The notes below the pieces were generated by a model, which saw only the letters and a list, made by a program, of their open reading frames with translations, was not told the origin of the DNA and made no database searches. A DNA stretch of 64,000 bases, from NCBI GenBank assembly GCA_964016885.1, contig OZ024765.1:23560001-23624000 (forward strand). The letters run 5' to 3'. The position numbers and the translations under genes are program-made. Shown here one piece after another: positions 1 through 64,000 of the stretch. How positions within the stretch are numbered: the first letter of the stretch is position 1; each line of letters begins with the position of its first letter. This DNA is from Eledone cirrhosa (lineage: Eukaryota).

Positions 1-23
1 GTATTTATTTCTACTACTTTCAG

Positions 24-171
24 AAAAAACTATGAAGAGGTGAAATCCTTGCTGTCCTCTGGAGTGGATGTAAATAGTCAGAATAAAGACGGAGTTACTC
101 CACTCCACATGGCCATCATATACAACTGTACAGATATCGCACAGTTGTTAATCAACACACCTGCTATTAAG
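24..171 (+). CDS. ANK-RING-Death gene, exon A1 (ankyrin repeat); the gene continues upstream of the window
   Basis: Acceptor tttcag ends at 23, donor gtgggt starts at 172, phase 2->0. Translates KNYEEVKSLLSSGVDVNSQNKDGVTPLHMAIIYNCTDIAQLLINTPAIK with an ankyrin GxTPLH motif. Confidence 0.85.
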
Positions 172-407
172 GTGGGTCAACATATACACTCTGTAGATTT
201 GTCTGATTCTATTGATTATTGTTCAATATGACCATCACTATTGATAAATACTGAAAATATTTCCAAATCATTGTATATTTATCAATCTATGTATCTATCA
301 ATTTATCTATAATATCCACCTATCTACCCATGGCAATTTATCTATCTATCTGTCTGTCTACCTAGCTATCTATCTCTCACCCTCACTCTATTTATATATT
401 TATCTAC

Positions 408-438
<31 letters not shown>

Positions 439-445
439 GTCATGC

Positions 446-589
446 TTGCATGGATTAATAAAATACACCCAATACACTCTGTAAAGTGATAGTGTTAATG
501 TCGTGATATCTCTATATATATATATATATAATGACATTAACACTATCACTTTACAGAGTGTATTGGGTGTATTTTATTAGTCCATGCAA
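446..589. repeat. 57-bp inverted repeat around a (TA)n-containing spacer
   Basis: Arms 446-502 and 533-589 are reverse complements with one mismatch. Confidence 0.9.
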
Positions 590-662
590 AGAAAGTGTGG
601 AAAGAAACCAGGTGGACCATAACGCACCAGAGAACTCGATACTTAGGGTAGTAGAGTGGGTA

Positions 663-786
663 ATAGGAAAAGAGTCAGGCCCCCGACGGCTGAGCACCAG
701 CCATTTCAACAGCTAGATACAAACGTTCAGATCTAGATGTCAAAATGGCCGGAGCTCAGCCGTCGGGGTCCTGACTCTCTTCCTAT
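663..786. mobile_element. MITE-like fold-back element
   Basis: GC/CpG-rich imperfect 48-bp arms 671-718 and 731-778 (agagtcaggcccccgacggctgagc.../...gctcagccgtcggggtcctgactct), extending to ataggaa/ttcctat, 12-nt loop, TA flanks. Absent from duplication unit 2. Confidence 0.55.
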
Positions 787-1277
787 ATATATATATATAT
801 GTAGGAGGTGAGTTTTATTGTTGCACAATAAAGCAATGCAAATATCGGATAATACATATTAATAATTTCTTTTCCTCGCACATATTATTAAACCCTTCAA
901 TATACAAACCTTAATTTAATATTATTCTTAATCCCTTTTTCTCTTCATGCATAAACCTCATTAACTTTTAATTTCAAATTCTTTTAAATTATCTATTATC
1001 TTCCAACAGGCTTTTTAACTTCTCTCTGTGAGACAATATATATTTTTTTCTCAGTTGTAAAGGCTATCTCTCTCTCTCTATCACCCATCTCATCCTTCAT
1101 TCTTATACTCCTCCTCCCACCATTCTTTACTCTCATCTACTCCTCTTCCTTACCTTCTCCAACCCCGCCCCCCTCACTTTTTCCCAATCTCATACATCAA
1201 CCTTAAATTATTTTTCATATGTTGATTTAAAACTTCACTATTCACAAGTGTTTTTTAAACTTCATATCATGTATCCC

Positions 1278-1348
1278 TATTTTATCTGATGAAAATGCAG
1301 ATATCATCCCATGATGATATTTTTTTTTGAAATGCGCATAATAAAATA
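1278..1348 (+). ncRNA. Minimal type I hammerhead ribozyme (Penelope-associated type)
   Basis: Stem I tattttat (1278-1285)/ataaaata (1341-1348); core CTGATGA 1286-1292; stem II aaa/ttt plus atatcatc/gatgatat; GAAA 1329-1332; palindromic stem III ATGCGCAT; AUA cleavage triplet ends at 1340. Confidence 0.7.
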
Positions 1349-1410
1349 CTTGGAACTCTTTTAACCATCTTTTGATCTTATATTATATATATATATATAT
1401 ATTTATATAT

Positions 1411-1998
1411 ATCATCATCATCATCATCATCAACGTTTAACGTCCGTGTTCCACGCTTGCATGGGTTTGGACGGGGGTAGTCCCACTTGAGGCAAGAGTG
1501 ATTGTCTTGCTCGCATAGGACTGTCTGGCAGGTTTTCTACAGTTGGATGCCCTTCCTAACACCAACCACATTTACAGTGTGGGTCTGGGAGGTTTTTACC
1601 GTGTTGCCTACACGGCCACATTACAGCGTGGACTGTGTGTTTTTTTGTCGTGACACCTACACGATCTCATTTGTTTCGGCCTCGATGGCGCGGCACCAAC
1701 ATAGCTTTACATAGAACGGGGTGGTGTGGATGGGGTGGGGGTGGTGGTGGGACGGGGTGTATTTTGTTAGAGATGCCTACTGGCAAGGCAGGTCTTCTCT
1801 GTTACTGAGTACCGCCAAAGGTCTCGGTCCAGTGACATTGTCTTGGAGAGGTGTAAGTGTGTGAGGTCGGAGTTTATCAGCTCGTCCCAGGTTTTTCTAG
1901 GTCTGCCTATTCCGTGGCTACCGTCTATCTTTATTGCCCTGCACTTTGTTATACAGCTATCGACTTTCATGCGCATCACGTGTCCATACCAACGTAGC
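1411..1998 (-). mobile_element. 5'-truncated RTE-clade LINE (RT C-terminus, 3' UTR, (GAT)n tail)
   Basis: ORF 1767-1979 has the RTE C-terminal motif GRPRKTWDE. The 3' UTR carries ggatgcccttccta and an (atc)n tail on the + strand. Confidence 0.85.
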
Positions 1999-2019
1999 CA
2001 GTATATTTATATACTAATC

Positions 2020-3890
2020 CAGATTAGTAAACAATAAATATGTAGATATTTTTTCTCATGATTATTTCAAAACACCTATATTTTATTTAAAATATCAAAA
2101 TACTAAGGATAAAAGAATTTAGAAATGAAAATCTGTCAATCTTGAAGCACCTCAGGGTAAACAATATTCATTGTGTAATTTTTTGTTGGCGTCCAAATGA
2201 ATAAATTGTTGTTGCTTTCAACTCTCGAGCAACCAACATAGAGTTGGCCATGGTTGAAACATGTAGTAGAGAGATCAAGTCCAACTACCTTGAGGGATTG
2301 ACCCTGAGATTTGTTAATTGAAATAACAAAAGTTAGTTTAACTGGACACTGAAGCCTTTTAAATTCAAATGGAACAGCTGTAGGTATGAGAGGAATTCTT
2401 AGAATAAAAACATTTTCTCCTTTGTGACTACCTGTTATGATTGTTACCTCTAGGACATGGGGCTTCATGGAAAGTAACAATTAAGTGAGTTTCATTACAC
2501 AGGCTAGGTAGGTAAAGATTCCTAAGCAACATAATGGGAGCACCCAGCTTTAGTGTCAAGTTATGCTGTGGCATCCCAGTGGGTTTAAGTGTGTTCAGAA
2601 ATTCAGCCTGACCTTGATTGACTGATGTGTGAGTTGATTGCAAAATCATTTCTGATGTATGTGTTAACTTTTGAAGAAGTTCATGATTGAGTTTATCAAT
2701 CATTTCATTAGTTGGAGCCAGTATAACTTTTTCACATAGCCAGTTTATATCAGTGTAATTGACAGATAAATTAGGAAATACTTTATCTATAAGATCATTA
2801 AGAGAATGTACCATTCGATCACATGTAATTTCATATAGCTGAATGTTAATAAGAAGCTCCTCTCAGAATTCACCAGCTGTATGATCATCTTGTAGATGTA
2901 CTCTCATGTTGTTTGTAAGGTGAAGTTTTTTCACATGTCTCCAAAGGTATGATTTTTTAAAGCATGCATTGACCTCATCAGCTTTTGTTCCTTTGGAGAT
3001 AACTGGCAACATTTGACAGAAATTTCCTGCAAAAAGAATTGTTACTCCTCCCATGAGCATGCTATTGTTTTTTATGTCTTGGAGGGTATGGTCAAGTACA
3101 TCTAGAACTCCACGATGTGACATGGTACACTCATCCCAAACAATGAAGCAAGTTCTTTGGAGAGCTGTTGCCAATGCTGAGCCTTTGGAAATGTTGAATG
3201 TTTGAGATTCTTTCATTACAACATTTAGAGGGAGTTTTAACATGAAATGAGTATAGACCCGTCTAAGTGCATCATCTTTCTTAATTCCAGGCCATCCTTC
3301 AACATCTCTCCCACTTTCCCTCCTCTTCCACATCTTTTTAGTTTGAATCAATGTATAAAAGTTTGGTACTTATTGGTAGAGTAATGTTGCAACAAATGAG
3401 TCTTGATTACAAAGTTTAAAGAATGCAGTATGTGTTGTTTCTGAAGGAGTTTGCAGTTACTGCATAACCTGCTGGAGATTTTCAGAACTAAAGATTACAC
3501 ACTGCCCATTTTCTAAATGTACGGCTAGATGAACTACTGTTGGATACCTTTAATGAAGCGGAAAATTGAACTTTGAATGTTTGCATAAATCCATGTTCAA
3601 CTATCTCCTTAGATGCACCAAATGATGTCATTTGAAATGCAGAATCTAATATCCATAAGATGTTGAGGAGTAGCTGGTAGTGCTGGTAAACTTACTTTAC
3701 CGCCTGAGCACACCAATTTGGACAGAATTATGATTTTTAGTCAAATGGGATGGATGATATCTTAAAGCAGCTCCAGGAGTTGTGAACAATGAATTTGTTG
3801 ATGGTCTGTTTCTGAGAGCAATTCTATTGGATCTATACAAAATATAATTTAGAGATATAGTAATATTGGTATTTTGTGTTTTGGCAAATC
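2020..3890 (-). mobile_element. Decayed Helitron (PIF1-like helicase remnant), copy 1
   Basis: Frameshifted ORFs with IVWDECTM, LFAGNFCQMLPV, LKLGAPIMLLRNL, INKSQGQSL, FNHGQLYVGCSRV, NIVYPEVL. Confidence 0.9.
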
Positions 3891-3898
3891 TCTATAAT

Positions 3899-3973
<75 letters not shown>

Positions 3974-5209
3974 TGTTCTCTCTCTCACACATGTTATCTC
4001 TCAAAAAATGTTCTTTCAAAACGAAATATCACCAAGTTTGTCCAATTGATTATCTCCCTTCTCAACTGTATGCTAGACTGACAGACAGCCACACAGACAG
4101 ATACACTTTGTGGATCCTAACCTCTTCCTCATTCTCTCTAACTTCTTACCTCTCTCTCTCGTTCCCTCTCTCTCTTTCTTTCCATCCCTCTTTCTCTTTT
4201 TCTCTCTCTCTCGTTCCCTCCCTCCCCCTCCCTGTCTTCCCTCTCGTTCTCCACCTTCGCCACTATCAATAAACACCTCCCTCACTCTCTGTAATTTTCT
4301 ACTAACACTGCCACCACATCTGTCTTGCACCCCCCTCAATAAAGACCCTGTCAAACAGACGACAAATTAAACCTTTCTTTTCACATGGAAATAGTTTTCC
4401 AAGAGAGACAAAATAAAATGTAGAGATTCCATTGGCAACATGTTAATTTATATTTAATTATTGTCATATTTCTGTCATTAAATGAGAGAAATAAATCAAA
4501 CTTAACTCAAATTAGAGACATTTACATATTTCCACCATTTTTTTCTGTAGCGTCTATCTTATGACGTCACACCTTCCTCCTACTATCACTGTTGTCTACT
4601 CTTACTGCTACTACCACTCTGTATGGATTTGTTTGTGTCTGTGTGACTGTCTGTGTGTCTGTGTGACTGTCTGTGTGTGTGTGTGTGTGTCTGTCTGTGT
4701 GTCCGTGTGTGACTCTGTGTATGTATGTGTGTTACTGTCTGTGTGTATCGGTCTACGAATGTGTCTGTGTATGTATGTATGTATGTATGTATGTATGTAT
4801 GTATGTATGTGTCTGTGTGTGAGTATATATGTGTATCTTTCTATGTATTTCTGTGTGTATGTGTATCTGTCTACGTGTGTGTGTGTGAATTAATCTATTT
4901 ATTTAATACAAAAATCTAAGAAGGACGGGAGGGGGGGGGTTTACAGATACGAATTTCTCACTCTCTCTTTCTCTCTCACTTTTCTTCCTCTCTCTCTCCC
5001 TCTTTTCTCCTCTCGCTCTCTATTTCTTCCTCTCTCTCACTCTTTTACTCTGTCTTACTCGTTCTCTATTTACCTCTCTCACTCTCTCTTCCTCTCTCTC
5101 TCGTCTATTGTTAATTCTCTCCCCACCCCTCCATTCGCCCCCTCTCTTACTACATGCTCTCCCCTTCACTCTCACTCCCACCATATTTAATATATTTTTA
5201 CATTTTCAG

Positions 5210-5553
5210 ATCAATCAAGGAGATATAATTGGGACAACACCTTTACTTGCGGCTGTATGGGGGGGGGGGGGGGGTGATGCCATGGTGAGGGTGTTGTTAC
5301 ACAGGGGAGCTGACCCGAATATTAGTGATTGTAATGATTCTACGCCTTTAATTGCGGCTGTAATTATGGGATACACAGACATTGCGGGTGTGTTGCTGTC
5401 AAGTCCAGAAATAGACATAAGTATTGTAGATGTCTATGGTAGGACAGCTTTAGAACTGGCCAAAGATAGACCACACCTAGATATAATAAAGATGTTGGAG
5501 TCTCATGTCAGCCCTGTTCCAGGTAACAGAGCTGCAGGAGAAAGAGTGGAACA
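5210..5553 (+). CDS. ANK-RING-Death gene, exon B1 (about 3 ankyrin repeats plus linker)
   Basis: Acceptor ttttcag ends at 5209, donor gtaagt at 5554, phase 0->2. INQGDIIGTTPLLAAVW...DSTPLIAAVIMG...GRTALELAKD...SHVSPVPGNRAAGERVE. Confidence 0.85.
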
Positions 5554-5719
5554 GTAAGTTAACAATGATATGGAATATCAACATTTCTTTCTTTTACTCA
5601 ATAATCTCTGTTTTTTATTCAGTCATTAATGTCAAAATCCCACCATGGGGCCTCCTTATGTTGTCTCTTTAATGATGGTACTTAATACATATACTTACTG
5701 ATGTAAGTATTGTCTAAAC

Positions 5720-6225
5720 AACAACATGTACACACATATATGTAGATACACACACACATATATGTATATATGTAGATACACACACACACATACACACATA
5801 TATATATGTAGATCACACACACACACACACACGTGTGTGTGTGTCTGTACATATATATATATATGTGTGTGTGTATCTACATATATATATATATATGGGT
5901 GTGTGTATGTGTGTGTATCTACATATATATATATGGGTGTGTGTGTGTATCTACATATATATATGTAGATACACACACACACACATATATATATATGTAG
6001 ATACACACACATACACACACCCATATATATATATGTAGATACACACACATACACACACCCAGATATATATATATATATGTAGATACACACACATATATAT
6101 ATATGTACAGACACACACACACATATATATATATATACCTAGATACACACACACATATATATGTAGATACACAGACACACACACACATATATATATATAC
6201 ATACACATATATATATATACACACA
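5720..6225. repeat. Compound (TA/CA) microsatellite with tgtagatacaca units and an internal inverted segment
   Basis: 5833-5955 is the reverse complement of ~6000-6120. The ORFs here are low-complexity artefacts. Confidence 0.85.
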
Positions 6226-6504
6226 GAACGTGCAAGGAAATCCTGTTTCGTGTGTGAGAAACTATAGTAACTATCGTACCTACATTATAAACACTGGACA
6301 TAGTCTTCATTTCTAGCCTATATACATCTCTTAATTATATATACATGTGTAGATATTTTTATATACACACACACGTAGAATAGGAAAACAGAAAGAAAAT
6401 ATATTTTATTGATCTCCTTAACAAGTGTGTTATACTTAGACATATCTATTTGTTTACCTATTGTTGTATTGTATGGATAGACAGACAGAACATAATTGCT
6501 ATGG

Positions 6505-6680
6505 TGACATCCATAGATGAGGGGTGTGTAATAAAACTGTTCACTGTCCCAAAATAGAAGATTGCCAGGAAAATCACGTCTGTCATCTATGTACCGAACC
6601 CAAGAACTATTTCCAAAATAGATTCAATGTGGTAAATGTCATGTTTCTCTCTGTCTTCAAAGTGTCATAAACTTTCCAAA
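6505..6680 (+). mobile_element. Possible piggyBac-like transposase C-terminal Cys-rich remnant (also ~17145-17320)
   Basis: Across frameshifts it reads ...NKTVHCPKIED...CHLC...IQCGKCHVSLCLQ..NF, resembling the H-x-P...C-x2-C...C-x2-C-x-V-x-LC motif. Highly degenerate. Confidence 0.3.
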
Positions 6681-6939
6681 GATCCCAGGTCAAAAAAAGA
6701 GACACCATATTTCGATGATGGATGGACTCTAGGAAAAGGTGCAGCTACCAAATTGGTCCTTTCAGTCCCTGGCCTGTGTGTCTTCCTATACCATTGCTGT
6801 TGAACAACAACACAAACCAACTACCATGTCTTCCCCTACCATTCCTGTTGAAGAACATCAACAACAACAACAAAAATAGACCCTCAATACAGAAGTTGTG
6901 GAAGTTTGACAACTGATTTCTGCTTTAAGCCAAGAAATA

Positions 6940-7257
6940 GCAGGAAAACAGTACAGACCCCATTACTTTCAGAAACATCTTTTCATGCTCAGAGTTACTG
7001 AAGCATGGAACCAACTACCTGCATCAGTTGTTAGCTGTCAGGACACTGCATCCTTTAACACCTCCATCCTTCCTGAAATTCTCCAACACTACACCTGATA
7101 TCCTCACCTCCATACATGCACGCATGTGTGTGTGTATCATGACTCAATCACTGTTCACTTTCCTGATATTTCTACATTACTCTATGTACAATACATGCAC
7201 CTTTGATGAGTTGTAGTGCACCTGAGCATTGTACACAATAATTTTCATTATTATTAT
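6940..7257 (+). mobile_element. CR1/L2-like LINE 3' end (duplicated at ~17580-17897)
   Basis: KHLFMLRVTEAWNQLPASVVSCQDTASF matches the R-V-x3-WN-x-LP-x2-VV C-terminal motif; (ATT)n tail. Confidence 0.7.
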
Positions 7258-7665
7258 TGATTATGGATTGGCAGTATCAGTAGAGCGTCACACACCATGC
7301 TTTGCAGCATAGAGTTATGGCCCTGAACGTTCTGAGTTCAAATCCCACCTTTTATTATAAATCAGCATCATCATCATCATGAAAGGCACTGCTGATTTAA
7401 TCATGGCACCAGCACTAGGGATGTTGTCATGTCTTTGAAACCACTACAGAATCCTTTCTATCTTTTGTTTGGAAAGTTTTGTATGACAGGAAGCCCTTCC
7501 TATTAGCAACCACATTACAGAGTGTACTGGTTGTATTTTATCATGTCACCAATACTAGAGAGGTTGTTGTACCCTTCACACATAATCTCTGTAAACTTGT
7601 ATACAATGTAATATTTGGTGTAAATTAATGTTGTTGGTGAGTTGTATCTTTATTTTCTTTTACAG

Positions 7666-7808
7666 ATCTGTATGTCCCCCATGTCAGATTAATAAAGCCA
7701 CCAATACATCGACTCCATGTTCACATAACGTGGCTTGTGGAAAATGTTGTTCCACAATTGAACATTGTCCACAGTGTGGAATGAATGTATGTACGGTGGA
7801 TGAATTTA
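7666..7808 (+). CDS. ANK-RING-Death gene, exon C1 (RING-HC finger, IAP/Mind-bomb-like spacing)
   Basis: Acceptor ttttacag ends at 7665, donor gtaagt at 7809, phase 2->1. SVCPPCQINKATNTSTPCSHNVACGKCCSTIEHCPQCG fits C-x2-C-x11-C-x-H-x3-C-x2-C-x6-C-x2-C. Confidence 0.85.
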
Positions 7809-8049
7809 GTAAGTAATTATTTGATAATCTGTCTGTATATTTCCATTCATTACTTAGTGTGTTTGTCTCATGATCATAAGGTTCTGAGTTCAATTCCCAG
7901 GAGCTTATTGTATCTTTTGCACCTTAATTTTATGAGTAAGCTGTTCTGTTATTCAAACCTGTCTAAATGGTTTATAGTCATAAATCTTATATTTGAACTT
8001 TTATCCTATCTTCACCTATATTTGTGTTTTCTTGTACAAAAACAAATTT

Positions 8050-8635
8050 TTATCGTTTACTGTCCATTTTTCATGCTAGCATGGGTTAGACGGGTTGTCC
8101 CATTTGATGCAAGTAGCGTCAGGTGACCGTGTTTTACTCACATAGAACTGTTTCTGGCTAGGTTTCTACAGCTGGATGTCTCTCCTAATGCCAACCACAT
8201 TTACAATGTATGCTGGGTGCTTTTTGTTGTGGCTCTTACACAACCATTTACAGTGTGGGCTGGATATGTTTTATTCAGTGTACAGGTAGTGTGGAGAGGA
8301 GTGGGTACAGTAAGAGGTGCCTACTAGATGTATGAGTCTGTGGACATGGCAAAGTGTGTATTGTATATTACTGCTAAACACCAGTGATCTCTATCCTGTG
8401 TCATTGTCTTTGAGAGGTGCAAGTGTGCAAGGTCAGCTTTTATCACCTTATCCCAGGTCTTCCTGGGTCTTCCTATTTCATAGCTTCCATCAATTTTGAC
8501 CGTCCTGTACCTTTTTATACCTTTTTATACAACTGCTGTCCTTCATATACATCACATGACCAAACCAACACATTCTCCACTCTAGCATACTGCATCTGAT
8601 CCCTCTTATACCCAGCTTCTCTCTCAGTTACTTTA
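8050..8635 (-). mobile_element. RTE LINE 3' fragment
   Basis: Same 3' UTR as 1411-1998 (catgctagcatgggttagacgg...ctggatgtctctcctaatgccaaccac) plus a degenerate GRPRKTW-coding segment near 8450-8480. Confidence 0.75.
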
Positions 8636-8689
8636 CATTTATTGCTGTTTGTATACTTGCATTATATATATATCAATATTATGTGTACC

Positions 8690-9645
8690 AACTAACCAAG
8701 GAGGAGAGATAGGAGATTAGTTGTGAGAATTATAATTATTTATTTATAATACATTTCCTATAATATCCCTCTATCCTATTTTTTATTAGTATTAACCCTC
8801 CCTATCTAGGTCTTTTCCCCTTTTTGTGATTAATTTTATACTCTTTGACAATATCTTTATAAACCCCTTCTTTTAAAATATTTTAATTTCTATCTATATT
8901 TTATTTTTATCTTTATAATTAGTATTCCTATTGCTGAATCTCCTTTTACCTTAGCATAACTTATTAACACCTATTTTCCTTTCATCTCTTTAGTCTTTCC
9001 TTTTCTTCTTCACTCTATTTCTTCACACCTATGTATGACCCTCAACCTAGACCTCCCCTTAACTCTACACTTAAATTAATCACTTGAGGAACATTTACCT
9101 AATAATTTCACCTCTTACACTCTCGTATACATAGCCTGGACATTAAACATGATAATCTTACTTTTCTTTTCTTCTATCATTTTCTTACCCTTTATTTTAT
9201 AATATACTTTTATTTATCTTTCCTCCATTGTCTTAATATACATCACTCCCCTTAATTATTTCAATTTTAATGATTCCTCCTATATTAACCCTCTCCATTA
9301 ATTTTGCATGCTATTTCTTTTCACTCCTATATTCACTTTTTATTCTACCATTAAGTATAATACTAACACCTCTCTTCCTTTTTCTTTAAATATCTCCTTA
9401 GTATTTCAACATTCAATTCTATTAAATACTAGTTATGTTATGTTGTCAAATTATCTCCCTTCCCTCATATTTATGCCCCTTGCTATTTACACCTTCTTGT
9501 TTCCTGTTTTATATCTCCTCCATATATATATAAACAAGAAGTGTAAGTCAATAGGTTAAAATTAACTTCGTTTATACATAGTCACTGTTATATATATTTC
9601 GGATGATAACCATTATTCCACAGCTATGACCTCATCAGAACTTGA
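8690..9645 (-). mobile_element. Possible degenerate Penelope-like remnant with a decayed hammerhead core
   Basis: The purine-rich - strand has a GKC...FKCRVK...YIG fragment (GIY-YIG-like). The - strand also reads CTGATGA (9638-9632) - stem II gg..cc - GAAA (9600-9597) - ATATATAT, but stem I is poor. Confidence 0.35.
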
Positions 9646-9649
9646 ACAG

Positions 9650-9779
9650 AAAAACAAGAAAAGCATAATGATGGAACAAAGTTTACCTCCGTTATTTTGA
9701 TCTTTTGATATGCCCAGTCCCGAAGTATGATGTTGTTTTCTATGACAAAAATTGCATTATATTTTGACTCACCCTTGTA
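9650..9779. mobile_element. Mariner-like terminal inverted repeat end
   Basis: ttttgactcacccttgta reads TACAAGGGTGAGTCAAAA on the - strand, resembling mariner TIR starts, and ends at TA. Confidence 0.45.
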
Positions 9780-9818
<39 letters not shown>

Positions 9819-9973
9819 GTCGATTGCAACTGGTAAGTACAGATGTCCTGTATAAGGCAAATGTGAGTTTGAGTCACATAGGCAATGGTGTCCCCTTCTT
9901 TTAGATTATTTTTCATAGGCAAAAATCGTACATTGAAGGTTTCAATTTTAAGTTACATTTAATAAAATACACT

Positions 9974-10010
<37 letters not shown>

Positions 10011-10211
10011 ACATCCAGCTGTAGAAATCAAGCCAAAATCAGTTCCTGTATGAGCAAGACAAGGTCACTTGACCTAACATCGCCCACAGCAGGACAATCT
10101 GTCTAACCCATGCTAGTGTGGAAGAATGGACGTAAAACGGTGATGATGATGATTTCTATAGAACTACTGGATTCTATCTCATTTCAACTGCCCAGATGGT
10201 TCTATAGAAAT

Positions 10212-11148
10212 AGTAGACACTTTCCGTTAACTGGGTGACAAAATCAGCAGTGGTGGAGGGTGCTCTGAAATTGAAGTAGCCAGAGTTAAAACGGGATGGA
10301 AAAAGTTCAGAGTGCTAATACCGCTGTTGGCGGCAACAGGTTTCTTTCTAAAAGTGATAGGCAGATTGTATGATGCTTGTATACGAACAGCAATGTTACA
10401 TGGTAGTGAGACTTGGGTGTCGTGTGCTGAAGGCTTGTGTAGATTAGAAAGAAATGAAGCTTGCATGCTCCGATGGATGTGTAATAGTAATGTGAGCGAA
10501 TGGCAAAGCATAAACGAATTGAGAGAGAGACTAAGCATAAGAGGTGTCAAATGTTGTGTTCTGGAGAGGAGATTGTGTTGGTATGGTCATGTGATGCATA
10601 TGAAGGACAACAGCTGTATAAAAAAGTGCAGGGCAATGAACATTGATGGAAGCTACGGAGTGGGTAGACAAAGGAAAACCTGGGACGAGCTGATAAAAAT
10701 TGACCTTGTTCACTTAAACCTCTCTAAGACAATATCACTGGATCGAGATCTTTGGCACTATGCAGTTGTACAGAAGACCTGCTTTCTCTGGCATACAAAC
10801 TTAAACCTACAGTCAGTAGGTACCTCTTAACCCAATATACACCCCACTCCACACACCCTACTCCGTCCTCCCATAGAAATGGGAGGACCTCTGTAAAGTG
10901 GTCATATTGGTGACACGACAAAGATCTCCCAGTCCACATTGTAAAGTGGTCATGTAGGAGACACGGTAAAAAGGCTCCCAGTCCACACTATAAATGTGGT
11001 TGGTGTTAGGAAGGGCATCCAGCCATAGAAAACCTGCCAGGGACAGTTCTGTATGAGCATGACACGGTCTCCCGACTAATCTTGCCTTAAGTGAAACAAA
11101 ACCGTCCAACCCATGCTAGAGTGGAAGATGGACGTTAAATGATGATGA
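10212..11148 (+). mobile_element. 5'-truncated RTE LINE (RT C-terminal region plus 3' UTR with ~49-bp repeats and (GAT)n tail)
   Basis: ORF 10312-10830: MLHGSETW, LRWMC, RRLCWYGHV, GRQRKTWDE. The 3' UTR has repeated tgtaaagtggtc...cccagtccaca and ggaagggcatccagc. Confidence 0.9.
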
Positions 11149-11167
11149 TATATATATATCTTAACAG

Positions 11168-11258
11168 CTAAAATGGAGAAATTACATGGAGCAGCAGCTG
11201 GTTTACAGGTAAAGGAAGACAGAACTGGTAACACACCAATACATGAAGCTGTTTCACA
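11168..11258 (+). CDS. ANK-RING-Death gene, exon D (linker plus start of an ankyrin repeat); not in the ORF track
   Basis: Acceptor ttaacag ends at 11167, donor gtaagt at 11259, phase 1->2, bridging C1 to A2 in frame. (T)KMEKLHGAAAGLQVKEDRTGNTPIHEAVS(Q) continues into KNYEEVKSLLSSGVDVN to complete an ankyrin repeat. Confidence 0.75.
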
Positions 11259-11369
11259 GTAAGTTTACAACAATTATTTCTATTCTGTTTGATTCATTTC
11301 ATGCTTTCATGGGGGAGTTGGTAGCCATTGACAATGAGGCTCTTATTCTTGTTGGTGGCTTTTCTTACC

Positions 11370-11808
11370 AATGTATCAGGTGATGTTCCTGGTGGTGAGG
11401 CTGCTTGGCTATTCCAGCATCTCAGCCTCACCATCACCAGGTCTTACGGTCATACCAGTTGATACTCGCTGGTGAGAGAGCTTGGTTATTCCAGTATCTC
11501 AGTCTCACCATCACCTGGCTTTACTGATGTATCTCATGGTGCTCTTATGTAAAGGTGCTTGGCTATTCCAGTATCTCAGCCTCACCATCACCATGCTTTA
11601 TTGAAATATCAGTTGATACTCATAGGTGAGGGTACTTGGCTATTACAGTATCTTAGTTTCACCATCACCATGCTTTACTGATGTATCGCTTGATGCTCCT
11701 CAGTGAAGGTGCTTGGCTATTTCAGCATCTCAGCCTCACCATCACTAGGCCTTACTAATGAATCAGTTGATTCTCCTAGATGAGGGTGCTAGGCTATTCC
11801 AGTATCCT
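11370..11808. repeat. 77-bp minisatellite, ~6 copies, alternating A/B units (154-bp dimer)
   Basis: The ggctattccag..tctcagcctcaccatcacc motif recurs at 11407, 11484, 11561, 11638, 11715 and 11792. Confidence 0.9.
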
Positions 11809-11879
11809 GGTCTGGATGCCCTTCCTATCACCAACCACTTTACAGACATGGATGTGTACCTTTATTGTAGTTCTCAAGG

Positions 11880-12060
11880 ATAAGCAGATTAACAAGGCTG
11901 ACCCTTTGTATTACTGGTACAACTCAGTTTTGCTAGCTGAGTAGACTGGATCATCATGTAATAAAGTGTCTTGCTCAAGGACACAAGCCATCCCCAGGAA
12001 TCAAGCTCACAACCTTATGATCTTCAGTAGAACACACTAACCACTAAGCCATGTGCCTTC
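11880..12060 (-). mobile_element. tRNA-derived CORE-type SINE
   Basis: The - strand reads ggcacatggcttagtggttag (A-box-like) ... gtgtccttgagcaagacactttatt (CORE-like). Confidence 0.7.
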
Positions 12061-12104
12061 ATTTCCTATATATGTGTATTTGTATTTATTTCTACTATTT
12101 TCAG

Positions 12105-12252
12105 AAAAAACTATGAAGAGGTGAAATCCTTGCTGTCCTCTGGAGTGGATGTAAATAGTCAGAATAAAGAAGGGGACACTCTACTCTACACAGCCATTGA
12201 GAACAGGTGTACAGCTATTGCACAGTTGTTAATCAACACACCTGCTATTAAG
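12105..12252 (+). CDS. ANK-RING-Death gene, exon A2 (paralogue of A1)
   Basis: Same 148-nt length and splice contexts as A1. KNYEEVKSLLSSGVDVNSQNKEGDTLLYTAIENRCTAIAQLLINTPAIK. Confidence 0.85.
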
Positions 12253-12308
12253 GTGGGTCAACATATATACTCTGTAGATTTGTCTGATTCTATTGATTAT
12301 TGTTCAAT

Positions 12309-12614
12309 GTTTCCTTGAGCAAGACACTTTATTTCACATTGCTCCAGTTTACTCAGCTGTAGAAATGAGATGAAAGGACTGGGGTCCCTATCATTCCACT
12401 GTAAAGTGGTCGTGGAGGTGCCATGGCAAAAAAGCACCCAGCCCACACTGTAAAGTGGTCGTGGAGGTGCCATGGCAAAAAAGCACCCAGCACTCACTGT
12501 AAATGAGGTTGGTGTCAGGAAGGGCATCCAGCTGTAGAAATCAAGCCAGAATCAGTTCCTGTCCCACCCTTGCAAGCAGGGAAAAGTGGACGTAAAATTA
12601 TGATGATGATGATG
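12309..12614 (+). mobile_element. 5'-truncated CORE-SINE with RTE-derived 3' tail, inserted only in duplication unit 2
   Basis: ccttgagcaagacactttatttcac CORE motif, 49-bp tandem units at 12397 and 12446, ggaagggcatccagc and a (GAT)n tail. The empty site gttcaat|atgaccatc is at 221-236. Confidence 0.85.
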
Positions 12615-12794
12615 ATGACCATCACTATTGATAAATACTGAAAATGTTTCCAAATCATTGTATATTTATCAATCTATGTATCAATTTATCTATAATATCC
12701 ACCTATCTATCCATAGCAATCTATATATCTATCTGTCTGTCTAGCTACCTATGTCTCACTATCACTCTATTTATCTGTATATCTATCTACCAGG

Positions 12795-14640
12795 TTACTG
12801 CTGATTAGTGAACAATAAATATGCAGATTTCTTTTCTCATAATTATTTCAAAACACCTATATTTTATTTAAAATATCAAAATATTAAGGATAAAAGAATT
12901 TAGAAATGAAAATCTGTCAATCTTGAAGCACCTCAGGGTAAACAATATTCATTGTGTAATTTTTTGTTGGCGTCCAAATGAATAAATTGTTGTTGCTTTC
13001 AACTCTCGAGCAACCAACATAGAGTTGGCCGTGGTTGAAACATGTAGTAGAGAGATCAAGTCCAACTACCTTGAGGGATTGACCCTGAGATTTGTTAATT
13101 GAAATAACAAAAGTTAGTTTGACTGGACACTGGAGCCTTTTAAATTCAAATGGAACAGCTGTAGGTATGAGAGGAATTCTTAGAATAAAAACATTTTCTC
13201 CTTTGTGACAACCTGTTATGATTGTTACCTCTAGGACATGGGGCTTCATGGTAAGTAACAATTAAGTGAGTTTCATTACACAGGCTAGGTAGGTAAAGAT
13301 TCCTAAGCAACATAATGGGAGCACCCAGCTTTAGTGTCAAGTTATGCTGTGGCATCCCAGTGGGTTTAAGTGTGTTCAGAAATTCAGCCTGATGTATATG
13401 TTAACTTTTGAAGAAGTTCATGATTGAGTTTATCAATCATTTCATTAGTTGGAGGCAGTATAACTTTTTCACATAGCCAGTTTATATCAGTGTAATTGAC
13501 AGATAAATTAGGAAATACTTTATCCATAAGATCATTACAAGAAAGTACCATTCGATCACATGTAATTTCATATAGCTGAATGTTGATATCTCATTACCAA
13601 TCTTAAGAAGCTCCTCTCAGAATTCACCAGCTGTATGATCATCTTGTAGATGTACTCTCGTGTTGCTTGTAAGATGAAGTTTTTTCACGTCTCCAAAGGT
13701 ATGATTTTTTAAAGCATGCATTGACCTCATCAGCTTTTGTTCCTTTGGAGATAACTGGCAACATTTGACAGAAATCTCCTGCAAAAAGAACTGTTACTCC
13801 TCCCATGAGCATGCTATTGTTTTTTATGTCTTGGAGGGTATGGTCAAGTACATCTAGAACTCCACGATGTGACATAGTGCACTCATCCCAAACAATGAAG
13901 CAAGTTCTTTGGAGAGCTATTGCCAATGCTGAGCCTTTGGAAATGTTGAATGTTTGAGATTCTTTCATTACAACATTTAGAGGGAGTTTTAACATGAAAT
14001 GAGTATAGACCCGTATAAGTGCATCCTCTTTCTTAATTCCAGGCCATCCTTCAACATCTCTCCCCCTTTCCCTCCTCTTCCACATCTTTTTAGTTTGAAT
14101 CAATGTATAAAAGTTTGGTACTTATTGGTAGAGTAATGTTGCAACAAATGAGTCTTGATTACAAAGTTTAAAGAAAGCAGTATGTGTTGTTTCTGAAGGA
14201 GTTTGCAGTTACTGCATAACCTGCTGGAGATTTTCAGAACTAAAGATTACACACTGCCCATTTTCTAAATGTACGGCTAGATGAACTACTGTTGGATACC
14301 TTTAATGAAGCGGAAAATTGAACTTTGAATGTTTGCATAAATCCATGTTCAACTATCTCCTTAGATGCACCAAATGATGTCATTTGAAATGCAGAATCTA
14401 ATATCCATAAGATGTTGAGGAGTAGCTGGTAGTGCTGGTAATCTTACTTTACCGGCTGAGCGCACCAATTTGGACAGAATTATGATATTTAGTCAAATGG
14501 GATGGATGATATCTTAAAGCAGCTCCAGGAGTTGTGAACAATGAATTTGTTGATGGTCTGTTTCTGAGAGCAATTCTATTGGATCTATACAAAATATAAT
14601 TTAGAGATATAGTAATATTGGTATTTTGTGTTTTGCAAAT
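12795..14640 (-). mobile_element. Decayed Helitron (PIF1-like helicase remnant), copy 2, inherited through the duplication
   Basis: Near-identical to 2020-3890 with the same motifs and small indel differences. Confidence 0.9.
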
Positions 14641-15036
14641 CTCTATAATTATATGTCTCTCTCTCTCTCTCTCTCTAAAAATGTTCTTTCAAAACGAAAT
14701 ACCACCAAGCTTGTCCAATTGATTATCTCCCTTCTCAACTGTATGCTATTACTCTTCTGTAGCGTCTATCTTATGATGTCACACACCTTACTCCTACTGT
14801 CACTGTTGTCTCTACTCTTACTGCTTCCATGGCTCTCTCCAACTTCACCAATGTCATGAAAGATGTCTTTAAATAACCCCAGAACTCTGCTATTTTAGGG
14901 GACAGCAGGATTTAAACTATATGTTGACATGATCTGGGAGCTAAATAGCCTATGTATCAAATTTGAACAAAATTTGATGGAAATGCATAGACTGCATACA
15001 GACAGATATTTTCATTTATATATATATATATATATA

Positions 15037-15460
15037 CTTGCTGGCCCCGTGCCGTCAAAAATGATGGCTAATTGTAGTATTTTACATATAAAAAGTGTAC
15101 AAGACCAAGTTTTTAGTTTAATAATTCTTCTATTACAAAATTTTTTCGTGAAAAATATTTCTGCAACTAACATGCCCTGGCTGCTTGTTTCCTTCAAAAG
15201 AATTTTAAAGTTTTCCTTCCTTCTTGTACAACTTAAAGCCACATAAAGCTGGGTCTGACTAAATACGGGAGCTGGCAAGTAAATACCAACATTTTGAAGC
15301 TCAGTCCTTGTGATATGTTTATGGTGATGGCAAAAACTGGTATCACAGGGTACTGCTGTCTGCTCATATTGAAGGGTAGGTCTGTTTCACTCAGATGCAG
15401 GTCAACTCATGGTATGAAAGCTTCATTTCCATATTTGAATGAATTATTACATACACACAC
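15037..15460 (-). mobile_element. Second Helitron family, 3' end fragment
   Basis: ORF 15012-15278 PVFSQTQLYVALS (helicase motif VI-like). A subterminal hairpin ccgtca-aaaa-tgatgg (15052-15067) precedes a CTRR-like end (CAAG on the - strand) at ~15037, inserted in a TA run. Confidence 0.7.
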
Positions 15461-15776
15461 ATCTACACATATATAAACAGACTCATTAGAGCAAATAATT
15501 ATTACATACACAGACATATATGTATGTGTGTATACATTTATATGAATGAGTAAGACAGGTGTAGCAAACACTGTCCACTGTTTTCTATACTTTATCACAG
15601 TCCCCTATCGTGTGTGTATGTAATGTTTTCTCAGTGTGTCTGTTTATAATATGTGTATGTGTGTGTCTCTTTATAATTCTCTCCCCATACCTCCACTCCC
15701 CCTCTCTCTCTCTTACTACACACTCTCCCCTTCACTATCACACCCACGATATATAAATATATTTTTACATTTTCAG

Positions 15777-16330
15777 ATCAATCAACAAAATAAACTTAAT
15801 CGAGCACCTTTACATATTGCTGCATATCTCGGGAATTTAGACATATTGACAATGTTGGTAGATTGTGGAGCTGATATGAATGTTGTGGATTGTGAAGGTG
15901 ACACCCCACTACACTGGGTCTGTAGTGGTGGGGGAGAGATAGGGGCTGTGAAAATGCTATTGTCACCGTCAACAGTGGATGTGAATGTTGTGAATGATAA
16001 TGATAACACCCCACTACATCTGGCCTGTAGTGAGAGAGAGATAGAGGCTGTGAAAATGTTGTTGTCACAGTCGACAATAGATGTGAATGTTGTGAATGTT
16101 GATGGTGAAACCCCACTACATCGGGCCTGTAGAAGTGGGAAGGAAGCAATAGAGTGTGTGAAAATATTGTTAGAAATGTCGACAATAGATGTGAATGTGA
16201 AGAATAAGTGTGGTGATTCAGCTCTACAACTGGCCAACGATAGAGATCACTCTGAAATAGTGGAGTTGTTGTCACATGTCAGCCCTGTTCCTAACGAAGG
16301 TGACAGAGCTGTAGGAGAAACAGTTGAACA
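15777..16330 (+). CDS. ANK-RING-Death gene, exon B2 (about 5 ankyrin repeats plus linker)
   Basis: Acceptor ttttcag ends at 15776, donor gtaagt at 16331, phase 0->2. Motifs RAPLHIAA, GDTPLHW, DNTPLHLAC, GETPLHRAC, GDSALQLA; ends SHVSPVPNEGDRAVGETVE like B1. Confidence 0.9.
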
Positions 16331-18293
16331 GTAAGTTAACAATGATCTGGAATATCAACATTTGTTTCTTTTACTCAATAATGTTTGTTTTTTATTCAGT
16401 CATTAATGTCAAAATCCCACCATGGGTCATCGTTATGTTGTCTTTTTAATAATGTAACTTAATAAATATACTTACTGATGTAATCATCATTATTATTATT
16501 GTTAATTGTGGTGGAGCTGTTTTCACAATAAAATACACCCAGTACACTCTGTAAAATGCTGACAACTTCAAATCAATAACACAAGATCAATGTAAAGATG
16601 TATGATCTCAGCTCTCCTATCTAAACATAATTCTATCACTGCAAACTACCCTTTTACCACATTTCACATGGATTACAATATTTATTATGGCAAATATCTT
16701 CACTATTGCCTGGCTAGTAGAACTATTTTTAATGTAACATCATTTAACGAAGTAAATTGAAGGTGACCATCAAACAAGGTGTAGACATAATGAATGAAAA
16801 TAAATCCCTGTCTCGTATGAATCACTATAGGGATCACTGCATGTACATCCCAAATTCTCTAAACAACAACATATCCTACTATTTCATGTGTCAGAAACTA
16901 TAGTAACTATCGTACCTACATTATAAACTCTGGACATAGACTTCATTTCTAGCCTATATACATCTCTTAATTATATATACATGTGTAGATCTTTTTATAT
17001 ACACACACACGTAGAATGGGAAAACAGCAAGAAAATATATTTTATTGATCTCCTTAACAAGTGTGTTATACTTAGACATATCTATTTGTTTACCTATTGT
17101 TGTATTGTATGGATGGACAGACAGAACATAATTGCTATGGTGACATCCATAGATGAGGGGTGTGTAATAAAACTGTTCACTGTCCCAAAATAGAAGATTG
17201 CCAGGAAAATCACGTTTGTCATCTATGTACCAAACCCAAGAACTATTTCCAAAATAGATAGATTCAATGTGGTAAATGTCATGTTTCTCTCTGTCTTCAA
17301 TGTGCCATAAACTTTCCAAAGATCCCAGGTCAAAAAAAGAGACACCATATTTCGATGATGGATGGATTCTAGGAAAAGGTGCAGCTACCAAATTGGGCCT
17401 TTCAGTCCCTGGCCTGTGTGTCTTCCTATACCATTGCTGTTGAACAACAACACAAACCAACTACCATGTCTTCCCCTACCATTCCTGTTGAAGAACATCA
17501 ACAACAACAACAAAAATAGACCCTCAATACAGAAGTTGTGGAAGTTTGACAACTGATTTCTGCTTTAAGCCAAGAAATAGCAGGAAAACAGTACAGACCC
17601 CATGACTTTCAGAAACATCTTTTCATGCTCAGAGTTAGTGAAGCATGGAACCAACTACCTGCATCAGTTGTTAGCTGTCAGGACACTGCATCCTTTAACA
17701 CCTCCATCCTTCCTGAAATTCTCCAACACTACACCTGATATCCTCACCTCCATACATGCACGCATGTGTGTGTGTATCATGACTCAATCACTGTTCACTT
17801 TCCTGATATTTCTACATTACTCTATGTACAATACATGCACCTTTGATGAGTTGTATTGCACCTGAGCATTGTACACAATAATTTTCATTATTATTATGGA
17901 TTGACAGTATCCCAAGAGCGTCACACACCATGCTTTGCAACATAGTTATGGCCCTGAACGTTCTGAGTTCAAATCCCACCTTTTATTATAAATCAGCATC
18001 ATCATCATCATGAAAGGCACTGCTGATTTAATCATGACAACATCCCTAGTGCTGGTGCCATGTCTTTGAAACCACTACAGAATCCTCTCTATCCTTTGTT
18101 TGGAAAGTTTTGTATGACAGGAAGCCCTTCCTATTACCAACCACATTACAGAGTGTACTGGTTGTATTTTATCATGTCACCAATACTAGAGAGGTTGTTG
18201 TACCCTTCACACATAATCTCTGTAAACTTGTATACAATGTAATATTTGGTGTAAATTAATGTTGGTGAGTTGTATCTTTATTTTCTTTTACAG

Positions 18294-18436
18294 TGCTGTA
18301 TGTCACACATGTAACAGTTATGGAGCCACAATAACATTTCATCCATGTGGACATAAAGTAACATGTGAAAAATGCTGTACTTCGTTAGAAAAATGTGTCC
18401 AATGTGGAAGGATTATAATTAAAATGGATGGATTTA
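18294..18436 (+). CDS. ANK-RING-Death gene, exon C2 (second RING-HC finger)
   Basis: Acceptor ttttacag ends at 18293, donor gtaagt at 18437, 143 nt like C1. AVCHTCNSYGATITFHPCGHKVTCEKCCTSLEKCVQCG. Confidence 0.85.
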
Positions 18437-18475
18437 GTAAGTAATTATTTGATAATCTGTCTGTATATTTCCATT

Positions 18476-19000
18476 CATGACTTAATGGTTAGTGTATTTG
18501 TCTCATGATCATAAGGTTCTGAGTTCAATTCCCAGGAACATATTGTATCTTTGAGCAAGACAGTTTATTTCATGTTACTTCAGTCTACTCAGATGGGAAA
18601 ATGGGTTGTATTTGTAATTCTAAAGGCCAGCTTTGTTTCATACTTCGTTATGCTGAATCTCCCTGAGAATTATAATAATGGTGACCGTTATTGTTACTGT
18701 AATTCAATGGGCCAGCTATATCACATACAACATATCACTGAATCTCCCTTAGAATCACGTTAAGAGAACATATGTCTGTGGAATACTCAGCCATTCTCAC
18801 TATAATACAAGATGGACTGTACCTGTAATTAAAAGGACCAGCTTTGTCACACACTGTGCCATACTGATTCTCCCTGACAATTACGCTACGAGTGTACATG
18901 TCTCTGGAATACTCAACCATTTGCACCTTAATTACATGAGTAAACTGTTCTGTTATTCAAACAATTGGAACACTCATTGTTAGAACTGACAAATGTCTAA
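18476..19000 (+). mobile_element. tRNA-derived CORE-type SINE with internal repeats (internally deleted copy at ~7845-7960)
   Basis: A/B-box-like head (ttaatggttag...gagttcaattccc), ctttgagcaagacagtttatttc, repeated ctgaatctccct blocks. Confidence 0.7.
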
Positions 19001-19905
19001 AAGACAGGTGTAACTTCTACTTCCTCAAATTTTCAGGTAGTTGGCTTCTCCCGCTACTGATGTCCACTGTATTGATGGAGAGGTCAGCAAAGATTTGAGA
19101 AACTATGATTTATTTATATAAGGGGTCTGTAGGAGATAATTTATAATGTTGGGGTCATTTCATGGATCCCTTTCAGATATTTTCACTGCATTAATGTAGA
19201 GATGACTTGTTAAAGGTAGCTAATGAGGATTTGTGTAAGTGTACAGTGTTTTAGGACACCTGTTATCACTTTCCTTCTCACCTGTATAGAATAATCAGTG
19301 CTCACCGATAAGATCCTGTATCATTATGAAGGACACATGACATGTAAATATTTGTAAATATTACATGAATCAGATGACATTCTGGTGAACACAGATGTGG
19401 TCAGTTTACATTAAAGATTGCCAACATCAACCTTTCTCAAGGAAAGCAGGTGTATCTACTCCTATTTCATGTTGGCTATCATGAATTTGTGGCTAGATCT
19501 TTGATAACCAACTTGGCTGATATTAGAATTAAGAAGAAAATAAACAGAATATTTATTAGTAAAATACAGAGATAAGCGGACAATGTTGCTATATTGTAGA
19601 TTTGGCATAAGTGAAAGACAAACTATGAGAAAAACATGTATAATCAGCTGATAGTGGAGATAATTACAGCATTGTTAGAATATATAAGATGTTTTTATAG
19701 ATAGAAAATATTTATAAAGTTTAACATATTTTGTTGTGGGCCTAAATACTCAGATATGACCTGATATAACAAGAGAAAATATTGACTAAAGCCATTGTGA
19801 TCACTAGTTGACTTCTGATGATAGGAATGTCTGAAAATATAAAATATAGATTATAAGCAGGTATCTTTACAGTAAAATGTAAAAAACTTGGAAATATTTT
19901 TTCAG

Positions 19906-19977
19906 GGTCTCAAAATCTTAAAGAGAAAGTCCTGTGGAAGGTAGCAGAATTGTTACAAAGAAAATGGTTTAAAGTTG
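19906..19977 (+). CDS. ANK-RING-Death gene, exon F (N-terminal part of Death domain); not in the ORF track
   Basis: Acceptor ttttttcag ends at 19905, donor gtgagt at 19978, phase 1->1, in frame with C2. (R)SQNLKEKVLWKVAELLQRKWFKV(G). Confidence 0.75.
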
Positions 19978-20339
19978 GTGAGTATAAGATTACAGTATCT
20001 TGTTGATTTCTATAAAGTTTACTTTTAACTGAATTGGTAAAAATGAATAAATTAGAAGACACAATATAACTAATATTGTCTTCTAAAACAAAGAATAAAA
20101 ATCTGTTGGTGTATTGGGGTAAACATGTGAGTTAATGGGAATGTTTTTGTTTGTTTTTATTGAAACATATTCAATTTACAGATAGGTTGTTATTGTTATT
20201 TAGTCTTGGTTCTGCCATGATCTGCAGATTTATAATGGAGGGTGTTCCAGGTGTGACCACCCTACATTATTCCTATGTTCAGAGAACCCACAATCACATT
20301 ATCCAACATGTCCTTTTAAGGTGTTAGGGTACTCAATGT

Positions 20340-20625
20340 AAACAATGAGTACACAAGAGGTTTAGTAGAACCATAAGCAGGATAACAAAAAAGGTAGACT
20401 TTGTATAGAGTAAATGTACAAATGGAATGAGATGGTTGGGACTGGGTGAGAGGAGTGATGAAAATGAATGTGGAAGGAAATAGAGGAAGAGGAAAACCCA
20501 GAAAGACATAGCTAAAAATGTTGGATGAGGAAATGAAAGCCAGGGATGAGGAAGAGATGCTGATGATAGGGAAAAGTAGGGAAGCTTGTCATGTCCCTCC
20601 CCTACAAGGCTAACCCCTGTTGTCT
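20340..20625 (+). mobile_element. Old RTE LINE C-terminal fragment
   Basis: Degenerate ...VMKMNVEGNRGRGKPRKT* at ~20455-20510. Confidence 0.55.
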
Positions 20626-20779
20626 TCTACAGAGTTATAGATGTGTATATTTACAGGGCTGCTTTGTTCTTTGAGAACATTTACATGAATTTAGTAAAAA
20701 TTACATAAGTCATGAAAGAAGAGCTTTATTAAAAAAAACCTTGTCATGAATAATGTTGAGAGTCTTCTTGACAAATCTT

Positions 20780-21035
20780 CTCAATGAATCAGCCATTAGT
20801 ATCGATGACTCCTTCAATACAAGGTCTGAAATGTTAACATGCCTGAATCAGTTGATTTTTATTTATTTTGTACATTGTGCTAGTTATGGAAGACTTCAGG
20901 GTTTTTATAATATTATGGAGGTGTTGATTGACTTCCCTCTTGACTACTCTCCATATGTAGTAGTCTAACAGATTCAGGTCTGGAGAGCTAAGAGGCCATA
21001 TGTTTAGGTTGGTGTGATCATAGAGATTGTTACTC
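20780..21035 (-). mobile_element. Tc1/mariner transposase C-terminal remnant
   Basis: The - strand translates ...IWPLSSPDLNLLDYYIWRVVKREVNQHLHN...LIQAC*HFRPCIEGVIDTNG*FIE (WPxxSPDLNPxD motif). Confidence 0.75.
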
Positions 21036-21129
21036 TTTCATTCTTCAGTCATCTTTGTCTTATGAGATGGTGTAGTCTTATTGTTAAGGTTATGGTCTTC
21101 CTTTGTTCATACTCTCTATCAAAGGCTTC

Positions 21130-21425
21130 CTTCTCTGGAAAAAGATTTAATATTCACAACCATCTGTCTATTTGTTTTCTGATGAGAATAAAGTTAATCT
21201 AGCTTGTATGTCTACCTGATCAAATGACTGGCTGATATCTTGAAGTTAGTGTTGCAAATAGTTAAGTCATTTACATTACAGAACTGTAGGAGTCTTTATC
21301 CCTCAAGCCATACCTGATATGATGGCTAGCCATCATGTACTCCAAAAGAGCCACCTTGGTGCTACTCAACATGTCCATTAAATTTAGCAGCGAGGATGAG
21401 GAAATGTTTGTCACTTGTCATTGAT
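21130..21425 (-). mobile_element. RTE LINE APE-endonuclease remnant
   Basis: The - strand gives, across frameshifts, ...KFNGHV..GVHDG...LLQFCNVNDLTICNTNFK..SHLI...INFILIRK. Confidence 0.65.
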
Positions 21426-21863
21426 GTCTTGGTAGATTTTAGGCAGAACCCTGACTATTTCAGACACTGATCTTGTGATGTTATTGAGGGGTCTTCAATC
21501 TCATCTTCAACCTTTCCTATGGATGACATGTGAATGTTGGTTATCAATGTTGGATATTTAAATTCTGAACAAGTTCTGACAATACAAAAACTTCTGCCAT
21601 TTCTTTGCCATAATTTTCTCAAGTCTATTTTCTTTAATCTTGTTCTTCTTTCTTCTCCTCACTTCAACTTCTTTATTTTTGTCGGTATCCTTGGAAACAT
21701 ACAACAATATTTTAGAATGTTTATGTTAATTATTTCTATTACTCTACAGCTAGTTACTTTATTTACAACAACCTGTGGTATACATATTGTATATAACTAA
21801 TCTGTTTAATGTTGTTATTGTTGTTGTAGTATTGTTGTTTTCTTATTGTTTTATATTTTACAG

Positions 21864-22069
21864 GTATTCAATTAGAGGTTCCAGCTTATATACTGATAAA
21901 AATCAAGGATAACAATCCTAATGATGTTGACCAACAGGCTTTTCTAATGTTATTCAAATGGTGTGAAATTAGTGAACGAGAAGAATGCACCATAGCCACT
22001 CTGAAAGAAGCTCTAAAGACAGCAGATTGTTTTGAGGCTCTTCGTTGCCTAGATTCAGAGGAAAACTAG
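21864..22069 (+). CDS. ANK-RING-Death gene, terminal exon G (rest of Death domain, stop TAG 22067-22069); not in the ORF track
   Basis: Acceptor ttttacag ends at 21863. (G)IQLEVPAYILIKIKDNNPNDVDQQAFLMLFKWCEISEREECTIATLKEALKTADCFEALRCLDSEEN*. With exon F this matches the Death-domain pattern (W-x2-lg-x2-L...I-x2-I...eQa-x2-mL-x2-W...T-x3-L-x2-AL). Confidence 0.8.
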
Positions 22070-22075
22070 TCTCTA

Positions 22076-22300
22076 TCATCATCATCATCATCTTATATCT
22101 CTGTTCCATTCTAGCATTAGCTGGATGGGTTGTGTTGTCATGGAACAAGACCAGACATTGCTGGATGACGTTTTCAATGACAACCACTTTACAGAGTGGA
22201 CAGGGTGCATTTTATTGTGGAACCCTCATGACTACTTTACAAAGTGAACAAGGTGTATTTTATTGTGGCAGCAACTCTATCACTTTACACCACCACTTTA
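22076..22300 (-). mobile_element. RTE/SINE 3'-tail fragment inside the predicted 3' UTR
   Basis: (atc)n tail right after the stop codon, then ctggatg... and two ~48-bp satellite-like units (actttacagagtggacagggtgcattttattgtggaacc...). Confidence 0.7.
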
Positions 22301-22314
22301 TACCCTTGTGTGTG

Positions 22315-22352
<38 letters not shown>

Positions 22353-22428
22353 GAAAAAGGATGGAAAGAAAGAAAGTGTGAAAAAGAAGAATTACTTTTA
22401 CCAAATATTTATTTATCACCGAATTATA

Positions 22429-22438
22429 AATAAATAAA
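22429..22438 (+). terminator. Candidate polyadenylation signal (overlapping AATAAA x2)
   Basis: aataaataaa about 360 nt after the stop, followed by T/GT-rich sequence. No transcript evidence. Confidence 0.45.
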
Positions 22439-22584
22439 ATATTCTATTTTGGTAGATTCAGTCGTTTGTTAAATTTATTTGATTTATTTTGATATGTTGT
22501 ATATATATATATAATTAAGTAGTGTATATATTATTTCTGTATACACACACACAAATATATACATACAAATATATATATATGTGT

Positions 22585-23548
22585 ATATCATCATCATAAT
22601 CATCATCATTTAACGTGTTATTTCACACTTGATATGTTAGACAAGGTGTCATGTTATGAAACATGTCAGGTCATGTGAACATGTCTTGTTCACATGGATC
22701 TGTATTTTGGTTTGGTTTCTACAGCTGGATGCCCTTCCTAATACCAACCACATTACAGTGTGGACTGGGTGAATGGTGAGGTGTAGGGAGAAGATTGGTG
22801 CAGATTAGTGTGTACTCTACATGTTTGTTTCATATCATTTTACATGGGATGTGGGGCAGGTCTTCTGAAGTACAGCATGATCCAGAGATCTCAATACTGT
22901 GTCATCTCCTTTGAGAGTTTGTGTGAGGTCAGCTTTTATCACTTCCTTCCAAGTTTTCCTAGGTCTTCCTCTTCCAGAGCTACCATCAACTTTGAGAGCC
23001 CTAAATATATTTATACAGCGGTCACCCTCCATACACACCCCATACCACTACAATCTCCTCTCCTGCACACGACATCTGATCCCTCTTATGCCTAGTTTCT
23101 CTCTCAGTTCTCTCATGCTTTGACTATGTAGTGGCTGTGTCTTTACTGTTGTTGGATGCCCTTCCTAGTACCAACCACTTTTACAGTGTGGAACTGGGTG
23201 GCACTGTTATGGGGAATGTCTGGCCAGCTGGCCTTGCTGTACCCTGCTCACAGGGGAAACGTAATTTGGGAGCTGAGAGGTCCCATTATGAGGGATATCA
23301 GGCCAATTGGCCGCACCATGCCTTGCAACTCGTGAGGTTCACTCTGGTCCTTTGTTGTATGTTGTAGTACCAGAGATCTCAGTCCTGTGTCATCTCCATT
23401 GAGAGGGTTCAGCTGAGCCAGGTTGGCCTTTTGTCATTACATCCTACTTCTGCCCAGGTCTTCCTCTTTTGAGGCACCCTACAGCCTCGAGTGCCCTGTA
23501 CCTTTTTATACAGATGTCATCCTTCATGTGCATCACATGTCCATACCA
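22585..23548 (-). mobile_element. Clustered RTE LINE 3' fragments
   Basis: ORF 22835-23038 GRGRPRKTWKEVI, a second RT tail at 23370-23548, and 3' UTR cores at 22725 and 23153. Confidence 0.8.
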
Positions 23549-23669
23549 AAAGATTTCCCACATATTTCAAAGTGATATACCTTCCAGTGTGTGTTCTCTT
23601 GTGAACAGTTAAAACTTTGTTACTGCCAAAATATTTCCCACATATTTCCCAGGGTTTCTCTCCAGTGTG
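23545..23669 (-). pseudogene. C2H2 zinc-finger gene fragment
   Basis: The - strand reads HTGEKPWEICGKYFGSNKVLTVHKRTHTG, then after a frameshift YHFEICGKSFG. The first Cys is lost in both fingers. Confidence 0.75.
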
Positions 23670-23974
23670 ACTACTGTCCAACACCTGGTAAAACAAACAT
23701 CACCAATAAAATAATTATTGCATACCAACAAAGCAGTCTCTTACCTTGTTACTCAATGTGCTAGAAATAGCAGCCAACTCACTTTTAAACATTTTAAATT
23801 AAGAGAATTAGACATGTGGCTGTGTGTAGACATGAAGGGAAGTTAGTGGTTGTTATGAAAGAGGATGATAAACAAGACAAATAACAATAATTCTGGTTAG
23901 ATATAAGTTTACTTCACTTCAGCAAAAAGGTAAAAAAAATCTGATTACTTCAAATCATAAATATAATTGTTTCT

Positions 23975-24130
23975 ACTTTAGGCACAAGGCCAGAAATGCA
24001 CCAGTACATTACTGGTACTTTATTTTATCAACCCCGTAAGGATGAAAAGCAAAGTTATCATCGGTGGGATTTGAACTGAGACTAAAGGGTGGCGTCCAAC
24101 CCTCTACCAATACTGCCAATTCACTGCCCT
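23975..24130 (-). mobile_element. SINE with Deu/Nin-like domain
   Basis: + strand ctggtactttattttatcaaccccgtaaggatgaaaagcaaagt...ggatttgaact. A related head fragment lies on the + strand at ~7270-7350 and ~17900-17980. Confidence 0.55.
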
Positions 24131-24546
24131 CATATCATAAATATAAAGTTTGATTGTAGTATTTACAAATGAATATAGTGTTCTACTGGAGAATCTTTGT
24201 TTAATATGCTATGTTTGATTAAAAATTGACAAGTAGTAGTCAGACAGTATGTACCAATAGAGGTAGTAGTAAGCAGTGGCAAGGGAGCTGTGTTTATATG
24301 AAGAGGCAGATGACTGAGTTAGGACCACAGGACAGCCTATTTATAATGACAGCTAGTTATTTTTGATAAATAACAGATGGCCCCAGAATAAGTTCTCCTT
24401 TGTAGGAATGGTGCTGTAAACCTAGCCTCCAGAAAATGTAACTGTTGTCTTCTCTGCGAGGTCACAGGTCACTTTTTGGTGGCCATGTCCATAAGAGAAG
24501 ACTGTGGGAAAACATTTCTTTCACTACACACACATATACATATATT

Positions 24547-26215
24547 ATCATCATCATCATAGTTTTAATGTCTGCTTACCTTGCTAGTAAGGGATAGATG
24601 GGTATAGATAGACTAAGTCAGTACTGATGCACGGCTGCTGACCTTCCAGGATGGTTAGGAGTCTGTTATCTCTCTTATGTATGATCTCACATACTATCAA
24701 GTGCACAGGAGAGGTTTTCATGTCTTTAACACAAGTGAAGGGTCCTCCCAGCACTTTGTATGAAAAGCTTTTTATGGCTGGATACCCTTCCTAGCACCAA
24801 CTTTATAGCATGTAGTGGGTGTGTTTATCTTGTAGATCACCAACACTAGGAAAATTGTCCTATCTTTGACACCACTGAAGGGTCCTCTTCACATGTCTCC
24901 TGTCTTTTTCCATGAAGATGAGAACACCAAAGTGGTGGGGGTGGCACTCACCAATGTCAGAAACGGGGAGGTGTAGTGATGGAGAGAATAGCAGAGTGAT
25001 AGGGAAGGAGGCATGGTAGCTACTAAGGTGTGATAGTGAAGGGTTCTAAGGGTTTATAGTGGGGGAGACAGAAGCTAAGGGATAAATACTAGAGGGAGGT
25101 GGCATGGATGGAGTGGGGGTATTTAGTGGAGATGAGGAGAGCGGCTAGGGAGTACTAGTGGAGATGAGGGGAGCTGCTAGGGAGTACTAGTGGAGGGGGA
25201 CATGGATGGAGTGGGGGTATTTAGTGGAGATGAGGGGAGCTGCTAGGGAGTAATAGTGGAGGAGGGCATGGATGGAGTGGGGGTATTTTGTGGAGATGAG
25301 GAGAGCTGCTAGGGGAGTACTAGTGGAGGGGGCATGGAGGGGGTGGGGGAATTTAGTGGTGACGATGAGAGCTGCTAGGGAGTACTAAAGGAGGGGGAAT
25401 GGATGGAGTGGGGGTATTTAGTGGTGACAAGGAGAGCTGCTAGGGAGTACTAGTGGAGGGGGCATGGATGGAGTACATAACAGTGAGAGGAGTGTCTACT
25501 AGATTGTGAATTGTGAGGGATTCTAGAGGTTTTGAAGGGGGCAGCAGATAGGGAGTGGGGGTGGTGTAGTGCGAAATACCTGTTAGGGAGTGCTAGGGAG
25601 AGGGAAGATAAGGGGATAGGTCAGGCCACAGTGTATGCTGTTGACCAGGTCTTCACTATCATAACATAATGCCAGCCCTTGTGGTCCTTTGTAATTTCTG
25701 TTGTGAGGTCTTTTAAGGTCTTCACACACTCATCCCATGTCTTCCTAGGTCTGCCTCTTCCAATGGTCCTAACCACATCAGTTTTTCTCCATTTCTTTAT
25801 GCAGCTGCTATCTTTCATACACATCACATGTCCATACCAACGTAGTCTTCTCTCTACCACGCTACATCTACTTTCTCTTATACCAACTTATTCCCTCAGT
25901 TTCCTAATGCTGCTCATCCATCAGAGCATATATATATATAACACCAACACCTCCTCTATATCTTCTTCTTTACTGTGAAAAGTGTCAAACAAAATATCTC
26001 TAACTTTGTTACTGGCTGAGGGCTCCTTTATCTTCCATATTCTTCTTCTCCAGGTTGCCCTCTGTCTCTGAGTACCTCTAGACATAACTATAAAGTCACT
26101 AACTACTAGGTTACACACTCATGTCTCAGGTATGTGTTTACCTTCCTCTATACCCACTCTACTTCTTCACATCAATAGACTACTCCCTTGATTTGTGGTC
26201 TCAGCACCGTAGACT
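24547..26215 (-). mobile_element. RTE LINE remnant with long 3' UTR
   Basis: ORF 25621-25860 RRLRWYGHV...GRGRPRKTWDE, (atc)n tail at ~24547, ggatacccttccta core at 24780. Confidence 0.7.
25075..25475. repeat. G-rich ~65-bp minisatellite, ~6 copies
   Basis: Unit gctagggagtactagtggagggggcatggatggagtgggggtatttagtggagatgaggagagct. Confidence 0.85.
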
Positions 26216-26216
26216 T

Positions 26217-26395
26217 TCATCATCATAATCATCATCATCACTGTTTAATGTCCATTTTTCCATGCTAGCATGGGTTAGATGAGTTGTCCTATTGTGAGAC
26301 AATTCAGATCAGATGACCGTGTCTTGGTTTCTATGACTGGATGCCCTTCATAACGCACACTACATTTGCAGTGTGTACTGGGTGCTTTCTGCAGT
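26217..26395 (-). mobile_element. RTE/SINE 3' tail that runs directly into the satellite
   Basis: (atc)n, gtttaatgtccatttttccatgctagcatgggttaga, ctggatgcccttca, then catttgcagtgtgtactgggtgc followed by the first satellite monomer. Confidence 0.85.
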
Positions 26396-29300
26396 ATCAC
26401 CAAAATGACTACTTTACAGTGTGGACTGGGTACTATCATGGCACCAAAATGACTACTTTACAGTGTGGACTGGGTACTATTTGTTGTGGCACCAACATGA
26501 CTAATTTACAGTGTTGGACTGGGTACTATCATGGCACCAACATGACTATTTTACAGTGTGGACTGGGTACTATCATGGCACCAACATGACTACTTTACAG
26601 TGTGGACTGGGTACTATCACGGCACCAACATGACTACTTTACAGTGTGGACTGGGTACTATCACGGCACCAACATGACTACTTTACAGTGTGGACTGGGT
26701 ACTATCATGGCACCAACATGACTACTTTACAGTGTGGACTGGGCACTATCATGGCACCAACATGTCTACTTTACAGTGTGGACTGGGTACTATCATGTCA
26801 CCAAAATGACAACTTTTCAGTGTGGACTGGGTACTATCATGTCACCAACATGACTACTTTACAGTGTGGACTGGATACTATCATGGCACCAACATGACTA
26901 CTTTACAGAGAGGACTGGGCACTATCATGTCACCAACATGACTACTTTACAGTGTGGACTGGGTACTATCATGGCACCAACATGACTACTTTACAGTGTG
27001 GACTGGGCACTATCATGTCACCAACATGACTACTTTACAGTGTGGACTGGGTACTATCATGGCACCAACATGTCTACTTTACAGTGTGGACTGGGTACTA
27101 TCATGGCACCAACATGACTACTTTACAGTGTGGACTGGGCACTATCATGTCACCAACATGACTAATTTACAGTGTGGACTGGGTACTATCATGTCACCAA
27201 AATGACAACTTTACAGTGTGGACTGGGCACTATCATGGCACCAACATGTCTACTTTACAGTGTGGACTGGGTACTATCATGACACCAACATGTCTACTTT
27301 ACAGTGTGGACTGGGCACTATCATGGCACCAACATGTCTACTTTACAGTGTGGACTGGGTACTATCATGTCACCAAAATGACAACTTTACAGTGTGGACT
27401 GGGCACTATCATGGCACCAACATGACTACTTTACAGTGTGGACTGGGTACTATCATGGCACCAAAATGACAACTTTACAGTGTGGACTGGGCACTATCAT
27501 GGCACCAACATGTCTACTTTACAGTGTGGACTGGGTACTATCATGTCACCAAAATGACAACTTTACAGTGTGGACTGGGCACTATCATGGCACCAACATG
27601 TCTACTTTACAGTGTGGACTGGGTACTATCATGACACCAACATGTCTACTTTACAGTGTGGACTGGGCACTATCATGGCACCAACATGTCTACTTTACAG
27701 TGTGGACTGGGTACTATCATGTCACCAAAATGACAACTTTACAGTGTGGACTGGGCACTATCATGGCACCAACATGACTACTTTACAGTGTGGACTGGGT
27801 ACTATCATGCCACCAAAATGACAACTTTACAGTGTGGACTGGTTACTATCATGGCACCAACATGACTACTTTACACTGTGGACTGGGCACTATCATGTCA
27901 CCAACATGACTACTTTACAGTGTGGACTGGGTACTATCATGGCACCAACATGACTACTTTACAGTGTGGACTGGGTACTATCATGGCACCAACATGACTA
28001 CTTTACAGTGTGGACTGGGTACTATCATAGCACCAACATGACTACTTTACAGTGTGGACTGGGTACTATCATGGCACCAACATGACTACTTTACAGTGTG
28101 GGCTGGGCACTATCATGGCACCAAAATGACAACTTTACAGTGTGGACTGGGCACTATCATGGCACCAACATGACTACTTTACAGTGTGGACTGGGTACTA
28201 TCATGTCACCAACATGACTACTTTACAGTGTGGACTGGGTACTATCATGGCACCAACATGACTACTTTACAGTGTGGGCTGGGTACTATGATGGCACCAA
28301 AATGACAACTTTACAGTGTGGACTGGGCACTATCATGGCACCAACATGACTACTTTACAGTGTGGGCTGGGTACTATTTGTTGTGGCACCAACATGACTA
28401 CTTTACAGTGTTGGACTGGGTACTATCATGGCACCAACATGACTATTTTACAGTGTGGACTGGGTACTATCATGGCACCAACATGACTACTTTACAGTGT
28501 GGACTGGGTACTATCACGGCACCAACATAACTACTTTACAGTGTGGACTGGGTACTATCATGGCACCAACATGACTACTTTACAGTGTGGACTGGGTACT
28601 ATCATGGCACCAACATGACTACTTTACAGTGTGGACTGGGTACTATCATGACACCAACATGTCTACTTTACAGTGTGGACTGGGCAATATCATGGCACCA
28701 ACATGTCTACTTTACAGTGTGGACTGGGTACTATCATGTCACCAAAATGACAACTTTACAGTGTGGACTGGGCACTATCATGGCACCAACATGACTACTT
28801 TACAGTGTGGACTGGGTACTATCATGTCACCAACATGACTACTTTACAGTGTGGACTGGATACTATCATGGCACCAACATGACTACTTTACAGAGAGGAC
28901 TGGGCACTATCATGTCACCAACATGACTACTTTACAGTGTGGACTGGGTACTATCATGGCACCAACATGACTACTTTACAGTGTGGACTGGGCACTATCA
29001 TGTCACCATCATGACTACTTTACAGTGTGGACTGGGTATTATCATGGCACCAACATGTCTACTTTACAGTGTGGACTGGGTACTATCATGACACCAACAT
29101 GTCTACTTTACAGTGTGGACTGGGCACTATCATGGCACCAACATGTCTACTTTACAGTGTGGACTGGGTACTATCATGTCACCAAAATGACAACATTACA
29201 GTGTGGACTGGGTACTATCATGGCACCAAAATGACAACTTTACAGTGTGGACTGGGTACTATCATGGCACCAACATGACTACTTTACACTGTGGACTGGG

Positions 29301-32300
29301 CACTATCATGTCACCAACATGACTACTTTACAGTGTGGACTGGGTACTATCATGGCACCAACATGACTACTTTACAGTGTGGACTGGGTACTATCATGGC
29401 ACCAACATGACTACTTTACAGTGTGGACTGGGCACTATCATGGCACCAACATGACTACTTTACAGTGTGGGCTGGGCACTATCATGGCACCAAAATGACA
29501 ACTTTACAGTGTGGTCTGGGCACTATCATGGCACCAACATGACTACTTTACAGTGTGGACTGGGTACTATCATGTCACCAACATGACTACTTTACAGTGT
29601 GGACTGGGTACTATCATGGCACCAACATGACTACTTTACAGTATGGACTGGGTACTATCATGGCACCAACATGACTACTTTACAGTGTGGGCTGGGTACT
29701 ATGATGGCACCAAAATGACAACTTTACAGTGTGGACTGGGCACTATCATGGCACCAACATGACTACTTTACAGTGTGGGCTGGGTACTATTTGTTGTGGC
29801 ACCAACATGACTACTTTACAGTGTTGGACTGGGTACTATCATGGCACCAACATGACTATTTTACAGTGTGGACTGGGTACTATCATGGCACCAACATGAC
29901 TACTTTACAGTGTGGACTGGGTACTATCACGGCACCAACATAACTACTTTACAGTGTGGACTGGGTACTATCATGGCACCAACATGACTACTTTACAGTG
30001 TGGACTGGGTACTATCATGGCACCAACATGACTACTTTACAGTGTGGACTGGGTACTATCATGGCACCAACATGTCTACTTTACAGTGTGGACTGGGCAA
30101 TATCATGGCACCAACATGTCTACTTTACAGTGTGGACTGGGTACTATCATGTCACCAAAATGACAACTTTACAGTGTGGACTGGGCACTATCATGGCACC
30201 AACATGACTACTTTACAGTGTGGACTGGGTACTATCATGTCACCAACATGACTACTTTACAGTGTGGACTGGATACTATCATGGCACCAACATGACTACT
30301 TTACAGAGAGGACTGGGCACTATCATGTCACCAACATGACTACTTTACAGTGTGGACTGGGTACTATCATGGCACCAACATGACTCCTTTACAGTGTGGA
30401 CTGGGTACTATCATGTCACCAACATGACTACTTTACAGTGTGGACTGGGTACTATCATGTCACCAACATGACTACTTTACAGTGTGGACTGGATACTATC
30501 ATGGCACCAACATGACTACTTTACAGAGAGGACTGGGCACTATCATGTCACCATCATGACTACTTTACAGTGTGGACTGGGTACTATCATGGCACCAACA
30601 TGTCTACTTTACAGTGTGGACTGGGTACTATCATGGCACCAACATGACTACTTTACAGTGTGGACTGGGCACTATCATGTCACCAACATGACTAATTTAC
30701 AGTGTGGACTGGGTACTATCATGTCACCAAAATGACAACTTTACAGTGTGGACTGGGCACTATCATGGCACCAACATGTCTACTTTACAGTGTGGACTGG
30801 GTACTATCATGACACCAACATGTCTACTTTACAGTGTGGACTGGGCACTATCATGGCACCAACATGTCTACTTTACAGTGTGGACTGGGTACTATCATGT
30901 CACCAAAATGACAACTTTACAGTGTGGACTGGGTACTATCATGGCACCAAAATGACAGCTTTACATTGTGGACTGGGTACTATCATGGCACCAACATGAC
31001 TACTTTACACTGTGGACTGGGCACTATCATGTCACCAACATGACTACTTTACAGTGTGGACTGGGTACTATCATGGCACCAACATGACTACTTTACAGTG
31101 TGGACTGGGTACTATCATGGCACCAACATGACTACTTTACAGTGTGGACTGGGTACTATCATAGCACCAACATGACTACTTTACAGTGTGGACTGGGTAC
31201 TATCATGGCACCAACATGACTACTTTACAGTGTGGACTGGGTACTATCATGGCACCAACATGACTACTTTACAGTGTGGACTGGGCACTATCATGGCACC
31301 AACATGACTACTTTACAGTGTGGGCTGGGCACTATCATGGCACCAAAATGACAACTTTACAGTGTGGTCTGGGCACTATCATAGCAACAACATGACTACT
31401 TTACAGTGTGGACTGGGTACTATCATGTCACCAACATGACTACTTTACAGTGTGGACTGGGTACTATCATGGCACCAACATGACTACTTTACAGTGTGGA
31501 CTGGGTACTATCATGGCACCAACAGGACTACTTTACAGTGTAGACTGGGTACTATCATGGCACCAACATGACTACTTTACAGTGTGACCTGGGCACTATC
31601 ATGGCACCAACATGACTACTTTACAGTGTGGACTGGGTACTATCATGGCACCAACATGACTACTTTACAGTGTGGACTGGGCACTATCATGGCACCAACA
31701 TGACTACTTTACAGTGTGAACTGGGCACTATCATGGCACCAACATGACTACTTTACAGTGTGTACTGGGTACTATCATGGTACCAAAATGACAACTTTAC
31801 AGTGTGGACTGGGTACTATCATGGCACCAACATGACTACTTTACAGTGTGGACTGGGTACTATCATGGCACCAACATGACTACTTTACAGTGTGGACTGG
31901 GTACTATCATGTCACCAAAATGACAACTTTACAGTGTGGACTGGGCACTATCATGGCACCAACATGTCTACTTTACAGTGTGGACTGGGTACTATCATGG
32001 CACCAACATGTCTACTTTACAGTGTGGACTGGGTACTATCATGGCTCCAACATGACTACTTTACAGTGTGGACTGGGTACTATTTATTGTGGCACCAACA
32101 TGACTACTTTACAGTGTGGACTGGGTACTATCATGTCACCAACATGACTACTTTACAGTGTGGACTGGGCACTATCATGGCACCAACATGACTACTTTAC
32201 AGTGTGGACTGGGTACTATCATGGCACCAACATGACTACTTTACAGTGTGGACTGGGTACTATCATGTCACCAACATGTCTACTTTACAGTGTGGACTGG

Positions 32301-35300
32301 ACACTATCATGGCACCAACATGACTACTTTACAGTGTGGGCTGGGCACTATCATGGCAACAACATGACTACTTTACAGTGTGGGCTGGGCACTATCATGG
32401 CACCAACATGACAACTTTACAGTGTGGACTGGGCACTATCATGGCACCAACTTGACTACTTTACAGTGTGGACTGGGCACTATCATGGCACCAACATGAC
32501 TACTTTACAGTGTGGACTGGGTACTATCATGGCACCAACATGACTACTTTACAGTGTGGGCTGGGTACTATCATGGCACCAAAATGACAACTTTACAGTG
32601 TGGACTGGGCACTATCATGGCACCAACATGACTACTTTACAGTGTGGACTGGGTACTATCATGGCACCAACATGACTACTTTACAGTGTGGACTGGGTAC
32701 TATCATGGCACCAACAGGACTACTTTACAGTGTGGACTGGGTACTATCATGGCACCAACATGACTACTTTACAGTGTGGGCTGGGCACTATCATGGCACC
32801 AACATGACTACTTTACAGTGTGGACTGGGTACTATCATGGCACCAACATGACTACTTTACAGTGTGGACTGGGCACTATCATGGCACCAACATGACTACT
32901 TTACAGTGTGGACTGGGTACTATCATGTCACCAACATGACTGCTTTACAGTGTGGACTGGGTACTATCATGGCACCAACATGACTACTTTACAGTGTGGA
33001 CTGGGTACTATTTATTGCGGCACCAACATAACTACTTTACAGTGTGGCCTGGGTACTATCATGTCACCAACATGACTACTTTACAGTGTGGACTGGGCAC
33101 TATCATGGCACCAACATGACTACTTTACAGTGTGGGCTGGGCACTATCATGGCAACAACATGACTACTTTACAGTGTGGGCTGGGCACTATCATGGCACC
33201 AACATGACAACTTTACAGTGTGGACTGGGCACTATCATGGCACCAACTTGACTACTTTACAGTGTGGACTGGGCACTATCATGGCACCAACATGACTACT
33301 TTACAGTGTGGACTGGGTACTATCATGGCACCAACATGACTACTTTACAGTGTGGGCTGGGTACTATCATGGCACCAAAATGACAACTTTACAGTGTGGA
33401 CTGGGCACTATCATGGCACCAACATGACTACTTTACAGTGTGGACTGGGTACTATCATGGCACCAACATGACTACTTTACAGTGTGGACTGGGTACTATC
33501 ATGGCACCAACAGGACTACTTTACAGTGTGGACTGGGTACTATCATGGCACCAACATGACTACTTTACAGTGTGGGCTGGGCACTATCATGGCACCAACA
33601 TGACTACTTTACAGTGTGGACTGGGTACTATCATGGCACCAACATGACTACTTTACAGTGTGGACTGGGCACTATCATGGCACCAACATGACTACTTTAC
33701 AGTGTGGACTGGGTACTATCATGGCACCAACATGACTACTTTACAGTGTGGACTGGGTACTATTTATTGTGGCACCAACATAACTACTTTACAGTGTGGA
33801 CTGGGTACTATCATGTCACCAACATGACTGCTTTACAGTGTGGACTGGGTACTATCATGGCACCAACATGACTACTTTACAGTGTGGACTGGGTACTATT
33901 TATTGTGGCACCAACATAACTACTTTACAGTGTGGACTGGGTACTATCATGTCACCAACATGACTACTTTACAGTGTGGGCTGGGCACTATCATGGCACC
34001 AACATGACTACTTTACAGTATAAACTGGTTACTATCATGGCACCAACATGACTACTTTTCAGTGTGGACTGGGTACTATCATGACACCAACATGACTACT
34101 TTACAGTGTGGACTGGGTACTATCATGGCACCAACATGACTACTTTACAGTGTGGACTGGGTACTATCATGTCACCAAAATGACAACTTTACAGTGTGGA
34201 CTGGGCACTATCATGGCACCAACATGTCTACTTTACAGTGTGGACTGGGTACTATCATGGCACCAACATGTCTACTTTACAGTGTGGACTGGGTACTATC
34301 ATGGCTCCAACATGACTACTTTACAGTGTGGACTGGGTACTATTTATTGTGGCACCAACATGACTACTTTACAGTGTGGACTGGGTACTATCATGTCACC
34401 AACATGAATACTTTACAGTGTGGACTGGGCACTATCATGGCACCAACATGACTACTTTACAGTGTGGACTGGGTACTATCATGGCACCAACATGACTACT
34501 TTACAATGTGCACTGGGTATTATCATAGCACCAACATGTCTACTTTACAGTGTGGACTGGGCACTATCATGGCACCAACATGACTACTTTACAGTGTGGG
34601 CTGGGTACTATCATGGCACCAACATGACTACTTTACAGTGTGGACTGGGTACTATCATGGCACCAACAGGACTACTTTACAGTGTGGACTGGGTACTATC
34701 ATGGCACCAACATGACTACTTTACAGTGTGGGCTGGGCACTATCATGGCACCAACATGACTACTTTACAGTGTGAACTGGGCACTATCATGGCACCAACA
34801 TGACTACTTTACAGTGTGGACTGGGTACTATCATGGCACCAACATGACTACTTTACAGTGTGGACTGGGCACTATCATGGCACCAACATGACTACTTCAC
34901 AGTGTGGACTGGGTACTATCATGGCACCAACATGACTACTTTGCAGTGTGGACTGGGTACTATTTATTGTGGCACCAACATGACTACTTTACAGTGTGGA
35001 CTGGGTACTATCATGTCACCAACATGACTGCTTTACAGTGTGGACTGGGTACTATCATGGCACCAACATGACTACTTTACAGTGTGGACTGGGCACTATC
35101 ATGGCACCAACATGACTACTTTACAGTGTGGGCTGGGCACTATCATGGCACCAAAATGACTACGTCACAGTGTGGGCTGGGCACTATCATGGCACCAACA
35201 TGACAAATTTACAGTGTGGACTGGGTACTATTATGGCACCAACATGACTACTTTACAGTGTGAACTGGTTACTATCATGGCACCAACATGACTACTTTTC

Positions 35301-38300
35301 AGTGTGGACTGGGTACTATCATGGAACCAACATGTCTACTTTAGAGTGTGGACTGGGTACTATCATGGCACCAACATGACAAATTTACAGTGTGGACTGG
35401 GTACTATTATGGCACCAACATGACTACTTTACAGTGTGAACTGGGTACTATCATGGCACCAACATGACTACTTTACAGTGTGGGCTGGGCACTATCATGG
35501 CACCAACATGACTACTTTACAGTGTGAACTGGGCACTATCAAGGCACCAACATGACTACTTTACAGTGTGGACTGGGTACTATCATGGCACCAACATGAC
35601 TACTTTACAGTGTGGACTGGGTACTATTTATTGTGGCACCAACATGACTACTTTACAGTGTGGACTGGGTACTATCATGGCACCAACATGACTACTTTAC
35701 AGTGTGGACTGGGTACTATCATGGCACCAACATGACTACTTTACAGTGTGGACTGGGTACTATCATGGCACCAACATGACTACTTTACAGTGTGGACTGG
35801 GCACTATCATGGCACCAATATGACTACTTTACAGTGTGGGCTGGGCACTATCATGGCACCAAAATGACTACGTTACAGTGTGGGCTGGGCACTATCATGG
35901 CACCAACATGACTACTTTACAGTGTGGGCTGGGTACTATCATGTCACCAACATGACTACTTTACAGTGTGGACTGGGTACTATCATGGCACCAACATGAC
36001 TACACTACAGTGTGAACTGGTTACTATCATGGCACGAACATGACTACTTTACAGTATGGACTGGACACTATCATGGCACCAACATGACTACTTTACAGTG
36101 TGGACTGGGCAGTATCATGGCACCAACATGACTACTTTACAGTGTGAACTGGGTACTATCATGGCACCAACATGACTACTTCACAGTGTGGGCTGGGCAC
36201 TATCATGGCACCAAAATGACAACTTTACAGTGTGGTCTGGGCACTATCATGGCACCAACATGACTACTTCACAGTGTGGGCTGGGCACTATCATGGCACC
36301 AAAATGACAACTTTACAGTGTGGACTGGGCACTATCATGGCACCAACATAACTACTTTACAGTGTGGGCTGGGTACTATCATGGCACCAACATGACTACT
36401 TTACAGTGTGGACTGGGTACTATCATGTCACCAACATGACTACTTTACAGTGTGGACTGGGTACTATCATGGCACCAACATGACTACTTTACAGTGTGGA
36501 CTGGGTACTATCATGGCACCAACAGGACTACTTTACAGTGTGGACTGGGTACTATCATGGCACCAACATGACTACTTTACAGTGTGGACTGGGCACTATC
36601 ATGGCACCAACATGACTACTTCACAGTGTGGACTGGGTACTATCATGGCACCAACATGACTACTTTACAGTGTGGACTGGGTACTATGATGGCACCAACA
36701 TGACTACTTCACAGTGTGGGCTGGGCACTATCATGGCACCAAAATGACAACTTTACAATGTGCACTGGGTATTATCATAGCACCAACATGTCTACTTTAC
36801 AGTGTGGACTGGGCACTATCATGGCACCAACATGACTACTTTACAGTGTGGACTGGGTACTATCATGGCACCAACATGACTACTTTACAGTGTGGACTGG
36901 GTACTATCATGGCACCAACAGGACTACTTTACAGTGTGGACTGGGTACTATCATGGCACCAACATGACTACTTTACAGTGTGGGCTGGGCACTATCATGG
37001 CACCAACATGACTACTTTACAGTGTGAACTGGGCACTATCATGGCACCAACATGACTACTTTACAGTGTGGACTGGGTACTATCATGGCACCAACATGAC
37101 TACTTTACAGTGTGGACTGGGCACTATCATGGCACCAACATGACTACTTCACAGTGTGGACTGGGTACTATCATGGCACCAACATGACTACTTTACAGTG
37201 TGGACTGGGTACTATTTATTGTGGCACCAACATGACTACTTTACAGTGTGGACTGGGTACTATCATGTCACCAACATGACTGCTTTACAGTGTGGACTGG
37301 GTACTATCATGGCACCAACATGACTACTTTACAGTGTGGACTGGGCACTATCATGGCACCAACATGACTACTTTACAGTGTGGGCTGGGCACTATCATGG
37401 CACCAAAATGACTACGTCACAGTGTGGGCTGGGCACTATCATGGCACCAACATGACAAATTTACAGTGTGGACTGGGTACTATCATGGCACCAACATGAC
37501 TACTTTAGAGTGTGGACTGGGTACTATCATGGCACCAACATGACTACTTTTCAGTGTGGACTGGGTACTATCATGGAACCAACATGTCTACTTTAGAGTG
37601 TGGACTGGGTACTATCATGGCACCAACATGACAAATTTACAGTGTGGACTGGGTACTATTATGGCACCAACATGACTACTTTACAGTGTGAACTGGGTAC
37701 TATCATGGCACCAACATGACTACTTTACAGTGTGGGCTGGGCACTATCATGGCACCAACATGACTACTTTACAGTGTGAACTGGGCACTATCAAGGCACC
37801 AACATGACTACTTTACAGTGTGGACTGGGTACTATCATGGCACCAACATGACTACTTTACAGTGTGAACTGGGCACTATCAAGGCACCAACATGACTACT
37901 TTACAGTGTGGACTGGGTACTATCATGGCACCAACATGACTACTTTACAGTGTGGACTGGGTACTATTTATTGTGGCACCAACATGACTACTTTACAGTG
38001 TGGACTGGGTACTATCATGGCACCAACATGACTACTTTACAGTGTGGACTGGGTACTATCATGGCACCAACATGACTACTTTACAGTGTGGACTGGGCAC
38101 TATCATGGCACCAACATGACTACTTTACAGTGTGGGCTGGGCACTATCATGGCACCAAAATGACTACGTTACAGTGTGGGCTGGGCACTATCATGGCACC
38201 AACATGACTACTTTACAGTGTGGGCTGGGTACTATCATGGAACCAACATGTCTACTTGACAGTGTGGACTGGGTACTATCATGGCACCAACATGACTACA

Positions 38301-41300
38301 CTACAGTGTGAACTGGTTACTATCATGGCACGAACATCACTACTTTACAGTATGGACTGGACACTATCATGGCACCAACATGACTACTTTACAGTGTGGA
38401 CTGGGCAGTATCATGGCACCAACATGACTACTTTACAGTGTGAACTGGGTACTATCATGGCACCAACATGACTACTTCACAGTGTGGGCTGGGCACTATC
38501 ATGGCACCAAAATGACAACTTTACAGTGTGGTCTGGGCACTATCATGGCACCAACATGACTACTTCACAGTGTGGGCTGGGCACTATCATGGCACCAAAA
38601 TGACAACTTTACAGTGTGGACTGGGCACTATCATGGCACCAACATAACTACTTTACAGTGTGGGCTGGGTACTATCATGGCACCAACATGACTACTTTAC
38701 AGTGTGGACTGGGTACTATCATGTCACCAACATGACTACTTTACAGTGTGGGCTGGGTACTATGATGGCACCAAAATGACAACTTTACAGTGTGGACTGG
38801 GCACTATCATGGCACCAACATGACTACTTTACAGTATGGACTGGGTACTATCATGGCACCAAAATGACTACGTTACAGTGTGGGCTGGGCACTATCATGG
38901 CACCAACATGACAAATTTACAGTGTGGACAGGGTACTATCATGTCACCAACATGACTACTTTACAGTGTGGACTGGGTACTATCATGGCACCAACATGAC
39001 TACTTTACAGTGTGGACTGGGTACTATCATGGCACCAACAGGACTACTTTACAGTGTGGACTGGGTACTATCATGGCACCAACATGACTACTTTACAGTG
39101 TGGACTGGGCACTATCATGGCACCAACATGACTACTTCACAGTGTGGACTGGGTACTATCATGGCACCAACATGACTACTTTACAGTGTGGACTGGGTAC
39201 TATGATGGCACCAACATGACTACTTCACAGTGTGGGCTGGGCACTATCATGGCACCAAGATGACAACTTTACAATGTGCACTGGGTATTATCATAGCACC
39301 AACATGTCTACTTTACAGTGTGGACTGGGTACTATCATGGCACCAACATGACAAATTTACAGTGTGGACTGGGTACTATTATGGCACCAACATGACTACT
39401 TTACAGTGTGAACTGGGTACTATCATGGCACCAACATGACTACTTTACAGTGTGGGCTGGGGACTATCATGTCACCATCATGAATACTTTACAGTGTGGA
39501 CTGGGTACTATCATGGCACCAACATGACTACTTTACAGTGTGGGCTGGGCACTATCATGGCACCAACATGACTACTTTACAGTGTGAACTGGGCACTATC
39601 ATGGCACCAACATGACTACTTTACAGTGTGGACTGGGTACTATCATGGCACCAACATGACTACTTTACAGTGTGGACTGGGCACTATCATGGCACCAACA
39701 TGACTACTTCACAGTGTGGACTGGGTACTATCATGGCACCAACATGACTACTTTGCAGTGTGGACTGGGTACTATTTATTGTGGCACCAACATGACTACT
39801 TTACAGTGTGGACTGGGTACTATCATGTCACCAACATGACTGCTTTACAGTGTGGACTGGGTACTATCATGGCACCAACATGACTACTTTACAGTGTGGA
39901 CTGGGCACTATCATGGCACCAACATGACTACTTTACAGTGTGGGCTGGGCACTATCATGGCACCAAAATGACTACGTCACAGTGTGGGCTGGGCACTATC
40001 ATGGCACCAACATGACAAATTTACAGTGTGGACTGGGTACTATTATGGCACCAACATGACTACTTTACAGTGTGAACTGGTTACTATCATGGCACCAACA
40101 TGACTACTTTTCAGTGTGGACTGGGTACTATCATGGAACCAACATGTCTACTTTAGAGTGTGGACTGGGTACTATCATGGCACCAACATGACAAATTTAC
40201 AGTGTGGACTGGGTACTATTATGGCACCAACATGACTACTTTACAGTGTGAACTGGGTACTATCATGGCACCAACATGACTACTTTACAGTGTGGGCTGG
40301 GCACTATCATGGCACCAACATGACTACTTTACAGTGTGAACTGGGCACTATCAAGGCACCAACATGACTACTTTACAGTGTGGACTGGGTACTATCATGG
40401 CACCAACATGACTACTTTACAGTGTGGACTGGGTACTATTTATTGTGGCACCAACATGACTACTTTACAGTGTGGACTGGGTACTATCATGGCACCAACA
40501 TGACTACTTTACAGTGTGGACTGGGTACTATCATGGCACCAACATGACTACTTTACAGTGTGGACTGGGTACTATCATGGCACCAACATGACTACTTTAC
40601 AGTGTGGACTGGGCACTATCATGGCACCAATATGACTATTTTACAGTGTGGGCTGGGCACTATCATGGCACCAAAATGACTACGTTACAGTGTGGGCTGG
40701 GCACTATCATGGCACCAACATGACTACTTTACAGTGTGGGCTGGGTACTATCATGGAACCAACATGTCTACTTGACAGTGTGGACTGGGTACTATCATGG
40801 CACCAACATGACTACACTACAGTGTGAACTGGTTACTATCATGGCACGAACATGACTACTTTACAGTATGGACTGGACACTATCATGGCACCAACATGAC
40901 TACTTTACAGTGTGGACTGGGCAGTATCATGGCACCAACATGACTACTTTACAGTGTGAACTGGGTACTATCATGGCACCAACATGACTACTTCACAGTG
41001 TGGGCTGGGCACTATCATGGCACCAAAATGACAACTTTACAGTGTGGTCTGGGCACTATCATGGCACCAACATGACTACTTCACAGTGTGGGCTGGGCAC
41101 TATCATGGCACCAAAATGACAACTTTACAGTGTGGACTGGGCACTATCATGGCACCAACATAACTACTTTACAGTGTGGGCTGGGTACTATCATGGCACC
41201 AACATGACTACTTTACAGTGTGGACTGGGTACTATCATGTCACCAACATGACTATTTTACAGTGTGGACTGGGTACTATCATGGCACCAACATGACTACT

Positions 41301-44300
41301 TTACAGTGTGGACTGGGTACTATCATGGCACCAACAGGACTACTTTACAGTGTGGACTGGGTACTATCATGGCACCAACATGACTACTTTACAGTGTGGA
41401 CTGGGCACTATCATGGCACCAACATGACTACTTCACAGTGTGGACTGGGTACTATCATGGCACCAACATGACTACTTTACAGTGTGGACTGGGTACTATG
41501 ATGGCACCAACATGACTACTTCACAGTGTGGGCTGGGCACTATCATGGCACCAAAATGACAACTTTACAATGTGCACTGGGTATTATCATAGCACCAACA
41601 TGTCTACTTTACAGTGTGGACTGGGCACTATCATGGCACCAACATGACTACTTTACAGTGTGGACTGGGTACTATCATGGCACCAACATGACTACTTTAC
41701 AGTGTGGACTGGGTACTATCATGGCACCAACAGGACTACTTTACAGTGTGGACTGGGTACTATCATGGCACCAACATGACTACTTTACAGTGTGGGCTGG
41801 GCACTATCATGGCACCAACATGACTACTTTACAGTGTGAACTGGGCACTATCATGGCACCAACATGACTACTTTACAGTGTGGACTGGGTACTATCATGG
41901 CACCAACATGACTACTTTACAGTGTGGACTGGGCACTATCATGGCACCAACATGACTACTTCACAGTGTGGACTGGGTACTATCATGGCACCAACATGAC
42001 TACTTTACAGTGTGGACTGGGTACTATTTATTGTGGCACCAACATGACTACTTTACAGTGTGGACTGGGTACTATCATGTCACCAACATGACTGCTTTAC
42101 AGTGTGGACTGGGTACTATCATGGCACCAACATGACTACTTTACAGTGTGGACTGGGCACTATCATGGCACCAACATGACTACTTTACAGTGTGGGCTGG
42201 GCACTATCATGGCACCAAAATGACTACGTCACAGTGTGGGCTGGGCACTATCATGGCACCAACATGACAAATTTACAGTGTGGACTGGGTACTATCATGG
42301 CACCAACATGACTACTTTAGAGTGTGGACTGGGTACTATCATGGCACCAACATGACTACTTTTCAGTGTGGACTGGGTACTATCATGGAACCAACATGTC
42401 TACTTTAGAGTGTGGACTGGGTACTATCATGGCACCAACATGACTACTTTACAGTGTGGGCTGGGCACTATCATGGCACCAACATGACTACTTTACAGTG
42501 TGAACTGGGCACTATCAAGGCACCAACATGACTACTTTACAGTGTGGACTGGGTACTATCATGGCACCAACATGACTACTTTACAGTGTGAACTGGGCAC
42601 TATCAAGGCACCAACATGACTACTTTACAGTGTGGACTGGGTACTATCATGGCACCAACATGACTACTTTACAGTGTGGACTGGGTACTATTTATTGTGG
42701 CACCAACATGACTACTTTACAGTGTGGACTGGGTACTATCATGGCACCAACATGACTACTTTACAGTGTGGACTGGGTACTATCATGGCACCAACATGAC
42801 TACTTTACAGTGTGGACTGGGCACTATCATGGCACCAACATGACTACTTTACAGTGTGGGCTGGGCACTATCATGGCACCAAAATGACTACGTTACAGTG
42901 TGGGCTGGGCACTATCATGGCACCAACATGACTACTTTACAGTGTGGGCTGGGTACTATCATGGAACCAACATGTCTACTTGACAGTGTGGACTGGGTAC
43001 TATCATGGCACCAACATGACTACACTACAGTGTGAACTGGTTACTATCATGGCACGAACATCACTACTTTACAGTATGGACTGGACACTATCATGGCACC
43101 AACATGACTACTTTACAGTGTGGACTGGGCAGTATCATGGCACCAACATGACTACTTTACAGTGTGAACTGGGTACTATCATGGCACCAACATGACTACT
43201 TCACAGTGTGGGCTGGGCACTATCATGGCACCAAAATGACTACTTTACAGTGTGGTCTGGGCACTATCATGGCACCAACATGACTACTTCACAGTGTGGG
43301 CTGGGCACTATCATGGCACCAAAATGACAACTTTACAGTGTGGACTGGGCACTATCATGGCACCAACATAACTACTTTACAGTGTGGGCTGGGTACTATC
43401 ATGGCACCAACATGACTACTTTACAGTGTGGACTGGGTACTATCATGTCACCAACATGACTACTTTACAGTGTGGGCTGGGTACTATGATGGCACCAAAA
43501 TGACAACTTTACAGTGTGGACTGGGCACTATCATGGCACCAACATGACTACTTTACAGTATGGACTGGGTACTATCATGGCACCAAAATGACTACGTTAC
43601 AGTGTGGGCTGGGCACTATCATGGCACCAACATGACAAATTTACAGTGTGGACAGGGTACTATCATGTCACCAACATGACTACTTTACAGTGTGGACTGG
43701 GTACTATCATGGCACCAACATGACTACTTTACAGTGTGGACTGGGTACTATCATGGCACCAACAGGACTACTTTACAGTGTGGACTGGGTACTATCATGG
43801 CACCAACATGACTACTTTACAGTGTGGACTGGGCACTATCATGGCACCAACATGACTACTTCACAGTGTGGACTGGGTACTATCATGGCACCAACATGAC
43901 TACTTTACAGTGTGGACTGGGTACTATGATGGCACCAACATGACTACTTCACAGTGTGGGCTGGGCACTATCATGGCACCAAGATGACAACTTTACAATG
44001 TGCACTGGGTATTATCATAGCACCAACATGTCTACTTTACAGTGTGGACTGGGTACTATCATGGCACCAACATGACAAATTTACAGTGTGGACTGGGTAC
44101 TATTATGGCACCAACATGACTACTTTACAGTGTGAACTGGGTACTATCATGGCACCAACATGACTACTTTACAGTGTGGGCTGGGCACTATCATGGCACC
44201 AACATGACTACTTTACAGTGTGAACTGGGCACTATCAAGGCACCAACATGACTACTTTACAGTGTGGACTGGGTACTATCATGGCACCAACATGACTACT

Positions 44301-47300
44301 TTACAGTGTGGACTGGGTACTATTTATTGTGGCACCAACATGACTACTTTACAGTGTGGACTGGGTACTATCATGTCACCAACATGACTACTTTACAGTG
44401 TGGACTGGGTACTATCATGGCACCAACATGACTACTTTACAGTGTGGACTGGGTACTATCATGGCACCAACATGACTACTTTACAGTGTAGACTGGGTAC
44501 TATCATGGCACCAACATGACTACTTTACAGTGTGGACTGGGCACTATCATGGCACCAACATGACTACATTACAGTGTGGACTGGGTACTATCATGGAACC
44601 AACATGTCTACTTGACAGTGTGGACTGGGTACTATCATGGAACCAACATGTCTACTTTACAGTGTGGACTGGGCACTATCATGGCACCAACATGACTACT
44701 TCACAGTGTGGGCTGGGCACTATCATGGCACCAAAATGACTACGTTACAGTGTGGGCTGGGCACTATCATGGCACCAACATGACTACTTTACAGTGTGGG
44801 CTGGGTACTATCATGGAACCAACATGTCTACTTGACAGTGTGGACTGGGTACTATCATGGCACCAACATGACTACACTATAGTGTGAACTGGTTACTATC
44901 ATGGCACGAACATGACTACTTTACAGTATGGACTGGACACTATCATGGCACCAACATGACTACTTTACAGTGTGGACTGGGCAGTATCATGGCACCAACA
45001 TGACTACTTTACAGTGTGAACTGGGTACTATCATGGCACCAACATAACTACTTTACAGTGTGGGCTGGGTACTATCATGGCACCAACATGACTACTTTAC
45101 AGTGTGGACTGGGTACTATCATGTCACCAACATGACTACTTGACAGTGTGGGCTGGGTACTATGATGGCACCAAAATGACAACTTTACAGTGTGGACTGG
45201 GCACTATCATGGCACCAACATAACTACTTTACAGTATGGACTGGGTACTATCATGGCACCAAAATGACTACGTTACAGTGTGGGCTGGGCACTATCATGG
45301 CACCAAAATGACAACTTTACAGTGTGGTCTGGGCACTATCATGGCACCAACATGACTACTTCACAGTGTGGGCTGGGCACTATCATGGCACCAAAATGAC
45401 AACTTTACAGTGTGGACTGGGCACTATCATGGCACCAACATAACTACTTTACAGTGTGGGCTGGGTACTATCATGGCACCAACATGACTACTTTACAGTG
45501 TGGACTGGGTACTATCATGTCACCAACATGACTACTTGACAGTGTGGGCTGGGTACTATGATGGCACCAAAATGACAACTTTACAGTGTGGACTGGGCAC
45601 TATCATGGCACCAACATAACTACTTTACAGTATGGACTGGGTACTATCATGGCACCAAAATGACTACGTTACAGTGTGGGCTGGGCACTATCATGGCACC
45701 AACATGACAAATTTACAGTGTGGACTGGGTACTATTATGGCACCAACATGACAAATTTACAGTGTGGACTGTGTACTATTATGGCACCAACATGACTACT
45801 TTACAGTGTGAACTGGTTACTATCATGGCACCAACATGACTACTTTTCAGTGTGGACTGGGTACTATCATGGCACCAACATGACTACTCTACAGTGTGAA
45901 CTGGTTACTATCATGGCACGAACATGACTACTTTACAGTATGGACTGGACACTATCATGGCACCAACATGACTACTTTACAGTGTGGACTGGGTACTATC
46001 ATGGCACCAACATGACTACTTTACAGTGTGAACTGGGTACTATCATGGCACCAACATGACTACTTTACAGTGTGGACTGGGTACTATCATGGCACCAACA
46101 TGACTACTTTACAGTGTGAACTGGGCACTATCGTGGCACCAACATGACTACTTTACAGTGTGGACTGGGTACTATCGTGGCACCAACATGACTACTTTAC
46201 AGTGTGGACTGGGTACTATCGTGGCACCAACATGACTACTTTACAGTGTGAACTGGGCACTATCGTGGCACCAACATGACTACTTTACAGTGTGGACTGG
46301 GCACTATCATGGCACCATCATGACTACTTTTCAGTGTGGACTGGGTACTATCATGGCACCAACATGACTACTTTACAGTGTGGACTGGGTACTATCATGG
46401 CACCAACATGACTACTCTACAGTGTGAACTGGGCACTATCGTGGCACCAACATGACTACTTTACAGTGTGGACTGGGTACTATCATGGCACCAACATGAC
46501 TACTTTACAGTGTGGACTGGGTACTATTTATTGTGGCACCAACATGACTACTTTACAGTGTGGACTGGGTACTATCAAGGCACCAACATGACTACTTTAC
46601 AGTGTGGACTGGGTACTATCATGGCACCAACATGACTACTTTACAGTGTGGACTGGGTACTATTTATTGTGGCACCAACATGACTACTTTACAGTGTGGA
46701 CTGGGTACTATCATGTCACCAACATGACTACTTTACAGTGTGGACTGGGTACTATCATGGCACCAACATGACTACTTTACAGTATGGACTGGGTACTATC
46801 ATGGCACCAACATGACTACTTTACAGTGTGGACTGGGCACTATCATGGCACCAACATGACTACTTTACAGTGTGGGCTGGGCACTATCATGGCACCAAAA
46901 TGACTACGTTACAGTGTGGGCTGGGCACTATCATGGCACCAACATGACAAATTTACAGTGTGGACTGGGTACTATTATGGCACCAACATGACTACTTTAC
47001 AGTGTGGACTGGGTACTATCATGGCACCAACATGACAACTTTACAGTGTGAACTGGTTACTATCATGGCACCAACATGACTACTTTTCAGTGTGGACTGG
47101 GTACTATCATGGAACCAACATGTCTACTTGACAGTGTGGACTGGGTACTATCATGGCACCAACATGACAAATTTACAGTGTGGACTGGGTACTATTATGG
47201 CACCAACATGACTACTTTACAGTGTGAACTGGTTACTATCATGGCACCAACATGACTACTTTTCAGTGTGGACTGGGCACTATCATGGCACCAAAGTGAC

Positions 47301-50300
47301 AACTTTACAGTGTGGTCTGGGCACTATCATGGCACCAACATGACTACTTTACAGTGTGAACTGGGCACTATCATGGCACCAACATGACTACTTTACAGTG
47401 TGGACTGGGTACTATCATGTCACCAACATGACTACTTTACAGTGTGGACTGGGTACTATCATGGCACCAACATCACTACTTTACAGTGTGGACTGGGTAC
47501 TATCATGGCACCAACATGACTACTTCACAGTGTGGGCTGGGCACTATCATGGCACCAAAATGACAACTTTACAGTGTGGTCTGGGCACTATCATGGCACC
47601 AACATGACTACTTCACAGTGTGGGCTGGGCACTATCATGGCACCAAAATGACAACTTTACAGTGTGGACTGGGCACTATCATGGCACCAACATAACTACT
47701 TTACAGTGTGGGCTGGGTACTATCATGGCACCAACATGACTACTTCACAGTGTGGGCTGGGCACTATCATGGCACCAAAATGACAACTTTACAGTGTGGT
47801 CTGGGCACTATCATGGCACCAACATGACTACTTCACAGTGTGGGCTGGGCACTATCATGGCACCAAAATGACAACTTTACAGTGTGGACTGGGCACTATC
47901 ATGGCACCAACATAACTACTTTACAGTGTGGGCTGGGTACTATCATGGCACCAACATGACTACTTTACAGTGTGGACTGGGTACTATCATGTCACCAAAA
48001 TAACTACTTTACAGTGTGGGCTGGGTACTATGATGGCACCAAAATGACAACTTTACAGTGTGGACTGGGCACTATCATGGCACCAACATGACTACTTTAC
48101 AGTATGGACTGGGTACTATCATGGCACCAAAATGACTACGTTACAGTGTGGGCTGGGCACTATCATGGCACCAACATGACAAATTTACAGTGTGGACTGG
48201 GTACTATTATGGCACCAACATGACAAATTTACAGTGTGGACTGTGTACTATTATGGCACCAACATGACTACTTTACAGTGTGAACTGGTTACTATCATGG
48301 CACCAACATGACTACTTTTCAGTGTGGACTGGGTACTATCATGGCACCAACATGACTACTCTACAGTGTGAACTGGTTACTATCATGGCACGAACATGAC
48401 TACTTTACAGTATGGACTGGACACTATCATGGCACCAACATGACTACTTTACAGTGTGGACTGGGCACTATCATGGCACCAACATGACTACTTTACAGTG
48501 TGAACTGGGTACTATCATGGCACCAACATGACTACTTTACAGTGTGGACTGGGTACTATCATGGCACCAACAGGACTACTTTACAGTGTGGACTGGGTAC
48601 TATCATGGCACCAACATGACTACTTTACAGTGTGGACTGGGTACTATCATGGCACCAACATGACTACTTTACAGTGTGGACTGGGCACTATCATGGCACC
48701 AACATGAATACTTTACAGTGTGGACTGGGTACTATCATGGCACCAACATGACTACTTTACAGTGTGGACTGGGTACTATTTATTGTGGCACCAACATGAC
48801 TACTTTACCGTATGGACTGGGTACTATCATGGCACCAACATGACTACGTTACAGTGTGGGCTGGGCACTATCATGGCACCAACATGACAAATTTACAGTG
48901 TGGACTGGGTACTATTATGGCACCAACATGACTACTTTACAGTGTGGACTGGGTACTATCATGGCACCAACATGACAACTTTACAGTGTGAACTGGTTAC
49001 TATCATGGCACCAACATGACTACTTTTCAGTGTGGACTGGGTACTATCATGGCACCAACATGACTACTTTTCAGTGTGGACTGGGTACTATCATGGCACC
49101 AACATGACTACTCTACAGTATGAACTGGTTACTATCATGGCACGAACATGACTACTTTACAGTGTGGACTGGGCACTATCATGGCACCAACATGACTACT
49201 TTACAGTGTGGACTGGGCACTATCATGGCACCAACATGACTACTTTACAGTGTGAACTGGGTACTATCATGGCACCAACATGACTACTTCACAGTGTGGG
49301 CTGGGCACTATCATGGCACCAAAGTGACAACTTTACAGTGTGGGCTGGGTACTATCATGGCACCAACATGACTACTTTACAGTGTGGTCTGGGCACTATC
49401 ATGGCACCAACATGACTACTTTACAGTGTGGACTGGGTACTATCATGTCACCAACATGACTACTTTACAGTGTGGACTGGGTACTATCATGGCACCAACA
49501 TCACTACTTTACAGTGTGGACTGGGTACTATCATGGCACCAACATGACTACTTCACAGTGTGGGCTGGGCACTATCATGGCACCAAAATGACAACTTTAC
49601 AGTGTGGTCTGGGCACTATCATGGCACCAACATGACTACTTCACAGTGTGGGCTGGGCACTATCATGGCACCAAAATGACAACTTTACAGTGTAGACTGG
49701 GCACTATCATGGCACCAACATAACTACTTTACAGTGTGGGCTGGGTACTATCATGGCACCAACATGACTACTTCACAGTGTGGGCTGGGCACTATCATGG
49801 CACCAAAATGACAACTTTACAGTGTGGTCTGGGCACTATCATGGCACCAACATGACTACTTCACAGTGTGGGCTGGGCACTATCATGGCACCAAAATGAC
49901 AACTTTACAGTGTGGACTGGGTACTATCATGTCACCAACATGACTACTTTACAGTGTGGGCTGGGTACTATGATGGCACCAAAATGACAACTTTACAGTG
50001 TGGACTGGGCACTATCATGGCACCAACATGACTACTTTACAGTATGGACTGGGTACTATCATGGCACCAAAATGACTAAGTTACAGTGTGGGCTGGGCAC
50101 TATCATGGCACCAACATGACAAATTTACAGTGTGGACTGGGTACTATTATGGCACCAACATGACAAATTTACAGTGTGGACTGTGTACTATTATGGCACC
50201 AACATGACTACTTTACAGTGTGAACTGGTTACTATCATGGCACCAACATGACTACTTTTCAGTGTGGACTGGGTACTATCATGGCACCAACATGACTACT

Positions 50301-53300
50301 CTACAGTGTGAACTGGTTACTATCATGGCACGAACATGACTACTTTACAGTACGGACTGGACACTATCATGGCACCAACATGACTACTTTACAGTGTGGA
50401 CTGGGCACTATCATGGCACCAACATGACTACTTTACAGTGTTAACTGGGTACTATCATGGCACCAACATGACTACTTTACAGTGTGGACTGGGTACTATC
50501 ATGGCACCAACAGGACTACTTTACAGTGTGGACTGGGTACTATCATGGCACCAACATGACTACTTTACAGTGTGGACTGGGTACTATCATGGCACCAACA
50601 TGACTACTTTACAGTGTGGACTGGGCACTATCATGGCACCAACATGACTACTTTACAGTGTGGACTGGGTACTATCATGGCACCAACATGACTACTTTAC
50701 AGTGTGGACTGGGTACTATTTATTGTGGCACCAACATGACTACTTTACAGTGTGGACTGGGTACTATCATGTCACCAACATGACTACTTTACAGTGTGGA
50801 CTGGGTACTATCATGGCACCAACATGACTACTTTACAGTATGGACTGGGTACTATCATGGCACCAACATGACTACTTTACAGTGTGGACTGGGCACTATC
50901 ATGGCACCAACATGACTACTTTACAGTGTGGGCTGGGCACTATCATGGCATCAAAATGACTACGTTACAGTGTGGGCTGGGCACTATCATGGCACCAACA
51001 TGACAAATTTACAGTGTGGACTGGGTACTATTATGGCACCAACATGACTACTTTACAGTGTGGACTGGGTACTATCATGGCACCAACATGACAACTTTAC
51101 AGTGTGAACTGGTTACTATCATGGCACCAACATGACTACTTTTCAGTGTGGACTGGGTACTATCATGGAACCAACATGTCTACTTGACAGTGTGGACTGG
51201 GTACTATCATGGCACCAACATGACAAATTTACAGTGTGGACTGGGTACTATTATGGCACCAACATGACTACTTTACAGTGTGAACTGGTTACTATCATGG
51301 CACCAACAGGACTACTTTACAGTGTGGACTGGGTACTATCATGGCACGAACATGACTACTCTACAGTGTGAACTGGGCACTATCATGGCACCAACATGAC
51401 TACTTTACAGTGTGGACTGGGTACTATCATGGCACGAACATGACTACTTTACAGTGTGGACTGGGCACTATCATGGCACCAACATGACTACTTTACAGTG
51501 TGGACTGGGCACTATCATGGCACCAACATGACTACTTTACAGTGTGAACTGGGTACTATCATGGCACCAACATGACTACTTCACAGTGTGGGCTGGGCAC
51601 TATCATGGCACCAAAGTGACAACTTTACAGTGTGGTCTGGGCACTATCATGGCACCAACATGACTACTTTACAGTGTGGACTGGGTACTATCATGTCACC
51701 AACATGACTACTTTACAGTGTGGACTGGGTACTATCATGGCACCAACATCACTACTTTACAGTGTGGACTGGGTACTATCATGGCACCAACATGACTACT
51801 TCACAGTGTGGGCTGGGCACTATCATGGCACCAAAATGACAACTTTACAGTGTGGTCTGGGCACTATCATGGCACCTACATGACTACTTCACAGTGTGGG
51901 CTGGGCACTATCATGGCACCAAAATGACAACTTTACAGTGTGGACTGGGCACTATCATGGCACCAACATAACTACTTTACAGTGTGGGCTGGGTACTATC
52001 ATGGCACCAACATGACTACTTCACAGTGTGGGCTGGGCACTATCATGGCACCAAAATGACAACTTTACAGTGTGGTCTGGGCACTATCATGGCACCAACA
52101 TGACTACTTCACAGTGTGGGCTGGGCACTATCATGGCACCAAAATGACAACTTTACCGTGTGGACTGGGCACTATCATGGCACCAACATAACTACTTTAC
52201 AGTGTGGGCTGGGTACTATCATGGCACCAACATGACTACTTTACAGTGTGGACTGGGTACTATCATGTCACCAACATGACTACTTTACAGTGTGGGCTGG
52301 GTACTATGATGGCACCAAAATGACAACTTTACAGTGTGGACTGGGCACTATCATGGCACCAACATGACTACTTTACAGTATGGACTGGGTACTATCATGG
52401 CACCAAAATGACTAAGTTACAGTGTGGGCTGGGCACTATCATGGCACCAACATGACAAATTTACAGTGTGGACTGGGTACTATTATGGCACCAACATGAC
52501 AAATTTACAGTGTGGACTGTGTACTATTATGGCACCAACATGACTACTTTACAGTGTGAACTGGTTACTATCATGGCACCAACATGACTACTTTTCAGTG
52601 TGGACTGGGTACTATCATGGCACCAACATGACTACTCTACAGTGTGAACTGGTTACTATCATGGCACGAACATGACTACTTTACAGTACGGACTGGACAC
52701 TATCATGGCACCAACATGACTACTTTACAGTGTGGACTGGGCACTATCATGGCACCAACATGACTACTTTACAGTGTTAACTGGGTACTATCATGGCACC
52801 AACATGACTACTTTACAGTGTGGACTGGGTACTATCATGGCACCAACAGGACTACTTTACAGTGTGGACTGGGTACTATCATGGCACCAACATGACTACT
52901 TGACAGTGTGGACTGGGTACTATCATGGCACCAACATGACTACTTTACAGTGTGGACTGGGCACTATCATGGCACCAACATGACTACTTTACAGTGTGGA
53001 CTGGGTACTATCATGGCACCAACATGACTACTTTACAGTGTGGACTGGGTACTATTTATTGTGGCACCAACATGACTACTTTACAGTGTGGACTGGGTAC
53101 TATCATGGCACCAACATGACTACTTTACAGTATGGACTGGGTACTATCATGGCACCAACATGACTACTTTACAGTGTGGACTGGGCACTATCATGGCACC
53201 AACATGACTACTTTACAGTGTGGGCTGGGCACTATCATGGCATCAAAATGACTACGTTACAGTGTGGGCTGGGCACTATCATGGCACCAACATGACAAAT

Positions 53301-56300
53301 TTACAGTGTGGACTGGGTACTATTATGGCACCAACATGACTACTTTACAGTGTGGACTGGGTACTATCATGGCACCAACATGACAACTTTACAGTGTGAA
53401 CTGGTTACTATCATGGCACCAACATGACTACTTTTCAGTGTGGACTGGGTACTATCATGGAACCAACATGTCTACTTGACAGTGTGGACTGGGTACTATC
53501 ATGGCACCAACATGACAAATTTACAGTGTGGACTGGGTACTATTATGGCACCAACATGACTACTTTACAGTGTGAACTGGTTACTATCATGGCACCAACA
53601 GGACTACTTTACAGTGTGGACTGGGTACTATCATGGCACCAACATGACTACTCTACAGTGTGAACTGGTTACTATCATGGCACCAACATGACTACTCTAC
53701 AGTGTGGACTGGGCACTATCATGGCACCAACATGACTACTTTACAGTGTGGACTGGGCACTATCATGGCACCAACATGACTACTTTACAGTGTGAACTGG
53801 GTACTATCATGGCACCAACATGACTACTTCACAGTGTGGGCTGGGCACTATCATGGCACCAAAGTGACAACTTTACAGTGTGGTCTGGGCACTATCATGG
53901 CACCAACATGACTACTTTACAGTGTGGACTGGGTACTATCATGTCACCAACATGACTACTTTACAGTGTGGACTGGGTACTATCATGGCACCAACATCAC
54001 TACTTTACAGTGTGGACTGGGTACTATCATGGCACCAACATGACTACTTCACAGTGTGGGCTGGGCACTATCATGTCACCAACATGACTACTTTACAGTG
54101 TGGACTGGGTACTATCATGGCACCAAAATGACAACTTTACAGTGTGGACTGGGCACTATCATGGCACCAACATAACTACTTTACAGTGTGGGCTGGGTAC
54201 TATCATGGCACCAACATGACTACTTCACAGTGTGGGCTGGGCACTATCATGGCACCAAAATGACAACTTTACAGTGTGGTCTGGGCACTATCATGGCACC
54301 AACATGACTACTTCACAGTGTGGGCTGGGCACTATCATGGCACCAAAATGACAACTTTACCGTGTGGACTGGGCACTATCATGGCACCAACATAACTACT
54401 TTACAGTGTGGGCTGGGTACTATCATGGCACCAACATGACTACTTTACAGTGTGGACTGGGTACTATCATGTCACCAACATGACTACTTTACAGTGTGGG
54501 CTGGGTACTATGATGGCACCAAAATGACAACTTTACAGTGTGGACTGGGCACTATCATGGCACCAACATGACTACTTTACAGTATGGACTGGGTACTATC
54601 ATGGCACCAAAATGACTAAGTTACAGTGTGGGCTGGGCACTATCATGGCACCAACATGACAAATTTACAGTGTGGACTGGGTACTATTATGGCACCAACA
54701 TGACAAATTTACAGTGTGGACTGTGTACTATTATGGCACCAACATGACTACTTTACAGTGTGAACTGGTTACTATCATGGCACCAACATGACTACTTTTC
54801 AGTGTGGACTGGGTACTATCATGGCACCAACATGACTACTCTACAGTGTGAACTGGTTACTATCATGGCACGAACATGACTACTTTACAGTACGGACTGG
54901 ACACTATCATGGCACCAACATGACTACTTTACAGTGTGGACTGGGCACTATCATGGCACCAACATGACTACTTTACAGTGTTAACTGGGTACTATCATGG
55001 CACCAACATGACTACTTTACAGTGTGGACTGGGTACTATCATGGCACCAACAGGACTACTTTACAGTGTGGACTGGGTACTATCATGGCACCAACATGAC
55101 TACTTTACAGTGTGGACTGGGTACTATCATGGCACCAACATGACTACTTTACAGTGTGGACTGGGCACTATCATGGCACCAACATGACTACTTTACAGTG
55201 TGGACTGGGTACTATCATGGCACCAACATGACTACTTTACAGTGTGGACTGGGTACTATTTATTGTGGCACCAACATGACTACTTTACAGTGTGGACTGG
55301 GTACTATCATGTCACCAACATGACTACTTTACAGTGTGGACTGGGTACTATCATGGCACCAACATGACTACTTTACAGTATGGACTGGGTACTATCATGG
55401 CACCAACATGACTACTTTACAGTGTGGACTGGGCACTATCATGGCACCAACATGACTACTTTACAGTGTGGGCTGGGCACTATCATGGCATCAAAATGAC
55501 TACGTTACAGTGTGGGCTGGGCACTATCATGGCACCAACATGACAAATTTACAGTGTGGACTGGGTACTATTATGGCACCAACATGACTACTTTACAGTG
55601 TGGACTGGGTACTATCATGGCACCAACATGACAACTTTACAGTGTGAACTGGTTACTATCATGGCACCAACATGACTACTTTTCAGTGTGGACTGGGTAC
55701 TATCATGGAACCAACATGTCTACTTGACAGTGTGGACTGGGTACTATCATGGCACCAACATGACAAATTTACAGTGTGGACTGGGTACTATTATGGCACC
55801 AACATGACTACTTTACAGTGTGAACTGGTTACTATCATGGCACCAACAGGACTACTTTACAGTGTGGACTGGGTACTATCATGGCACCAACATGACTACT
55901 CTACAGTGTGAACTGGTTACTATCATGGCACGAACATGACTACTTTACAGTATGGACTGGACACTATCATGGCACCAACATGACTACTTTACAGTGTGGA
56001 CTGGGCACTATCATGGCACCAACATGACTACTTTACGGTGTGAACTGGGTACTATCATGGCACCAACATGACTACTTCACAGTGTGGGCTGGGCACTATC
56101 ATGGCACCAAAGTGACAACTTTACAGTGTGGTCTGGGCACTATCATGGCACCAACATGACTACTTTACAGTGTGGACTGTGTACTATCATGTCACCAACA
56201 TGACTACTTTACAGTGTGGACTGGGTACTATCATGGCACCAACATCACTACTTTACAGTGTGGACTGGGTACTATCATGGCACCAACATGACTACTTTAC

Positions 56301-59300
56301 AGTGTGGGCTGGGTACTATGATGGCACCAAAATGACAACTTTACAGTGTGGACTGGGCACTATCATGGCACCAACATGACTACTTTACAGTGTGGACTGG
56401 GTACTATCATGTCACCAACATGACTACTTTACAGTGTGGACTGGGTACTATCATGGCACCAACATGACTACTTTACAGTGTGGGCTGGGTACTATGATGG
56501 CACCAAAATGACAACTTTACAGTGTGGACTGGGCACTATCATGGCACCAACATGACTACTTTACAGTGTGGGCTGGGTACTATCATGTCACCAACATGAC
56601 TACTTTACAGTGTGGACTGGGTACTATCATGGCACCAACCTGACTACTTTACAGTGTGGACTGGGTACTATCATGGCACCAACAGGACTACTTTACAGTG
56701 TGGACTGGGTACTATCATGGCACCAACATGACTACTTTACAGTGTGAACTGGGCACTATCATGGCACCAACATGACTACTTTACAGTGTGGGCTGGGCAC
56801 TATCATGGCACCAACATGACTACTTTACAGTGTGGGCTGGGCACTATCATGGCACCAACATGACAACTTTACAGTGTGGACTGGGCACTATCATGGCACC
56901 AACATGACTACTTTACAGTGTGGACTGGGTACTATCATGGCACCAACATGACTACTTTACAGTGTGGGCTGGGTACTATCATGGCACCAAAATGACAACT
57001 TTACAGTGTGGACTGGGCACTATCATGGCACCAACATGACTACTTTACAGTGTGGACTGGGTACTATCATGGCACCAACATGACTACTTTACAGTGTGGA
57101 CTGGGTACTATCATGGCACCAACAGGACTACTTTACAGTGTGGACTGGGTACTATCATGGCACCAACATGACTACTTTACAGTGTGGGATGGGCACTATC
57201 TTGGCACCAACATGACTACTTTACAGTGTGAACTGGGCACTATCATGGCACCAACATGACTACTTTACAGTGTGGACTGGGTACTATCAGGGCACCAACA
57301 TGACTACTTTACAGTTTGGACTGGGCACTATCATGGCACCAACATGACTACTTTACAGTGTGGACTGGGTACTATCATGGCACCAACATGACTACTTTAC
57401 AGTGTGTTCTGGGTACTATGATGGCACCAAAATGACAACTTTACAGTGTGGACTGGGCACTATCATGGCACCAACATGACTACTTTACAGTGTGGACTGG
57501 GTACTATCATGTCACCAACATGATTACTTTACAGTGTGGACTGGGTACTATCATGGCACCAACATGACTACTTTACAATGTGCACTTGGTATTATCATAG
57601 CACCAACATGTCTACTTTACAGTGTGGACTGGGTACTATCATGGTACCAAAATGACAACTTTACAGTGTGGACTGGGTACTATCATGGCACCAACATGAC
57701 TACTCTACAGTGTGAACTGGTTACTATCATGGCACGAACATGACTACTTTACAGTATGGACTGGACACTATCATGGCACCAACATGACTACTTTACAGTG
57801 TGGACTGGGCACTATCATGGCACCAACATGACTACTTTACAGTGTGAACTGGGTACTATCATGGCACCAACATGACTACTTCACAGTGTGGGCTGGGCAC
57901 TATCATGGCACCAAAGTGACAACTTTACAGTGTGGTCTGAGCACTATCATGGCACCAACATGACTACTTTACAGTGTGGACTGGGTACTATCATGTCACC
58001 AACATGACTACTTTACAGTGTGGACTGGGTACTATCATGGCACCATCATGACTACTTTACAGTGTGGACTGGGTACTATCATGGCACCAACATGACTACT
58101 TTACAGTGTGGACTGGGTACTATCATGGCACCAACATGACTACTTTACAGTGTGGACTGGGTACTATCATGGCACCAACATAACTACTTTACAGTGTGGA
58201 CTGGGTACTATCATGGCACCAACATGTCTACTTTACAGTGTGGACTGGGTACTATCATGGCACCAACATGACTACTTTACAGTGTGTTCTGGGTACTATG
58301 ATGGCACCAAAATGACAACTTTACAGTGTGGACTGGGCACTATCATGGCACCAACATGACTACTTTACAGTGTGGACTGGGTACTATCATGTCACCAACA
58401 TGATTACTTTACAGTGTGGACTGGGTACTATCATGGCACCAACATGACTACTTTACAGTGTGGGCTGGGTACTATGATGGCACCAAAATGACAACTTTAC
58501 AGTGTGGACTGGGCACTATCATGGCACCAACATGACTACTTTACAGTGTGGGCTGGGTACTATCATGTCACCAACATGACTACTTTACAGTGTGGACTGG
58601 ATACTACCATGGCACCAACATGAGTACTTTACAGTGTGGACTGGGTACTATCATGGCACCAACATGACTACTTTACAGTGTGGGCTGGGCACTATCATGG
58701 CACCAACATGACTACTTTACAGTGTGGGCTGGGCACTATCATGGCACCAACATGACAACTTTACAGTGTGGACTGGGCACTATCATGGCACCAACTTGAC
58801 TACTTTACAGTGTGGACTGGGTACTATCATGTCACCAACATGACTACTTTACAGTGTGGACTGGGCACTATCATGGCACCAACATGACTACTTTACAGTG
58901 TGGACTGGGTACTATCATGGCACCAACATGACTACTTTACAGTGTGGGCTGGGTCCTATCATGGCACCAAAATGACAACTTTACAGTGTGGACTGGGCAC
59001 TATCATGGCACCAACATGACTACTTTACAGTGTGGACTGGGTACTATCATGGCACCAACATGACTACTTTACAGTGTGGACTGGGTACTATCATGGCACC
59101 AACAGGACTACTTTACAGTGTGGACTGGGTACTATCATGGCACCAACATGACTACTTTACAGTGTGGGATGGGCACTATCATGGCACGAACATGACTACT
59201 TTACAGTGTGAACTGGGCACTATCATGGCACCAACATGACTACTTTACAGTGTGGACTGGGTACTATCAGGGCACCAACATGACTACTTTACAGTGTAGA

Positions 59301-62300
59301 CTGGGCACTATCATGGCACCAACATGACTACTTTACAGTGTGGACTGGGTACTATCATGGCACCAACATGACTACTTTACAGTGTGGACTGGGTACTATT
59401 TATTGTGGCACCAACATAACTACTTTACAGTGTGGACTGGGTACTATCATGGCACCAACATGACTACTTTACAACGTGCACTGGGTATTATCATAGCACC
59501 AACATGTCTATTTTACAGTGTGGACTGGGTACTATCATGGCACCAACATGACTACTTTACAGTGTGGACTGGGTACTATCATGGCACCAACATGACTACT
59601 TTACAGTGTGGACTGGGTACTATCATGGCACCAACATGACTACTTTACAGTGTGGACTGGGTACTATTTATTGTGGCACCAACATAACTACTTTACAGTG
59701 TGGACTGGGTACTATCATGGCACCAACATGACTACTCTACAGTGTGGAATGGGCACTATCATGGCACGAACATGACTACTTTACAGTATGGACTGGACAC
59801 TATCATGGCACCAACATGACTACTTTACAGTGTGGACTGGGCACTATCATGGCACCAACATGACTACTTTACAGTGTGAACTGGGTACTATCATGGCACC
59901 AACATGACTACTTCACAGTGTGGGCTGGGTACTATCATGGCACCAACATGACTACTTTACAGTGTGGACTGGGTACTATCATGGCACCAAAGTGACAACT
60001 TTACAGTGTGGTCTGGGCACTATCATGGCACCAACATGACTACTTTACAGTGTGGACTGGGTACTATCATGGCACCAACATGACTACTTTACAGTGTGGA
60101 CTGGGTACTATCATGGCACCAACATGACTACTTTACAGTGTGGACTGGGTACTATCATGGCACCAACATGACTACTTTACAGTGTGGACTGGGTACTATC
60201 ATGGCACCAACATGACTACTTTACAGTGTGGACTGGGTACTATCATGTCACCAAAATGACAACTTTACAGTGTGGACTGGGCACTATCATGGCACCAACA
60301 TGACTACTTTACAGTGTGGGCTGGGTACTATCATGTCACCAACACGACTACTTTACAGTGTGGACTGGGTACTATCATGGCACCAACATGACTACTTTAC
60401 AGTGTGGACTGGGTACTATCATGGCACCAACAGGACTACTTTACAGTGTGGACTGGGTACTATCATGGCACCAATATGACTACTTTACAGTGTGAACTGG
60501 GCACTATCATGGCACCAACATGACTACTTTACAGTGTGAACTGGGCACTATCATGGCACCAACATGACTACTTTACAGTGTGGGCTGGGCACTATCATGG
60601 CACCAACATGACTACTTTACAGTGTGGGCTGGGCACTATCATGGCACCAACATGACAACTTTACAGTGTGGACTGGGCACTATCATGGCACCAACTTGAC
60701 TACTTTACAGTGTGGACTGGGTACTATCATGGCACCAACATGTCTACTTTACAATGTGCACTGGGTATTAACATAGCACCAACATGTCTACTTTACAGTG
60801 TGGACTGGGTACTATCATGTCACCAACATGACTACTTTACAGTGTGGACTGGGCACTATCATGGCACCAACATGACTACTTTACAGTGTGGACTGGGTAC
60901 TATCATGGCACCAACATGACTACTTTACAGTGTGGGCTGGGTACTATCATGGCACCAAAATGACAACTTTACAGTGTGGACTGGGCACTATCATGGCACC
61001 AACATGACTACTTTACAGTGTGAACTGGGCACTATCATGGCACCAACATGACTACTCTACAGTGTGGACTGGGTACTATCAGGGCACCAACATGACTACT
61101 TTACAGTGTGGACTGGGCACTATCATGGCACCAACATGACTACTTTACAGTGTGGACTGGGTACTATCATGGCACCAACATGACTACTTTACAGTGTGGA
61201 CTGGGTACTATTTATTGTGGCACCAACATAACTACTTTGCAGTGTGGACTGGGTACTATCATGTCACCAACATGACTGCTTTACAGTGTGGACTGGGTAC
61301 TATCATGGCACCAACATGACTACTTTACAGTGTGGACTGGGTACTATCAGGGCACCAACATGACTACTTTACAGTGTGGACTGGGCACTATCATGGCACC
61401 AACATGACTACTTTACAGTGTGGACTGGGTACTATCATGTCACCAACATGACTACTTTACAGTGTGGACTGGGCACTATCATGACACCAACATGTCTACT
61501 TTACAGTGTGGACTGGTTACTATCATGGCACCAACATGACTACTTTACAGTGTGGACTGGGTACTATCATGGCACCAACATGACTACTTTACAATGTGCA
61601 CTGGGTATTATCATAGCACCAACATGTCTACTTTACAGTGTGGACTGGGTACTATCATGGCACCAACATGACTACTCTACAGTGTGAACTGGTTACTATC
61701 ATGGCACGAACATGACTACTTTACAGTATGGACTGGGTACTATCATGGCACCAAAATGACTACTTTACTGTGTGGACTGGGTACTATCATGGCACCAACA
61801 TGTCTACTTTACTGTGTGGACTGGGTACTATCATGGCACCAACATGACTACTTTACAGTGTGGACTGGGTACTATCATGTCACCAACATGACTACTTTAC
61901 AGTGTGGACTGGGCACTATCATGGCACGAACATGAGTACTTTACAGTGTGGACTGGGTACTATCATGGCACCAACATGACTACTTTACAGTGTGGACTGG
62001 GCACTATCATGGCACGAACATGAGTACTTTACAGTATGGACTGGGTACTATCATGGCACCAAAATGACTACTTTACTGTGTGGACTGGGTACTATCATGG
62101 CACCAACATGACTACTTTACAGTGTGAACTGGGCACTATCATGGCACCAACATGACTACTTTACAGAGTGGGCTGGGCACTATCATGGCACGAACATGAG
62201 TACTTTACAGTGTGGACTGGGTACTACCATGGCACCAACATGACTACTTTACAGTGTGAACTGGGTACTATCATGGCACCAACATGACTACTTTACAGTG

Positions 62301-64000
62301 TGGGCTGGGCACTATCATGGCACCAACATGACAACTTTACAGTGTGGACTGGGCACTATCATGGCACCAACTTGACTACTTTACAGTGTGGACTGGGTAC
62401 TATCATGGCACCAACATGACTACTTTACAGTGTGGGCTGGGCACTATCATGGCACCAACATGACTACTTTACAGTGTGGGCTGGGCACTATCATGGCACC
62501 AACTTGACTACTTTACAGTGTGGACTGGGTACTATCATGGCACCAACATGACTACTTTACAATGTGCACTGGGTATTATCATAGCACCAACATGTCTACT
62601 TTACAGTGTGGACTGGGTACTATCATGTCACCAACATGACTACTTTACAGTGTGGACTGGGCACTATCATGGCACCAACATGACTACTTTACAGTGTGGA
62701 CTGGGTACTATCATGGCACGAACATGAGTACTTTACAGTGTGGACTGGGCACTATCATGGCACCAACATGACTACTTTACAGTGTGGACTGGGTACTATC
62801 ATGGCACCAACATGACTACTTTACAGTGTGGACTGGGTACTATCATGGCACCAACAGGACTACTTTACAGTGTGGACTGGGTACTATCATGGCACCAACA
62901 TGACTACTTTACAGTGTGGACTGGGTACTATCATGGCACCAACATGACTACTTTACAGTGTGGACTGGGTACTATCATGGCACCAACATGACTACTTTAC
63001 AGTGTGGACTGGGTACTATCATGGCACCAACATGACTACTTTACAGTGTGGACTGGGTACTATCATGGCACCAACATGACTACTTTACAGTGTGGGCTGG
63101 GCACTATCATGGCACCAACATGACTACTTTACAGTGTGAACTGGGCACTATCATGGCACCAACATGACTACTTTACAGTGTGGACTGGGTACTATCAGGG
63201 CACCAACATGACTACTTTACAGTGTGGACTGGGCACTATCATGGCACCAACATGACTACTTTACAGTGTGGACTGGGTACTATCATGGCACCAACATGAC
63301 TACTTTACAGTGTGGACTGGGCACTATCATGGCACCAACATGACTACTTTACAGTGTGGGCTGGGCACTACCATGGCGCCAAAATGACTACGTCACAGTG
63401 TGGGCTGGGCACTATCATGGCACCAACATGACAAATTTACAGTGTGGACTGGGTACTATCATGGCACCAACAGGACTACTTTACAGTGTGGACTGGGTAC
63501 TATCATATCACCAACATGACTACTTTACAGTGTGGACTGGGTACTATCATGGCACCAACATGACTACTTTACAGTGTGGACTGGGTACTATCATGGCACC
63601 AAAATGACAACTTTACACTGTGGACTGGGCACTATCATGGCACCAACATGACTACTTTACAGTGTGGACTGGGCACTATCATGGCACCAACATGACAACT
63701 TTACAGTGTGGACTGGGTACTATCATGGCACCAACATGACTACTTTACAGTGTGAACTGGGCACTATCATGGCACCAACATGACTACTTTACAGTGTGAA
63801 CTGGGCACTTTCATGGCACCAACATGACTACTTTACATTGTGGACTGGGTACTATCATGGCACCAACAGGACTACTTTACAGTGTGGACTGGGTACTATC
63901 ATGGCACCAACATGACTACTTTACAGTGTGAACTGGGCACTATCATGGCACCAACATGACTACTTTACATTGTGGACTGGGTACTATCATGGCACCAAAA
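26396..64000. repeat. 44-bp tandem satellite, ~850 copies, open at the window end, with higher-order repeats
   Basis: Consensus GGCACCAACATGACTACTTTACAGTGTGGACTGGGTACTATCAT with point variants, occasional 48-bp (…ACTATTTATTGTGGCACC…) and 45-bp monomers. No TE interruptions seen over 37.6 kb. Confidence 0.98.

Follow-up and report, generated by a model that had tools for sequence, protein, structure and literature searches.

Two neighbouring copies of an ankyrin-repeat exon of Eledone cirrhosa differ at 17 of 49 bases within a sharply bounded patch and nowhere else in the exon, on a background of introns whose clean stretches differ at 1.7% of their bases. With moderate confidence we propose that the patch is a divergence peak maintained by selection, in a gene family under frequent sequence exchange in which old versions of the predicted binding face have been kept. 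The window referred to throughout is the whole stretch of DNA that was analysed (64,000 nucleotides, numbered from its first base).

A tandemly duplicated ankyrin-RING module

Self-comparison of the window revealed a tandem duplication with an offset of ~10.6-12.4 kb, in eight aligned blocks. Unit 1 comprises A1, a B1 exon of three ankyrin repeats and the RING exon C1; unit 2 comprises Z2, A2, a B2 exon of five ankyrin repeats, the RING exon C2 and, for the death domain, D with E.

24..171, plus strand: exon A1, the outer helix of one ankyrin repeat and most of the next (AG/GT ends, Pfam Ank, structural model)
90..138, plus strand: divergent patch in A1 (17/49 differences; secondary structure)
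5210..5553, plus strand: exon B1, three ankyrin repeats and a linker, shorter than and divergent from B2 (Pfam Ank, splice phases)
7666..7808, plus strand: exon C1, C3HC4-type RING (zf-C3HC4_3 E = 1.4e-4, 22 bits, below the cut-off of 27; ligands 8/8 as in C2)
11168..11258, plus strand: putative exon Z2, the start of an ankyrin repeat, in frame into A2, with an ATG at 11173 (splice sites, phase)
12105..12252, plus strand: exon A2, the second copy of exon A (Pfam Ank, Ank_4)
12171..12219, plus strand: divergent patch in A2 (comparison with A1)
15777..16330, plus strand: exon B2, five ankyrin repeats (Pfam Ank 120 bits; concave-face positions vary among the internal repeats)
18294..18436, plus strand: exon C2, C3HC4-type RING (zf-C3HC4_3 32.5 bits)
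19906..19977, plus strand: putative exon D, where the death domain begins, present in unit 2 alone (52% over 23 amino acids to Octopus proteins, E ~5e-4; in frame)
21864..22069, plus strand: exon E, remainder of the death domain with the stop codon, likewise in unit 2 alone (matches Octopus death-domain proteins at 37-52%)

The splice phases are all compatible: Z2-A2-B2-C2-D-E is open over 403 codons followed by a stop, the chain from A1 through E is open over 615, and exon B reads directly into exon C. No death-domain exons were found in unit 1 (7809-11167) before unit 2 starts. The layout is consistent either with one gene carrying a doubled ankyrin-RING module or with a pair of genes, the first of them lacking a death domain; C1 may be joined in frame to Z2 by splicing, or its reading frame may run on into the intron, where it ends after two more codons. 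Exon Z2 has no Pfam match and gives 12-residue matches to repeats of the family (best E = 0.004). Exon E has no direct match in Pfam either, and its Atlas Death cluster value of 0.88 was taken as a lead only.

From 26398 to 64000 a 44-bp satellite array, with copies ~92% identical, fills the rest of the window, and its unit resembles short repeats of dispersed elements at 10889-10994. The Z2-A2 intron holds a 77-bp tandem repeat (11394-11806, 5.4 copies). Broken reading frames on the minus strand of the shared A-B intron (~2139-3369 and 12920-14121) resemble a Helitron/PIF1 helicase fragment, and fragments at 10231-10827, with related copies at 1426-1993, 8052-8635 and 22856-23122 (67-72% alike), are what we take to be the 3' end of a LINE retroelement. 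Two palindromic elements (446-589 and 663-786, 93% and 84% self-complementary, respectively) surround microsatellite cores in a 1.6-kb stretch that is absent from unit 2.

A 49-base patch of divergence in exon A

Exon A (24-171 in A1, 12105-12252 in A2) has AG...GT ends with canonical splice sites, and both copies are ankyrin repeats by Pfam Ank (37.7 bits for A1 and 24.1 bits for A2, cut-off 21.1), with A2 also reaching 30.9 bits with Ank_4. Ungapped alignment of 1-227 with 12082-12308 gives 19 mismatches, 17 of them inside 90-138 (12171-12219) and the remaining two at intronic positions 17 and 187. The initial annotation had described a patch with 17 of 49 mismatches between identical flanks of 66 and 33 nt, and this is precisely what the alignment returns: the copies agree over the first 66 and the last 33 bases of the exon (0/99 differences). 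Its translations of A1 and A2 were likewise reproduced.

Among the 49 codons (residue 1 being the codon at 25) 12 are changed, nine non-synonymously (from A1 to A2: D22E, V24D, P26L, H28Y, M29T, I32E, Y33N, N34R and D37A) and three silently (G23, I31 and I38). Seventeen random changes would be confined to 49 or fewer of 148 bases with an exact P of 2.7e-8, 12 changed codons would fall inside 17 of 49 with P = 1.6e-6, and nine amino-acid changes inside 16 residues with P = 1.3e-4 under position weights from generic ankyrin repeats. The flanks together with the adjacent intron carry two differences in 178 bases, compatible with an intron background of 2.3% (P = 0.22), and thus the anomaly is the excess divergence of the patch, not a special conservation of its flanks. 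The C/T differences of P26L and H28Y (97-108 vs 12178-12189) fall at corresponding positions of a 5-base tandem unit, and a single slippage event may explain both.

No third copy or ortholog of exon A was found in the window or by protein searches. Seven matches to it among 18 candidate proteins included no close paralogue, the best relative being 40-51% identical; the 51% is with P0006, an unnamed protein of MIB architecture.

The patch is older than the DNA around it

The two units share two long intron blocks:

2061..3880, no strand: shared intron block A-B, the neutral reference (29 differences in ~1774 bases, 1.6%, vs unit 2)
6243..7665, no strand: shared intron block B-C (26/1381, 1.9%, without the 30-bp inversion)

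Over all pooled introns 126 of 3867 bases differ (3.3%), and over clean introns, which exclude a block-edge cluster of 12 mismatches (2007-2060), a 30-bp inversion (eight mismatches) and short blocks, 55 of 3155 (1.7%). At 35% the patch exceeds the clean introns by a ratio of 20, and the largest mismatch counts in any 49 nt of intron, 11 and 8, correspond to the block-edge cluster and the inversion. The latter is an exact, CATG-bounded 30-bp micro-inversion between the units (7402-7431 vs 18033-18062), which accounts for the eight-mismatch cluster in intron B-C. Intron divergence is uneven, with 12 differences in 150 bases after exon B (P = 2e-4).

Silent sites are affected as well. In codons that keep their residue, silent changes number 3/8 in the patch vs 0/32 in the flanks (P = 0.006; P = 3e-4 for the patch vs the 1.7% intron rate). 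This excess of silent changes and the 20-fold divergence mean that the two patch versions parted long before the surrounding DNA; the patch is old sequence, not fresh point mutation. Dating these duplicates by introns or by exons would give ages 10- to 20-fold apart. Pairwise Nei-Gojobori estimates for the patch are dN 0.40, dS 0.60 and dN/dS 0.66, dS being inflated by multi-hit codons, and dN/dS for exon C is 0.89; with both ratios below 1, they are no direct showing of positive selection. The initial annotation had offered either a conversion tract or a selected specificity determinant spared from homogenisation. The silent enrichment does require exchange or long divergence, however the two DNA copies on which exon A rests do not separate a spared from a re-imported patch; in a recombining family the two are views of one process.

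Exons B and C carry the same excess

Singling out exon A, as was done originally, is too narrow, since exons B and C likewise carry an excess of exon over intron divergence. In exon C, 46 of 143 bases differ between C1 and C2, starting at the first exon base and stopping six bases short of the donor site, with 0/34 differences at the upstream and 1/45 at the downstream intron edge. Its silent changes (4/21) exceed the 1.7% intron rate with P = 4e-4, and pooled over the divergent parts of exons A, B and C silent changes reach 8/45 (P = 1e-6 vs the same 1.7%). All eight RING zinc ligands are kept between C1 and C2 and there is no stop codon (P = 6e-5 under random change), hence both RING copies appear functional.

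The exon B copies differ in repeat number. Their first nine bases are identical, 25 of the 41 alignable end codons are changed (25 amino-acid changes), and silent changes there amount to only 1/16, a pattern that fits selection better than age. B1 contains a run of 16 G (5259-5274), in frame as assembled (five glycines), which is possibly a slippage switch or an assembly error.

The patch is centred on the predicted binding face

The AlphaFold2 model of A1 (pLDDT 90) has helices at residues 3-11, 26-32 and 36-44 and a loop at 12-25, that is, a hairpin/loop followed by a helix-turn-helix, as in the ankyrin fold. Among the top PDB matches it superposes on DARPins and consensus ankyrins with a TM score of 0.86 and an rmsd of 0.8 A, none of them reaching E <= 0.001 with this 49-residue query. 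The patch covers residues 22-38 of the model, which are the hairpin tip, the inner helix, the turn and the start of the outer helix, in agreement with the hairpin-tip and first-helix location given to it originally. The TPLH framework motif is altered by P26L and H28Y, and N34R and D37A fall in the turn and the first turn of the outer helix. M29T occupies repeat position 10, a site of high variability among relatives (0.61) that we take to lie on the concave side. Five of the nine changes are thus at concave-face sites, two in the framework and two in the helix turn.

According to published accounts the concave face of ankyrins is their binding surface (PMC8229355), and the DARPin variable positions 45, 46, 48, 56 and 57 line it (PMC10484509). 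By alignment these correspond to exon A residues 21, 22, 24, 32 and 33, of which four are changed, compared with five of the other 44 residues of the exon (Fisher P = 0.003; P = 0.023 under generic ankyrin weights). Inside the patch alone, 4/4 DARPin sites are changed, a count that falls short of significance (P = 0.053 without and 0.32 with weights). The generic control consisted of 101 units from 38 of the 120 listed exon B2 matches (78 pairs), and the motif used for cutting the units fixes framework positions, where the generic weights are near zero by construction. The exon B2 protein search had returned, among the 120 matches listed, long ankyrin proteins of 27-42% identity that were kept only as this control. 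Generic repeats are also more variable at concave sites (0.64 vs 0.55), and part of the concave enrichment is therefore ordinary relaxed constraint.

The structure mapping that the initial annotation had called for accordingly places changes at four of the five DARPin-equivalent sites, and also in the framework and the outer helix. Its description of the patch as confined to the binding surface holds for the five concave changes and fails for P26L/H28Y and N34R/D37A; in the model, the patch is centred on, rather than confined to, the predicted binding face.

A replicate within the window comes from B2, where repeats 3 and 4 differ at 5/5 DARPin-equivalent sites vs 4/24 others (P = 0.001). B2 contains an internal 102-bp tandem repeat (15873-16198; TRF 3.1 copies, 78% matches), which suggests that its ankyrin repeats, variable in hairpin and inner helix, multiplied recently.

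Relatives in Octopus are mosaic

Searched against 1.84 billion representatives, exon E matched 18 proteins with E <= 0.001 (best E = 3.8e-9, 52% identity), and 10 of the 10 matches that were looked up are Octopus proteins, most of them annotated as MIB1/2-like. A profile of exon E and six matches returned proteins with Octopus names only (40/40), the profile itself having been built from such matches. These matches point to an octopus as the source of the DNA. These relatives have a homologous death domain and share the ankyrin-RING-death order with unit 2, while unit 1 is without death exons of its own. No protein close to the window gene was found, so it may represent a separate subfamily, or come from a species without annotated proteins.

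From 75 identifiers, less two that looked unrelated, 73 family proteins were obtained; 34 had at least three ankyrin cores, and 21 remained after collapse at 95%. A tblastn search of the window with the 73 proteins hit seven regions, all exons A, B, C and E, and the degenerate ankyrin block that precedes the RING in the relatives is absent from them. Among the 21 relatives, variability is highest at the DARPin-equivalent sites (pairs differ by 0.74 on average there and by 0.55 at outer-helix sites, in a test that ignores relatedness), and the interval equivalent to the patch is no more variable than the helix that follows it (0.42 vs 0.42, P = 0.43).

A block-wise comparison covered 18 of the 21. 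In 32 of 136 pairs one block is at most 12% and another at least 40% different, distances in the RING show no correlation with those in the death domain (rho 0.02), and of the 614 quartets with strong resolution 142 conflict. This mosaicism matches what cassette exchange between paralogues would produce, and chimeric gene models could contribute to it, the relatives being gene models of a sister subfamily in which chimeric annotation of tandem arrays could mimic mosaicism. Two proteins, P0129 and P0166, have two annotated death-domain segments, in one of them with leucine-rich repeats between, a layout that may reflect either module rearrangement or chimeric gene models.

Other explanations of the divergence

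A recent duplication followed by a one-off, neutral conversion tract from a distant paralogue is unlikely. Such an import would give sharp edges, would bring silent and framework changes together and is in line with the mosaic related proteins, and a single young age would suit both long intron blocks (1.6% and 1.9%). However, neutral tracts would have no preference for exons, and an excess is found in all three shared exons with no comparable import in the long introns, the internal repeats of B2 vary at the same sites, and neither strand of the window contains a donor for the patch, the best other match being 26-27 of 49 bases.

We consider it improbable that the assembly set two alleles of one gene in tandem and that the patch is a balanced polymorphism of long standing. 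High heterozygosity can reach an intron divergence of 1.7%, and unit 1 is without death-domain exons before unit 2, but a real duplication within the gene would yield an identical arrangement, in frame, and in 6 of the 7 inter-block gaps one unit or both hold ~200-1600 bases that do not align; six such large gaps within 8 kb together with unequal exon B repeat numbers are many for alleles. Selection on the binding face would be needed even so.

Recent duplication with point mutation under strong positive selection, and no exchange, is quite improbable. The nine non-synonymous changes among 12 changed codons and the ends of exon B, with 25 amino-acid changes and a silent count of 1/16, are what it predicts; the silent changes of exons A and C, ~10- to 20-fold above the intron rate (P = 3e-4 and 4e-4), and the multi-base codon changes are not, and selection cannot raise silent divergence in this way.

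Exchange limited to exons, with a paralogue's spliced RNA or cDNA as template, or hypermutation targeted to exons, would explain why the divergence of exon C begins at exon base 1 next to identical intron edges, yet it is very improbable, since the patch of exon A is internal and the first nine bases of exon B are identical. RNA-editing-templated change was rejected, as the differences have no A-to-G bias (5 A/G, 6 C/T and 6 transversions in exon A; 11 A/G of 46 in exon C).

Clustered local mutation (through a template switch or a micro-inversion), or pseudogene decay, is scarcely credible, for although A2 loses two framework residues and scores lower than A1 (24 vs 38 bits), and a true micro-inversion is present in a nearby intron, the frames, splice sites and 8/8 RING ligands are intact. 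A scan for template switches or micro-inversions, which recovers the 30-nt intron inversion, found the longest inverted or direct match over patch mismatches to be 9 nt, compared with ~8.6 by chance.

Comparison with known systems

An island of divergence on a low background is the published prediction for selection acting under gene conversion, and the Teshima-Innan divergence peak has been described for exon 5 of the human red/green opsins and for Drosophila CG18281/CG17637 (PMC3924837, PMC2588116). As in those accounts, the introns of neighbouring duplicates are nearly identical here, and around important codons the paralogues diverge in a local peak, silent sites included. Unlike in them, all shared exons are divergent, the island of exon A is 49 bases long with abrupt edges, and a multi-copy mosaic family takes the place of a gene pair; the likeness applies to the comparison of paralogues, to which those papers add one between species. 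The divergence-peak signature is thus already known, and the octopus gene is a fresh instance of it. To a specialist the patch alone is no surprise; its value is as a pointer to the family.

The ankyrins of Podospora NLRs are described as variable within their inner helices and hairpin/loop, on the concave face (Dyrka et al. 2014, PMC4986451). Concave variable sites, variation in repeat number and suspected concerted evolution are common to that account and ours, with hairpin and inner-helix sites changed at 4/5 positions in exon A and at 5/5 between the B2 repeats. In contrast to the fungal proteins described there, no NACHT or NB-ARC was found in the exon chain, nor in 3/3 relatives scanned, the ankyrins precede the RING and death domains, exchange apparently operates between exons of paralogues, and internal repeats are less similar (78% nucleotide matches). 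Type I plant NLRs (RGC2, Pi2/9), as reviewed in PMC3492116, similarly have clustered paralogues, frequent exchange, high diversity and blurred orthology; they differ in having leucine-rich repeats and NB-ARC and in Ka>Ks, which is not seen here.

The Octopus "MIB1/MIB2-like" proteins (XP_029652081.1, XP_036355694.1) resemble the window gene in the order of ankyrin, zf-C3HC4_3 RING and death domains, in the homologous death domain and in concave variability; they differ in that the death domains are 37-52% identical and in that no exon for their ~100-residue pre-RING block was detected in the window gene. With Mind bomb MIB1/MIB2 the gene shares ankyrin repeats followed by a zf-C3HC4_3 RING, whereas no MIB_HERC2, ZZ or MIB SH3 was detected in the window and the gene adds a death domain. 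Residues 1-400 of P0006 gave no tblastn match in window positions 1-26500 at E <= 0.5, and because this N-terminal MIB region is unmatched, on present evidence the window gene is not a Mind bomb orthologue. No literature on an octopus ankyrin-RING-death expansion was found by titles and abstract openings; genome-paper supplements may list the family.

A proposed mechanism and its meaning

In the selection-maintained reading that we favour, the copies would repeatedly exchange DNA, by gene conversion or unequal crossing-over, and introns and framework codons would be evened out. Diversifying selection would keep old lineages at the concave-face codons, and linked silent and framework changes would be carried along in short stretches. 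From what is known of the domains, the ankyrin stack would bind a target by its concave face, the RING would recruit a ubiquitin-conjugating enzyme and the death domain would couple to a death-fold adaptor. The product would most plausibly be a variable cytosolic sensor-ligase in innate immunity, a role suggested by its architecture and by an evolutionary regime resembling that of the fungal NLR ankyrins and Type I plant NLRs.

More tentatively, and as a possibility on the doubtful side, octopuses may carry an undescribed repertoire of variable receptors, in which tandem ankyrin-RING-death genes form a natural DARPin library. If so, recombination between paralogues would reshuffle sensor, ligase and death cassettes while arms-race selection keeps many binding faces, and the family would be a cephalopod counterpart of the hypervariable NLRs of fungi and plants, built on a Mind-bomb-like ligase without a nucleotide-binding domain. 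To our knowledge cephalopods are without adaptive immunity. The databases label the family only "MIB2-like", and the proteins examined here are mosaic and variable at the predicted binding face; the family is a concrete candidate for intracellular recognition diversity in cephalopods, for which the patch names the exact codons.
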